In this document: positions 1-64,000 of the stretch, piece by piece
How positions within the stretch are numbered: position 1 is the stretch's first letter
Layout: every line of letters begins with the position of its first letter
NCBI GenBank assembly: GCA_039586815.1
Contig: JBDHJR010000022.1
Coordinates: 785 to 64,784, forward strand
DNA length: 64,000 nt
From: Gemmatimonadota bacterium
GTDB taxonomy: Bacteria; Gemmatimonadota; Gemmatimonadetes; Gemmatimonadales; GWC2-71-9
Direction: 5' to 3'
Made by a program: the position numbers and the translations under genes
Notes under the pieces: model-generated
The model's database searches: none
The model's input: the letters and a program-made list of their open reading frames with translations, nothing else
Told to the model about the DNA's origin: nothing

Positions 1-1821
1 CGGCGTGGGGATCTCGATCACCCGCGCGTAGTACACGGCGGGCTGCGAGGCGTCGAAGTCGGGATCGGTCCACACGCTGACGAACTCAGGCGCACCGATG
101 GTGTTGGTCCAGGTGGCGTTGGCGACATCGACCGTGTTGCCGACGGCTCGCTCGCACCGGTCGTCGCGGATGCGCCGGCCGTCGGAGCAAGCGACGTCGT
201 ACACCTTCTCGTGCCGCTCACCGCGACTGTCCAACCAGCCTTTCACGATCTGGATGCGGTCCAGATTGCCCGAGAACGGGTCCTTGAGCGCGGCCACGAG
301 GAACGTGGGCGCGCCGCCACCCGATCGCGCGGGCAGGTCGCCGCCCATTGGCACGCCCTTGTTGTAGCCAACTCCTCCCGGCATCCGCAGCTCCGCGTCG
401 GCCGCCGTGAACTCCCATCCGCCGAAGAACCGCACCAGCATACGCGGGCCGGTGGTCGCGTAGGTCTCCCGGCGCATCATGGCGTCGAAGATCGCCTCGC
501 GCGTGTTCTCAGTCGCCCACACGGCGGCGTAGCCGGAAGACACCATGTCCCAGCTCTCATACTTCTTGTCGCCAATCTGCGCCATGGGGTGCTTGTATCG
601 CTCGGGACTCGGCTCGGTGCCCGAGTGCTTGCCGAAGAAGTTCTCTTCTTCGGCGGTGGCCAGGCCCGTGTGGGAGTCGGTAGATCCGATCATGCCGAAC
701 TTGTACGGGTTGACCCCGAGCTGCCGCTCGAGCTGGAGCCCGACCTGGAGTCCCGACCGGGCGTACTCGTACTGCAGCATGTCGTTCTCTTTCGCCTCGC
801 TCAGGTCGAGATTGCCCTGGTCCCAGTTCTCGTAGTCGGCGAACTCGTCGTTGGGCGAGAGGTAGGGGTGGGCCTCGCCGTCCCCCTTGATCTGGGTGAC
901 CTCGTAAAGCGGCTCCCATTTGGCGCGCGTCTCGGCGTAGTCTCGGTCGAACGCCATGCCGGTGAACGTGTCCAGCATGGGGAACATGATGCCGTTGCTC
1001 AGGTTGCCGTTGTGCGCCAGCGCGAGGATCCGGCCGCCCGTCTTGTCCTCATACGCCTGCATCTGCTCCCACAGGTCGCGTGGGTTGTCGCTGCCTGCCG
1101 GCCTGAGCGTCGTGTACGGCAGGACGGCCGCTGCCTTGGTGCCGTCATCGCGGAAGATCACGACGCGGTGCAGGTTGTTGCCAGCCGTATTGGACGTCCA
1201 CTCGTAGCCGATGAACGCGGTGAACTTCCCCGGATCGTTGTACTCGTCCGCGGCGTCGATCATCTCCTCCCAGGCGTCCCGGTACGCCGGCGTTCCGGGT
1301 AGCGACGCCAGCGCCTGCGGGAACGTGTTGTCCGAGAACGCCTGGATGACCTCGACGGCGACCTGCACGCCCTGCCGACCACCAGCCCGAATCATCTCAT
1401 ACCATCGCTTGCCGGTCGGATCGGCGAGCATGTCCTGGTCGCCCGAGTACAGGCGTGGGAAGAACCCCATGTTGTCGGAGTGGTCGGCCACCACCAGGAA
1501 GTCCAGCGGCCGGCCCAGCTTAACCTGCTGGCCGGTCGAAGACGTCAGTTCCTCACCACGTGCGAAGCGGTAGGCGTCCTCGGGAGTGAGCCGTGCGCCG
1601 AACGCGCCGGCGTCCATGGAAAGACCAGTGTGCAGGTGCGTATCACCCCAGTACACATGAGTCGGGAAGTTTCGCCCCGCGTAGGGTGAGAAGTGTTTCT
1701 GCGCCTTGAAGGCGTCTTCCAGGCTCTCTGCCGGAGGAATCGGGTCCTGAGCGATGGCGGTGCCGGCACCGAGTGTGAGCAGCGCACTGAGCGTCGAGAG
1801 GACAATGAGAGGTCGCATCAT
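1..1821 (-). CDS. DUF3604-family secreted protein (3' end runs off the window; absent from supplied ORF track)
   Basis: Hand translation of the minus strand from ATG at 1821 gives MMRPLIVLSTLSALLTLGAGTAIAQD (signal peptide), then FPTHVYWGDTHLHTGLSMDAG. The frame stays open to position 1 (607 codons). The YWGD.HLHT metal-site motif is typical of DUF3604. Confidence 0.8.
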   Translation of the reverse strand, partial: MMRPLIVLSTLSALLTLGAGTAIAQDPIPPAESLEDAFKAQKHFSPYAGRNFPTHVYWGDTHLHTGLSMDAGAFGARLTPEDAYRFARGEELTSSTGQQVKLGRPLDFLVVADHSDNMGFFPRLYSGDQDMLADPTGKRWYEMIRAGGRQGVQVAVEVIQAFSDNTFPQALASLPGTPAYRDAWEEMIDAADEYNDPGKFTAFIGYEWTSNTAGNNLHRVVIFRDDGTKAAAVLPYTTLRPAGSDNPRDLWEQMQAYEDKTGGRILALAHNGNLSNGIMFPMLDTFTGMAFDRDYAETRAKWEPLYEVTQIKGDGEAHPYLSPNDEFADYENWDQGNLDLSEAKENDMLQYEYARSGLQVGLQLERQLGVNPYKFGMIGSTDSHTGLATAEEENFFGKHSGTEPSPERYKHPMAQIGDKKYESWDMVSSGYAAVWATENTREAIFDAMMRRETYATTGPRMLVRFFGGWEFTAADAELRMPGGVGYNKGVPMGGDLPARSGGGAPTFLVAALKDPFSGNLDRIQIVKGWLDSRGERHEKVYDVACSDGRRIRDDRCERAVGNTVDVANATWTNTIGAPEFVSVWTDPDFDASQPAVYYARVIEIPTP

Positions 1822-1903
1822 ATCACTCCTGTGAGTTGTCTTCGCGCCTGTCGGCGCGGTGCACTGGCTATCACCAGGGCGGGTGCGACGGCGATGTCGC
1901 GCG

Positions 1904-2746
1904 CTACCCTACCGGAATCGTGAACGAGGCGTTGACACGGACCTTGTGCTTGGCTGCCGCCCCCGGCCAGTCGTCGGTGGCGAAATCGGTCGCGTACTCG
2001 ACATAGAAGTTCCAGGAGTTCTTGGGGCGAACCAGGACGTAGCCGACGCGTGCGCCAACGGGGACCTTCCATCCGCCGAACTCCCAGCTGTACTGCGCCT
2101 GCAGGTCGTTGGTGCCGGCGTACCAGCCGCCCCCGAGCTGCACGTTGATGAACGGGTTGATGATGAGGGGATTGGCGCCGGTCTCGGTCGAGTCGGTAGG
2201 CACGGGCTGGCCCAGGTCCACCACGTCACGCTGCCCCCACGTCTGCTGCAGCAGCAGCCCCACCATCATCTTCTCATTGAAGAACCGCTGAATCAGCACG
2301 CCCGCCAAACCGTAGGCCCACTCGTCGCTCCCTACCTTGGCGCTGCCGGGGAACACGATGTCGGGACCGATGCCGGTGCGACCGGTGGACCACTGGAACG
2401 GGACGATGAGCGCGAACAGGTCGGTCGGGGACAGGCCCCACTCGCCGGCGCTGTTCTCGGCCACGCGCACGGAGAGGCGGGGCAGGATGGTCACCTTGCC
2501 GAGCGAGATCGGCGCGACCATGCGAAACTGAAAGAAGCCCTTGTTGCCCTCGGGGCGGATGTCGCCGGTGGCGAGCGTGTCCTGGCGGTAGTCGAACATC
2601 CGCTGATAGGCGAACTGGAAGGACCACTGCGCCGCAGTGTTGTCCAGCGCCATGGATTCGCGGGTTTGCTCCTGGGCCGCGAGCGGCGCAGCCGCGATCG
2701 CCAGGGCGAGCAGCGCCGAAACTCGAGTCAAACGCACGAAGTTCAT
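1904..2746 (-). CDS. putative outer-membrane beta-barrel protein
   Basis: Internal ATG at 2746 gives MNFVRLTRVSALLALAIAAAPLAAQE (signal peptide). The rest has alternating aromatic/Gly-rich strands (WSFQFAYQ, WNFYVEYATDF). Upstream part of the track ORF is Arg-rich junk. Confidence 0.55.
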   Translation of the reverse strand: MNFVRLTRVSALLALAIAAAPLAAQEQTRESMALDNTAAQWSFQFAYQRMFDYRQDTLATGDIRPEGNKGFFQFRMVAPISLGKVTILPRLSVRVAENSAGEWGLSPTDLFALIVPFQWSTGRTGIGPDIVFPGSAKVGSDEWAYGLAGVLIQRFFNEKMMVGLLLQQTWGQRDVVDLGQPVPTDSTETGANPLIINPFINVQLGGGWYAGTNDLQAQYSWEFGGWKVPVGARVGYVLVRPKNSWNFYVEYATDFATDDWPGAAAKHKVRVNASFTIPVG

Positions 2747-2948
2747 AGTGATGACCTTCTTGATGAGTGTTCGTGACGCAGCCGAGCCGTCGCGCAGCCC
2801 CTCTCCGCGTACCCTTGCCCGAGGCCTGCGAAATCTCCGCCCGGGTACATGTACCTGCAAGTGCAGTGAACTCTGTTGTTGCTGGTGTGTAGCGTCTGAG
2901 CTGCTGGAAGCGCCGAACGTTCGTTCGGTTGACCGCTAGGGGAATCCC

Positions 2949-3611
2949 CTAAGGCGTTACGATCCTCACCCCGTCGGGCACCTCGAACCGCAACTCGGCG
3001 GTCGGAATCGGCGCGTTCGCTTGCAGGTTCGCGAGCACCAGTGTGCGTCGCTGCCCCGAAGCCTCGGTCACCTTGATGCGCCTGAGCAGACCGTCGCTGC
3101 GGGCGATGGCGATCTCGGCGTCGCGAAACGGCATGTCGTCGCGCTTGGGCACGAGATACACCACGTCGGTGACCTCGTTCCCCACAGTCTCCTCGCCCAC
3201 GTAGCGGGCTTCGTAGCGCTCCAGCGGACGGTTGACGAACTGCCCGATGAGCTGAGGGGATGAGGGGCCGTAACGCGGGATCGATTGGCGGATCACCTGG
3301 TCGGGCACGCTGCTGGGCGCGAACGCCCAGAGCCACTCGCCGTCCGCCACCACCCGCTCGCCCGCGGGCTGGGTCCAGCGCATGGCGAAGCGCTCCGGCG
3401 GATCGAGGAAGAGCAATCCGCGCGTAACCTCTGGATCACCGAGCATGGGGTTCACCAGGATCTGCGCGAACTCGGCGGTGAGCGTGTTGGTGGCACGGTA
3501 GGCGCGCTCGGCGCGGTCGAGTGCGGTCGCGGCGTCCTGTGCGGTGAGGGGGCTCGCAGTCGCGAGGAGCGCTACGAGCGTGATCGTGTGTGTGGCTAGA
3601 GTGCGACTCAC
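2949..3611 (-). CDS. lolA: LolA-like outer-membrane lipoprotein carrier protein
   Basis: GTG at 3611 overlaps the aroF stop (GTGA). Signal peptide VSRTLATHTITLVALLATASPLTAQD, then a LolA-like pattern (TLTAEFAQ..., PERFAMRW, DGEWLWAFAP). Confidence 0.7.
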   Translation of the reverse strand: MSRTLATHTITLVALLATASPLTAQDAATALDRAERAYRATNTLTAEFAQILVNPMLGDPEVTRGLLFLDPPERFAMRWTQPAGERVVADGEWLWAFAPSSVPDQVIRQSIPRYGPSSPQLIGQFVNRPLERYEARYVGEETVGNEVTDVVYLVPKRDDMPFRDAEIAIARSDGLLRRIKVTEASGQRRTLVLANLQANAPIPTAELRFEVPDGVRIVTP

Positions 3612-4651
3612 GCGCTCGCCGCCGGCAGCGGCTCGGCCACAGTGCGCCCGATGGCGTCGGCGATCACCCGAATCTCCTGCATCAGGTCGGCGAACTGCTC
3701 GGGGTAGAGGCTCTGCGCTCCGTCGGACAGCGCACGGTCGGGCTGGGGATGCACCTCCACCATCACGCCGTCGGCACCGGCGGCAACCGCAGCCCGAGCC
3801 ATGGGGGTCACCTTGTCGCGCCGGCCCGTGGCGTGACTGGGGTCGGCGATGATCGGCAAGTGCGAGAGTCCGTGGACCACGGCGATGGCGGCGAGGTCGA
3901 ACACGTTGCGCGTGGAGTTGTCGAACCCGCGGACACCGCGCTCGCACAGGATCACGTCGTGATTGCCCTCGGCCAGGACGTACTCGGCGGAGAGCAGCAG
4001 CTCGTTGATGGTCGCCGCGATGCCCCGCTTGATCAGTACCGGCTTGCCGGCGCGTCCGGCGCGCTTGAGCAGCGAGAAGTTCTGCATGTTGCGCGCACCG
4101 ATCTGGATGACGTCGGCGTACTCGGCCACCAGGTCCACTCCCTCGGGGTCCAACGCCTCGGTCACCACCAGGAGCCCGGTCTCTTCCCGCGCCTTGGCCA
4201 GCAGCTTGAGGCCTGCCTCACCCAGTCCCTGGAACGAGTAGGGTGAGGTGCGTGGCTTGAACGCACCGCCCCGCAGCATCGCGGCTCCCGCGGCGCGCAC
4301 CGTTTGGGCGGTCGCCAATATCTGCTCTTCGCTTTCCACGGAGCACGGACCCGCAATCACCACCACCTCGTCGCCGCCGATGCGCAGCCCGCCGGGCAGC
4401 TGCACCACAGTGGATTCCGCTTTCCACTCGCGCGACACCTGCTTGTACGGCTGCGTGACGTGGATGATCTCCTTGACACCGGGCAGCGCGGCCAGGCGGG
4501 ACGCGTCCACGCGACCGTCGTTGCCGACCAGGCCGACGGCCGTGCGCTGCTTGCCCGGCATGGGCCGGGCCTCGTAGCCGAGCTCCTCGATGGTATCCAC
4601 GACGCGCTTGACTTCATCCTTCGTCGCGCCGTGCTGCATTACAACCAGCAT
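3608..4651 (-). CDS. aroF: 3-deoxy-7-phosphoheptulonate (DAHP) synthase, type I-beta with N-terminal regulatory domain
   Basis: Motifs GAFKPRTSPYSFQGLG, IGARNMQNF, ADPSHATGRRD. An N-terminal ~70-aa ferredoxin-like extension is present. Confidence 0.9.
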   Translation of the reverse strand: MLVVMQHGATKDEVKRVVDTIEELGYEARPMPGKQRTAVGLVGNDGRVDASRLAALPGVKEIIHVTQPYKQVSREWKAESTVVQLPGGLRIGGDEVVVIAGPCSVESEEQILATAQTVRAAGAAMLRGGAFKPRTSPYSFQGLGEAGLKLLAKAREETGLLVVTEALDPEGVDLVAEYADVIQIGARNMQNFSLLKRAGRAGKPVLIKRGIAATINELLLSAEYVLAEGNHDVILCERGVRGFDNSTRNVFDLAAIAVVHGLSHLPIIADPSHATGRRDKVTPMARAAVAAGADGVMVEVHPQPDRALSDGAQSLYPEQFADLMQEIRVIADAIGRTVAEPLPAASA

Positions 4652-4653
4652 GG

Positions 4654-5418
4654 TCAGGTCCCTATGACAAAACGGTCGCCGTCCTGAGCGGCGACGATCT
4701 CACCGTCGAACTGCCGGGCGGCCACTTCCGCCGGGTCGGTATCGCCGAACACCGGGTAGAAGTGCGTCAGCACCAGCCGCCCGGCCCCCGCCGCCCGCGC
4801 CAGAGCGCCGGCCTGGGAGGGCGTTAAATGTAGCTCGACGGCTCGCTCGTCGGGTAGCGAACACTCGGCCAGCAGCAGGTCGCATCCCGCGGCCCACTGG
4901 GCGAGGGCGTCGCTCGGTCCCGTATCTCCTGTGTACACCAGGTGGGCGTCGCCGGTTCGGACGGCGTAGGCCACACTTTCCGCCGTGTGCGGCGTGTCGC
5001 AGGCCTCGAGCGCTACGCCGGCGGCCAGATCCACAGCATCGCCGGGGGCGATCTCGACCACCTGCAGCGGGAACTCGGGCTCAACCACCCAGTCGCCGAA
5101 CGCGCCCGCCAGCCGCTCCAGGCGCAGCCGCATGCCGGGTGGCCCGAGCAGGGTGAGCGGAGCGGTGCGGGACGGCTCCACCCCCCAGCGCAGCGCGAAA
5201 AGGTACGGTGCCAGCTCGCCCCAGTGATCGGGGTGGAAGTGGGTGATGGCCACGTGTGTCACGGTGGCCCACGGCACCCCGAACTCCGCGGCCCTGTGCA
5301 TCGTGCCGGCGCCGCAGTCGAGCAGCAGCTTGACCGGTCCGGCCTCCACCCAATGGGCCGGTGCCGTGCGCTCGGCCGTCGGCGCCACCGTGCCGCTCCC
5401 CAGCACCACTAGCTGCAT
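4654..5418 (-). CDS. MBL-fold metallo-hydrolase (RNase Z-like)
   Basis: Internal ATG at 5418 overlaps the stop of the S8 gene (ATGA). Motifs LLLDCGAG and THFHPDHWGE (HxHxDH). Confidence 0.8.
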   Translation of the reverse strand: MQLVVLGSGTVAPTAERTAPAHWVEAGPVKLLLDCGAGTMHRAAEFGVPWATVTHVAITHFHPDHWGELAPYLFALRWGVEPSRTAPLTLLGPPGMRLRLERLAGAFGDWVVEPEFPLQVVEIAPGDAVDLAAGVALEACDTPHTAESVAYAVRTGDAHLVYTGDTGPSDALAQWAAGCDLLLAECSLPDERAVELHLTPSQAGALARAAGAGRLVLTHFYPVFGDTDPAEVAARQFDGEIVAAQDGDRFVIGT

Positions 5419-7700
5419 CAGAATTCCGCTCCCATGAACACGATGCGCTTGAAGAAGGTGCCCTCGGGCGCGACCAGCCGCACCAGGTAGATGCCCTGCG
5501 GTACCGTCGACCCGTCGGCCGCCGTGCCGTCCCACTGGAGGTTCAGGTCGCAGCTTCCGCTCTGGCCCACGGCCGGACGACCGTAACGGCCAGCGTCGAG
5601 GTTGGAAGAGAATGCGGGGCCGGGAACGAACGTGCGCACTACGTGCCCCCGGGTGTCCAGGATGTCGAGCCGTGTCTCGCCGCCCTGGGCCAGGTCGAAC
5701 CAGATGCAGGTGGTGCGCTGTCCGGTCGTGCGGTTGGGAAACGGGTTGGGGAAGTTCTGGAACAGCAGCGTCACCGCGGGCACGGAGTCGTCGATTATCA
5801 CGAAGGTGCCCTCGCTCTCGGTGATGGCGCTGTCGGGTGCCAGGTGCGCCGTCACCTGCCAGCGGTAAGGCGTGTTCCGCTCCAGGTCCTCCTGCGGCAC
5901 GTACTCCGTGTCGGTGAGCCCCAGCTCCTCGATCTCGACCTCGTCGTCTGAGTCGCGGATCACCAGGAGATCGTACACGAATGGTCCCGGCGGCTCGATC
6001 GCGTCGGGCGAGGACCAGTCGAACGTGGGCCGCGGATCGCGAATCGTGATGCCGGCCGGCTCGTTGAGCGTGAGCAGCTCCGCCCAGAGCGGCACCACGT
6101 GCTCGGCGCTGGGAATCGTCATGTACGTGACGCCGTCCTCGGCGGTAACGGTGACCGTGTAGCTGACCCTGAGGCCGGGCCCGAGTGGTGTTGCGAGGGT
6201 CACCGACGGGTTGGTCACGGTCGTATCGAGCAGTGGGGTGGGAGCACCCTGGGCCGCCACGCGCAGCCGGTAGGTTAGCGGCAATGCGAAACCGGGAACA
6301 CCGGGCACCGTCCAGGCAAACGTGGGGGTGACGCTGGTGAGCACGGTGTCGGCCGGCGTCGTAACCACGATGCCGTTGGGGAAGTATGCTGCCGCTGCGC
6401 CGTCGGGCCGGCCCCACCCGCGGGAGGAGTCGGGCGCGGCGGCGTTGCTGCCGGTGCGGCGCAGCGCATCGCGCACGTAGATGGGCGATCCCAGCGGATG
6501 CAGCTCGCGGAACAGCGCGGTAGTGCCGGCGAGCAGCGGAGTAGCGAAGGAAGTGCCGCTCACCCGCAGGAAGCCGCTGCCGAGGGGCGGGGGGTCCACC
6601 ACGTACACCGAGCGCCCCGGTGCCGTGAGGTCGGGCTTGAGCCTGGCGTCGGCCGTGGGGCCTCGCGAGCTGAACGACTGCACCACGCCGACCGAGTCTT
6701 CCGCCCCCACCGTGATTACCGAGTCGCCGTCACCGGGGGTGGTGAGCGTGCGGAAGGCGGGCCCGCGGTTGCCCGCTGCGTTCACCACCAGGATGCCGCG
6801 CGCCACTGCGGAATCCGCCGCCACCGTCGTCACGGCCACGTCGCCGTTCAAGTCTTCGGGTTGGTAGCTGAAGCCGTCGTCGAAGTCGAGGTACACCAGG
6901 CTGGACGACACGATGTCCACGCCGATGGAGTCGGCCCACTCGAGGCCCGCCACCCAGCGGTCCTCGTCGGGCCGGTTCTCCGAGCGCACGTCCTCGGTCT
7001 TGGCGAGCAGGTAGGTAGCCTCCGGTGCCACTCCGATGATCTGGTTGGGCAGGTTCGCCGCGAGCAGCGACCAGACCTGCGTGCCGTGGCGTGACTGGCC
7101 CGGGTCGTCGGCCGCCTCGTTGCGCACTACGGGGTCGCCGAAGATGAAGTCCCACTGCGCCCCGACGGTGGCCGAGTCGAACGCCGCATTCTGCGTCTCG
7201 AACCCGGTGTCGAGTATGGCGATGGTCAGGCCCGCGCCGCGGAACCCCCGCTCCACCAGAGGGAAGAGGCCGAGCCGGCGAAACGGCATGCTCGAGGGGC
7301 CGTACAGCGCGATCAGAGAATCCAGGTCGGCCGGCGCGCGCGGCGGTGCCGCTCCGGGTCGCGGCGCCCCACGGGGGAGGGGCAGCGGTGGATGCGAGCG
7401 CGCCACCGGCTGCAGGTGGCGGAACTCGCGCCGCGTGCCCGCCACCGCGATGGCCCCGCTCGGAATGTCGGCCGACACGGCGTGCAGCCAGCGACTGCGG
7501 TGCCGCACCCGGCCCTGCACCTGTGCCACCGCAGCGGCGACCTCGTCGAGCGAGCGGTCGGGCGCGCCGAAGAACCATACGGTGACCACGGAGTCGCGCC
7601 GCAGCATCGACTCGAGCGCGCGGGAGACGGTGGGTTGTTGGGCGTGCGCCGTCGCCCCGCCACCGAGCAGGGCGGCGAGGAGCAGGGCGGTGGGTCTCAA
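5418..7700 (-). CDS. secreted S8 (subtilisin-like) serine peptidase with C-terminal T9SS/FlgD-Ig-like sorting domain
   Basis: Signal peptide RPTALLLAALLGGGATAHAQQ. Catalytic triad motifs AILDTGF, HGTQVWS, SGTSFATPLLAG. C-terminus LFQNFPNPFP...GIYLVRL...FFKRIVF. TTG start overlaps the smc stop (TTGA). Confidence 0.85.
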   Translation of the reverse strand: MRPTALLLAALLGGGATAHAQQPTVSRALESMLRRDSVVTVWFFGAPDRSLDEVAAAVAQVQGRVRHRSRWLHAVSADIPSGAIAVAGTRREFRHLQPVARSHPPLPLPRGAPRPGAAPPRAPADLDSLIALYGPSSMPFRRLGLFPLVERGFRGAGLTIAILDTGFETQNAAFDSATVGAQWDFIFGDPVVRNEAADDPGQSRHGTQVWSLLAANLPNQIIGVAPEATYLLAKTEDVRSENRPDEDRWVAGLEWADSIGVDIVSSSLVYLDFDDGFSYQPEDLNGDVAVTTVAADSAVARGILVVNAAGNRGPAFRTLTTPGDGDSVITVGAEDSVGVVQSFSSRGPTADARLKPDLTAPGRSVYVVDPPPLGSGFLRVSGTSFATPLLAGTTALFRELHPLGSPIYVRDALRRTGSNAAAPDSSRGWGRPDGAAAAYFPNGIVVTTPADTVLTSVTPTFAWTVPGVPGFALPLTYRLRVAAQGAPTPLLDTTVTNPSVTLATPLGPGLRVSYTVTVTAEDGVTYMTIPSAEHVVPLWAELLTLNEPAGITIRDPRPTFDWSSPDAIEPPGPFVYDLLVIRDSDDEVEIEELGLTDTEYVPQEDLERNTPYRWQVTAHLAPDSAITESEGTFVIIDDSVPAVTLLFQNFPNPFPNRTTGQRTTCIWFDLAQGGETRLDILDTRGHVVRTFVPGPAFSSNLDAGRYGRPAVGQSGSCDLNLQWDGTAADGSTVPQGIYLVRLVAPEGTFFKRIVFMGAEF

Positions 7701-10700
7701 GTGCCGGTCTGTGCTGCTCGCCCCAGACGCACGCCTACGATGGTCGAGACTCCGGGCTCCTGCATGGTGACCCCGTAGACCGCGTCGGCGACCTGCATGG
7801 TGCGGGGGTTGTGGGTTATGACGATGAACTGGGTCTCGTCCTTGAACTCCTCGAGCAGCCGCACGAAGCGCATCACGTTGGCGTCGTCCAGCGGCGCATC
7901 CACCTCGTCGAGCAGGCAGAAGGGCGCCGGCTTCGTGAGGTAGATGGAGAAGAGCAGTGAGATCGCCACCAGCGCCCGCTCACCGGAGGAGAGCAGATGA
8001 ATGCGCTGGATGCGCTTGCCGCGCGGCGCTGCCTGGATCACGATGTCGCTCTCCAGCGGCGCGCTCTCGTCGGCCAGGCGCACGTCGCACTCGCCGCCTT
8101 CGAACAGCGTGGTGAACACGGAGCGGAAGTTCTCCCGTACCGCCGTGAACGTCTCGAGGAACATCTCGCGGGCGGTCTGGTCGATCTCCCGCAGGGCCTG
8201 CTGCAGGGAGTTGCGGGCCGATACCAGGTCTTCGCGCTGGGACTGAAGGAAGTCGAGGCGCTGCTTCTCCTCGGCGTGCTCCTGCACGGCGAGTGGGTTC
8301 ACCGGTCCCATCTGCTCGAGCTCGCGCGCCAGGTCGTCGGCCTCCCGCCGCAGCGTCTCCAGCTCACCCTCCACCTCGGGCGCCTCCGCCAGCAGCGTCT
8401 CGAACGGCTTGTGCCACTCCGCCTCGACCCGCTCGGTGAGCGCACGACGCCGGCCGGCCGCTTCGGTGAGCTCGAGCTCCAGGTGATGCAGCTCCTCGTT
8501 GAGGCGGTCTGCCTCGGCGCGGGTCTCCTCGAGTCCGTGTTCTTCGCTCTCGAGTATCTCGCCCGCCGCCGCAGCTGCGGTCTCGGCCTCGCGGGTGGCA
8601 TCCTCCAGCTGCTGCACCGCGACGCGGCGCTCACTCAGCGTGTCGGTCCACTCGCCCCGCTGCTCGGTGAGGGAGCCGGTGTTGCCCTCGATCTCCGCCA
8701 GCTCGGTGGTGAGGCGCTCGCTCGCGCTGCGGGCCTCGTCGAGCGCTTGGCGCGCCCGCTGCTCGCGCTCGATGGCGGCCTGCTCGCGCGCGGAGACCTG
8801 TGCCTCCTCCACCTGCCAGTGCACGCGCCGCTCGCGGGCCGCCTCCTGCACTGACTCCACGTCCGCCAGGGCCGTCTGTTGCGCGCGCAGGTCCTCCGTC
8901 ATACGGGTCCGTGCCGCTTCGCCGGCAGCCTGCCCCTCGGTCACCTCCTGGCGCCGCGCCTGCCGCTCGGCGTTGCGTTCCCGCAGGCGCGCAACGGCCT
9001 GGTCCGCCTCGCCGCGCTCGCGCTCGGCCCGGTGCAGGTGTCTGCCCGCGTCGTCGCTCGCTCCCTGGGCTTCGCGCAGACCCGTGCGGGCTCGGTTGCC
9101 GCGCTCCGTGGCTTCCTCCAGTGCCCGCTCCGCCTGGCCGTGGGCCTCGGCCGCCTGCTGAGCGCGCCGCGTGAGATCTTCGAGCCTGCCATTGGCTTCG
9201 TCGAGCCTGCGGCCCAGCTCGTCCAGCTCCGCGCGGCGGCTGAGTGGCCCTGCGGTCTCCGTTCCCGGGAGGAACACTGCGCCGTTGGCGCGCCGCACGA
9301 GGCGGCCCTCGGCGTCGTGTGCCCGGCTGCCCGATAGCAGCGCCGCGACCCAGGGCCCGGCCGGGGCGGTGACGCTGAGCTCAGGGGGCGTGCCCGGTGT
9401 TGGGCTTGGGCCCGGCTCGGCCGGGAGCAGCACCAGTGGCCCGGGATTGGTGCGCGCGTGCCATGCCGTCACCGCCTCGACGGTCGCCTCGTCCCGCACC
9501 AGCACGGCTTGCAGCCAGTCGGCCAGCAGCCGCTCGGTGACGCGGGCCTCGTCAGGTGAAAGGGAGAGGAAGTCGCTGAGCGGTCCGAGGATCGCTCCCT
9601 CGCCGAACTCCTGCCGCGCCGCCAGGAGGGCGCGGGCCGCCGGGGCCATGCCCTCCCGCTTGCGCTCCAGTTCGGCCAGCGCCTCGCGCCGTGCCGAGAG
9701 CTGAGCGATCGACTCCTCCACCTCGCGTCGTTCCACCCGCACGGCCGCCTCGTGCTCCCGCGCCGCCGCCAGGCTGTGCCGCGCGCGCTCCAGCTCGGCG
9801 CCCGCTTCCCGCTCGTCGCGCTCCCGCTCGGCGAGGGCCGAGCGGGCGGCCTCGAGCGCGTCGCGTGCCGCGGTGTGCTCCTGCTGGGCCACCCGCAACC
9901 GCTCCTCTGCCTCTGCCTGCTGGTGTCCCAGCTCCCCCAGCTCGCCTTCGAGTGCGGTCAGCTCGCCGCTCAGGGCCCGCGAGTTCTCGGCCGTGCGCTG
10001 CAGCGCGGACTCCAGCTCGCGCACCTGATCCCGCTGCTGCTGCAGTCGCTGGCGCGCCTCGCTCTCGGACGCGGTGCGCAGGTCCAGTTCCGTCTGCACC
10101 GATTGGCGGGCCGTCTCCGCGGCCTGCCGTTCGGCGGCCGCCGCCTCGAGCTCCCGCTCGGCATGCTGCGCCCTGGCCTCGGCCTGGGTGCGCTCCTCGA
10201 TAGCGCGGCCGCGCCGGGACGAGAGATGTTCGAGCCGCTCGGCCGCCACGTTCATGTCGCCCTCGAGGCGCTCCAGCTCCACGCGCGTCTCGCCCAACCG
10301 TCGCTCCAGCTCGGTGCGTCGCGCCTCGGCTGCGCCGCGCTCCTGGACCCGTGTCTCGCGCCGCCGCTCCCGATCGGCGATCGTCTGTCGCACCTCCGGG
10401 ATGCGCAGCTGAAGCGCCTCGCGGCGCTGCTGCAGGTCCGCATGGCGGACGTCGAATGCCTCCAGCTCCCGCCGCGTCAGTGTCATCACGATGGCGAAGC
10501 GCTGCTCCGAGTACTGCCGGTGCCGCTCGGCCTTGCCCCGCTGCCGCGAAAGGCTGCGCACCTGGGTGTGCACCTCGCCGATCAGGTCGTCGAGGCGCTG
10601 CAGATCGGCGCCCGTGCGCTCCAGCCGACGCTCGGTGCTCGCCTTGCGGTCGCGATACAGGCCGATGCCCGCCGCCTCCTCGAACAGGGAGCGGCGCTCG

Positions 10701-11164
10701 TCGGCGCGCTCCGACAGGAGCCGGTCGATCATCTGGGCCTCGATCACGACGCCGGCGTCACTGCCCAGGCCGGTTCCCTGCAACAGGTCCGCCACGTCGC
10801 GCAGGCGCACCTCGGACTGGTTGATCAGGTAGTCGCTCTGCCCGCTGCGCGAGATGCGCCGCATGATGACGACTTCGTGATACGAGATGGGGAGTACGCC
10901 GTCGCTGTTGTCGAACACCAGGGAGACGTCGGCCAGGTTGATCGGACGTCGTTTGACGGAACCCTGAAATATCACGTCGTCCATGCGCGCGCTGCGCAGC
11001 AGGCGGGCCCGCTGCTCACCCAGCACCCAGCGCACCGCGTCGGAGATGTTGGACTTGCCGCAGCCGTTGGGGCCGACGATGGCCGTGATGCCGTCCTCGA
11101 AGGCCAGTTCGGTCGCGTCGGCGAACGACTTGAAGCCCGACAGCTCCAGCCGGGTGAGTTTCAT
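7697..11164 (-). CDS. smc: chromosome segregation protein SMC
   Basis: 1155 aa. Walker A GPNGCGKSN, long Glu/Arg/Ala coiled coils, signature LSSGERAL, Walker B FCLLDEVDAPLD. Confidence 0.95.
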   Translation of the reverse strand: MKLTRLELSGFKSFADATELAFEDGITAIVGPNGCGKSNISDAVRWVLGEQRARLLRSARMDDVIFQGSVKRRPINLADVSLVFDNSDGVLPISYHEVVIMRRISRSGQSDYLINQSEVRLRDVADLLQGTGLGSDAGVVIEAQMIDRLLSERADERRSLFEEAAGIGLYRDRKASTERRLERTGADLQRLDDLIGEVHTQVRSLSRQRGKAERHRQYSEQRFAIVMTLTRRELEAFDVRHADLQQRREALQLRIPEVRQTIADRERRRETRVQERGAAEARRTELERRLGETRVELERLEGDMNVAAERLEHLSSRRGRAIEERTQAEARAQHAERELEAAAAERQAAETARQSVQTELDLRTASESEARQRLQQQRDQVRELESALQRTAENSRALSGELTALEGELGELGHQQAEAEERLRVAQQEHTAARDALEAARSALAERERDEREAGAELERARHSLAAAREHEAAVRVERREVEESIAQLSARREALAELERKREGMAPAARALLAARQEFGEGAILGPLSDFLSLSPDEARVTERLLADWLQAVLVRDEATVEAVTAWHARTNPGPLVLLPAEPGPSPTPGTPPELSVTAPAGPWVAALLSGSRAHDAEGRLVRRANGAVFLPGTETAGPLSRRAELDELGRRLDEANGRLEDLTRRAQQAAEAHGQAERALEEATERGNRARTGLREAQGASDDAGRHLHRAERERGEADQAVARLRERNAERQARRQEVTEGQAAGEAARTRMTEDLRAQQTALADVESVQEAARERRVHWQVEEAQVSAREQAAIEREQRARQALDEARSASERLTTELAEIEGNTGSLTEQRGEWTDTLSERRVAVQQLEDATREAETAAAAAGEILESEEHGLEETRAEADRLNEELHHLELELTEAAGRRRALTERVEAEWHKPFETLLAEAPEVEGELETLRREADDLARELEQMGPVNPLAVQEHAEEKQRLDFLQSQREDLVSARNSLQQALREIDQTAREMFLETFTAVRENFRSVFTTLFEGGECDVRLADESAPLESDIVIQAAPRGKRIQRIHLLSSGERALVAISLLFSIYLTKPAPFCLLDEVDAPLDDANVMRFVRLLEEFKDETQFIVITHNPRTMQVADAVYGVTMQEPGVSTIVGVRLGRAAQTGT

Positions 11165-12441
11165 CGAGTGGTTCCTGTTCTTGGTACGATGGTGCCCTGG
11201 AGGTCCACTGCTGCGAGGATGGAGTCCGCCAGGCGCGCCTGCTCGGGCGTTTCGAAGGCGCCCACGAACAGTCTCGCGGTTCCGTCGGACGCCTCCACAA
11301 TGTACGCTGCCGCCCCCCGCTCACGTAGCCCCTGGCGCGCGGCGAAGGTGTCGGGGTAGCTGTCCAGGCTGATGGCGTGCGGCGTGCGCAGAATCGTGCC
11401 GTTGGGCCGCTCCACCAGGCCCCGGGTCCACAGGCTGGCGAGCGCGCGCTCCGCCGCGTCGGGCGTGGATACGGCGGCCACCATGAGCCGATACCAGGTT
11501 CCCTGGCGGCCCAACCTCACCGGGCTCACGGTCGCCGTCCAGCCCGCATCCTGGTACTCGCGAGCCCCCTCGAGCGCCGCATCCATGCTCTGGAAGGCCG
11601 CCACCTGCACGGCATAGTAGAGCGAGTCGGCACCGGGTTGCTCGACCGGGGCCGGGAGGGCCCCCGCGGTTTCTGTAGCAGGTACGGAGTCGGGCCCCGC
11701 GCTAACCGCGCCATTGCCACGCTGCGGCAGGACCACTGCGAGGCCCGCAGCACCGAGCACCACTGCCCCGGCGGCGGCCACAGCCCAACGGCGCCCGTGC
11801 GGTGGGCGTACCCGACGAGTGGCCACCGGGCGTGCCGCTGCGGGACGCGGCCGTGGGGGAGCGGTCACCCGTGGCGGCGGTGTGTCGACGACGACGTCCA
11901 CGGGCGCGGCGCTCCACTCGACCGGCAGCACGAGCCGGCGGGCCGCGCTCTGCTTGCCCGCCGGCGCCAGCGCCACGACGCGGTCGGGCTCCACCGCCAG
12001 CCGCTCCAGCGCGCGGGCCGGCACGAGCAGCAGCAGCAAAGCTCCCTCGGCGCCGAAGCCTCGGGCAAGGCGGCGCCAGCGCTGGTGCGACCAGACCTCG
12101 TCGGGGTCGGTGGGCTGGGTGCCCACGGGTATGACGTGCATGCCGGGCACGTCCTGCTCCACGGCCACGTGCTGCAGCGACGCGCCGTAGAGGAACGCAT
12201 CCACCACGCCTTCACTGCCCCCACCTGCGGCGTGGCTGTCGAGCACCGGTTCCTCGAGGCAGAGGTCCACCAGGGCCACACGGCGGCCCGACCGCGCCAC
12301 GGCAGCCGCGAGCTCCCAAGCCATGCCCACGCTCGGCTGCTCACCGCCTTGCAGCGCGACGAGGGTAACGATGCTTGCCTCTGCCAGGAGGTCGGGAGCT
12401 GTGGTGGGGAGCTCTGCCCTGGGAAGCTCCCGCTGCGTCAT
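11161..12441 (-). CDS. membrane protein with degenerate MinD/BY-kinase-like P-loop domain and two C-terminal SPOR repeats
   Basis: ATG at 12441 (ATGA with the upstream stop); its own stop overlaps the smc start (ATGA). VTLVALQGGEQPSVG occupies the KGGxGKT position. One TM segment (WAVAAAGAVVLGAAGLAVVL). SPOR-like YYAVQVAAFQS...WYRLMV and ARLFVGAFETPEQA. Confidence 0.65.
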   Translation of the reverse strand: MTQRELPRAELPTTAPDLLAEASIVTLVALQGGEQPSVGMAWELAAAVARSGRRVALVDLCLEEPVLDSHAAGGGSEGVVDAFLYGASLQHVAVEQDVPGMHVIPVGTQPTDPDEVWSHQRWRRLARGFGAEGALLLLLVPARALERLAVEPDRVVALAPAGKQSAARRLVLPVEWSAAPVDVVVDTPPPRVTAPPRPRPAAARPVATRRVRPPHGRRWAVAAAGAVVLGAAGLAVVLPQRGNGAVSAGPDSVPATETAGALPAPVEQPGADSLYYAVQVAAFQSMDAALEGAREYQDAGWTATVSPVRLGRQGTWYRLMVAAVSTPDAAERALASLWTRGLVERPNGTILRTPHAISLDSYPDTFAARQGLRERGAAAYIVEASDGTARLFVGAFETPEQARLADSILAAVDLQGTIVPRTGTTR

Positions 12442-13895
12442 GGGTTGGTGCGCGCCGTGTCCAACATGAGGATCCAGGACGGCATGTCGAGCATGCGCCG
12501 GGTGTCTTCGGCCTCTTCTCGCGTGGTGTACGGGCCGAGCACGACGCGGTAGGGCTCGAGGAAGTCCGCCGGTGGGAGCACCGAGGCCGGCATGCCGGCG
12601 CGACCCAGGTTCGCGGCCAGGTCGCGGGCCCAGTCGTCGTTGTGCGTGGCGCTCACCTGCACGTAGATGAGCTGGCCCGACTCGGGCTCCTCGGCCTCGC
12701 CGCTCTCGGCCAGCTCCAGCACGGGACGGCGAGGATCCCACGCGAGCGGCATCCAGTGGTCGCCCTGCTCGTCCAGCACCGTGCCGGTCTGGCGCAACGA
12801 GTCGGGCGACAGCGCCAGGATGCGGATGCCGCGCCGCAGCAGGATCGTGCCGTCCGGGCCCACGACGGGAAGCTGCTCGTCCCACTCGCCGTCTACGCTG
12901 CCCACCAGCTGCCAGCGCACCGCGTCCACCACCCAGATGGCTTCGTCGAACTGCGACTGCACCAGCAGCAGGCGTCCGGTGGGGTCGGTGCGGAGCGCGC
13001 TCGCGGGGCCCTCCAGCAGCAGGGTGTCGAGCACGGCCAGCGAGAAGCGGTCGGTGCTGAGCAGGCGTCCGGCAGCGTCCGTGACGAAGACGCGGTGTGC
13101 CGAGGGAGAGAAGGCGGCCACTCGGGCCGCGTCGAGCAGCGGAGCGAAGCGCGGCGGCGCACCCGCCGTAACGTCGAGCACCACGAGTCCCGAGTCGGTG
13201 GCCACGGCTGCTATGTCGCCCCAGCGCGACAGCGCAACGATTCCCGCCGGCAGGCGCTGGGACACCGGTGACTGCCCGTCGGCGAGGAGCTGCAACGTGC
13301 GCCCTTCCTCGTCGGGGACCAGGCCTACGAGCCGGTTACGCGCCGCTCCCCAGATGGCGCTCGGCAGTCCGTCGAACCTGGCCGACCAATCGTTCACCGA
13401 GCGCTGGCGGATGGTGGCGACCGAGCTGTCGTCGTGCACGACGTAAGGCGTCCCCGTGGGACCGATGGTGGCCAGGACCACGCTGGTGTCGACCACGCGG
13501 GCGCGGCCGCTGGTCAGGTCCAGAGCCACCAGTTCCGCGTTGCTCGTCAGGGTGAAGGCCAGGTCGTCGTCTCCCGCAAACCCCACTGTGTGGGCCACGG
13601 GGTTGTCCTCCGCCTCGAAGCGCCACGCCACCTGGTCCAGATCGGGCAGGCGATACAGCGTCGCGTCACGTTGGCCGTTCGCGGCCGGGAAGCGGAACAC
13701 AACCGAAGGAGTGACGCTGCCACCGTAAGGCGCTCGAGCGAGCGCCTCGCGCAGCGAGCTGTCGTCCTGGCCCGACGAGCAAGCGAACGACAGGGCGAGA
13801 GCCGTAAGGAGAGTGCGGCTAGAGGGCACGGACCAAGATAGGGCGGTAGGGTGGGAAACGGGAGGCGGGAAACGGGGAACGGACCGGGTTCGCAT
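12438..13895 (-). CDS. lipoprotein with beta-propeller-like body and C-terminal SPOR domain
   Basis: ATG at 13895 (TGATG junction with rsfS). Lipobox LALSFAC. Repetitive strand-rich body. C-terminus LIYVQVSATHNDDWARDLA...YRVVLGPYTTREEAE (SPOR). Confidence 0.65.
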   Translation of the reverse strand: MRTRSVPRFPPPVSHPTALSWSVPSSRTLLTALALSFACSSGQDDSSLREALARAPYGGSVTPSVVFRFPAANGQRDATLYRLPDLDQVAWRFEAEDNPVAHTVGFAGDDDLAFTLTSNAELVALDLTSGRARVVDTSVVLATIGPTGTPYVVHDDSSVATIRQRSVNDWSARFDGLPSAIWGAARNRLVGLVPDEEGRTLQLLADGQSPVSQRLPAGIVALSRWGDIAAVATDSGLVVLDVTAGAPPRFAPLLDAARVAAFSPSAHRVFVTDAAGRLLSTDRFSLAVLDTLLLEGPASALRTDPTGRLLLVQSQFDEAIWVVDAVRWQLVGSVDGEWDEQLPVVGPDGTILLRRGIRILALSPDSLRQTGTVLDEQGDHWMPLAWDPRRPVLELAESGEAEEPESGQLIYVQVSATHNDDWARDLAANLGRAGMPASVLPPADFLEPYRVVLGPYTTREEAEDTRRMLDMPSWILMLDTARTNP

Positions 13896-13930
13896 CACGC
13901 TTCCCGCTTCCCGCTTCCCCCTTCCCGCTC
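13853..13930. repeat. G-tract arm / C-tract arm palindromic repeat (copy A, inside coding sequence)
   Basis: gggaaacgggaggcgggaaacggggaacgg ... gcttcccgcttcccgcttcccccttcccgctc. The rsfS stop / lipoprotein start (TGATG) lies between the arms. Confidence 0.7.
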
Positions 13931-14320
13931 CGCCGCTCCCGAGGCCGCTGCCACATCCACCACCTCCGCGTCCCCCCACAACCGCTCCAGCTGGTAGTAC
14001 GCGCGCAGAGTGGGGTGGAACACGTGCACCACGACGTCCACGAAGTCGAGCAGTGCCCAGCGTCCCGCCGCCACCCCCTCGACGTGATGTGGCCGCCGGC
14101 CGGACCGCTCGATGGCTTCCTGTACGCTTTCGGCCAGGGTGCGCACGTGCACGTCCGAGGTGCCCGTCGCGATCACGAAGTAGTCGGCCGCGTCGCTGAT
14201 GGGGCGTAGGTCCAGCACGACGACGTCGGCCGCCTTGTGCTCGTCGAGCGCTGCGACGGCGGCGCGCAGATCGCGCCGGGCGTCGTCCTCTACGCCCGTG
14301 GGGTGCTGTTTGGCGGGAAT
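13895..14320 (-). CDS. rsfS: ribosome silencing factor RsfS (start codon uncertain)
   Basis: AALDEHKAADVVVLDLRPISDAADYFVIATGTSDVHVRTLAESV...WALLDFVDVVVHVFHP..RAYYQLERLWGDA. No ATG/GTG/TTG lies upstream of the conserved first helix. The 14320 end is an ATT codon; a CTG at 14269 is the alternative. Confidence 0.75.
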   Translation of the reverse strand: MPAKQHPTGVEDDARRDLRAAVAALDEHKAADVVVLDLRPISDAADYFVIATGTSDVHVRTLAESVQEAIERSGRRPHHVEGVAAGRWALLDFVDVVVHVFHPTLRAYYQLERLWGDAEVVDVAAASGAAEREGGSGKREA

Positions 14321-16155
14321 GGCTCTGCGGCTTCCGAGGGCGCGGCGTCTTCGACCTGCCAGAAGACGCCCCAGGCGCCCAGGCCGACGTGCACACCTAG
14401 GGCTGCGGTCACGTCGCTCACGTACGTGTCGCGAGGCTGATAGCGGCTGACGACTTCCTGGTGAACCTGCTCGGCAAGGTCGGGCACGCCGGCGTGCGCC
14501 ACGGCTATGCGCAGTGACTCGGGGCGAGGCGTCAGCCGCCGGTCGAGGTGTCGCAGCACGCGCGGGACCAGCGCTTCGCGGCCGCGTACTCGGTCGAGCG
14601 GCACCACCCGGCCGTCCAGGCCCACCTCGAGGATCGGCTTGATGTCCAGCAGTCCGCCGAGCCACGCTCGCCCGCGGCTCACGCGCCCCGAGCGCAGCAG
14701 GTTGTCGAACACGTCCACGGTGAAGAACGCGCCCGACTGATCGCGAATGCGATCCAGCTCCCGCACGATCGCGGGGATCTCCCACCCCGCATCGGCCAAC
14801 TCGGCGGCGCGGATCGCCAGCATCCCCAGCCCGAACGACGCGGTGCGCGAGTCGAACAGCGTGACGCGGTCACCGCTGTCTCGTGCCTTGGCCGCCGCCT
14901 GTGCCGAGGCGAGCGTGCCCGACAGGGAGCCGGCGAGGAACACCCCGAGGACCTGGTCGGCGCTGGACAGCGCGTCCTCGTACGCGCGCACGAACGCCCC
15001 GGGCGTCGGCTGCGAGGTAGTGAAGATCTCGCCGTCGCGCATCCGGTCGTACAGCTTGCTGCCGCCGATTTCCAGCCGGTCCAGATAGGTGGTTTGGTTC
15101 TGGATCACCTGCAGCGGAACGACCACCATCCCGTGCTGGTCGACCAGCTTGTCGGGCAGGTCGCAGGACGAGTCGAGCACGATTCCGATCTTGCGGTGCG
15201 CCTCCTCTAGCGCGCGGTGCTGTTCCCGCATGTCGTCGGCCTTGGTGGACTCGATGGTCCCCCAGGTCTCGGCGAGCGCGAACACTTCCTGCGGCGTGTC
15301 GGTGTGCACGTGCACCTTGAGCAGGTCCTCGGTGGCCAGGACCACGATCGATCCCCCGAGGCCGCGCAGCGTCTTGCGCAGCTCCGTGCTCGGAGGAAAG
15401 CCGCTGCCGCGCACCAGGACCTCGGTGCAGTAGCCGTAATCCTGCTCGGCCGCGACCTCGGCGATGGCTGCCGCGTCGGGTACCGTGTACTGTACCGGCT
15501 CCGCCGCAGGCAGAATCGGGTCGCCCTCGATCAACCGCATGACCCCTTCGAGCACCCGCACGAACGCCTTGGCGCCGGCGTCCACCACACCGGCCTCGCG
15601 CAGCACTTCGAGCAGCTCGGGCGTGCGGCGCAGCGAGTCCTCCGCGCGCCGCATGACGTGTACCATCATCTCCTGCAGGTTGTGGCTGTGCCCGGCGGCA
15701 AATTCCGCCGCATCCGCCGCGTCCCGCGACACCGTGAGAATGGTGCCCTCCACCGGCTCGTCCAGCGATTCGTACAGGTGGTTCGCGCCGGCGCGGATGG
15801 CACGCGCCACGTCCCTCGCTGAGGCGACCTCGAGGTCACCCAGCGACTCCCGGAATCCGAGGAGGAAGTGTGAGAGCAGCATGCCCGAGTTGCCACGGGC
15901 TCCGAAGACGCAGGAATCCGCCATGGCACGGGTGACCACCGGCAACGTCGCGCGGTGGTGCAGCGCGCGCACTCCCTCGGCCGCGGCGCGCAGCGTCATG
16001 GCGAAATTGGTGCCCGTATCCCCGTCGGGAACGGGGAACACGTTGATGCGGTTGAGTTCCTCGCGGCCCGCGTCGACCCAATCGGCGGCAGCGATGACGG
16101 ACCGCCTCAGGCGCGGACCGTCGAGGTAGGTGATCCCGGTCGCCGTTGCCGTCAC
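14290..16155 (-). CDS. Dak2 (FakA-like) domain fused to a full DegV (FakB-like) fatty-acid-binding domain
   Basis: N-terminus INVFPVPDGDTGTNF (Dak2). Middle YGYCTEVLVRG...KVHVHTDTP (FakA middle domain). C-terminus IGIVLDSSCDLPD...TTSQPTPGAF...SLSGTLASA...LLDIKPIL (DegV). GTG start overlaps the rplI stop (GTGA). Confidence 0.85.
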   Translation of the reverse strand: MTATATGITYLDGPRLRRSVIAAADWVDAGREELNRINVFPVPDGDTGTNFAMTLRAAAEGVRALHHRATLPVVTRAMADSCVFGARGNSGMLLSHFLLGFRESLGDLEVASARDVARAIRAGANHLYESLDEPVEGTILTVSRDAADAAEFAAGHSHNLQEMMVHVMRRAEDSLRRTPELLEVLREAGVVDAGAKAFVRVLEGVMRLIEGDPILPAAEPVQYTVPDAAAIAEVAAEQDYGYCTEVLVRGSGFPPSTELRKTLRGLGGSIVVLATEDLLKVHVHTDTPQEVFALAETWGTIESTKADDMREQHRALEEAHRKIGIVLDSSCDLPDKLVDQHGMVVVPLQVIQNQTTYLDRLEIGGSKLYDRMRDGEIFTTSQPTPGAFVRAYEDALSSADQVLGVFLAGSLSGTLASAQAAAKARDSGDRVTLFDSRTASFGLGMLAIRAAELADAGWEIPAIVRELDRIRDQSGAFFTVDVFDNLLRSGRVSRGRAWLGGLLDIKPILEVGLDGRVVPLDRVRGREALVPRVLRHLDRRLTPRPESLRIAVAHAGVPDLAEQVHQEVVSRYQPRDTYVSDVTAALGVHVGLGAWGVFWQVEDAAPSEAAEPFPPNSTPRA

Positions 16156-16598
16156 GCTTCCTTGTCGACCCAGACCCGGACTTCGGCGCGGACGTCGGGA
16201 TGCAACCGGATCGGCACCTGGAAAACGCCGATCATCTTGATCGGCTCCTCCAGCTCGATCACGCGCTTGTCCACGGTGAGTCCATGCTCGGCGAGTTGGC
16301 CGGCTATGTCGGCGGACCCGATGGAGCCGAACAGCTTGTCGCCCTCGCCCGCCTTGACGGTGAAGCGCACCTCCAGGGCGGCGAGCTGCGCGGCGAGTGC
16401 CTCGGCATCACCTTGCTGTGCCGCCAACTTGCCCGCTTGCCGCCGCGCCTCGGCATCTGCCCGTGTCCTGTTGCGCGCGGTGGCCGCGAAGGCCAGTCCC
16501 TTGGGAATCAGGAAGTTGCGGGCGTAGCCGTCCTTGACCTTCACTACCTCGCCGGCCCGGCCCACGTTCTCCACCGTCTCTCTAAGAATCACTTCCAT
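16152..16598 (-). CDS. rplI: 50S ribosomal protein L9
   Basis: MEVILRETVENVGRAGEVVKVKDGYARNFLIPKGLA, 148 aa. Confidence 0.95.
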   Translation of the reverse strand: MEVILRETVENVGRAGEVVKVKDGYARNFLIPKGLAFAATARNRTRADAEARRQAGKLAAQQGDAEALAAQLAALEVRFTVKAGEGDKLFGSIGSADIAGQLAEHGLTVDKRVIELEEPIKMIGVFQVPIRLHPDVRAEVRVWVDKEA

Positions 16599-16601
16599 CC
16601 G

Positions 16602-17567
16602 TCAGTCTCTCGCATGCGGTGCCGTCCACCGCCGTCTCAGGTCCAGACCCGCGTCCAGCACGCCCAACACAATGGCACCGCCAAGAGCAGCGGGCAACAC
16701 CAATAAGAAGATCACCGCGAGGAGCGCCGAGAGGAAGATCCCCCCGGCTCCGATGAGCTGCAGGCCAAAGGCCGCCACAGCCGCCCCGCGCAGGGCGTAC
16801 AGCGCCCCGCTCACAACCAATACGTTTGCCGCCACCGCCTTGAAGGCGGCCAACTTCGGGATCAGCACCACCACGAGCGGGATGGCGAGGGCCCACCCCA
16901 GGTGCTCGTTGAACCGGAAGTCCCGCAGCCGGCGGAGCGGCACACCCGCCGGCTGCCGGGCCACCCGCTGGTAGACCGCCGTTGCCAGCGCGACGCCCGC
17001 CAGCAGCTGCAGCAGCGTCACCGCCGGGAAGAAGTCTGCCAGGAACTGCGCCACGGTGCCCAGCCAGGCCTCGAGCTGCTGCAATGTCTCGGGCGCCGGA
17101 TCGGAGATGCTGCCCGGGGCGGCATACCAGATCTGCGCCATCAGCATCCTGGCGGTGTGGCCGGCGCGGCGGGCGACCCACCAGTGCAACTCGCCCCACG
17201 AGGAGCCCAACGCCATGAGCAGCGCGGCGGCCCCGGCGGCGGCACCTGCAACCGCCAGCAGCCCCCGGTGGATCACCCGAAGCTGAGTGCGGAAGGTCGC
17301 CAGCACGAAGAGCGCGGTGGCGATCACGGCCGCGGCTCTAACCATCTGATCGGGAAGCTCCCCGAGCCCGAGCAGCCACCACACGCTGAAGCCCGCCGCC
17401 AGGCCGGCCGTCACCGTCTCGCCCCGCGTGCGGGGGCTGGAGCCGAGCAGCAGCACGGCCAGCGGCAGTGCCGCGAGCGCCAGGGGAGCCACTATGGCGA
17501 AGGCGACGGCCCCCGCCACCAGACGCCCGAGCCCGCCCTGCGGCGCCTGCTCGGACGGCTGCGTCAT
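16602..17567 (-). CDS. DUF2232 (YybS-like) polytopic membrane protein
   Basis: 321 aa with multiple hydrophobic helices. Sits between rpsR and rplI, as yybS does in Firmicutes. Confidence 0.65.
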   Translation of the reverse strand: MTQPSEQAPQGGLGRLVAGAVAFAIVAPLALAALPLAVLLLGSSPRTRGETVTAGLAAGFSVWWLLGLGELPDQMVRAAAVIATALFVLATFRTQLRVIHRGLLAVAGAAAGAAALLMALGSSWGELHWWVARRAGHTARMLMAQIWYAAPGSISDPAPETLQQLEAWLGTVAQFLADFFPAVTLLQLLAGVALATAVYQRVARQPAGVPLRRLRDFRFNEHLGWALAIPLVVVLIPKLAAFKAVAANVLVVSGALYALRGAAVAAFGLQLIGAGGIFLSALLAVIFLLVLPAALGGAIVLGVLDAGLDLRRRWTAPHARD

Positions 17568-17789
17568 CTAGCGGGAGCGGCCCCGTACGTACGGCACCAA
17601 TGCCAGGTGCCGCGCCCGCTTGATGGCCTGTGCCAGCTGGCGCTGATGCCGCGCGCACATGCCCGAGAGCCGGCTCGGGATGATCTTGCCGCGCTCGGTG
17701 AGGAAGCGGTACAGGGTGCGCTCGTCCTTGTAGTCCACCTGACGGACACCCATCTCGCATACCGGGCAGCTCTTGCGAGGGCGCCTCAT
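17568..17789 (-). CDS. rpsR: 30S ribosomal protein S18
   Basis: [57 protein letters not shown]. Confidence 0.95.
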
Positions 17790-18193
17790 GATTGCCCCTC
17801 CTCGGCGCCCTGCGGCGCGGCTTCCTTGGATTCCGGCTTGGACTCGGGCTGCGCGGGCGTCTCGGCGGCCGGCTCGGCGGTCACGCCCACCGGCGGCAGT
17901 CCCTCGTTGAGGACCAGCAGGTAGCGCAACACCGCCTCGTCCAGCTTGAGCGCCCGCTCGAACTCACTCAGGACGTCGGGACTGGCGTCGAACTGCTCCA
18001 CGACGTAGTAGCCCGTCTCCTTGCCCTTGATGGGGTAGGCGAGCGTGCGCTTACCCCAGTGACTTGCCGACGTCACCGGCTCGGCGGTTTCGGGCGTCTT
18101 GATCAGGGAGTGGAAGCGCTCCAGGCGCTCATTCACCTGCGGCTCTTCGAGCGTGCTGTCGAAGATGTAGACCAGCTCGTACTTCCGGGTCAT
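17786..18193 (-). CDS. rpsF: 30S ribosomal protein S6
   Basis: [17 protein letters not shown]...[20 protein letters not shown], acidic C-terminal tail. ATGA overlap with rpsR. Confidence 0.95.
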
Positions 18194-18239
18194 CGCACCA
18201 TCCTTCGGACAAAGTGACCCCGCCCGGTGCTGGGCGGAG
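18194..18239 (-). promoter_or_regulatory. rpsF 5' leader hairpin plus Shine-Dalgarno (candidate S6:S18 autoregulatory leader or attenuator)
   Basis: On the transcript: cuccgccc-agcacc-gggcgggg (8-bp stem, 18218-18239), then ucacuuuguccGAAGGAuggugcgAUG. Confidence 0.3.
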
Positions 18240-18282
18240 TAGGAGATTTGTGAGCGGGGAAGCTAGTGGGTTTCTGAGCTAC

Positions 18283-18347
18283 GGGGAAGGGGGAACGGTA
18301 CGACAGTTCCGCGCCACCGTTCCCAGTTCCCCGTTCCCTGTTCCCCC
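18283..18347. repeat. G-tract arm / C-tract arm palindromic repeat (copy B, ychF-rpsF intergenic)
   Basis: ggggaagggggaacggt ... accgttcccagttccccgttccctgttccccc. Same GGGAA-periodic motif as copies A and C. Confidence 0.7.
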
Positions 18348-18357
18348 GAGATTCGGT

Positions 18358-19461
18358 CTAGACATTGAATCGGAACAAAAGCACATCCCCATCCCGCACC
18401 ACGTAGTCCTTGCCCTCGCTGCGGATCGTGCCGTGCTCCCGGGCCACCCTGTACGAGCCCGCCGCGACGAAGTCCTCCACCTGAATCGCCTCGCAGCGGA
18501 TGAAGCCCTGCTGGAAGTCGGTGTGAATCTGGCCGGCCGCCTCGTAGGCGGTCGCCCCGGCCGGCAGGGTCCAGGCACGGACCTCCTTGTCACCCACGAC
18601 CGTGAAGAACGTTTCCAGGTCGAGCAGCCGGTAGCACGCGTGGATCAGCCGGTCCAGCCCCGGCTCCTCTACCCCTGCACTCGCCAGGAACTCCGTGCGC
18701 TCGTCTCCGTCGAGCTCGGCCAGCTCAGCCTCGAACTTGGCGGAGAAGGCGACCACCTCGGCGCTCTCGTGGTGCTCCCTGGCGGTGGCCGCGAGCATCT
18801 CGACCGCCGCCGCGCGCCCCGCGCCCAGGTCGGCCTCGCTCACGTTGGCCGCGTAGAGTACGGGCTTGAGGGTGAGCAGGCCGAGCTGCTCCAGGGTGCG
18901 TCGCTGCTGCTCGGTGGTTACGGCGTCGCGGGCTCCGCGCCCGGCGTCCAGCTCCGCGATCACCCGCTCCAGCAGCTCGACCTCGGCCTGTGCCTCCTTG
19001 TCGCCCGATCGGGCTAGCTTCTGCGCCCGCTCGCGCTGATGCTGCGCCACGGCGAGATCGGCCAGTGCGAGCTCCGTCGTGACGATATCGTGGTCCCGCA
19101 CCGGGTCCACGTCGCCCGTCACGTGGGTGACGTCGGGGTCCTCGAAGCAGCGCACCACGTGCACTACCGCGTGCACGTTGCGGATGTGGGAGAGGAACTG
19201 GTTCCCCAGGCCCTCGCCCTTGCTGGCTCCCTCGACCAGGCCCGCGATGTCGAAGAACTCCACAGCCGCGTGCACGATGCTCTGCTGGCCCACGGTCGCC
19301 GCCAGTTGTTCGAGCCGCTCGTCGGGGATGGGAACCACCCCCACGTTCGGGTCCACGGTGCAGAACGGGTAGTTGGAGGCTGCTGCGCCGGCGTTGGTCA
19401 GGGCGTTGAACAGCGTGGACTTGCCGACGTTGGGAAGGCCGATGATGCCGAGGCGGAGCAT
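18358..19461 (-). CDS. ychF: redox-regulated ATPase YchF
   Basis: MLRLGIIGLPNVGKSTLFNALT; C-terminal TGS-like RSEGKDYVVRDGDVLLFRFNV. Confidence 0.95.
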   Translation of the reverse strand: MLRLGIIGLPNVGKSTLFNALTNAGAAASNYPFCTVDPNVGVVPIPDERLEQLAATVGQQSIVHAAVEFFDIAGLVEGASKGEGLGNQFLSHIRNVHAVVHVVRCFEDPDVTHVTGDVDPVRDHDIVTTELALADLAVAQHQRERAQKLARSGDKEAQAEVELLERVIAELDAGRGARDAVTTEQQRRTLEQLGLLTLKPVLYAANVSEADLGAGRAAAVEMLAATAREHHESAEVVAFSAKFEAELAELDGDERTEFLASAGVEEPGLDRLIHACYRLLDLETFFTVVGDKEVRAWTLPAGATAYEAAGQIHTDFQQGFIRCEAIQVEDFVAAGSYRVAREHGTIRSEGKDYVVRDGDVLLFRFNV

Positions 19462-19472
19462 GGATCTACAGT

Positions 19473-19537
19473 GAAGCGGGAAGGGAGAAGGGGGAAGGGG
19501 GTGTGTCGTACCCTTCTCCCTTCCCCCTTCCCGCTTC
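19473..19537. repeat. G-tract arm / C-tract arm palindromic repeat (copy C, hppA-ychF intergenic)
   Basis: gaagcgggaagggagaagggggaagggg - gtgtgtcgta - cccttctcccttcccccttcccgcttc. About 27-bp imperfect hairpin that ends 12 nt upstream of the ychF ATG. Confidence 0.75.
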
Positions 19538-19563
19538 CCGAGGGGTGGTGTGGCGGGCTGCGC

Positions 19564-21613
<2,050 letters not shown>

Positions 21614-21621
<8 letters not shown>

Positions 21622-22198
21622 CTTCGGTTCCTCGTCGGTTGAATCGATTCATGGCGGTGTCGATGCCCTCGAGCAGCCAGCACTCCACCGCGTCCACGAG
21701 CGGCGGCAGCAGATCCGCCAGCGTCGTCATCTCGCCAGGCTCGAAGTTCGAGGTCACGAACTCCGCCTGGTCGTCCACGTCCTCCGGCAGCGGGCCGATC
21801 CCGATGCGCAGCCGCGCGTACTCCTCGGACCCGATCGCCGCCTCCACACTCTCCAGGCCGTTGTGGCCGCCGGCCGATCCGCGGGCCCGCAGCCGGAAGG
21901 TCCCCAGGGGCAGCGCGATGTCGTCGACCAGCACCAGCAATTCGGTGGAGGGATCCAGGTCCTGGGCCGAGAGCAGCTGGGCCACGGCCTCGCCGCTCAG
22001 GTTCATGTATGTCTGCGGCTTGAATAGCACGAACCGCTGCCGGCGGTACTTGCCCTCGGCGGCCAGGGCACTGCCCCGGCGCCGGAGCTTGGGGAGTCGC
22101 CACTGCTCCGCCAGCACGTCCGCCAGCAAGAAGCCGGCGTTGTGCCGGGTAACCGCGTACTTCGGACCGGGATTGCCCAGCGCGACGATGGCGCGCAG
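21614..22198 (-). CDS. pth: peptidyl-tRNA hydrolase (non-canonical CTG start inferred)
   Basis: Minus-strand reading after the in-frame TAA at 22202-22204 is [24 protein letters not shown]. The conserved GNPG and catalytic His lie upstream of the TTG used by the ORF track (22129). Confidence 0.85.
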
Positions 22199-22201
22199 TG
22201 G

Positions 22202-22897
22202 TTACTCCTGGGGCGTTCCGCCCTCGGGTGCGCCCTCCTCCGCCTCTTCCCCTTCGGCCTTGGGCTTGCGAATCAGCTCGGGCTCGGCGCCCTCCTCCTC
22301 CTCCTCCACGACCTCCGGTACCGCGACCTCCTCCACGCGTGGCGGGACCACCGTGCAGATGGTCTGGCTCCCGTCCACCAGGATCTCGGCGTTCTCCACG
22401 GAGATGTCCGACACGTGCAGCGAGTCGCCGATCTCCAGCGCATTCACGTCGACCTCGATCTGCTCGGGGATGTGCCGCGGAAGCACGTCGATGGCGATCT
22501 CGCGCAGGAACTGCTCCAGCACGCCGCCGGCGTTGCGCACGCCTTCGGGCGAGCCCACCATGGCCAGGGGCACGTCGACCGTGATCTTCTCGCCGGCGCG
22601 GATCTCGAGGAAATCCACGTGCGTGATCGTCTTTCTAGTGGGATGCCGCTGGATCTCACGAATCAGGGCCCGCAGGGGCGTGCCGTCTACCGAGAGCTCC
22701 ACTACGGTGGAGCCCGAGCTGCCCTGCAGCACCTTCTCCAGATCGGCGCGGTTCAGCGTGAGGGACTGCGTCTCACGACCGGAACCGTACACGACCGCCG
22801 GGACCATCCCGGCCTGGCGGAGTTTGCGGGCCGCGCCCTTGCCGCTGGTACTGCGGCGCTCTGCGGTGACTGTGACCGTCTGTGCCATCTGTGCCAT
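22202..22897 (-). CDS. rplY: 50S ribosomal protein L25 / general stress protein Ctc
   Basis: GKGAARKLRQAGMVPAVVYG...THVDFLEI, acidic Glu-rich C-terminal tail. Confidence 0.9.
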   Translation of the reverse strand: MAQMAQTVTVTAERRSTSGKGAARKLRQAGMVPAVVYGSGRETQSLTLNRADLEKVLQGSSGSTVVELSVDGTPLRALIREIQRHPTRKTITHVDFLEIRAGEKITVDVPLAMVGSPEGVRNAGGVLEQFLREIAIDVLPRHIPEQIEVDVNALEIGDSLHVSDISVENAEILVDGSQTICTVVPPRVEEVAVPEVVEEEEEGAEPELIRKPKAEGEEAEEGAPEGGTPQE

Positions 22898-22929
22898 GCT
22901 GTCTCGTTGCTACCCTTCTCGAGCTGTGA

Positions 22930-23883
22930 TCAGTCGAACAGCGAGCTGACCGACTGGTCGCTGTGTGTGAACCGGATCGCCTGCGCCAACAGCGGCGCGA
23001 TCGACAGCACCGTCAGCTTGTCGAAGCGGCGCTCCTCCGGTATCTGAATCGTGTTCGTCACCGCCACCTCGGTCACTTCCGAGGAGGACAGGCGGTCCAC
23101 CGCCGGGCCCGACAGCAGGGCGTGGGAGGCGCAGGCGTATACGTTTCGCGCTCCCAGGCGCCGGAGCGCCATGATACCCTCCGTCATCGTACCTGCAGTG
23201 TCGATCATGTCGTCCACCAGCAGGCAGTCGCGGCCGTCCACATCGCCCACCACGTTCACGACCTCGGCGATGTTCGCCGACGGGCGCCGCTTGTCGATGA
23301 TGGCCAGCGAGGCGTCCAACCGCTTCGCGAACCCCCGCGCCATCTTCGCCGCGCCCACGTCGGGCGCCACCACCACCGGGTCGTGCATTTGCTTCTGCCG
23401 GTAGTGCTGCACCAGCACCGGCGCCCCGTACAGGTGGTCCACCGGGATGTCGAAGAACCCCTGCAGCTGGTGCTGGTGGAAGTCCAGTCCCAACACCCGC
23501 TCCGCGCCGGCCGTGGCGATCACGTTCGCCATCAGCTTCGCGCTGATGGCCACGCGCGGCTGGTCCTTGCGGTCCTGCCGGGCGTACCCGAAGTACGGGA
23601 TCACCGCCGTCACCCGGGCAGCGCTCGCCCGCCGGGCCGCGTCGATCAGGATCAACAACTCGAGCAGGTTCTCGGCCGGCGCATTGGTGGGCTGGACGAT
23701 GAACACGTCCTGCCCCCGCACGTTCTCGTCGATCTTGACGAAGATCTCGCCGTCCGCGAACCGCCGGATCGTCACGCGACATAGCGGCTCGTTCAGCTGC
23801 ACCGCTATCTCCTCGGCCAGGGGGCGGTTCGCCGTCCCGGCCATCAGTAGCATTTTGCTGCCCGAAAGGGAGATATCGGCCAT
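22930..23883 (-). CDS. prs: ribose-phosphate pyrophosphokinase
   Basis: DLHQHQLQGFFDIPVDHL, VVVAPDVGAAKMARGFA, CLLVDDMIDTAGTM. Confidence 0.95.
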   Translation of the reverse strand: MADISLSGSKMLLMAGTANRPLAEEIAVQLNEPLCRVTIRRFADGEIFVKIDENVRGQDVFIVQPTNAPAENLLELLILIDAARRASAARVTAVIPYFGYARQDRKDQPRVAISAKLMANVIATAGAERVLGLDFHQHQLQGFFDIPVDHLYGAPVLVQHYRQKQMHDPVVVAPDVGAAKMARGFAKRLDASLAIIDKRRPSANIAEVVNVVGDVDGRDCLLVDDMIDTAGTMTEGIMALRRLGARNVYACASHALLSGPAVDRLSSSEVTEVAVTNTIQIPEERRFDKLTVLSIAPLLAQAIRFTHSDQSVSSLFD

Positions 23884-23949
23884 AAGAGCCTCAAAAACTA
23901 GCTAGTTGCAGAACGGAAGCCAACCCGGAGGAGGGGCCCCGGGGGGTCG

Positions 23950-24231
23950 CTAGCTGGTGGTGAGGTCCTGGTACTGCGGGTGGCGCTCCAGGAAGCCCTG
24001 CACGTAGGAGCAGGTGGGAATCACCGCCAGGCCCTGCTCGCGAGCGATGTCCAGGGCCCGCGACACGAGCTTGCCGGCTATACCCCGACCCCGCAGCTCG
24101 TCCGGAACGTAGGTGTGGTGGAAGTTGAGGGTCCTGTCGTCCGCCGGCCGGTATTTTACGTAGGCCTCGTGTCCGTCTATCTCGGCCACGAACCTCCGTC
24201 CGGCCTCGTCGTGCCGTACCTCCAGGCTCAT
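23950..24231 (-). CDS. small GNAT-fold N-acetyltransferase-like protein (YjdJ type)
   Basis: ATG at 24231 overlaps the upstream stop (ATGA). MSLEVRHDEAGRRFVAEIDGHEAYVKY...RGRGIAGKLV...IPTCSYV..FLERHPQY. Confidence 0.75.
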   Translation of the reverse strand: MSLEVRHDEAGRRFVAEIDGHEAYVKYRPADDRTLNFHHTYVPDELRGRGIAGKLVSRALDIAREQGLAVIPTCSYVQGFLERHPQYQDLTTS

Positions 24232-24626
24232 CACTTGGAGTCCTTTTCGTCGGCCTCGGCTTCCCCGTCCCACGCCTGGTGGAACCAGGACGTTCTGGGG
24301 TCGACTTCCTGGATGCGCACTTCGCTACTGCGGTTGATCAGTTCGGCCGGGGCCACCCAAAGGTGCGCGTTCCACAGCATGCCCTCGAGCTCGAACGGCT
24401 TGAGGTCTTCATCCGCCAGATCCAGCTTCACCTCGAGCAGCGCGTCGCCCTCGATCCCCTCCTCGTGCCCCAGCGGGCGGTCGGCGAGCCATACGCCGGG
24501 GACGACCGCGTCCTCACCGGTCTGGACGTCCTTCAGTCCGAAGTCCCAGTCGATGTTCTCGAACCCGGATTGCATGATCCTCCGGGCCTCGCCGATCGTC
24601 GTGCGGTGGTACAGGACCAAGGTCAT
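24231..24626 (-). CDS. hypothetical small acidic protein
   Basis: MTLVLYHRTTIGEARRIMQSGF...GVWLADRP... No family recognised. The start is chosen at the internal ATG; the track ORF extends to 24692. Confidence 0.45.
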   Translation of the reverse strand: MTLVLYHRTTIGEARRIMQSGFENIDWDFGLKDVQTGEDAVVPGVWLADRPLGHEEGIEGDALLEVKLDLADEDLKPFELEGMLWNAHLWVAPAELINRSSEVRIQEVDPRTSWFHQAWDGEAEADEKDSK

Positions 24627-24784
24627 TCCGTCATCGCCTTCCCGAGTGTCTTTGTAAAGATGGGCACCTGTCCCGCTCCAGGGCAGCCCCATCGCTGCCA
24701 GTTCGGCCAGGTGCCCTGTGGGGCACCCTGGCGGCTCCGTCAGCGGGGCCCGATTATTAGGCTGTGCCGCATCAGGGAGGGGCT

Positions 24785-25045
24785 ATGGCCGAGCAGCTCG
24801 TCGGAACGGTAACACACTTCTTCAAAGGGCCAAGTGTGGCCGTGGTGAAGATCACCGAGGGTGAGATCGCGGTGGGCGACGAAGTCCACTTCGTGGGCCA
24901 CACCACCGATTTCACCGAGCGTGTGACCTCTATGGAGGTGGAGCACAAGAAGGTCGAGACCGCGAAGGTGGGGGACGAGATCGCGATCCAGGTGGTGGAG
25001 CGCGCCCGGCCGCACGACCAGGTTTACAGGGTCACTCCGGAGTAG
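24785..25045 (+). CDS. EF-Tu domain-2-like small beta-barrel protein
   Basis: ATG at 24785 preceded by AGGGAGGGG. VGTVTHFFKGPSVAVVKITEGEIAVGDEVHFVG...VGDEIAIQV. Confidence 0.6.
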   Translation: MAEQLVGTVTHFFKGPSVAVVKITEGEIAVGDEVHFVGHTTDFTERVTSMEVEHKKVETAKVGDEIAIQVVERARPHDQVYRVTPE

Positions 25046-25055
25046 CCCACCGCAC

Positions 25056-25090
25056 GGCTGCTGCAACCGCGCTCAGCAGCCCTCCGTTTC
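25056..25090 (+). terminator. hairpin terminator candidate
   Basis: ggctgctg-caaccgcgct-cagcagcc followed by tccgtttcc. Confidence 0.35.
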
Positions 25091-25151
25091 CCAAGTACTA
25101 GAGACCCGGCAGCCCCGCCCGGGGCCGCCGGCCTACCCAGGAGGAGGGATC

Positions 25152-25622
25152 GTGCAGAGAACGCTTCCACTGGCTGTGGCATGCGCCCTGGCGATCGCCG
25201 GGGTCGCGCGGGCACAGACCGCGGCGGATTCGGCGGGCATCCGCGCGGCGGCGCTGGACTACATCGAGGGCTGGTACGAGGGAAGCACCGAGCGCATGGA
25301 GCGAGCCGTGCATCCCGAGCTGGCCAAGCGGATCGTGATGGTGACTCCGCAGGCCGGCGGGAGCACCCTGCGCAGCATGACTGCCGCAGACCTGGTGGGG
25401 GCGACGGGGGCGGGGTACGGCACTCAGACGCCGGCCGACCAGCGGCGCACCGACGTGCGCATTCTCGACATCTACGAGAACGTGGCCAGCGTGCGAGTGG
25501 ACGCGCACGACTGGATCGACTATCTGCACATCGCCCGGTGGAACGACGGCTGGGTGATCGTGAACGTGCTGTGGGAGCTCACCCCGGAGGCGAAGCAGCG
25601 GATGGCTGCCGGGGGTGGCTGA
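25152..25622 (+). CDS. secreted NTF2-fold (SnoaL / putative lumazine-binding-like) protein
   Basis: GTG start after GGAGGAGGG. Signal peptide LAVACALAIAGVARAQ. ALDYIEGWYEG...WIDYLHIARWNDGWVIVNVLW. Confidence 0.6.
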   Translation: MQRTLPLAVACALAIAGVARAQTAADSAGIRAAALDYIEGWYEGSTERMERAVHPELAKRIVMVTPQAGGSTLRSMTAADLVGATGAGYGTQTPADQRRTDVRILDIYENVASVRVDAHDWIDYLHIARWNDGWVIVNVLWELTPEAKQRMAAGGG

Positions 25623-25632
25623 GCGGGGGCGG

Positions 25633-26631
25633 ATGACGAAGCCGCAGGGAACATTGCTCCTGAACCGGAGCGACATCACATCACTGCTGGATCTGCAGGA
25701 CTACCTCCGGGTCGTCGAGGACGCGTTTCGGCTGCACGCCGAAGGACGGACACTCGAGACCGGCCTGCTCCATGTGGACGCCGTGGACGGCGAGTTCCAC
25801 GTCAAGGCGGGGGGCTTGAAGGGTGAGCGCACCTACTTCGCGCTCAAGGTGAACGGCGGGTTCTTCCAGAACCGGGCTCGGTTCGATCTGCCCAACATCC
25901 AGGGCACCATCATCCTGTGCGACGGGGAGAGCGGCTACCCCCTGGCGCTCATGGACTCCACGGCGATCACGCTGGGGCGCACCGGAGCGACCACGGGACT
26001 CGCTGCACGACTCATGGCGCGGCAGGGTTCCTCGGTCACGGCGGTGTGCGGCTGCGGGAATCAGGGCCGCATACAGCTCCGGGCGGTGGCTCACGTCCTG
26101 CCCATCCGTGAGGTCTACGCGTGGGACGAGGATCAGGACGCGGCGCAGGAGTTCGCGGCCGAGATGGCCGGTGAGCTCTCGCTCGAAGTGCGGGCGGTAG
26201 CGATGCCCGGTCAGGCGACCCGCCGTGGCGACGTGTGTATTACCTGCACGCCGGCTCACGCCCCGTTCGTTAGTGCCGGGATGCTGGCACCGGGCGCCTT
26301 CGTGGCCGCCGTGGGAGCCGACAGCCCGGAGAAGCACGAGGTGGAGCCCGAGCTCCTCGCCTCCGCCACGGTGGTGGTGGACCTGCTGGAGCAGTGTGCG
26401 GCGGTGGGCGATCTGCACCACGCCCTGGAGCGCGATCTCATGGCGCGGGATGACGTCTATGCCGAGCTGGGTGAGATCGTGGCGGGCCGCAAGCCCGGCC
26501 GCCGCTCCGCTGAGGAGATCGTCGTGTTCGACGCCACCGGCACGGGGCTGCAGGACGCAGCCGGTGCCGCGGCGGCGTACGAGAAGGCCCAGGCGAGAGG
26601 GGTGGGGAGCTACTTCGACTTCTTTGCCTGA
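25633..26631 (+). CDS. ornithine cyclodeaminase / mu-crystallin family protein
   Basis: FHVKAGGL...FALKVNGGF, Rossmann motif VCGCGNQGRIQLRAV, C-terminus IVVFDATGTGLQD. Confidence 0.85.
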   Translation: MTKPQGTLLLNRSDITSLLDLQDYLRVVEDAFRLHAEGRTLETGLLHVDAVDGEFHVKAGGLKGERTYFALKVNGGFFQNRARFDLPNIQGTIILCDGESGYPLALMDSTAITLGRTGATTGLAARLMARQGSSVTAVCGCGNQGRIQLRAVAHVLPIREVYAWDEDQDAAQEFAAEMAGELSLEVRAVAMPGQATRRGDVCITCTPAHAPFVSAGMLAPGAFVAAVGADSPEKHEVEPELLASATVVVDLLEQCAAVGDLHHALERDLMARDDVYAELGEIVAGRKPGRRSAEEIVVFDATGTGLQDAAGAAAAYEKAQARGVGSYFDFFA

Positions 26632-26635
26632 GGGA

Positions 26636-28558
26636 CTACTCCAACTGGGCCAGGCGCTCGCCCAACTCGCGGGCCGAGGAAAGCCGTTGTTCCGGCTGCT
26701 TGGCCAGGAGCTGCAGGATCAACCCAGACAGCGCCGGTGGGATGTCGCCGTTGACTTCGTGCGGCGCCGTCGGCTCCTCGCTCAGCATCATTGCCACGAG
26801 CGACATCGGTGACTTGGCCGCGAACGGCAGGCTTCCCGTGAGGCATTCGTAGAGCACCACGCCCACGGCGTAGAGATCGCTGCGCTCGTCCAGCGCCGAC
26901 TCGGCGAGCAGCTGCTCCGGCGACATGTACGCCGGCGTGCCTACCGACAGCCCCGTCTCGGTGATCCCCATCGTCGCCTCGCTCAGGCGGGCGATCCCGA
27001 AGTCCATCACCTTCAACACCCCGTCGGCGTCGAGCAGCAGATTCTGCGGCTTCACGTCGCGGTGGATGACTCCGACGCCGTGCGCCACCTCCAATGCCTG
27101 GGCGAGCTGGGAGGCGATCGCGAGCGCGGCCGGCACACCCAGCCGGCCGCGGCTGTCGATCAGGTGCCGCACCGTCATGCCCTCCACGTACTCCATAGTG
27201 AGGTAGTACACTCCCGACCACTCGCCGAAGTCGTGGGTGCGCACCACGTTGCGGTGGGTGATGCGGCGGGCCAACCGAATTTCCGTCTTGAAGCGCTCGA
27301 TCAGCGTCGGGTCCACGACCAGCTCGGGGCGCAGCGTCTTGATGGCGATCTCCTCGTCCAGCTCCAGGTCGCGAGCCCGGTACACTGCCCCCATCGCCCC
27401 CTGCCCGAGCGGGGTCGTGATCTGGTAGCGGTCGGCGAAGCGCTCACTGGTGGGGAGGTTGGCGTGGTCGAGCTGGCTCCCGGCCGATGACGCCCCGTCG
27501 CTTGCCGACTCGATCTCGCGGCGCAGGTCCTCTACCTGGCCCCGCAGGCGGTCCTCGCGGGCCCGTACTTCGGTGGCCATGCGGTCGAACACGCGGGCCA
27601 GGCGGCCCAGTTCGTCGTTGCGCCCCGTGGTTTCGGCCAGGTTGCCGGAGCTGTACGAGCCGGCCTCCACCGCCGACGCGGCGTCGATCACCGAGCGCAC
27701 CTGCTCCAGGTACTCCATCTCGCGGTCGCGCAGCCGCTTCTTGTCGAGCGAGGCCGTGATGCGAGCCCGCAGCAGTACCGGGTCGAAGGGCTTGGGCAGG
27801 TAGTCTTCGGCTCCGTGCTCGATGCAGCGCACCACGCTCGATAGGTCGTCCAGCGCCGAGATCATGATCACGGGAAGGTGGCGCGTCTCGGGCGATTGCT
27901 TGAGGCGCTCCAACACCTCGTAACCATCCATTTCGGGCATCATGACGTCGAGCAGGACCAGGTCGAACGACCCACCGCTGACCATCTCCAGCGCAACCCT
28001 GCCGTTCTCCGCGGACTCCACTGCGTGACCCTGCCGCCTGAGGCGGCGCTCCAGCAGCACACGGTTGTCCTCCACGTCATCCACGACGAGGATGCGCGCC
28101 TGGTCGTCCGCGGGGACCGCGGCATCATCCTCCTCCGCTGCGGCGGCTGCGGCGGGTGCGTCCGCGGCGCCCTGCGCCACGAGCTTGTCCGCCGCGCTCA
28201 GTATGCGGCGCAGGTCGGAGGTGAATTCCTCGTCCTTGCCGCCGGCCTGCAGCAGCGGGCTGAGCGCGCGTACGATGCGCTGCTGCGGCTCGGCCAGGGA
28301 CGTGTAGAGTGCCGCGACGTCGGCGCGGCTGACGGAGACGCCGCCCGAGCTGAGCGTGCCGTTGATGAGCGTGAGCACGTCGCGTGCGGCAACCAGCGTC
28401 TGCTCGAGCGCTGCCTTGCCGTCCTGATCGCCGTCGGGCGCATCCTCGAGCAGCATCTCGGCGTAACCCACGATGTGATTGACCGGTGTACGCAGCTCGT
28501 GCCGCAGCTCGGACAGCGCCTGCGGCGTGAGCGTGCCGCTCCCGCTTGGCTGGCTCAC
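26636..28558 (-). CDS. HisKA(DHp)-only domain + receiver + Hanks-type Ser/Thr protein kinase
   Basis: GTG at 28558 overlaps the upstream stop (GTGA). H-box LSELRHELRTPVNHIVGYAEML with no N/G1/F/G2 boxes after it. REC: ILVVDDVEDNR...DLVLLDVMMPEMDG...YLPKP. Kinase: GQGAMGAVY, AIKTL, HRDVKPQN, DFGIA, GTPAYMSPE. Confidence 0.85.
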   Translation of the reverse strand: MSQPSGSGTLTPQALSELRHELRTPVNHIVGYAEMLLEDAPDGDQDGKAALEQTLVAARDVLTLINGTLSSGGVSVSRADVAALYTSLAEPQQRIVRALSPLLQAGGKDEEFTSDLRRILSAADKLVAQGAADAPAAAAAAEEDDAAVPADDQARILVVDDVEDNRVLLERRLRRQGHAVESAENGRVALEMVSGGSFDLVLLDVMMPEMDGYEVLERLKQSPETRHLPVIMISALDDLSSVVRCIEHGAEDYLPKPFDPVLLRARITASLDKKRLRDREMEYLEQVRSVIDAASAVEAGSYSSGNLAETTGRNDELGRLARVFDRMATEVRAREDRLRGQVEDLRREIESASDGASSAGSQLDHANLPTSERFADRYQITTPLGQGAMGAVYRARDLELDEEIAIKTLRPELVVDPTLIERFKTEIRLARRITHRNVVRTHDFGEWSGVYYLTMEYVEGMTVRHLIDSRGRLGVPAALAIASQLAQALEVAHGVGVIHRDVKPQNLLLDADGVLKVMDFGIARLSEATMGITETGLSVGTPAYMSPEQLLAESALDERSDLYAVGVVLYECLTGSLPFAAKSPMSLVAMMLSEEPTAPHEVNGDIPPALSGLILQLLAKQPEQRLSSARELGERLAQLE

Positions 28559-28929
28559 TCCTGCTTCCCCAGCAGGGATTCCATCTTCGAGAGCAGGCGC
28601 GGCAGCTCGATCGGCTTGGTGTCGTAGTCGTCGCACCCGGCTTCGAGCGCCTTTTCGCGATCGCCCGCCATGGCGTGCGCGGTGAGCGCGATGATCGGGA
28701 CCTCCTGCGTCGCGGGCTCGGCACGCAGCTGGCGGGTGGCCTCCCAGCCGTCGATCTCAGGCAGGCTCATGTCCATCAGGATGAGGTCGTAGCCGTCCGC
28801 CTTGGCCATCTCCACGCCCTGGCGACCGTCCACCGCGATGGCGACATCGAAGCCCTTGCGCTGGAGCCGGCGCGACAGCATGTCGCGGTTCATCTCGTTG
28901 TCTTCAACCAACAGGATCCTCGGCATCAA
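28555..28929 (-). CDS. stand-alone response-regulator receiver (CheY-like)
   Basis: MMPRILLVEDNEMNRDML...DLILMDMSLPEIDGWE...ALTAHAM...DYDTKP, 124 aa. Confidence 0.9.
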   Translation of the reverse strand: MMPRILLVEDNEMNRDMLSRRLQRKGFDVAIAVDGRQGVEMAKADGYDLILMDMSLPEIDGWEATRQLRAEPATQEVPIIALTAHAMAGDREKALEAGCDDYDTKPIELPRLLSKMESLLGKQE

Positions 28930-28942
28930 TCCCCCGTGGGCG

Positions 28943-31093
28943 CTATTTCGCCGCGGCCCCGGCGGGCGCTGGTGCCACTACCGCCGGCAGGCGTACGGTG
29001 AACGTGGTTCCTTCCCCTGGCGCGCTCTGGACCGAAACGTCGCCGCCCATCATCTCGCAGAACCGCCGCGTGATGGCGAGCCCCAAGCCCGTGCCGCCGT
29101 ACTTGCTCGTGGTGGACGCATCCGCCTGCGAGAACGCCTCGAACAGACGGTCCATCTGCTCCTCCGTCATGCCGATGCCCGTATCGCTCACGCTGACGAT
29201 GATCGCGTCGCCCTCGAATGGCGCCTCGTCCGCGCGGCGCCGCGTGTCGAGTACTACGGTGCCCCCCTCGGTGAACTTGCAGGCATTCGACAGCAGGTTG
29301 AGCAGCATCTGCCGCACCTTGGTGAGGTCGGCGTGCATGCGACCCAACTGCGCCTCCCGGCGAACCTCCAACTGATTGTCGTTCTTGTCCACCAGGGGCC
29401 GGGCCGTGGTCACCACGTCGTCCAGCATCGCGTCGACGTCGAACTCCTCGATGAAGAGGTCCATCCGCCCGGCCTCGATCTTGGAGAGATCGAGCACGTT
29501 GTTGATCAGCGAGAGCAGGTGGCGCCCGGCAGTGTTGATCTTCTCCAGGTCGGTGCCGAACTCGCCGTGGCCGAGGTCGACGACCTCCTCCTGCAGCATC
29601 TCGCTGTAGCCGATGATCGCATTGAGCGGCGTGCGCAGCTCGTGGCTCATGCTCGCGAGAAATTGGCTCTTGGCGCTGTTTGCGGCCTCGGCCTCCTGCC
29701 GCGCGCTGAGCAACTCGGTGATGTCGTGGTACAGTCCCATCAGGCCGACACGCTCCCCGTCCACGATCACCGGCACACCGAGCACCTCGACGTCCACCAT
29801 CGTACCGTCCTTGCGGCGCCGGCGTCCGATGCCGTGCACCGCGTGGTCCAGGGCGTCGCGCGTGTACTGCTCTGCCTCGGTGCGGGAGGCTTCCGTGGTG
29901 ATCAGCTCGTCGAGGTTGCGACCCACCGCCTCCGCGCTGGAGTAGCCGAACAGCCGCTCGAAGGCGGGATTGCACGAGTAGATGTGATAGTCCCGACCGA
30001 GCGTCACGATCGCTACGGGGCTGTTCTGCAGCACCTCCTCGAAGTACTGCTTCTGTCTCTGTGCGGCGGTGTAGAGGCGGGCGTTCTCGATCGCGATGGC
30101 CGCCTGAGGCGCAAACATGTTGAGCAGCCGCAGGTCCTCGGGACCGAACACCCGCTCGGGATCGGAGTGCACCGTGGCGATGGCGCCCACCAGGCGGCGC
30201 CCGATCAGCAACGGCGCCGCCATCACCGAGTGCACGGTCAGGTCGGCGTACTTGGCCGAGCGCCCCAGCCACTCGTGATACGACGGGATGATGAGCGGCT
30301 CGTGCGTGCGTGCCACCGTTCCCATCGCGCCCTCTCCCAGCTTGAGCCGCGTGCCGGTGGACTCCTTGCCGATGTCCTGGCTCGCCACGACCTGCAGCTC
30401 CTGTGACTCCTCCTCGAAGATGGCTACCTCGCCGCCCGTCACCCCCAGCAGGCTCACGGCGCGGCGCAGCACCGCCTGCAGCACGCGCGGCAGCTCCAGC
30501 TCGGCAGAGAGGTCGGCCATGGTGTCGAGCAACGCCTTGTGTTCGTCGGCGCGCAGCCGCTCCGCCACCAGCAGCCGGGCGCGGCCCACCGCGATCCCCG
30601 CCTGGTTGGCCGCAGCCGTGAGGATCTCGAAGTCGTCATCGCCGAACGCATCGGGCTCCGCGCTCTCCACCACGAGCACGCCGATGGTCTGACCGTCCAC
30701 GCGCAGCGGCACGTCCAGCTCGGAGCCGGTGCTGAGGCTCGGCAGGTACTTGCTCTCGCGGGTGACGTCGGGCGTGTAGTGCAGCTTTCCGTCCATCAGG
30801 GCCTGCTCGCTGAGGCCCTCGCCCCGGTGTACGCGCCAGTCGGGTGGCACGTCGGGCCAGCCCACGCTCGCCTGGAGCACCCGATCTCCGGTTTCGGTAT
30901 CCAGCAGGAAGACGCCCAGGAAGTTGTAACCCAGCGCTTCGTCCTGCAGCCCGCTCACCACCGACTGGTAGATCGCCTCCTCGTCCTGTGCAGCGGCAAT
31001 CGCCGTGCTCAGCCGCAGCAGCGCGGCCTGACGCCGTGCGAGCGCTCCCCGCGAGTTCGTGTGCGTCTCGGCCGCGCCGGCGCGCTCGCTCAT
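28943..31093 (-). CDS. cytoplasmic sensor histidine kinase, GAF-GAF-PAS-HisKA-HATPase
   Basis: ATG at 31093 (ATGA with the upstream stop). H-box [20 protein letters not shown]; N box [11 protein letters not shown]; G boxes DTGIGM and GGTGLGLAI. No receiver, no TM segment. Confidence 0.9.
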
Positions 31094-34000
31094 GATTGCC
31101 GCACCCCGGCCGGAGGCCGACCGACCACCAGCCCCCGCAGGTGCGCCAGCAGTCGGTCGCGGTCCAGGCCGCGCTTCTCGACGATCCACTCGACCCCCCC
31201 GTTGAGCCGCTGGCGCTCTCCCTCGGTGAGGTCCTTGCCGGTGATTACGACGACCGGCACCGTGCGGCAGCCCTCCAGCTCGCGGAAGGCGGCCAGGAAC
31301 TCGAACCCGTCCATCTCCGGCATCATGAGGTCCAGCAGCACCAGCTCGGGCCGCTGCTCGGCCACCCGGTCGAGGGCAACGCTGCCGTTCTCCGCCTCGG
31401 TGACGCGCCACCCTTGCTGCTCCAGGGCGCGCCGCAGCAGTGCCCGCGTGGCGCCGTCGTCGTCCACTACCAGCACTGCCGCCTCCGCACTCGGGCGGCT
31501 GTAGCGGGTCAGCACCGTGGCGAGTCGCTCCCGGTCTATCGGCTTGGTCAGGTACTCCGAGGCACCCAGCGCGTACCCCAGGTTCTTGTCGTCCACGATC
31601 GTCAGCATGACGACGGGAATGTCGCGCAGCTCCGCGTCCTCCTTGAGCGTCGAGAGCACCGTCCAGCCGTCCATTCCCGGCATGACGACGTCCAGCGTGA
31701 TCACGTCGGGTCGCTCCGCGCGCGCCACGCGCAAACCGCTGCCGCCATCGGGCGCTTCCAGCACGCGGAAGCCCTCCTTGGACAGGATGCGCGCCATCAG
31801 CGTGCGCGCGGCGGGGTCGTCGTCGATCACCAGTACCGATCCCGCGCTGCCGTCGCCGCTGTGCTCCGGTTCAGGGGCGGAGCTTCCGGCCGGTGCAGGC
31901 GCGGCGACTTCCTCGTCCCCACTGATGATCGCGGGAAGTCGCACCGTGAAGGTCGTGCCACTCCCCTCCGCGCTCTCCACCGTGATGCTGCCGCCCATCA
32001 TCTCGGAAAACCGCTTGCTCAGTGCCAGCCCGAGTCCGGTGCCGCCGTATTTCGCCGCGGTGGAGGCGTCGGCCTGGGCGAACGCCTCGAACAGCCTGTC
32101 CAGCTGTTCGCGGGTCATGCCGATGCCGGTATCCCGCACGGCGAACAGCAACCACTCGCCCGCGCCGGAGTCTCCGTCCCGTGTGACCTCGAGCGAGATG
32201 GTGCCCCGTTCGGTGAACTTTGCGGCGTTGGACAGCAGGTTGAGCAGCACCTGACGCACCCGCGTCCCATCGGATTGCATGGTTCCCAGAGTGTCGCCGG
32301 CGCGCAGCTGCAGCTCGTTGCCGTTCTTCTTGATGAGGGGCTCCACGGTCGTGGCCACGTCCGAGACTGCGGCTGCCACGTCGAACGTCTCCACGTAGAG
32401 CTCCATCTTGCCCGCTTCGATCTTCGACAGATCCAGCACGTCGTTGATCAGGCTCAGCAGATGGCGGCCCGCGCCGTGGATCTTCTCTAGGTCGGGAACG
32501 AATCCGTCCTGCCCGGCGTCCCGCGCGTCCTCCTGCAGCATCTCTGCGTAGCCGAGAATGGCGTTCAGCGGCGTGCGCAACTCGTGACTCATGCTGGCGA
32601 GGAACTTGCTCTTTGCCGCGTTGGCGGCCTCGGCGTCGCGTCGCGCGTCCCTCAGCTCCGTGATGTCGTGGTACAGCGCGATGATCCCGACCTGCTCTCC
32701 CCCCACGAGAACCGGGATCGTGAACAGCTCCACGTCCACCATGGAACCGTCCTTGCGGCGCCGGCGTCCCGTGCCCTTGGTCATCTTGCCGGCCAGACCC
32801 TCCTGGGTGTAACCGGCCGCGGCGGCGCGCGTCTCGGGAGTGGTCACCAGCTCGTCGAGATTGCGACCCACCACCTCGTCCTGGGTGTAGCCGTACAGCC
32901 TCTCGAACGCCGGATTGCACGACACGATGTTGAAGTCGAGGTCGAGGTTGACGATCGCGACCGGGTTGTTCTGCACCAGGTCCTGGAAGTACCGCTGCGA
33001 CGCCTCGAACAGGCGCGCGTTCTCGATTGCGATCGCGGCCTGCGGAGCGAACAGCTCGAGCCGTCGGAGGTCTTCCCCGCCGAACTCGCGTGACGGGTCG
33101 CCGTGCACCGCGGCAATGGCTCCCACCAGGCGGTTGCCGATGATCAGCGGAGTGGCGATGACCGACTGCAGCTCGGTCTGGGTGTACTGGTGCTGGTTCG
33201 AGCGGCCCTCCCACTCCTGGTACCGTGGGATGATGAGCGGCTCCCGTGTCTTGGCCACTCGTCCCATGGCGCCCTCGCCGATCGCCATGCGGGTGCCCAC
33301 GGCGTCGGAGGGCATGTTGTGGCTCGCCACGATGGCGAGCTCGTTGCGCCACTCGTCGACGGTGGCGAGCTCCCCTCCGGTGACGTTGAGGAGGTCCACG
33401 GCGCGCTTCAGCACCCGCTGCAGCACCTTGGAAAGCTCGAGCTCGCCGGACAGATCCTTGAGCGTGTCGAGCAGCGCCTGCTGCTCCCCTGCCTGCTGCC
33501 GCTCGGCAGTGAACAGCCGTGCGTTCTCGATGGCGATAGCCGCCTGCGCCGCGAACAGGTTGAGCAGACGGAGATCCTCGCGGCCGAACTCCCGCTGCGG
33601 GTCGGTGTGCACCGCCGCGATGGCTCCCACCAGGCGAGTGCCGATCAGCAGCGGCGTGACCGCGGCCGCCCGTATGTCTCCCGTGTACTGTGGAGACGCC
33701 CCCTCCCACTCCTGGTAGTCGGGTATGATGAGCGGCTCCCGCGTCACGGCCACCCGTCCCATGCCCCCCTCGCCGAGCTGCATCCGGGTGCCGGTAGAGT
33801 CCTTCCCGATGCCGTGGCTCGCCACCACGACCAGCTCCTCGGATGCTTCGTCCAGCACGGCCAGCTCGCCGCCGGATACGTCCAGCAGAGGCACCGCCCG
33901 CTCGAGCACCGCCTGAAGCAGCGTGTCCAGCTCGAGCTCGCCCGAGAGGTCGGCGAGAGTATCGAGCAGCGCCCGCTGCTCGCTGCTGCGTTTGCGCTCG

Positions 34001-34397
34001 GCCGACAGCAACCGCACGCGGCCGATGGCGATGCTCGCCTGGTTCGCGGCGGCCGCCAGGATGTCGAGGTCGCCCTGGCTGAAGGAGCCGCCCTGCTCAC
34101 GCCGCACCACGAGCTCGCCGATCGCACTCTGGTCGATGCGCAGGGGGAGCCGCAGCTCGGAGCGGGAGTCGCCGGTGTCCTTGAAGCGTCCGGCGCTCGC
34201 CTTGAGTGACGGAGCGAAGGAGGCCGTGCCGGCCATGTACAGGCCCACGCCGTCGAAGCCGAACGCCGGGTGCCGCAATCCCTCGACAACGCTGCGGCAC
34301 ACGTCGTCTTCGTCCTGCGCCTCCGCAATGCGGGTGCTCAGGCCCAGCAGGGCCGACCGCATCTCGGCGGCGCTGGATTCGGGGAGCGAGGGTCTCT

Positions 34398-34401
<4 letters not shown>
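31090..34401 (-). CDS. hybrid sensor histidine kinase, GAF x3-PAS-HisKA-HATPase-REC-REC
   Basis: ATG at 34401 (ATGA). [38 protein letters not shown]1: VLVIDDD...[15 protein letters not shown]2: VLVVDDD...[12 protein letters not shown]. Confidence 0.9.
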
Positions 34402-37352
<2,951 letters not shown>

Positions 37353-37435
37353 AATAGCCGGCGTTGTTGGTTTACATGGTCAACGGTTTGGGGGAAGCGC
37401 GAGCCCGTGGGGTGGGGCGATCCCCGGGGTCGGCC

Positions 37436-37465
37436 TTGCGGCCCCCCCCCATGGTCCGCTAATGT
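37436..37465 (+). promoter_or_regulatory. candidate sigma70-type promoter with a C9 homopolymer in the spacer
   Basis: TTGCGG (37436-41), C9 (37442-50), atggtccgc, TAATGT (37460-65). The spacer is 18 nt and the element lies 52 nt upstream of ATG 37517. Hexamer matches are weak. Confidence 0.25.
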
Positions 37466-37516
37466 GTCGTGCGCCCTAAGCGGGAACAATTCTATCAACA
37501 TTTAGGAGGTGCGGTG

Positions 37517-39433
37517 ATGAGCAGTTGGCGCAGACGCCTGGGGGTACCAGGCGTCATCGTGGCCCTGGGTCTTGCCGGGGCATGCAGTGAGGCAGGGGAG
37601 GATCTGACGTCGCCCGATTCGAGCGACGTCGTTTCGCTGGCGGAGCCCGGCGAGGAGCTGACGCCGCTGTTCCAGCACGTGGACCCAGTCTTCGTGGCAG
37701 ACAATCCGTCCTGCACGGACCTGGGATACTCATTCGGCTTCAAGCCTCAGCCTGAGCCGCCTCCGACGGGCGACTATGGCTTCCCGAACACCAACTTGAC
37801 GGTCTCAATCAGTTCTGACGGCACCTACTTCGACTGGACCTCGGACCTCGGCGTCGACGCCGTGATCGTCAAGGGCGGCCCGAACGCCAACCTGTACGTT
37901 TACGATCCGCCCCAGGAGTCTCTCGGTGACGACGGGCTGCACTCGCCCATCAACCCCAACAACGACGAGCCGTTTGCCATCAGCCACATCGAGTTCTGCT
38001 ACGACTTCGAGGTGGACGTCAGCAAGGACGCCGCCACGGAGCTCACCCGCACGTACGATTGGGGCATCACGAAGGACCCCAACGGGAGCTACGTCGGCTT
38101 CCCTGGCGACGCCTTCGCGCACGAGTACACGATCACGGTGGATCGCACCGGCTTCACCGACAGCGACTGGGCAGTGTCCGGCACCATCACCATCGAGAAC
38201 AACACGCCGCTTGACGCGACGATCGAGAGCGTGAGTGACGTGATTTCTGGCGGTGTCGCGGCGACCGTGGACTGTGGTGTCGATTTCCCCCACACGCTGG
38301 CGTCTGGCGAAAGCCTGTCATGCACCTATTCCGCGGGGCTTTCCGACGGGACGGACCGCCTCAACACCGCGACCGTCGGGACCAGCGGCGACGTGGGCGG
38401 CGGAGAGGCCACGGCGGACGTCGACTTCTCCAACGCCACCATCACAGAGGTGAATGCGGAGGTCAACGTCACTGATGATTTCGGTACGTCGGACACCGGT
38501 GACGACAAGGACTTCGGCCCGCTGGGTGACGACGCTTCGGTCAACTACTCCCGGGACTTCGTCTGCCCGACCGACCTGAGCCTCTACACCGACGGCGTGT
38601 ATACCGAGTCGGTCACGAACACGGCCACGATCGACGAGACCGGTGATTCCGACGACGCCACCGTCGACCTCACCTGTTACGTCCCGGCCACGGCGAAGGT
38701 CGTGAAGACCACGACCGAGGGTGGCGAGGACATCGGGCAGTTCCCGTTCAGCTTCCAGCTGTACGCCCCGAGCGGAGACCTGATCGAGACCAAGACGCTC
38801 GGCACGAGCGGCGGCGACGTGACGTTTGACGCCGACCTGGAGGACGAGGGTACCTGGACGGTCAAGGAGATCCTGCCGGCCGGTTGGGTCAGCACGACCG
38901 ATCTGACGTGTGAAATCGTCGTCGCCTATCCCGGCAGCGAGAATCAGACGTACACCTGCGATTTCGACAACGTCGAGATGGGTCGCGTGAACCTGCTCAA
39001 GCTGACCAATGGTCTGCCGACCACGAATCAGGTGTGGAGCTTCACTCTCTACGACGCCTACGGCAACGCCGTGGCGACAGATGGCACACCGCCGGCGTTG
39101 CTCGACTTCGGCAACGTCGACCTGATTCCGGGCGCAACCTACACGGTGTGTGAGAGCCCGATCCCGGCCAGCTGGACTGTGCAGTGGGCCGTGGACGAAA
39201 ACGGCAACGGCGTGATCGACGCAGGCGAGACGCTGCCGTTCGTTGGCGGCGAGGCGGATCTCATGAATGACGGCCTGCTCCAGGTGTACGATCCGGATCC
39301 CAACTACGGGCAGAACGGTGCCGTCAATGACACGCGCTGTGTGAACTTCCAGCCAGCCCCCGGCGAGATTACCAGCTTCATCGTCGACAATCAGGAACGG
39401 CGGTCCGGCGGAAGGCTGGTTCCTGCTCGATGA
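37517..39433 (+). CDS. adhesin-like lipoprotein with several Ig/prealbumin-like repeats (reading frame interrupted near the 3' end)
   Basis: AGGAGG 7 nt upstream of the ATG. Lipobox MSSWRRRLGVPGVIVALGLAGAC. Asp/Thr/Asn-rich strands with paired Cys. TWTVKEILPAGW and YTVCESPIPASW are SpaA/Cna-B-like motifs. Confidence 0.7.
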   Translation: MSSWRRRLGVPGVIVALGLAGACSEAGEDLTSPDSSDVVSLAEPGEELTPLFQHVDPVFVADNPSCTDLGYSFGFKPQPEPPPTGDYGFPNTNLTVSISSDGTYFDWTSDLGVDAVIVKGGPNANLYVYDPPQESLGDDGLHSPINPNNDEPFAISHIEFCYDFEVDVSKDAATELTRTYDWGITKDPNGSYVGFPGDAFAHEYTITVDRTGFTDSDWAVSGTITIENNTPLDATIESVSDVISGGVAATVDCGVDFPHTLASGESLSCTYSAGLSDGTDRLNTATVGTSGDVGGGEATADVDFSNATITEVNAEVNVTDDFGTSDTGDDKDFGPLGDDASVNYSRDFVCPTDLSLYTDGVYTESVTNTATIDETGDSDDATVDLTCYVPATAKVVKTTTEGGEDIGQFPFSFQLYAPSGDLIETKTLGTSGGDVTFDADLEDEGTWTVKEILPAGWVSTTDLTCEIVVAYPGSENQTYTCDFDNVEMGRVNLLKLTNGLPTTNQVWSFTLYDAYGNAVATDGTPPALLDFGNVDLIPGATYTVCESPIPASWTVQWAVDENGNGVIDAGETLPFVGGEADLMNDGLLQVYDPDPNYGQNGAVNDTRCVNFQPAPGEITSFIVDNQERRSGGRLVPAR

Positions 39434-39485
39434 TCTGATTCCGACCACGGTTGGTGCCACGACGATTTCCAACTGCGAGGAAGGG

Positions 39486-39770
39486 GTGAGCATCCTCGAC
39501 CAGCGGGATCTCGACAGCGGCAGGAAGAGGGCCAGTGACGCGGCCTACACCCTGGCCATGCACCTGCTGGCGGCCAAGCTGAACCTGGCGGCGGGTGCGG
39601 AGACGTGCAGTGGGGTAGTGGATGCAGTTGCCGCCGGCGATGCCTTGTTGCAGAGCATCGGGTTCGACGGCACTGGCAGCTATCTGCGTCCGAAGGATGC
39701 CGAGTACCAGACGGCTCTGGCTCTGGCAGCCACGCTGGACGAGTACAACAACGGCAACCTCTGCCAGTAA
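39486..39770 (+). CDS. C-terminal helical domain, probably the +1-frame continuation of the 37517 lipoprotein gene
   Basis: This frame is open from 39345 and reads ...GGPAEGWFLLDDLIPTTVGATTISNCEEGVSILDQRD...LLAAKLNLAAGAETC...GNLCQ. The GTG at 39486 is only the track's first start codon. Confidence 0.5.
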   Translation: MSILDQRDLDSGRKRASDAAYTLAMHLLAAKLNLAAGAETCSGVVDAVAAGDALLQSIGFDGTGSYLRPKDAEYQTALALAATLDEYNNGNLCQ

Positions 39771-39808
39771 CTGCTCTTAGAGCGACATAAGGGGTTCCTG
39801 TACAGGAA

Positions 39809-39838
39809 GGGCCCGGCTTCGGCCGGGCCCTTGCTTTG
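39809..39838. terminator. rho-independent terminator, plausibly bidirectional (lipoprotein gene on + / tRNA-Gln on -)
   Basis: gggcccggc-ttcg-gccgggccc (9-11 bp stem) followed by ttgctttg. On the minus strand it is followed by ttcctgt. Confidence 0.6.
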
Positions 39839-39851
39839 AGGTGGGTGCCAG

Positions 39852-39922
39852 TTGGCCCCGATGGACTCGAACCATCATTTCCGGATCCAAAGTCCGGCGT
39901 CCTACCGTTGGACGAGGGGCCA
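39852..39922 (-). tRNA. tRNA-Gln (anticodon UUG)
   Basis: Hand-folded cloverleaf from TGGCCCC-TC-GTCC-AACGGTA-GGAC-G-CCGGA-CTTTGGA-TCCGG-AAAT-GATGG-TTCGAGT-CCATC-GGGGCCA-A. All four stems are Watson-Crick, U1:A72 pair, T-loop TTCGAGT. CCA is not encoded. Confidence 0.85.
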
Positions 39923-39977
39923 GTGCGCTGGGAATCTAACTGTGCTGGAGCGGTTGGTGGGGCGCCGAGAGCGCCCC

Positions 39978-40361
39978 TCAGTCCACTACACCCTCCCAGC
40001 CGGTGGCCCGGCGCAGCACCGAGGCTACGGCCTCCTGCAGCTCGGTGGCGTTCAGCGGCTTCACCAGCGTGCGCAGCGCACCGTAATCCTCCGCGAGGGG
40101 CAGTTGGTCGGGGCTCACCCCCGTGACGGCGATGATCTTCACGTCGGGGAAGCGGTCCTTCAGCTCGCGGATGGTCTTGAGCCCGTTCATCACTGGCATG
40201 GCCAGATCCACGATCACCGCATCGGTGGGCGAGCGCTCGTAGAACTCGAGTCCCACCTCTCCGTTGGGCGCGTAGTGGACCTCGTGCTGCGCGGCCTCCA
40301 GGACAGAGCCCGCAGCGAGGCGCGAGACCTCGTCGTCGTCGATCACGAGTATGGTGGGCAT
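39978..40361 (-). CDS. stand-alone response-regulator receiver (CheY-like)
   Basis: MPTILVIDDDEVSRL...DAVIVDLAMPVMNG...IIAVTG...LVKP. Confidence 0.85.
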   Translation of the reverse strand: MPTILVIDDDEVSRLAAGSVLEAAQHEVHYAPNGEVGLEFYERSPTDAVIVDLAMPVMNGLKTIRELKDRFPDVKIIAVTGVSPDQLPLAEDYGALRTLVKPLNATELQEAVASVLRRATGWEGVVD

Positions 40362-40493
40362 GGCTCCCCCCGGGTCACGGCCGAACCCCATTCCTAAGGG
40401 CTTCCGGGCCGGCCGTCAACGATCTTCCGCCGTGGAATCTTGCGTAAGTGGTTGGTATGTAGCCAGTTACCTGGCGCGAGCGAGTTCGCAGTG

Positions 40494-40536
40494 AGGCCAA
40501 ACAGAACGGCGCCGGCGCACCGCGCCGACGCCGTTC
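40494..40536 (-). terminator. terminator candidate after the minor-pilin operon
   Basis: On the minus strand: gaacggcg-tcggcgcggtgcgccg-gcgccgttc followed by tgtttgg. Confidence 0.45.
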
Positions 40537-40556
40537 GGGCTCATCGCCAGGCGTGC

Positions 40557-41702
40557 CTAGAAGAGCTGCACCCAGCCGCGGGAGCGCAGCGGGCTTCCCG
40601 CCGCAGCTGCCATCTGGGCACGCTGGATGGCGCAGCGAGAGTAGTTGAGCCCCACCGTGCCGATGATCGTGTTGTCGTCCAGCTGCACGTTCGCTGCCAG
40701 GACGCCGCCGACGAACTTGTTGCCGTTCCCGGCCGACTTGAGCGAGCCCCGCACCACTACGATGCCGTAGAACTCGAAGCCGCCCTGGGCGCTGAGGTCG
40801 CCTTCCACAAGCAAGAGGCCCTGGCCCACACCCGTGTTCACGGTGATGTCGCCGTTCACGTAGATCACGGGGTAGTAGCTGCCGCACTGCCCCGTCGGGT
40901 CGAGCGGGTCGCCCCAGTTCTTCTGCTGCCCGATGTCGCAGTCGCCGCCCCCGTCCAGCAGCGGCCCGATGTCCTGGTAGTTGCCGGCGGGGAGCTTCTT
41001 GTTGGCGAGCGCCTTCAGCGCCTCCCAGTCGCCGTCGCCGTAGTCGAAGAACGTGTCGTCGTCGATGAACGGATCTTCGTCCACCTTGGGGTCGCCCGAC
41101 ACACAGGCGGTGCCCTTGCATCCCCCGGTCCACTTGATGTCGTCCTCGTTGGGCACGCGCAGGCCGGCCCTGGCGGGGCCTGGAGCCGCGCAGGAGGCCC
41201 AACCCGGCGGCACGAGGTCGTTGCCGTTCAGGCCGGCGTTGCCGCCGATGGTGCCGGGGCCTCGGGTCGTCAGCGCCGCCTGGATGTCGAACAGGATGCT
41301 GCGCAGCTTAACGAACGCGCCGATGCGCTGCCGTGCCTGTCCCGACCCGCTGTAACCGGTCACGTCCACCAGGAACAGCTCGTTGTTGAGGCGGCGCACC
41401 GTGCCGTCGTAGTTGCCGCTGCCCGCGGCCGACGCTCCCACAATGGAGTCGACCCCCATAACCGGCAGCACGTTCCAGCTGACGACGTCCCACTGCGCGA
41501 TGGTTTCCGCGACGCCGTATTCGGCTGCCGCGAATGCCTGCTCGACCTTGCGGGAGTTCTGTCCCGCGCGGTTTTCCAGCATGGCGGACATGAAGAAGCC
41601 CGACACGATGGCGCCCACCACCACGAGCGACAGGATCGTGAGCAGGAGGGCGATGCCGCGCTCGTCGCGCAGCCGTGGCATGTGACTCGCTCGACTGGTC
41701 AT
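40557..41702 (-). CDS. PilX-like minor pilin / pilus assembly protein with large C-terminal domain
   Basis: N-terminus ERGIALLLTILSLVVVGAIVSGFF (PilX_N-like). C-terminus has Gly-rich repeated strands: VIYVNGDITVNTGVGQGLLLVEGDL...FYGIVVVRGSL...FVGGVLA. Confidence 0.65.
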   Translation of the reverse strand: MTSRASHMPRLRDERGIALLLTILSLVVVGAIVSGFFMSAMLENRAGQNSRKVEQAFAAAEYGVAETIAQWDVVSWNVLPVMGVDSIVGASAAGSGNYDGTVRRLNNELFLVDVTGYSGSGQARQRIGAFVKLRSILFDIQAALTTRGPGTIGGNAGLNGNDLVPPGWASCAAPGPARAGLRVPNEDDIKWTGGCKGTACVSGDPKVDEDPFIDDDTFFDYGDGDWEALKALANKKLPAGNYQDIGPLLDGGGDCDIGQQKNWGDPLDPTGQCGSYYPVIYVNGDITVNTGVGQGLLLVEGDLSAQGGFEFYGIVVVRGSLKSAGNGNKFVGGVLAANVQLDDNTIIGTVGLNYSRCAIQRAQMAAAAGSPLRSRGWVQLF

Positions 41703-41703
41703 G

Positions 41704-42582
41704 TCAGAACCCCTGGTTGTTGCGCAGCGTCACGCGCGTGATGACCGAGTCATGGACGTAGCCGATCCCGCCGCTCGGCAGGTGCGCCGTGCGAGGTGAG
41801 CGGCCGCGCACCACGAGTCCGACACTCGCGACCTCGACCACCGACGTCGCGTTGGCCCCCGTGCTGTCGTAGTACGCGAACTGCAGTCCGTTGGCGGTGA
41901 GGGGACCGACCAGCTCCTGCATGTCGGACCAGGCGCCGCCGCGGTTGGCGGCGCGCCGACCGAGCCAATAATCCCCTCCCGCGTCCAGGTACAGCTGTAT
42001 CTCTTCGGCCTGGAAGCCCCGTATGGGAGCGCCCGCGAACACCCCGCTGAGCGCTGAGTCGGCGCCTCCAGAGGCCGCCGTGATCGTCACGTTGAACACC
42101 GTTCCGGGCGATCCGTCGGGGCAGTTTCCCGGGCCGCTGGCCAGCAGACCTCCCACCAGCCAGTAGTCGTCACCGCGTAGCGACGGATCTCCGTCGTGGA
42201 ACAGCAGTATCGAATCGAGCGTCGAGGTGGGCCGGCGCACGCCGAACTGCAGCGAATCCCGCAGGATGAATCCCACTCCGCCCACTATCGCCTGCGGCAC
42301 CGTGCACAGCACCCCGGTCCAGCGCATCCCCCGGATGCCGAGCTTGGTGGCACTGGCAGACTTGATGTCGCCGTCCGAGGCGTCGAGCTCGCGCAGCGCG
42401 TAGGTGAGGAACAGGGCCGCGGCTCGCGTGTTCTGCTGCACGTGCAGCCGTTGCACCTGCGTGCCCGTGATGCGCTGGGTCGAGCCTATGGACTGGTAGA
42501 TTGCGGCGCCGATCACGCCCATCATGACTACCACGATGAGCAGCTCCACCAGGGTGAAGCCGTCGGATCTCAGCGCACGCAT
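41704..42582 (-). CDS. PilW-like minor pilin (prepilin-type N-terminal cleavage/methylation domain)
   Basis: ATG at 42582. MRALRSDGFTLVELLIVVVMMGVIGAAIY. Confidence 0.75.
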   Translation of the reverse strand: MRALRSDGFTLVELLIVVVMMGVIGAAIYQSIGSTQRITGTQVQRLHVQQNTRAAALFLTYALRELDASDGDIKSASATKLGIRGMRWTGVLCTVPQAIVGGVGFILRDSLQFGVRRPTSTLDSILLFHDGDPSLRGDDYWLVGGLLASGPGNCPDGSPGTVFNVTITAASGGADSALSGVFAGAPIRGFQAEEIQLYLDAGGDYWLGRRAANRGGAWSDMQELVGPLTANGLQFAYYDSTGANATSVVEVASVGLVVRGRSPRTAHLPSGGIGYVHDSVITRVTLRNNQGF

Positions 42583-42932
42583 AGGATGGAGCTCTCGACG
42601 GTGTCGGTACGGGTCACTCCGCGCAGGGCCGGATACGTGACGCGCACCTGGATGTGCCTCGCACTGCCTCCATGGGCCGTGAGTACGTCCCACTCGAGCT
42701 GGTAGGCGCCCCCCTTGGTGGCACTGCCGTTGCTGAGGGCGCCGCAGCTCACCCCGCGCATCGTCTCGAGTTGCTCTCGGGCGTAGAACGACGCCGTGGC
42801 GGCGCGGTCGCCTGCCGCCAGCAGCTGGATGACCAGCATGTTGGCTCCCAGCAGCGCCAGCATCCCCCACACGAATATCGTGACGGCCACGATCAGCTCG
42901 ACGATGGTGAAGCCACTCTCGTTCTTCACCAT
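42570..42932 (-). CDS. PilV-like minor pilin (prepilin-type N-terminus)
   Basis: MVKNESGFTIVELIVAVTIFVWGMLAL, 120 aa. Confidence 0.75.
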   Translation of the reverse strand: MVKNESGFTIVELIVAVTIFVWGMLALLGANMLVIQLLAAGDRAATASFYAREQLETMRGVSCGALSNGSATKGGAYQLEWDVLTAHGGSARHIQVRVTYPALRGVTRTDTVESSILCVR

Positions 42933-43369
42933 ACGGCCCGTCCCACTGGCGTGATGAGCAGGTCTCTCGCGTAGCCCGCCTTGGTGAACGTGAGGGAAAT
43001 CGAGTTGGCTGCCAGAGCCACGCCCTGCGGCGTGAACAGCACCGAATCGCCGTCGCTGGTAAACGTCACCCCGAAGTGGGTCTGGATGTCGTCGACGTTT
43101 CCGATGGTATCGAGGCCGGCGCCCTGAAGCGGGCAGGAGGTGATCCAGACGCGGTAGGCTGTGTCGTCGAGATGCAGCACGGCGGGGCAGCCACGAAATA
43201 CGGCGGTGGCCCGCCCGCGCGCGAGGTGCGTGGTTACCTGGCGGCGCGCGGCGCGCACGTCTTCACGGAGCAGCCAATCCTTCATGCTAGGCATGGCGAC
43301 TGCTAGCAGCACTCCGATGATGACGATCGCGATGACGGATTCAACGAGGGTGAATCCAGAACGCGACAC
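42926..43369 (-). CDS. FimT/GspH-like pseudopilin (prepilin-type N-terminus)
   Basis: GTG at 43369 preceded by GAAGGAGGG. VSRSGFTLVESVIAIVIIGVLLAVAMP. Confidence 0.7.
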   Translation of the reverse strand: MSRSGFTLVESVIAIVIIGVLLAVAMPSMKDWLLREDVRAARRQVTTHLARGRATAVFRGCPAVLHLDDTAYRVWITSCPLQGAGLDTIGNVDDIQTHFGVTFTSDGDSVLFTPQGVALAANSISLTFTKAGYARDLLITPVGRAVW

Positions 43370-43564
43370 CCACCCTCCTTCGGCCGCGTCAGGGCCGCAG
43401 AGCGGAGACCCACTGCTCCGCGACACGGGAATCGCCTCGCCGTTACCGCGAGGGACCTCCAATTACCCCCCCTAATTGCCGTGTGGGACCGCTGTGGGAT
43501 GTGTCGCGCGTCACAGTCCTACACCCCCCGAGTTTCGTAGACACAGGGTAGACCGGAGTGTACC

Positions 43565-44470
43565 TTGGCAGACGCTGTGGCTACCTATACGCTGATAGTC
43601 TCCAACCCACCGCACGGTGAGGTTGATCCGGCCCGTGCCGCTCCCGGCCTGGGCCTCTCCCCGGCAGAGCTCAGAATGAAGGCCAACTATCCGGTGCCAG
43701 AGATATGGCTCGCCGCGGACGAGGAAGGCAAGATGCAGGAGACGGCCGAGGAGCTCTCGGCCGCCGGCCTGTCCGTGGCGGTAGTGCCGGGCGAACAGCT
43801 GGGCGCGCTCCCGCCGAGAGAGGAAGTGCAAGCGTTCGAGCTCGCCGACGCGGGACTCGTTGCCACGCTCGAGGACGCCCAGGTCACGGTCCCCTACGAC
43901 GCCCTCCTCACCGCGGTGTATTGCACACCGCGCCAGGGGGCGGGGCTGGATGGATCAACGACGGGCGGGAGGAGCGGCCTCACCGAGGGCATGGCGCGAC
44001 GCTCCAGCTCCGTGTTCATGACGCGCGACTCACTGGTGGGGTTCGGCGGGCTGGGCGGCCGCAGCAGCGCGGCGGGTGGGGGCGAGGCTGGGCCGGGCGA
44101 GTCGTCGTTCCTCGACGTCTACTTCACCGAGGGCAGCGCCGCGCGGCGCCTCACGGTGATGCAGGACAAGGTGGATTTCTCGGGCCTGGGTGAGATGGCG
44201 TTGCCCAACGACGCCACCAACATGGAGATGCTGGTGCAGGAGGTGGAGGACCGGTTCAAGAGCGGCTCGGTGGACCGGCGCCTGGTGAACATGCAGCCGC
44301 GTCAGCGGCCGATGGTGGGGACGCCCACGCCCGACCACCCCGAGCGCAAGGGATTCTCCTTCGCAACCGAGGCGCTGAACCGCCTGCTGGAGTCCATATC
44401 CCCCGACCTCAAGGGCCTGAACCAGTTCGAGCTTTCGTCCCGGCTCGCCTTCCTCACGCGGCGCGCCTAG
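43565..44470 (+). CDS. hypothetical protein
   Basis: 301-aa ORF with good GC3 coding bias. TTG start. No recognisable motifs. Confidence 0.5.
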   Translation: MADAVATYTLIVSNPPHGEVDPARAAPGLGLSPAELRMKANYPVPEIWLAADEEGKMQETAEELSAAGLSVAVVPGEQLGALPPREEVQAFELADAGLVATLEDAQVTVPYDALLTAVYCTPRQGAGLDGSTTGGRSGLTEGMARRSSSVFMTRDSLVGFGGLGGRSSAAGGGEAGPGESSFLDVYFTEGSAARRLTVMQDKVDFSGLGEMALPNDATNMEMLVQEVEDRFKSGSVDRRLVNMQPRQRPMVGTPTPDHPERKGFSFATEALNRLLESISPDLKGLNQFELSSRLAFLTRRA

Positions 44471-45354
44471 CCGTCCTCCGGACCCGGGGCTGGCCCGTCG
44501 CGGGTCCACGTCTCGATCAACTCCCTGTCCCGCGAGCCGATCTGCAGCGCGGCCCCGTCGCGCTCGGCCTCGTTCTTGTAGACCGCGACCACCGCTGATC
44601 CCGAGCCGGAGAGGCGCACCAGCAGGGGGTGCGTGCCGGCGACCTGCTCGAAGATCGTCCTGAGCTCGGGCTCCTTGCCGAACACGGGCCCCTCGAAGTC
44701 GTTCCCCCCGAGGCGGCCGATGCCACCCCATGTTGCGAACGCGTCACGCTCCAGCACCACCGGCCCGCGCCGCGGCTCCCGCGCCGTCGCGGCATCCAGC
44801 AGGTCGTAGGCTGCCTTGGTACTGATGCCGAAGCGCGGCACGACCAGCAGGGCAGGCGCGGCCGGGGGCGCCTGCAGCCGGAACATCCGCTCACCCCGTC
44901 CCCAGGCGAGCGCCGTGGCAGCGCCGCCTGCGAAGAACGGCACGTCACTTCCCAACTGTGCCGCGAACTGCAGGATCTCGTGGCGCGGGACAGCGTCGTC
45001 GGCGAGGCGGTTGACTGCGTGGAGCGCCGCGGCTCCGTCACTCGAGCCGCCGCCCAGCCCCGCCTGCACGGGAATCCGCTTCACCAGGTGCAGCCGCACG
45101 CCGAACTTCCGGCCGGTGGCCTCCAGCACCCTGGCCGCCGCGCGGTAGGCGAGATTCTCCTCCGCCGGACCGGTGTCGGCTCCCTCGGCGGTCAGCGTGA
45201 CACCGCCCTCCGTCCGCTCCACCACTAGGTCGTCGTGCAGCTCGAGCAGCGTGAACATGGTCTCGAGCTGGTGGAAGCCCGACGCCTCGCGTGCCAGCAC
45301 CCGGAGGAAGAGGTTCACCTTGGCGTGAGCCCGGATCACGATGCGGTCAGTCAT
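44467..45354 (-). CDS. ispE: 4-diphosphocytidyl-2-C-methyl-D-erythritol kinase
   Basis: AHAKVNLFLRV, KRIPVQAGLGGGSSDGAAAL (GHMP kinase motif). Confidence 0.9.
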   Translation of the reverse strand: MTDRIVIRAHAKVNLFLRVLAREASGFHQLETMFTLLELHDDLVVERTEGGVTLTAEGADTGPAEENLAYRAAARVLEATGRKFGVRLHLVKRIPVQAGLGGGSSDGAAALHAVNRLADDAVPRHEILQFAAQLGSDVPFFAGGAATALAWGRGERMFRLQAPPAAPALLVVPRFGISTKAAYDLLDAATAREPRRGPVVLERDAFATWGGIGRLGGNDFEGPVFGKEPELRTIFEQVAGTHPLLVRLSGSGSAVVAVYKNEAERDGAALQIGSRDRELIETWTRDGPAPGPEDG

Positions 45355-46357
45355 CGCGGGCAGCCTCCTCGGTGTTCGGCGGACGCTGCCGCAGATCGAC
45401 CAGGTGGAGGTGCGCCCGGGAGAGGGACCAGATGCCCAGCAGCGTGATCGGGATGAACGTGGCCAGGTGGTACCCCACCGCGTATGACACCGCGCGGCCG
45501 GCCTCCACTCCGTAGAGCGCCAGAGACACCCGGGTCACCGCCTCGAACGGGCCGAAGAAGCCCGGCGATGACGGGATGGCTACGCCGAACGCGATCAGGC
45601 ACTGAAGCAGCAGCGCCGCGCTCCATGGCACATCGATGTCGAACGCCACCAGGCCCAAACCGAGTGAAGCCGCCGAGACCAGCCACAGCACGAACGACCA
45701 GGCGATGACCGTGGCGAACTGGCCGGGCCGCCGGAGAGCGTCGAGTCCGGAGAGCATCCCCTCGAGGATCTGCATCGCGCGGTCCGCCCAGCGCGCCGGA
45801 AGCACCAGATGGCTCAGGCGGCTCGCGAAGCGCAGGGCCGGCCGCGGCCAATGCACCAGCACGAGGGCAACCACCAGCAGCCCGCCGAACAGGATCCCGG
45901 CCCCGCGCGCCACCCCTCCCAGCGTCACGCTGCCCACCGCGGTGCCGGCCGCGAATCCGCCAGCCGAGATCGCCACCGTTAGCAGGGCCACCAGCGTGAT
46001 CCCGTCCAGCACCCGCTCCACCGCGATGGATGCGAACGCAGTGGAGAACCGGACCGCCGTCAGGCGGTGCGCCGCGTACGCCCGCGCGAACTCGCCGGCG
46101 CGCGCCGGCAGCAGGTTGTTCGCCATGAACCCGATGGCCGTGGCGTGCCACAGGGGGGTGAAGGGGAGTGCCTCACCTTCGAGACGCAGCAGGTAGCGCC
46201 ATCTTATGGTGCGGATCGGGAATTGGGCGGTCGCCAGCACGATCGTGGCCACTAGAGGCAGGAGTCTGACCCCACGGAGCCGCTGCCATACCTCCGACAG
46301 GGAAACGTCGTGCAGCGCCCACCACAGGAGCAGGGCGGACACGCCGATCCCCACCAC
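45347..46357 (-). CDS. flippase-like / lysylphosphatidylglycerol-synthase TM-domain (UPF0104) membrane protein
   Basis: About 8 hydrophobic helices. LWWALHDVSLSEVWQRL...IRWRYLL pattern. Confidence 0.7.
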   Translation of the reverse strand: MVGIGVSALLLWWALHDVSLSEVWQRLRGVRLLPLVATIVLATAQFPIRTIRWRYLLRLEGEALPFTPLWHATAIGFMANNLLPARAGEFARAYAAHRLTAVRFSTAFASIAVERVLDGITLVALLTVAISAGGFAAGTAVGSVTLGGVARGAGILFGGLLVVALVLVHWPRPALRFASRLSHLVLPARWADRAMQILEGMLSGLDALRRPGQFATVIAWSFVLWLVSAASLGLGLVAFDIDVPWSAALLLQCLIAFGVAIPSSPGFFGPFEAVTRVSLALYGVEAGRAVSYAVGYHLATFIPITLLGIWSLSRAHLHLVDLRQRPPNTEEAARDD

Positions 46358-46385
46358 GCCGGACCAGCGCAGGTGACGGGCCGGC

Positions 46386-48077
46386 TTATTGCTGCCTGAC
46401 GCCGAGTTCGAAGAGATCGAAGGCTTCCTCTATGAGGTCGCGGATGTCGGCTTCGCCTGCCCCGTGACCGAGCGCCGCGCGAATCTCGGTGCGGATCTCG
46501 AGCGCGCGATCGACGGCCGATTGACCGCTGTAGCACAGGTCGGCGATCGACACGAGGACCTCGGCGGGGGCCGCGGTCGGTTCCGCCGCCGCGGCTGACG
46601 CGGGATCGCTCGGGGGTCCCGCCAGCAACTCGTCCAACGAGGGCGAGCCGAGGCCCAGGGCCTCCGCATACCGCTCGAATCGGGCCCAGCTCCCCGCGAG
46701 GTCGGCCGGCTCTTCTCCGGGGGGCGCTACCGCGGGGGCCACCGGCTCGACGGACGGAGCGAGCGAGGGTGCGGGGGCCGCCGGCTCGGTGGTCGGAGCG
46801 GGCGACGCTGCGGGGGCCACCGGGCTCGGCGCCGGGGCCGCTGCGGGCGGCCCGCCCAGCGCAGCCGTGACCGCCGCCAGACGCTGCGCCGCCTGCTGCT
46901 CCGCGCCCGGACCGCTCTCGGCCAGAGCGGCCGCCGCTTCCCGCAGCTGGACCGCGAAGTCGGCTGTCCGCTGCACCGCCGCTCCGCTTGCCACCGCCTG
47001 GCGCGCAACGGTGGCGAACTGGGCGACCGCGTCCTGCAGCGGGTCGCCGCCCGCTCCGCCGAGGGCCCGGAACGTCGCGGCCAGTGCCTGTGCCCGCAGC
47101 TCGCGCTGCGCCGCCGAGCGCCCCCGCTCCAGCTCGTCGGCCGCAAGGCGGAGGTGCTCGCCGTGGGACACGAGCTCGAGCTGGCCCAACTGTCCCGGCC
47201 GCACGGCAGCCGTGCTCCGTTCCACCACGTGCGGGCCGTCGTCGTCGTGGTACAGCGACTCGATCGGCTGAAGGTCACTGTCCAGGTCGAGGAGGGCCCC
47301 GAGGCGCCGAGCGAAGTCGAGGGTTTCCTCCGCGTCGGCGTCGGCTTGCCCCTCGGTGGAGATCTCCCGCGAGGCCCGAGACAGGGCCTTGGCGGCGGCG
47401 TTGAACAGGAGCGCGGCATCCGGCACCGGCTCCTCGCGCCCGGTGATCCCGCCTACCGCGCGCTCGACTCCCTCCAGCAGATCGGCCATGGGCGGCAGCT
47501 CGGCAAGCATGGCCAGGCCACGCAGCGGCTGCATGACTGCCAATACCCGCTTCAGCGGGTCCCGCGCGGCCGCATCCTGCTGCAGCGACTTGGCGGTCTG
47601 GTCGAGCACGCTCGCCACGGAGGCGCCCTCGCGCCCGATGAACGCCCGCGTGCCGGTATCCAGCGCGTCGGCGCGGCGCGGCTCCCGCGGCGCGGCCGGC
47701 TGGCTCTCGGCCGGGTCCAGCTCCGACACCAGCGCCTGCAGCTTGGCGTCCTCGGTCTCCGACCAGGTGGGGACGGCACGCACCAGGACCTTGAACTCGT
47801 CCACTGCCTTGATGGCGAGCTGCTTGGTGCCCTCGTCCCACTGGCGGCGATCCTCGTGCACGGCGCGCGCGAAGCTCTCGAAGGCGGAAGCGGCCGAGGC
47901 AATGGAAGTCTGCTTTGCCATCAATGCGGAGCCACGCAGCTGGCGTGCGAGGCCGACCAGCTCCGTGGTCCTGGGCGCGTCCGGCCCGGACACGAGCGCG
48001 TCGAGGCGCTCGAGGTACTCGCTCGCCTCCATCGCGAAGAATTCGGAAAGACCCATCTGCTGGTTCATCGCCGCCAA
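46386..48077 (-). CDS. hypothetical protein with N-terminal HPt-like four-helix region (His replaced by Gln) and Ala/Pro-rich linker
   Basis: EFFAMEASEYLERLDALV...LARQLRGSALMA aligns by eye with the CheA-P1/HPt pattern F..EA.E.L..L...L...R..HtlKGsA. Confidence 0.5.
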   Translation of the reverse strand: MAAMNQQMGLSEFFAMEASEYLERLDALVSGPDAPRTTELVGLARQLRGSALMAKQTSIASAASAFESFARAVHEDRRQWDEGTKQLAIKAVDEFKVLVRAVPTWSETEDAKLQALVSELDPAESQPAAPREPRRADALDTGTRAFIGREGASVASVLDQTAKSLQQDAAARDPLKRVLAVMQPLRGLAMLAELPPMADLLEGVERAVGGITGREEPVPDAALLFNAAAKALSRASREISTEGQADADAEETLDFARRLGALLDLDSDLQPIESLYHDDDGPHVVERSTAAVRPGQLGQLELVSHGEHLRLAADELERGRSAAQRELRAQALAATFRALGGAGGDPLQDAVAQFATVARQAVASGAAVQRTADFAVQLREAAAALAESGPGAEQQAAQRLAAVTAALGGPPAAAPAPSPVAPAASPAPTTEPAAPAPSLAPSVEPVAPAVAPPGEEPADLAGSWARFERYAEALGLGSPSLDELLAGPPSDPASAAAAEPTAAPAEVLVSIADLCYSGQSAVDRALEIRTEIRAALGHGAGEADIRDLIEEAFDLFELGVRQQ

Positions 48078-48100
48078 GGTATGACTCCCCTAACCTGGGG

Positions 48101-48826
48101 TCAACGCGCCCCGTCGATCAGCGCACGCATCTCGCGCACTGCCTGCTCCATTCCCACCGTGATGCTGCGGCTCACGATCGTGTGGCCGATGTTGAGTTCC
48201 TCGATCTCCGGGATGGCTGCCACGGGCTGAACGTTGCGGGGTGTCAGTCCGTGTCCCGCGTGCACTGCGAGCCCTGCGGCGCGGGCGTGGCGGGACGCCG
48301 CGCGTAGCCTCTCGAGCGCTGCCTCCGACTCGCGGTAGGTGTTGGCGTACTCACCCGTGTGCAGCTCGATGGCCGGCACCCCGAGCTCTGCGGCCCGCTC
48401 GATGGTCGGCAGGTCGGGATCGATGAACAGGCTCACGCGAATGCCTGCGCCGCCGAGCCGCTCGATCGCCTCCACCAGGCGCGGCTCCGCCCCCTGGTCC
48501 GGCGCGCCCAGGCTGAGCCCACCCTCGGTCGTGACCTCCTCGCGCCGCTCCGGCACCAGCGTCGCCTGGTGCGGCGCGAGCTCGGTGGCGAGCTGGAGTA
48601 TCTCCTCGGCGGCCGCCAACTCGAGGTTGAGCACAGTCGTCACGCTGTCGGCAAGGCGCCGCACGTCGAGGTCCTGGATGTGGCGCCGGTCTTCACGCAG
48701 GTGCACCGTGATCCCGTCGGCGCCGGCGCGCTCGCACGCCGCTGCGGCCTCTACCGGGTCGGGTTCGTCGGTGCGCCGGGCCTGTCGTACCGTCGCTACG
48801 TGGTCGACGTTGATGTACAGCCGCAT
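48101..48826 (-). CDS. pdxJ: pyridoxine 5'-phosphate synthase
   Basis: [46 protein letters not shown]. Confidence 0.95.
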
Positions 48827-48870
48827 GCTCAGCTTGCCCCGCCTATCGGAAGCGTTTAGGTTCGACCGCG

Positions 48871-49356
48871 GTGATGCGAAACACTGTTAGAAGTATAGCG
48901 CTGCTGGCGATTGTTCTCACTGCCCAGGCGTGCTCGTCGCACTCGGCTGTCGAGGTACCCACGCCGGCGAGTCCCGAGGCCGCCGTGCAACAGTTCATGG
49001 TGGCAGTGGGCGACCGTGACATGCCCATCATGGGCGGCCTGTGGGGAACCTCCGAGCGCGGTCCCGCCTCGGCATGGATGAACCCAGAAGAGCTGGAACA
49101 GCGGCTCGCCGTGATGGGGGTGTACCTCGCACACGATGAGTTCGAGGTGCTGCCGCGGCCGTTCGAGCCTCTGCCGAACGCGCCTCAACGGCAGGTGCAG
49201 GTGCGGATCATCCGCGCCGGCTGTGGTTACACGGTGCCGTTCACGCTGGTCCCCTACGGGAGCGGCTGGATCATCGGGAGCATCGATATCGCGGCCGCGG
49301 GGAATCCCGCCCGCACGTGCGAGGGCGTTCCGGATGGGGGTACGGGAGGGGTCTGA
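48871..49356 (+). CDS. hypothetical lipoprotein
   Basis: Lipobox [11 protein letters not shown], 161 aa. Confidence 0.55.
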
Positions 49357-49372
49357 AGGCGGGACGCTCTGC

Positions 49373-49771
49373 CTATTCGGTGAGCTCCAGCAGAATCCCC
49401 GCCGTGGCCTTCGGGTGCACGAACGCTATGCGGCGGCCGGCGGCTCCGGCCCTGGGCACGTCGTCCACCAGACGATAGCCCAGCTCGCGACAGCGCTCGA
49501 GCGCCCGCTCCAGATCGGGAACCCGATAGCAGACGTGGTGAATGCCGGGTCCCCGCTTGGCGATGAACTTGGCAATGGGGCTGTCGGGATCCTGGGGGGC
49601 CAGCAGCTCGACCTCGACGTCGCCGAACTCGAGGGAAACAATTCGAGCCCCATCCGCTGTTTCCGGTTGGGACGGATCGAGACCGAGGACGTCGCGGTAG
49701 AATGCGGTGGCCTGGTCCAAGTCGGAAACCGCAACGCCGATGTGGGCGACTCGAGCCTGCGATTGGGGCAC
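49373..49771 (-). CDS. mce: methylmalonyl-CoA epimerase (VOC/glyoxalase fold)
   Basis: GTG at 49771 preceded by GGAGGA. VAHIGVAVSDLDQATAFYRDVLGL...GPGIHHVCYRV...AFVHPK. Confidence 0.8.
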   Translation of the reverse strand: MPQSQARVAHIGVAVSDLDQATAFYRDVLGLDPSQPETADGARIVSLEFGDVEVELLAPQDPDSPIAKFIAKRGPGIHHVCYRVPDLERALERCRELGYRLVDDVPRAGAAGRRIAFVHPKATAGILLELTE

Positions 49772-49855
49772 GGATCCTCCGTATCGAGCGGGCTGCGCGG
49801 TGCGGCTGAAGGCGCCGGATACCGCGCCTAACATACATCATTTTGGGAGCATGAC

Positions 49856-50188
49856 ATGGCAGTGACACACCCGATGGCTGTGACGGACCAGGACTTCGGA
49901 CAAGAGATCGAGCAGCACGACGGGCTCTCCATGGTGGATTTCTGGGCCGCATGGTGCGGTCCATGCCAGATCGTGGCGCCTGTGGTCGAGCAGCTCGCGC
50001 AGGAGTATGAGGGGCGGCTCAAGGTGGCCAAGCTGGACGTGGATGCCAGCCAGCAGACGGCGATGCGCTTCAACGTCCGCTCGATCCCGAGCATTCTGTT
50101 CTTCAAGGGCGGCCAGCACGTGGATACGGTGGTGGGTGCGGTGCCCAAGACCTATCTTGTGGAGAAGATCGAGCAGCATCTGGACTAG
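49856..50188 (+). CDS. trxA: thioredoxin
   Basis: VDFWAAWCGPCQIVAP...IPSILFFKGG. Confidence 0.95.
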   Translation: MAVTHPMAVTDQDFGQEIEQHDGLSMVDFWAAWCGPCQIVAPVVEQLAQEYEGRLKVAKLDVDASQQTAMRFNVRSIPSILFFKGGQHVDTVVGAVPKTYLVEKIEQHLD

Positions 50189-50218
50189 GTAGGACGCACG
50201 CAGGCGTCCCGCCGCACG

Positions 50219-50261
50219 GGCGGCGCGGGACTGCGAGTTCCGCGCCGCCCTCGTGCTTCTT
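50219..50261 (+). terminator. terminator candidate after trxA
   Basis: ggcggcgcgg-gactgcgagtt-ccgcgccgcc (10-bp stem) followed by ctcgtgcttctt. Confidence 0.5.
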
Positions 50262-50286
50262 AAACGGACATCATCGACCGCCGACT

Positions 50287-51303
50287 ATGCGTCTCAGCAC
50301 CGCGCTGCTGGCCGATACCCCGGTACGGCTCGCCGAGTTGAGCTTTCCGTGCACCGACGTGCTGCTGCACCGCACGCGGCTCGCTTTCATTCACCTGGAC
50401 AAGCTGCTGCACTACGCCAAGGCCGATCGGGACGGCATGGTAGACGGCTACATCGCGGTGTACCTGCCCGACGAGGTAACCGTGATGCTGCTGCGCCGCG
50501 GCACTCTGGCCACCGTGATCGCCTACACTTCCACGGGTCGCGGCATTCGCGCCATCCCCGCCGCGCTGGACCACTTCAAGAAGGAGGCGGAGCGCGGGGA
50601 GATCATCTACTGTGCCGCGCCCTACGAGCAGCTCGCGTGGATGCACAACAGCTGTTCGGCACAGCCGGAGGCGCGCGCGGTGGACCCGCACGATGCACAG
50701 GCGCTGTTCACGTCGCTCATGGAGGAGGGATTCAGCGGCGTGCTCGAGCTGATCGTGGGCGGATGCGTGAACTACCTCTGCTTCGAGCAGGGGGTGTTCC
50801 GCAACGGACACTTCCACGGCGACCACGAGGGCGCCACTGTGCAGCAGTACGTGGAGCGCCTATTCACCGACGCCACCGCCGCTGAGGAAACGCAGATAGC
50901 GGCGCTCACCTTCCCCGCGGCGGAAGCGCTCCCCGAGCAGGCGGAACCGCGTGTGTTCCAGGTCTACCGCGAGCTGTTCTGGGCGATAGCCGAGGCCGCC
51001 GAGCAGCAGGTGCCGGGCGAGGCCCGCAAGCGAGTGGAGCGGCTGCGCGATCTCCAGGCCAACGTGCACAAGCCGCTCGCGGCCATCGGCACGCCGCTGG
51101 AGGCCACGCCCGACTATCCGGTCGCGACCCCCGAAGAGCTCATGTATGCGCTGTCCGACTGGGTGCATCAGCTGTTGGAGGAGCTGGAGGTGATTGCCCC
51201 GGGCATCGCGCCCGAGGTGCTCAAGAGCGGGACCAAGGACCAACGCTACATGCTGCAGACGGCCGGCTTCTACGACCGCCTGCCGTGGGCCGTGCGCTGG
51301 TGA
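50287..51303 (+). CDS. hypothetical protein
   Basis: 338-aa ORF with coding-like composition. The stop overlaps the rsmI GTG. Confidence 0.5.
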   Translation: MRLSTALLADTPVRLAELSFPCTDVLLHRTRLAFIHLDKLLHYAKADRDGMVDGYIAVYLPDEVTVMLLRRGTLATVIAYTSTGRGIRAIPAALDHFKKEAERGEIIYCAAPYEQLAWMHNSCSAQPEARAVDPHDAQALFTSLMEEGFSGVLELIVGGCVNYLCFEQGVFRNGHFHGDHEGATVQQYVERLFTDATAAEETQIAALTFPAAEALPEQAEPRVFQVYRELFWAIAEAAEQQVPGEARKRVERLRDLQANVHKPLAAIGTPLEATPDYPVATPEELMYALSDWVHQLLEELEVIAPGIAPEVLKSGTKDQRYMLQTAGFYDRLPWAVRW

Positions 51304-52130
51304 GCGCCGGGACCCTCTACGTCGTCGCCACCCCGCTAGGCAATCTGGGAGATCTCTCCGAGCGCGCCGCCTCGGTGTTGCGCAGCGCAAGTGTGGTCGC
51401 CGCGGAGGACACGCGGCGTGCGCGCGTGCTGCTCCAACGGGCGGAGGCCAAGCCCCGAGTGGTGAGTTACCACGCCCATTCGCCGGCGAGTCGTACCGAG
51501 ATGCTGCTGGGCAGCCTGGCCGACGGTGCCACAGTGGCGCTGCTTGCCGATGCGGGAACTCCCACTGTTAGCGATCCGGGAGCGGCCCTGGTCCAGCGAG
51601 CGCACGAGGCCGGGGTGCCCGTCGTGGCGGTCCCCGGACCGTCCGCGGTGGCCGCGGCGCTGAGCATATCCGGGCTGCCCGCCGACCGGTACACCTTTCT
51701 CGGCTTCGTGCCTCGCAAGGGAAAGGAACGTCGCGCGCTGCTGCAGCACGTTGCGGGGTCCGCGTGGACCTGCGTGCTGTTCGAGGCGCCCGGACGGCTG
51801 GTGGGCTTGCTGCACGACCTGGCCCGGGCGTGTGGCCCGGACCGGCGCGCGGCCGTGGCGCGCGAGCTCACCAAGGTGCACGAGGAGCTCAAGTCCGGGA
51901 CCCTGGGTGACCTCGAGGTTTACTACGAGGAGTCGGCGCCCCGGGGTGAGGTGACGTTGTTGGTGGCAGGCACTCCGGCGGTGACGTCCGCGCCGGATGA
52001 GAGCACAGTGCGCGCCCGTGCCAAGGAGTTGCTCGCCGAGGGTGTGACTCGCCGCGATACGGCGGCCCGCTTGGCGGCGGAGCTCGCAGTGTCCCGCAGA
52101 GAGGCTTATCGCATCGTGACGGAGTTGTGA
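51300..52130 (+). CDS. rsmI: 16S rRNA (cytidine1402-2'-O)-methyltransferase
   Basis: GTG at 51300 (GTGA overlap). GTLYVVATPLGNLGDLSERA...VAAEDTR...LLADAGTPTVSDPG. Confidence 0.9.
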   Translation: MSAGTLYVVATPLGNLGDLSERAASVLRSASVVAAEDTRRARVLLQRAEAKPRVVSYHAHSPASRTEMLLGSLADGATVALLADAGTPTVSDPGAALVQRAHEAGVPVVAVPGPSAVAAALSISGLPADRYTFLGFVPRKGKERRALLQHVAGSAWTCVLFEAPGRLVGLLHDLARACGPDRRAAVARELTKVHEELKSGTLGDLEVYYEESAPRGEVTLLVAGTPAVTSAPDESTVRARAKELLAEGVTRRDTAARLAAELAVSRREAYRIVTEL

Positions 52131-52792
52131 GTCGCCTGCTTCCCACCGTTGCTGCGCTCGGGTTGGCGTGGCTCGGCGCTCCGCAGGCGCCCACGACCCT
52201 CAGCATCGCGCGGCTGCACTACGACGGTGGCGGTGACTGGTACGCCAACCCCTCCAGCATCCCCAACCTGATCACGGCGATCAATGAGCGCACGGCGCTG
52301 GCCGTGGCCGAGCGCGAGCGAGTGGTGCGGCTCACCGACCCCGAGCTGTGGGAGGTGCCGTACCTCTACATGACGGGGCACGGCAACGTGCGATTCTCAC
52401 CCGACGAGGTTCGCCTGCTGCGGCGCTACCTCGAGAACGGCGGCTTCCTCCATGCCGACGACAACTACGGGATGGATGAGTCGTTCCGGCGCGAGATCGC
52501 GCGGGTGTTTCCCGACCGGCCGCTGGTTGAGGTGCCGCTCGACCATCCGGTGTACCACGTGGTATACGATCTGTTGCAGGGACTCCCCAAGATCCACGAG
52601 CACGACGGGCAGCCGGCGCAAGGGTTCGGGATCTTCGTCTCGGGGCGCCTCGCCGTGTTCTACTCCTACCAGTCGGACGTGGGTGATGGCTGGGAGGATC
52701 CCGACGTGCACGGCGATCCCGACGAACTGCGGGAGGCGGCGCTCAGAATGGGAGTGAACCTCTTCGCCTACGCGGTGACCGCTACGCCGTGA
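52127..52792 (+). CDS. DUF4159-like protein
   Basis: GTGA overlap with rsmI. ARLHYDGGGDWYANPSS...YLYMTGHG...GGFLHADD. Confidence 0.65.
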   Translation: MSRLLPTVAALGLAWLGAPQAPTTLSIARLHYDGGGDWYANPSSIPNLITAINERTALAVAERERVVRLTDPELWEVPYLYMTGHGNVRFSPDEVRLLRRYLENGGFLHADDNYGMDESFRREIARVFPDRPLVEVPLDHPVYHVVYDLLQGLPKIHEHDGQPAQGFGIFVSGRLAVFYSYQSDVGDGWEDPDVHGDPDELREAALRMGVNLFAYAVTATP

Positions 52793-55700
52793 CCGAGACC
52801 AGGAGATGGCTCGAGGTCCAGCGGCGCGCGCTGCTACGGGTGAGCGCTGCCGCAAGCGTGCTGCTCACCGTGGGCGCGGTGCTCGGCGCACTGGCCATCG
52901 GTGTTGTGCTTGGCCGGCTCGGTTTGTACCGCGGCGTGCCGCCGGCCGCGCTCGCGGCGTGGCTCGCCGCTGTGGGATTGGTCGTTTGGGGCGTCGCCCG
53001 CTGGCGGCGCCGTCGCCGCGAGCTCGCCCTCATGGCGCTGGCGGAGACGCTGGAGCACGCCGGTAGCAGGCGACGCGGCTCCGTCGCCGGGCTGGCTGCA
53101 TGGGAAGAAGCGTCCGGCAGCGCGGCGCTGGCCTCGTTGGCGGACAGTCGGGTCGCGGCCTGGCTTCGAGTGGACGGCGAGGCGGCTCTCGGCGGAGTTC
53201 GGCAGCGAGCGGGCAGGTCGTTGCGCTCCGGGGCAACTATCTGCGCCGCGGCGCTGCTGCTGTTCGTCGGTGCCGGGCCCGGTGCGAGGGATGTCGCGCC
53301 GCTGTGGAGCCCGCTCGCCGTGCTGGCCCCCGCCAGAGGGCCGGTGTGGCTCGCGGTGGATCGCTCCACGGTGCGCCGCGGCGAGCACGTAACGGTGTCG
53401 GTCTCGGCCGCAGGGCGCCGCAGTGCCGAGTTGCTGGTACGCGCCCCCGGCGAGGCGTGGCAGCGCCGCCCCATCGCGCTCGACAGTGCGGGGGAGGCGG
53501 AAGTGGTGCTGGGGCCGCTGGAGAGCGACCGCTACCTCCAGGCGGCGAGCGGTGCCGTTTTCTCCGAGGTGGTGCAAGTGCGCGTGGCGCTCCCCGCTCT
53601 GCTCGCCGAGCTGCAGTTGCTGGCACGCTACCCCGCCTACCTGGAGCGCGCCGACGAACCGTTGGTTGCCGGAGGCGAGCCCATACTCCTCCCGGTGGGC
53701 ACGGCCGTCCTCACCCGAGGGCGCGCCACTATCCCGCTCGGGCGTGCGCAGTGGGAGGGTCCGGGCGCGAGCGTCCGACTCACCGTCGAGGACGAGGCGT
53801 TTCAGGGCGCGCTGAGCGTGAGCGCCACGGGCGAGTGGCGGCTTCGCGCGGTGCCGCTCTCCGGTGGCGCGATGGATGAGGCGGCGCCACTGCTCTCGAT
53901 CGTGGCCCTCCCCGATAGCGCCCCGCTGGTCGCCGTGCCGATCCCGGGACGCGACACGACCATCTCGGCGTCGCTGCGCCAGGCGTTGTTGATCGACGCG
54001 CACGACGACTACGGGCTCACCCTCGTGGAGCTGGTGAGCTGGCGCGTGAGCCGGCTGGGGGTGCGCGGCGATCCGCTGACCGAAGTGGTGCCGCTTCCCG
54101 GCGGCGGAGCCGAGCGCGCCGTGTTGCACTGGGCCCTCGATCTCAACGGCCGCGGCATGCTTCCCGGTGACACCGCGTTCTTCCTGGTGCGTGCACATGA
54201 CAACCGCCCCGCTCCGCAGGCGGGCGAGAGCGAGGTATATGCTCTGCGCCTGCCCGCCATGGCGGAGCTGCGCGCGGCCATGCGCGAGGCGTCACGCGGC
54301 ATGACGGCCGAGGCGGACTCGCTGGCTGCCGCGCAGCGGGAGTTGGCCCGCAGCCTCGAGGACCTCGCGGCCGAGCGCGAACGGGGCATGACCGGCGATC
54401 CTGCCGAGCAGCCGCTGCCGTACAACTCGGTGGAGCGGGCGCGAGAGCTGCTGGCGGGACAGGAGGAGATGTTGCAGCGCGCCGAGCGGTTGAGCGAGGA
54501 GTTGCGGCAGCTGTCGGACGCCGCGTGGACGGCGGGGCTCACCGATCCCGAGTTCCACCGCCAGCTGCGCGAGCTGCAGGATCTCATGGACCGGGCGTTG
54601 AGTGAGGAGTTGGCCGACCGGCTCGCCGAGCTGCGCACCGCCCTGGACAGGCTCGATGCCGACGCTGCCCGCGACGCGCTGCGTGAGCTGGCACAGCAGG
54701 CGGAGCGGCTACGTGACGAGCTGGAGCGGGGACGCGAGCTGTTCGAGCGCGCCGCGCTCGAGGGTGACATGAGCTCGCTCGCCGAGGACGCGGAGGAGCT
54801 CGCGGCGCAGCAGCGCGAGTGGAATCGCCAAACGGAGGACGGGGTGGACAGCGCCGCAGCTGCGCAGGAGGAGGCTCTCGGCGACGTGGCCGAGACGTTG
54901 GCCGAGCAGCTGGAGCAGCTCCGGGCGCTGCTCGACTCGCTGGGGGCCTCGCCCGGTGAGGTCGGCAGCACACCCGAGGAGGCCGCCCGCGCGGCGGCCG
55001 AGATGCGCCAGGCGGCCGCGCAGGCCCGACGCCGCGACGCCGAGCGCGCGCGCAGCTCGGGGGAGGCGGCCAGCGAGCAGCTCGATCCGCTGGCAGAGCA
55101 GTTGCGCGCGCGGCGGGACGAGCTGCGCGAGGAGTGGCGCCAGGAGGTCATCGCCGAGCTGGACCGCACGATGGTGGAGACCGCGACGCTTGCGAGGCGG
55201 CAGGAGGAGATCGTGCAGCGCATGCAGCGCGGCGAGTCCGGTCCGGACGTGCGAGGAGCGCAGGCGGCCGTGCGCGAAGGCGTGGACCGCTTGATGGACC
55301 AGCTGCAGTCGGCAGCCGGCAAGAACGCGCTGGTGTCGCCGCGTCTCGGCGCGGCGCTGGGCCGGGCGCGGCTCGGGATGAGCGAGTCGCTGGATCAGCT
55401 GCAGCGCCCCACGCCCAACGCGGGTGCCGCGTCTGTACGAGCGGGCGAGGCGCTCGACGCGCTGAACGCGATGATCTACGCCATGCTGCAAAGCCGCGGC
55501 GAGGTAGCGGGAGCGCAGTCGGGCTCGGGCATGCAGGAGGCCATGGAGCGCATGGCGCAACTCGCCGAGCAGCAGGGTGAGCTGGGGGGCGAGACCGGGA
55601 ATCTGCTGTCGGCCGCGCCGGACGGAGCCGACCTGCTGGCGCAGCAACTGCGTGCCCTGGCCGAGCGGCAGCGCGCCCTCGCCACCGAGTTGGAGCGCCT

Positions 55701-56055
55701 GAACGCGGAGGGCGACGTCAGCGGCGCGGACGAGTTTGCACGCGAAGCGGAGGACATTGCAGGTGATCTCGAGCGCGGCCGACTCGACCGAGAAACGGTG
55801 GAGCGGCAGGAGCGGTTGTTCCGTCGCCTGCTGGATGCGGGCCGCACGCTCGAGAGCGACGAGCAGGACGAGCGGCGCGAGCGCACCAGCGAGGCGGCCG
55901 ACCCGGCCAACGTGCGGCTGCCGGACACCGGCGACGTGCCGACCGGCCAGGCGCGCTATCGCTATCCCGCCTGGGAAGAGCTGCGCGCGCTGTCACCCGA
56001 GGAGCGCCGCTTGATCCTCGACTACTTCCGGCGGTTGAATGCCAAGCGGCCTTAG
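52789..56055 (+). CDS. large membrane-anchored coiled-coil protein (DUF4175-like)
   Basis: GTGA overlap. Two N-terminal TM helices. About 500-aa Glu/Arg/Ala/Leu coiled-coil C-terminal half. 1088 aa. Confidence 0.6.
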   Translation: MTETRRWLEVQRRALLRVSAAASVLLTVGAVLGALAIGVVLGRLGLYRGVPPAALAAWLAAVGLVVWGVARWRRRRRELALMALAETLEHAGSRRRGSVAGLAAWEEASGSAALASLADSRVAAWLRVDGEAALGGVRQRAGRSLRSGATICAAALLLFVGAGPGARDVAPLWSPLAVLAPARGPVWLAVDRSTVRRGEHVTVSVSAAGRRSAELLVRAPGEAWQRRPIALDSAGEAEVVLGPLESDRYLQAASGAVFSEVVQVRVALPALLAELQLLARYPAYLERADEPLVAGGEPILLPVGTAVLTRGRATIPLGRAQWEGPGASVRLTVEDEAFQGALSVSATGEWRLRAVPLSGGAMDEAAPLLSIVALPDSAPLVAVPIPGRDTTISASLRQALLIDAHDDYGLTLVELVSWRVSRLGVRGDPLTEVVPLPGGGAERAVLHWALDLNGRGMLPGDTAFFLVRAHDNRPAPQAGESEVYALRLPAMAELRAAMREASRGMTAEADSLAAAQRELARSLEDLAAERERGMTGDPAEQPLPYNSVERARELLAGQEEMLQRAERLSEELRQLSDAAWTAGLTDPEFHRQLRELQDLMDRALSEELADRLAELRTALDRLDADAARDALRELAQQAERLRDELERGRELFERAALEGDMSSLAEDAEELAAQQREWNRQTEDGVDSAAAAQEEALGDVAETLAEQLEQLRALLDSLGASPGEVGSTPEEAARAAAEMRQAAAQARRRDAERARSSGEAASEQLDPLAEQLRARRDELREEWRQEVIAELDRTMVETATLARRQEEIVQRMQRGESGPDVRGAQAAVREGVDRLMDQLQSAAGKNALVSPRLGAALGRARLGMSESLDQLQRPTPNAGAASVRAGEALDALNAMIYAMLQSRGEVAGAQSGSGMQEAMERMAQLAEQQGELGGETGNLLSAAPDGADLLAQQLRALAERQRALATELERLNAEGDVSGADEFAREAEDIAGDLERGRLDRETVERQERLFRRLLDAGRTLESDEQDERRERTSEAADPANVRLPDTGDVPTGQARYRYPAWEELRALSPEERRLILDYFRRLNAKRP

Positions 56056-57781
56056 GGCGCCGACCCTGGCGGCGTTGCTGACGGCGCTCGTGGTTCTGCC
56101 GGCACTGTCCCAGGAGCGGGCCTCCACCGTTCAGGCGGCCCTGCGCAACGAGCGGCAGGGAAGGCTGGGCGAGGCTGCCGATCTCTACTCGCTCGCGCTC
56201 GATCGATCACCCGACGACGTGACGGCCCTGCTGGGGCTGGAGCGTGTGCTGCGCCGGCTGGGACGGGTCGGTGCGGTGCTCCCGTACGCGGCGCGTGCGG
56301 TGGAGGCGCAGCCCGGCAACGAGATGATTCGCGAGTTGGAGTTTCGCGCCACCACGGCGCTGGGGCAGCGCGACAGCGTCGCGGCGGTCGCATCGCGCTG
56401 GATGGCGGCGCTGCCCGCGAGCCCCAGACCGTATCGCGAGTGGGCCTTCTGGCTGGCGCAACGCGGAGACCTGACGGAGGCGCGCCGCGTCCTGGCCGAG
56501 GGGCAGACCCGCCTGGGTGAGCGGTATCTCGCGGCCGACATGGGGCGGCTCCTAGTGTCGGCCGGTGAGTGGTCCGCGGCGGCGCGGCAGTGGCGCCTGG
56601 CCGTGTCCGCCAACTCCGCGCTGGTGACCGCGGCGGGCTTGAGCCTCGAGCGAGCTCCCCTGTTGGAGCAGGGACCCGTGCTGCGCGTGCTGCAGGAGGG
56701 TGACGCGCCGGCGCAGTGGCTCATGGCTGACCTGCTGGTGCGGTGGGGACGCCCCGAGGAGGGCTGGACGGTGCTGGACGCCACGCTCCCCGACGACGCG
56801 GCGGTGGCGGCGGCCATGCTGCGGCGCTTCGCCGACGGCGCGGGTCAGAGGCGATCGGCCGAGGGGCTGCGCGCCAAAGGGTACGCGCTGGAGCGACTGG
56901 CGGAGTACCGTGTCGGGTCCGAGGCCGACAGGGTGCGCCTCGAGGCGGCTCACTCCTTTGCCGACGCGGGTGAGCTGGCCGCGGCGCGGCGCATGCTCGA
57001 CAGGATCGGCATAGATGCCGGCCCCGAGTCGGCCGAAGGCGCGGCGGCGATGGCGGCCCTGGTGCGGGTGCTGGCCGAGTCGGGGCAGCTGGACGAGGCC
57101 GAGGAGCGCTACCGTGACTGGGAGCCGCGACTGCTGGGCGACGACGCGGCGGAGATTCGCCTGGTGATCGCCTGGGCCAGGGTGACGCGTGGGGAGCTGG
57201 ACCAGGCCGAGCGGCTCCTCGCGGGGGATTCCACGGTTGCCGCGCTGGCGGTGAGCGGCTGGGTGGCGCTCTACCGCGGTGAGCTGGCGGACGCGCGGGC
57301 GCGGTTTCGCGCTGCCGGACCCTATGCCCGGACGCGGGAGGAGATCACGCGCCGCTCCGCCGCACTGGTCCTGCTCGAGCGGGTGAGCGCCGACCGCCTG
57401 CCTACGCTGGGAAGAGCGCTGCTCGACGCGTCGCGGGGCGACACCAGCGCCGCAGTGCGCGGCCTCGAGGGTGCGGCGCAGTCCCTGTCACCGGGCGGTG
57501 GACGGGCGGACGTGCTGGGGTACGCCGGGGTGCTGGCGGCCAGCGCGGCACAGTACGAGGAGGCGGAGTCTCTACTGCTCGCGGCGCTCGCGGCCGATCC
57601 CGACGGGCCGGCGGCGCCTGCCGCGGAGTTCGCTCTTGCCGAGGTGTACTGGGACACGGGACGTCCCGAGGAAGCCGCGCAGCAGTTGGAGCATCTCATA
57701 CTCGGCTATCCCGAGAGCGCTGTGGTGCCGCAGGCGCGGCGGCTGCTGGAACAGGTGCGCGGACAGGTGCCGCGGTCGTGA
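56039..57781 (+). CDS. TPR-repeat protein with signal peptide
   Basis: LAALLTALVVLPALSQE, then repeated A..Y..AL...P.D..AL.GL helices. Confidence 0.7.
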   Translation: MPSGLRAPTLAALLTALVVLPALSQERASTVQAALRNERQGRLGEAADLYSLALDRSPDDVTALLGLERVLRRLGRVGAVLPYAARAVEAQPGNEMIRELEFRATTALGQRDSVAAVASRWMAALPASPRPYREWAFWLAQRGDLTEARRVLAEGQTRLGERYLAADMGRLLVSAGEWSAAARQWRLAVSANSALVTAAGLSLERAPLLEQGPVLRVLQEGDAPAQWLMADLLVRWGRPEEGWTVLDATLPDDAAVAAAMLRRFADGAGQRRSAEGLRAKGYALERLAEYRVGSEADRVRLEAAHSFADAGELAAARRMLDRIGIDAGPESAEGAAAMAALVRVLAESGQLDEAEERYRDWEPRLLGDDAAEIRLVIAWARVTRGELDQAERLLAGDSTVAALAVSGWVALYRGELADARARFRAAGPYARTREEITRRSAALVLLERVSADRLPTLGRALLDASRGDTSAAVRGLEGAAQSLSPGGGRADVLGYAGVLAASAAQYEEAESLLLAALAADPDGPAAPAAEFALAEVYWDTGRPEEAAQQLEHLILGYPESAVVPQARRLLEQVRGQVPRS

Positions 57782-59060
57782 GACGGCGCGACTTCGTCAC
57801 GGCGCTTAGTGGCTTGTTGCTGCCGCGCGCGCTCGGCGCGGTGCCGTACCGCGGCGCCGCGGCCGGGCGGCTGCTGATTCCCATGGACGACCGCCAGACC
57901 AACCATCTCAAAGCGTATGGGGTCACCTATCGGTCACTGGAGCGCGGCAGCAGCGCCGAGTGGCTGCTCAACTACCGCGGTGGGAGCTTCCTGCTGGACG
58001 ACGAGTCGGGCACGCGGCGCGAGGCGGCGCTCGACGGAGTGTTGATCGAACCCGTGAGTGATGCGCAGGTAGTGGACGTGCGCGGCGCGATATCGGCCGG
58101 CAACATGGATGCAGTGCCGCTCGAGAAAGCGCCCAAGGTGGCGGTGTACGCTCCCCCCGACGCGGCGCCTTGGGACGACGCCGTGACGATGGTGCTGGAG
58201 TACGCCGGCATATCGTACGACCGGGTGTGGGATACCGAGGTGGCCGCGGGCAGGCTGGCGGACTACGAGTGGCTGCACCTGCACCATGAGGACTTCACCG
58301 GACAGTACTCCAAGTTCTTCCTAACCTACAGCGGCACGCAGTGGCTGAGCCGGATGGTGCAGCGCAACGCGCAGCTGGCCCGCACCCTCGGGTACGCCAC
58401 GGTGGCCGAGCTCAAGAAGGCGGTCGCGGAGACGATTCGGCGCTACGTGAACGGCGGCGGTTTCCTGTTTGCGATGTGCACCGCCACCGAGACGCTGGAG
58501 ATCGCGTTGGCGGCCCGCGGCGTGGACGTGGCTGCGCAGTACAGCGACGGCACTCCCATGGATCCCGCGGCGTCGGAGCGGCTCGAGTGGCAGCGGAGCT
58601 TCGCGTTCCAGGGAGCGCGGTTGGAGCTGTCGCCGGCGGTGGCCTCCTTCTCGGACATCGATGGTCATCAGGTCAACAACCCGGCGCGGCGCCAACCGCT
58701 CGGTGCGTTCACGCTGTTCAACTTCAGCGCCAAGATCGATCCCGTACCGACCATGCTGGTGCAGTGCCACCGCGACGTGGTCCCCGACTTCTACGGGCTC
58801 ACCACCTCGTTCTCCCGCGAGCGCCTCAAGCCCGGAGTCACCGTACTGGCGGACGAGCAGGGCGCCCCCTGGGTGAAGTACATTCATGGGGAGTACGGCA
58901 GTGGGACCTGGACTTTCCTCGGCGGGCACGACCCCGAGGATCCGCAGCACCAGATCGGTGATCCGCCGACCGATCTGTCGCTCCATCCCAACTCGCCGGG
59001 GTATCGTCTGATCCTCAACAACGTTCTCTTCCCGGCGGCGAAGAAGCGCGAGCTCAAGAC

Positions 59061-59064
<4 letters not shown>
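57778..59064 (+). CDS. Tat-signal protein, possibly class-I glutamine-amidotransferase-like fold
   Basis: GTGA overlap. RRRDFVTAL twin-arginine motif. KVAVYAPP..WDDAV...WLHLHHEDFTGQ...GGFLFAMC. The fold assignment is a guess. Confidence 0.5.
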
Positions 59065-61570
<2,506 letters not shown>

Positions 61571-61574
<4 letters not shown>

Positions 61575-62755
61575 CGCGCTGGAGCCAGCGGCTGGAGCGG
61601 CTGCCCAGCTACGCGATCCACGAGCTCGCGGTCATCAAGCGCAGGCTGCTCGCCGAAGGTGCGGACGTGATCGATCTCGGCGCCGGCGACGCCGACTTCC
61701 CGCCGCCGGCCGAGGCGGTCGAGGCGTTGCGCACGGCGCTGGGCGATCCCGCAATGAGCCGCTACCCGTTTCAGATTGGCCTTGCGGAGTTCCGCCAGGC
61801 GGCGGCGCGTTACATCGAGCGGCGCTTCGGCGTGGCGTTCGACCCGGCCAAGGAGCTCATCCCCCTGCTCGGCTCCAAGGAGGGACTGGCACACCTGGGA
61901 CTCGCCGTGCTCGATCCCGGTGACGTGTGCGTCGTGCCCGACCCCGGATATCCCGCATACATCGGGGGAGCGCTGCTGGCCGACGCCGAGCCCGAGCTGG
62001 TACCGCTGGTACGCGACAAGGGGTTTCTGCTGGAGCTGGATGAGCTACCGACCGAGCGGCTGGACCGGACGGGTCTCGTCTACCTCAACTACCCCAACAA
62101 TCCCACGGCTGCCGTGGCGCCGCTCGACTATCTCGCCCGCACCGTGGATGTGTGCCGCAGGCACGACATAGTGCTCGCCTACGACAACCCCTACTGCGAG
62201 ATCACGTACGACGGATACCGCGCGCCGAGCATCTTCGAGGTGGAGGGCGCGCGCGACGTGGCCGTCGAGTTCCACTCGCTGTCCAAGACGTTTTCGATGA
62301 CCGGTTGGCGCATCGCGTGGGCTGTCGGCAACGCCGAGCTGATCGGGGCGCTCAACAAGGCGAAGACGTACGTGGACTCGGGGGTGTTCCTCGCGGTGCA
62401 ACAGGCGGGCGCCGCTGTGCTCGACAAGGTGGATTCGCTGGCCCCGCCGCTGGTGGCGCGGTTCGCCGAGCGGCGCGACGCTGCGGTGCGCACGCTCGGC
62501 GAGATCGGGCTGGCGGTCGAGCCGCCGCAAGCCACGATGTACCTGTGGGTGCCGCTGCCGCGGGGCGTGCCGACCGGGCAGTTCGCCCGGGACGCGCTGG
62601 AGCGCGAGGGGGTCATGCTGATGCCGGGCACAGCTTTCGGATCGGGCGGCGAGGGCTACTTCCGCATCGCGCTCACGGTGGAGAGCGACCGCTTGACCGA
62701 GGCGATCCATCGTGTGGCTCGCACGCTCGAGCGAATGGAAGCGGTGCGTGACTGA
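61571..62755 (+). CDS. dapL: LL-diaminopimelate aminotransferase-like class I/II PLP aminotransferase
   Basis: GTG at 61571 (GTGA overlap). LLGSKEGLAHL, NYPNNPT, SLSKTFSMTGWRIAW. Confidence 0.75.
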
Positions 62756-63683
62756 GCGGCGCTACCCCTCGCGGCAGTGGGGCGGTTTCTACCTGCTGCC
62801 CCAGCCCAAGCGGGCCAACCCGCTGTGGGGGCTGGCGAGCGTCGTGGTGCACGCCGTGGTCGTCGTGCTGCTGGTGAGCGTGGCAGGCCCGACGTTCCTC
62901 ACCGAGGAGCAGCCCGCGGAGGTCACCACGCTCATCACGCTGCTGCCGCCCGGCTGGGTGGACGACCGCCAATTCGCCATGCCCGCGCTGGGAGGTGGCG
63001 AGGGCGAGGAAGGCGGCGAGCCGGAGGAGGAGGGGCCGCCCGATCGCGCAGCGCCCGGTCCCGCCGTCGATTCGGTGATCCCGCCGCCCGAGACCGACGT
63101 GGCGATGATCATCGGAACCGAAACGGGAGAGGGCGACAGCATAGCCGCTCCGGGCGCGATTGGCCCCCGGCGCCTGATCCGGCCGGCCTTCGGCGACGGG
63201 CGCCTCTGGGTGCGCACGAGGGACGCCGCCCTGGGCGTGGTGGGCCCGTCAGAGACGGTCGAGATGCACGTGGCGCGGGTGGACAGCGCGATTAGGCAAC
63301 GGATCCGGGCGTACATCGACACGATGCCACCGGACAGCTTCGCCACCGCCCCGCCTCCCAACTGGACGGTGGACGTGGGCGAGGACACGTGGGGCATGGA
63401 CGGTTCGTGGATCTACCTGGGCGACTTCAAGATCCCCAACATCCTGCTCGCGCTGATACCGGTGCCGCAGGGCAACATCCCCATGGCGGAGGATGCCGCC
63501 GAGCTGGCGCGCATTCGGGCCGACATCATACAGGCGGCGGAGCGGGCGGAGAATGCGGACCAGTTCAAGGAGTACGTGAACGCGGTGCGTCGCAGGAAAC
63601 AGGCCGAGCGCGACTCGTTGCGTGCTCTGAGAGAGCGTCGCGAGGGACGCGATTCGATCGTTCCGCGCCCGATTCCGCCGTAG
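62748..63683 (+). CDS. hypothetical single-pass membrane protein with acidic Pro/Glu-rich linker
   Basis: GTG at 62748. TM segment LASVVVHAVVVVLLVSVAG. GGGEGEEGGEPEEEGPP. Confidence 0.5.
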   Translation: MTERRYPSRQWGGFYLLPQPKRANPLWGLASVVVHAVVVVLLVSVAGPTFLTEEQPAEVTTLITLLPPGWVDDRQFAMPALGGGEGEEGGEPEEEGPPDRAAPGPAVDSVIPPPETDVAMIIGTETGEGDSIAAPGAIGPRRLIRPAFGDGRLWVRTRDAALGVVGPSETVEMHVARVDSAIRQRIRAYIDTMPPDSFATAPPPNWTVDVGEDTWGMDGSWIYLGDFKIPNILLALIPVPQGNIPMAEDAAELARIRADIIQAAERAENADQFKEYVNAVRRRKQAERDSLRALRERREGRDSIVPRPIPP

Positions 63684-63710
63684 GGTATCGCGGGCCACGT
63701 GTGCGCGACG

Positions 63711-63745
63711 CCCCGGACGGCAATTCGTCCGGGGTGTCGTGTTTG
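63711..63745 (+). terminator. rho-independent terminator candidate
   Basis: ccccggacg-gcaatt-cgtccgggg followed by tgtcgtgtttg. Confidence 0.55.
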
Positions 63746-63865
63746 AACACCCGGCGTTCAATCTGAAACCGGTAGATCGGGCTTCCCGTAGAACGTGGAA
63801 GCAGCGGATCCTCCCGGCAGCGGCCAGTCGTTCGTAACGCCCAACTTGCGAGAAGGAGATCCGCC

Positions 63866-64000
63866 ATGCGCCTCGTGCGCCTAATGCTCGCTGGCATCGT
63901 GATGACGGTCATGTGCGTCGCCACGCCTGTCGGCGCACAGCAGTACTCCGAGCGGCAGATCCTGTTACAGCCGGTCCACTATGACCTCGACCTGCGACCC
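63866..64000 (+). CDS. 5' end of a secreted protein (truncated by window edge)
   Basis: GAAGGAG 6 nt upstream of the ATG. MRLVRLMLAGIVMTVMCVATPVGAQQ signal peptide. Open to the end of the window. Confidence 0.6.
   Translation, partial: MRLVRLMLAGIVMTVMCVATPVGAQQYSERQILLQPVHYDLDLRP

Follow-up and report, generated by a model that had tools for sequence, protein, structure and literature searches.

The protein analysed here (hereafter, the target) combines, from N to C terminus, tandem DHp hairpins, a receiver (REC), a HAMP domain and a Hanks-type Ser/Thr kinase, and it is encoded by the last gene of an operon that also carries three GAF-PAS histidine kinases and a single-domain receiver (Table 1). 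We see about an even chance that the target would unite the last steps of a multistep His-Asp phosphorelay in one chain, with a Ser/Thr kinase as the output. A protein that would both relay phosphate and gate its own kinase is the best-supported reading of the locus, because the operon is conserved. The initial annotation had placed an orphan H-box DHp, a receiver and a Hanks kinase in a single polypeptide, and this was confirmed by Pfam, by alignment and by models.

Table 1 The target gene, the domains that it encodes and the other genes of its operon. Positions refer to the window, i.e., the whole stretch of 64,000 nucleotides that was analysed.
Feature	Position	Strand	Description
HK-A gene	34398..37352	(-)	hybrid GAF-GAF-PAS-HisKA-HATPase_c-REC-REC; upper coordinate is that of the maximal ORF, true start uncertain
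HK-B gene	31090..34401	(-)	1103 aa; three GAF, then PAS-HisKA-HATPase_c-REC-REC (Pfam); ATG overlaps HK-A stop
HK-C gene	28943..31093	(-)	716 aa; GAF-GAF-PAS-HisKA-HATPase_c, no receiver (Pfam); ATG overlaps HK-B stop
Single-domain receiver gene	28555..28929	(-)	about 123 aa; DivK-like; stop overlaps target start
Target gene	26636..28558	(-)	640 aa; GTG start at 28558, stop codon 26636-26638
DHp hairpin 1	28349..28531	(-)	residues 10-70; helices 12-39 and 45-68; H-box LRHELRTPVNHIVGYAEMLLED
DHp hairpin 2	28166..28336	(-)	residues 75-131; helices 78-104 and 110-127/131; degenerate duplicate of hairpin 1
Flexible linker	28100..28165	(-)	about residues 132-153; Ala/Pro/acid-rich
Receiver domain	27743..28099	(-)	residues 154-272; Response_reg at 156-267, 104 bits (Pfam)
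HAMP domain and signalling helix	27494..27721	(-)	about residues 280-355
Hanks-type Ser/Thr kinase	26639..27445	(-)	residues 372-640; Pkinase at 378-628, 173 bits (Pfam)

Translation start and domains of the target

The maximal ORF of the target spans 26636..28636 on the minus strand (ORF list), and within it the GTG at 28558 shares bases with the TGA stop codon of the upstream receiver gene in a GTGA junction (GGAGTGAGCC). The homologues form more than 120 full-length clusters (60-97% identity, 95-100% query coverage) with an architecture common to all, and cluster lengths of 626-659 aa are in line with the 640-aa target product, the single exception being 610 aa. This exception (P0035) has a called start that lies past the H-box and was probably mis-called. 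The upstream GTG at 28636 (666 aa) is an unlikely start, given its 80-nt overlap with the receiver gene and the narrow length range of the orthologues. A start downstream of the H-box, which the initial annotation had raised as a concern, was ruled out by the start/stop overlap and by conservation: the H-box is the best conserved N-terminal part at the protein level and is therefore translated.

Conservation was assessed in an alignment of 25 sequences with 60-97% identity, in which "nearly invariant" denotes at least 90%. H20, D160/D161, D204, S234, K256 and the kinase motif residues were invariant or conserved in at least 90% of these sequences. The named homologues are mostly from Gemmatimonadota, and the matches are all MAGs. 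An NCBIfam scan of the target returned no model at or above its cut-off, and a search for transcripts found the target sequence only in DNA metagenomes from sediments.

The receiver contains the acidic pocket (D160/D161), the phospho-acceptor D204 (27947-27949), S234 and K256, all invariant, and the aromatic switch residue (Y253), which is Y, F or H among orthologues. Its AlphaFold2 model has (beta/alpha)5 secondary structure. With its Response_reg match, the domain thus has the complete residue set of a CheY-like receiver, and the acidic pocket, phospho-acceptor and KP motif noted previously are all present. The kinase motifs G385xG387xxG390, K407, E426, H499-R500-D501, N506, D519-F520-G521, T541-P542 and P547-E548 are likewise invariant. 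By sequence, the kinase appears intact, with every motif claimed for it earlier (GxGxxG, the VAIK Lys, HRD, DFG and the APE-like motif) in place; it is an RD kinase, and its activation loop contains Thr.

A HAMP domain, overlooked in the initial annotation, lies between the receiver and the kinase. It follows on without a break from helix alpha5 of the receiver (model helix 260-299) and has the AS1, connector and AS2 elements and the DExG...F..M signature. The Pfam match at residues 287-332 (24.1 bits) is under the cut-off of 25, and PF00672 is on record for several target orthologues. Residues 287-639 are 46-50% identical to TM-HAMP-kinase paralogues, in which the HAMP domain scores 63.7 bits. 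These TM-HAMP-Pkinase receptor kinases of Gemmatimonadota (e.g., L063, 8047-10071) have paralogous HAMP and kinase domains and receive periplasmic sensor input via transmembrane helices, whereas the target has the tandem DHp and REC as input instead. The HAMP domain is likely a coupling device between the receiver and the kinase.

The tandem DHp hairpins and their predicted fold

Hairpin 1 carries the candidate phospho-acceptor, His20 (codon CAC at 28499-28501), and retains the entire helix for REC docking. HisKA was matched at target residues 14-69 (32.6 bits versus a Pfam cut-off of 26.9), and profile matches in the PDB were to the DHp domains of HK853, RetS and DivL. The hairpin is 40% identical to the DHp of the neighboring HK-C, and its helix alpha1 is almost the same as in the operon kinases and can therefore be expected to dock the receivers that they do. 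A 22-residue block around the H-box is the most conserved N-terminal segment among orthologues, and H20 is present in 24 of the 25 aligned sequences, being absent only from the shortened gene call P0035. The N-terminal H-box reported earlier is thus upheld.

Among the features of class I histidine kinases, the target has the H-box on DHp helix 1 and lacks the domain with the N, G1, F and G2 boxes. Pfam gave no HATPase_c family in the target even at E<=1, only about 57 helical residues and the disordered linker lie between hairpin 1 and REC, and the AlphaFold2 models contain helices only, with no alpha/beta domain before the receiver. That a divergent HATPase_c might lie hidden in front of REC, a case for which the initial annotation had suggested a relaxed-threshold search, was rejected on these grounds, i.e., the absence of a match, the helix-only models and too little sequence. 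As it has no ATP-binding domain, the target would be unable to phosphorylate its own His, and we infer that autokinase activity is absent.

The roughly 120 residues before the receiver had been described as devoid of ATPase boxes. This held, but the region is not featureless, as about 60 structured residues were identified by hhalign as a degenerate DHp duplicate. Hairpin 2 has Thr86 at the His position and retains the helix-kink Pro91 and core residues. Alignment of hairpin 1 with hairpin 2 gave a probability of 97.5% (E 8.2e-12), and the reversed control and 30 shuffled controls all scored 12.4 or less. Hairpin 2 also matched the DHp of the three histidine kinases in the window (probability 94.7%, E 6e-8), versus 0.2% for their CA domain. 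An origin of helices 3-4 as remnants of a CA domain (its first helix and its N-box helix) was rejected on the same comparison, which favours DHp (94.7%) over the N-box region (0.2%). On this sequence evidence, what fills the stretch without ATPase boxes is a second DHp helical hairpin that has degenerated, not a decayed ATPase.

The two hairpins differ consistently across the module sequences. First hairpins have His in 57/57, T/N at H+4 in 57/57 and Pro at H+5 in 56/57, and the H+1 residue is E/D in 51/57 and T or N in 6/57. The His-equivalent position of second hairpins is His in no more than 3/57 and otherwise holds residues such as E, D, A and T. In the intermediate relatives P0202 and P0256 the second H-box is still recognisable.

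For residues 1-133, modeled as a monomer alone, AlphaFold2 predicted that the four helices pack into one compact bundle (pLDDT 90.8, pTM 0.84). Only the four helices listed in Table 1 precede the receiver, followed by a disordered linker (pLDDT <50 at residues 129-151) whose length and sequence differ between orthologues. The initial annotation had looked to structure prediction for a DHp dimer without an ATP lid; the DHp helices and the lack of an alpha/beta domain agree with this, but the bundle is predicted to form from a single chain. Duplication of the hairpin likewise predicts a monomer with the bundle built inside one chain, in contrast to the dimer of Spo0B, and from the model we read the N-terminus as a DHp that is pseudo-dimeric within a single chain and has one His and one active face, analogous to HPt. 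Alternatively, a domain-swapped or conventional dimer may form. Foldseek of the N-terminal model against the PDB returned generic four-helix bundles only (best E 0.06), with no HPt or Spo0B match, and Pfam gave no Hpt match in the target at E<=1. We regard the Foldseek outcome as neutral with respect to an HPt-like function.

ChpT is a DHp-derived histidine phosphotransferase that acts between two receivers and retains a C-terminal alpha/beta CA-like domain (PMC3433190). The earlier suggestion that a DHp without a CA domain is how Spo0B and ChpT look was therefore not borne out: both keep a C-terminal alpha/beta (degenerate Bergerat) domain, whereas the helix-only models of the target have none. 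In other respects the target is predicted to resemble them: they are DHp-derived, with His on helix 1 of a four-helix bundle and no autokinase, and in their phosphorelays they link one receiver to another, as proposed here for the target. They differ in being homodimers with two active His, whereas the target is predicted to have one His per bundle with an in-chain duplicate as the second half, and the target module, unlike Spo0B and ChpT, shares a polypeptide with the receiver that would be its acceptor.

HPt domains (ArcB-C, Ypd1 and HptB) are, like the predicted target module, monomeric four-helix bundles with a single His that shuttle phosphate from an intermediate to a terminal receiver, but there is no sequence or Foldseek similarity between the two. 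Judged by its sequence relationships, the target module is an analogue of HPt and not a member of it, with a putative independent origin from HisKA by duplication. Hybrid histidine kinases (DHp-CA-REC) share with the target the HisKA subtype of the operon and a C-terminal receiver on a flexible tether; unlike them, the target has no CA domain and hence presumably no autokinase. The presence of an output (HAMP-kinase) after the target receiver suggests that it is a terminal rather than an intermediate receiver.

Operon organisation and relatives of the module

Two of the three histidine kinases in the operon, HK-A and HK-B, are hybrid kinases. The HK-A/HK-B and HK-B/HK-C junctions are both ATGA, the receiver/target junction is GTGA, and HK-C and the receiver gene lie 14 nt apart. 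As read from the sequence, the operon is translationally coupled and conserved. An orthologue of the receiver (66-91% identity) adjoins the target in 45/45 orthologous loci, and a histidine kinase lies upstream of the target orthologue in 41/42 loci. The closest solved structures to the single-domain receiver are PleD REC1 and DivK. No HPt domain was detected by Pfam in any of the operon proteins.

A profile search yielded 1978 proteins at E<=1e-10, of which 150 were retrieved. The tandem DHp and REC module was also found with cyclase, HD-GYP, PP2C, DUF835 and histidine-kinase outputs. In five of six loci with these other outputs, a 69-85% identical single-domain receiver gene is located immediately upstream of the module, usually preceded by a histidine kinase or hybrid histidine kinase, and the sixth locus has a hybrid histidine kinase nearby. 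The sensor kinases at these loci vary (GAF-PAS, phosphonate-binding and HAMP). Apart from the module, no His-phosphotransfer partner lies near the hybrid kinases of the operon or of three further loci (L082, L085 and L086). We tentatively propose, at somewhat short of an even chance, that the tandem-duplicated DHp is an undescribed single-chain, one-His phosphotransfer class independent of HPt, and that with REC and the DivK-like receiver, its constant partner, it makes up a portable phosphorelay input cassette on varied outputs, namely Hanks kinases, adenylate/guanylate cyclases, HD-GYP phosphodiesterases, PP2C phosphatases and additional histidine kinases, with a Ser/Thr kinase at its end, in the same polypeptide, in Gemmatimonadota.

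Proposed phosphorelay and alternative readings

In the proposed relay, autophosphorylation would take place in at least one of the GAF-PAS histidine kinases that are co-transcribed with the target, and the phosphate would go either to the co-translated and very highly conserved single-domain receiver or to a hybrid-kinase receiver. This receiver would then back-transfer the phosphate to His20, like Spo0F to Spo0B, and His20 would pass it on to Asp204 of the target's own receiver across the flexible 25-residue linker. Activation of this receiver (S234/Y253 switch) may be transmitted along the continuous alpha5 into a dimeric HAMP bundle and the signalling helix, which would set the relative position of two kinase domains and in this way control activation-loop autophosphorylation and substrate phosphorylation. 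In the yeast HOG pathway (Sln1-Ypd1-Ssk1 to the Ssk2/22 MAPKKK), a terminal receiver likewise controls a Ser/Thr kinase. There the components are separate proteins and Ssk1 activates by binding, whereas the target would unite an HPt analogue, a receiver and a kinase in one bacterial polypeptide, coupled via HAMP.

Two features of the locus weigh against such a relay and fit a docking or phosphatase role. The T/N at H+4, found in all first hairpins, is the HisKA phosphatase residue and fits a phosphatase role equally well, and the isolated DHp domain of EnvZ (domain A) has phosphatase activity. The single-domain receiver is DivK-like, with PleD REC1 and DivK nearest among solved structures; the DHp of DivL binds DivK~P, and DivK acts partly by allosteric DHp binding. 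The tandem DHp could thus be a module that carries no phosphate and instead binds the phosphorylated single-domain receiver or the target's own receiver, either dephosphorylating it or signalling allosterically to REC, HAMP and kinase, with the target's own receiver phosphorylated directly by HK-C. The docking helix of hairpin 1, being so similar to those of the operon kinases, could then compete with them for the receiver. We consider this reading unlikely, if still a serious one. Docking alone needs no His, yet His is kept in every first hairpin and is gone from 54/57 second hairpins. DivL, a kinase-like protein whose DHp binds a DivK receiver, has swapped its His for Tyr and has a CA domain, whereas in the target the His is invariant and no CA domain is present. 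In addition, the hybrid kinases of the operon and of L082, L085 and L086 would be left without a His-phosphotransfer partner nearby.

A further point against the relay is that the H+1 position is still mostly acidic. HisKA kinases use this acidic residue for autophosphorylation, and its retention also fits trans-phosphorylation by a neighboring CA domain. The target would then be a split histidine kinase, with His20 phosphorylated in trans by, e.g., the receiverless HK-C, and the single-domain receiver acting as a sink or modulator. The identity between hairpin 1 and the HK-C DHp is consistent with this, as is translational coupling of the genes, which favours complex formation. We nevertheless hold it to be improbable, as HK-C has a complete DHp with a His of its own, the partner conserved over outputs and lineages is the single-domain receiver while the sensor kinases vary by locus, and the H+1 residue is not acidic in every first hairpin (T or N in six). 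That the N-terminal helices are only a scaffold or oligomerisation remnant of a former hybrid kinase, leaving the target a plain response regulator with a kinase output, would accord with the missing ATPase domain, the frequent use of helical bundles as scaffolds and the generic Foldseek matches, but is very improbable given that the H-box block tops N-terminal conservation in the orthologues, that His, T/N and Pro are essentially invariant in distant relatives while the duplicated hairpin has drifted, and that the module travels with a dedicated receiver gene.

To our knowledge, the His carriers of phosphorelays are thought to be of two kinds, monomeric HPt domains and dimeric Spo0B/ChpT proteins, and crosstalk between two-component systems and Hanks kinases has been described mostly in trans. 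If the relay reading is correct, the target would represent a third His carrier, a kinase DHp made monomeric by duplication and with its ATPase lost, and would illustrate a simple two-step route from a kinase to a phosphotransferase. A class of proteins whose present annotation goes no further than incomplete histidine kinase, protein kinase or CheY-like would be accounted for as well. Incomplete histidine kinases lacking HATPase have been mentioned as an annotation class (10.64898/2026.02.27.708494), and in the open-access literature we found neither a description of DHp modules in tandem or single-chain form nor a REC-Hanks kinase fusion that had been characterised. The target is predicted to offer a defined, soluble and testable two-component-to-Hanks wiring in one polypeptide, with REC alpha5 coupled to HAMP, and the closely related receiver paired with the module across unrelated outputs should be a handle for finding and reconstituting such relays. 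These points of significance rest on prediction from sequence, models and gene context.

In one relative with another output (L082), a module-REC-PP2C protein is encoded beside a hybrid histidine kinase and RsbW/RsbV-like genes. This arrangement mirrors the Pseudomonas HptB-HsbR-HsbA pathway, with the module in the place of HptB.

Gene, domain content and homologues

The sole long ORF with homologues at this site runs over 26636..28636 (-), and a GTG start at 28558, overlapping the TGA that terminates the receiver gene upstream (GGAGTGAGCC), gives a product of 640 aa. No HATPase_c-type family was detected in it with Pfam even at E≤1, and none of the NCBIfam models reached its cut-off. The block LRHxLRTPxNHIxGYxEMLLED is the most conserved stretch of the N-terminus and is therefore translated, which places the start upstream of the H-box.

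Among 5.8 billion proteins searched, >120 clusters cover 95-100% of the protein (60-97% identical, 626-659 aa), and nearly all of the taxon-named ones are from Gemmatimonadota. The lone exception in length, P0035 (610 aa), is a gene call that starts after the H-box; HisKA, REC and Pkinase were annotated in all full-length clusters other than this one. In a 25-sequence alignment H20 was kept except in P0035, and the receiver residues D160/D161, D204, S234 and K256 and the kinase residues G385xG387xxG390, K407, E426, HRD 499-501, N506, DFG 519-521 and P547-E548 were invariant or nearly so. The combination of H-box, receiver and kinase in one polypeptide, proposed in the initial annotation, is thus real and conserved, with more structure than was recognised there.

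Features of the 640-aa protein, its operon and neighbours in the window, and partner receivers in other genomes
Feature	Position	Strand	Remarks
HisKA	residues 14-69		Pfam, 32.6 bits (cut-off 26.9)
Response_reg	residues 156-267		Pfam
HAMP	residues 287-332		Pfam, 24.1 bits (below cut-off 25)
Pkinase	residues 378-628		Pfam
HK-A	34398-37352	-	GAF-GAF-PAS-HisKA-HATPase-REC-REC
HK-B	31090-34401	-	three GAF, then PAS-HisKA-HATPase-REC-REC
HK-C	28943-31093	-	GAF-GAF-PAS-HisKA-HATPase, no receiver
Single-domain receiver	28555-28929	-	about 123 aa; partner receiver
Ornithine cyclodeaminase/mu-crystallin	25615-26631	+	downstream, convergent; ends 5 nt from the stop codon of the 640-aa protein
ORF, 654 aa	37469-39433	+	upstream of operon; overlaps 38318-39493
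ORF, 391 aa	38318-39493	-	upstream of operon; overlaps 37469-39433
Partner receiver, L083	6625-6993		
Partner receiver, L084	5370-5741		
Partner receiver, L085	5630-5995		
Partner receiver, L086	5639-6004		
Partner receiver, L087	803-1180		

The receiver has the complete phospho-acceptor set, with Y at the aromatic switch position 253 (Y, F or H in orthologues), and in the AlphaFold2 model its alpha5 continues as one helix (260-299) into the Pfam HAMP segment. At least 20 Gemmatimonadota loci match residues 287-639 at 46-50% identity; in the protein at L063 8047-10071, two hydrophobic segments, the first of them N-terminal, flank an extracytoplasmic region and are followed by HAMP (63.7 bits, Pfam) and Pkinase. 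Since these TM-HAMP-Pkinase paralogues align to residues 287-639, the segment is a true HAMP. By sequence, the protein looks like a HAMP-coupled receptor kinase in which a tandem-DHp + REC module has replaced the transmembrane sensor. The kinase belongs to the RD type and has complete catalytic motifs and conserved Thr residues in the activation loop. HAMP coupled to a Hanks kinase is an uncommon arrangement; paralogous receptor kinases with a TM sensor, HAMP and Pkinase are present in Gemmatimonadota at L063 and about 20 further loci.

Tandem DHp hairpins at the N-terminus

AlphaFold2 models were obtained for the full protein (pLDDT 79) and for residues 1-133 (pLDDT 90.8, pTM 0.84). They contain four N-terminal helices (12-39, 45-68, 78-104 and 110-127/131) followed by a disordered Ala/Pro-rich linker (residues 129-151), and neither model has an alpha/beta domain before the receiver. 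Together with the relaxed Pfam search, this upholds the absence of an ATPase domain noted earlier. The sequence of helix 3 (LYTSLAEPQQRIVRA) can be lined up with that of the H-box helix (LRHELRTPVNHIVGY), as can helix 4 (DLRRILSAADKL) with helix 2 (ALEQTLVAARDV).

A HMMER scan over 1.84 billion representative proteins supplied a 57-sequence alignment of the four-helix module. Hairpin 1 (residues 10-70, with His20) aligned to hairpin 2 (residues 75-131) by hhalign in the register given above (probability 97.5%, E 8.2e-12, score 52, 55 columns), against scores of 10.8 for the reversed template and ≤12.4 for 30 column-shuffled templates. In an independent hhalign test the hairpin 2 profile matched the DHp of the window's three kinases (probability 94.7%, E 6e-8) and not their catalytic ATP-binding (CA) domains (probability 0.2%), ruling out helices 3-4 as a CA remnant. 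The duplication is still plain in the related proteins P0202 (second VRHGLDAPLNQLIGCIEILL) and P0256 (second-hairpin motif LSLELRTPLTTIIGYADLL).

Across the 57 sequences, the His was present in all copies of hairpin 1 and in 3 of hairpin 2, the remainder having E, D, A, T and others. Position H+4 was always T or N in hairpin 1 and variable in hairpin 2, and the kink Pro at H+5 was found in 56/57 and 43/57, respectively. Judging from this alignment, the two copies have evolved asymmetrically. Given their homology and asymmetric conservation, we conclude that the N-terminus is a tandem DHp with one presumably functional and one structural hairpin. It is predicted to close into a single intramolecular up-down-up-down bundle, which in a monomer-only prediction is shaped like a DHp dimer that has a single active face. 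Foldseek matched the N-terminal model only to generic four-helix bundles (best E 0.06), single-chain Rop among them, and to neither HPt nor Spo0B.

Operon, orthologous loci and the partner receiver

The gene is the last of a five-gene, same-strand cluster with junctions, in order, of ATGA, ATGA, a 14-nt spacer with GGGGGA, and GTGA; Pfam found no HPt domain in any of the five proteins. The operon (28555-37352) contains three successive paralogous GAF-PAS kinases joined by ATGA start/stop overlaps; two are hybrids, each carrying two receivers, and the third has none. The arrangement suggests that several inputs feed a single relay. Outside the cluster, the ornithine cyclodeaminase gene was not conserved beside orthologues in the loci compared, and neither upstream ORF had a Pfam match.

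Species-representative genomes were scanned for the N-terminal module with the kinase, and 48 loci were found, mostly in Gemmatimonadota with a few binned as Acidobacteriota. A receiver orthologue (66-91% identity) abuts the start of the gene in all 45 loci with sufficient upstream sequence, and a same-strand GAF-PAS kinase core lies within 2.5 kb in 41/42. Genes flanking the cassette vary from locus to locus, as does the hybrid/non-hybrid mix of the one to three GAF-PAS kinases.

Full-length four-helix matches with a receiver next also occur with other outputs: HisKA+HATPase_c (P0144, P0163, P0172, P0204, P0223, P0231 and others), adenylate/guanylate cyclase (P0121, P0128), SpoIIE/PP2C (P0208), GAF + HD-GYP (P0254) and DUF835 (P0202). 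A receiver-only gene of 121-125 aa lies directly upstream in 5/6 other-output loci examined (L083-L087); in two of them the genes overlap by 4 nt, and a histidine kinase or hybrid kinase usually precedes the receiver gene. Its recurrence across outputs indicates that what is conserved is a unit of the single-domain receiver and a protein made of tandem DHp, REC and output. These receivers are 69-85% identical to that of the window, whereas the modules encoded downstream have diverged much further; such conservation suggests that the receiver may be a hub obliged to fit several partners. Among solved structures, it is nearest to PleD REC1 and DivK.

Three of the related proteins (P0121, P0128 and P0134; L084 5795-8515, L083 7001-9502) have four to six tandem DHp hairpins, alternately His-less and His-bearing, then REC and adenylate/guanylate cyclase. 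From their sequences, these arrays would amount to serial single-chain DHp bundles with one His apiece. P0249 (556 aa) consists almost entirely of six H-box-like hairpins with the His replaced (SFNLRT / SFKLRT), lacks other Pfam domains and has an N-terminal hydrophobic region.

A possible phosphorelay and its alternatives

Sequence and models together establish a DHp predicted to offer a phosphorylatable His in a protein with no means of autophosphorylation, and a tethered, apparently competent receiver linked through HAMP to an apparently competent kinase. Comparison of loci likewise establishes a genomic pairing, seemingly obligate, both to a dedicated receiver and to kinases otherwise lacking a His-phosphotransfer partner. 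The docking surface of the His20 helix is nearly equal, in sequence, to that of the operon kinases. The most economical reading, whose chances we consider about even, is a four-step phosphorelay: a histidine kinase would hand phosphate to the single-domain receiver, or to a hybrid-kinase receiver, from which it would pass to His20 and then to Asp204 of the protein's own receiver, with REC, HAMP and Ser/Thr kinase together as output. A duplication-derived single-chain DHp would thus be the His carrier, and a Ser/Thr kinase the terminal output.

The main rival, that the tandem DHp carries no phosphate but binds or dephosphorylates the receiver, would explain why the phosphatase residue at H+4 is invariant and why the partner is DivK-like; we regard it as rather unlikely, as hairpin 1, and it alone, has strictly kept the His. 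Phosphorylation in trans by a neighbouring CA domain is improbable: the acidic H+1 is mostly kept (51/57), but the partner conserved across lineages is the receiver and not any single kinase. A purely structural tandem DHp fits the conservation pattern poorly and is very improbable.

The proposed step would function like Spo0B/ChpT or HPt. The likeness to Spo0B and ChpT drawn in the initial annotation holds for a His-bearing DHp with no predicted autokinase but not for membership, since ChpT retains a CA-like domain (PMC3433190) and this protein does not; HPt is matched neither in sequence (Pfam) nor in fold (Foldseek). Lacking the CA domain, the protein is not a histidine kinase; such proteins are filed in databases as incomplete histidine kinases (10.64898/2026.02.27.708494). 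Other database labels are protein kinase or CheY-like. Searches of open-access full texts turned up neither tandem or single-chain DHp modules nor a characterised receiver-Hanks kinase fusion.

At the sixth other-output locus (L082 7001-13879), the output of the module-REC protein is SpoIIE (PP2C), and a hybrid GAF kinase, an RsbW-like anti-sigma kinase and an RsbV-like STAS protein are encoded nearby. The arrangement resembles that of the Pseudomonas HptB-HsbR-HsbA partner-switching pathway, the tandem DHp standing in for HptB.
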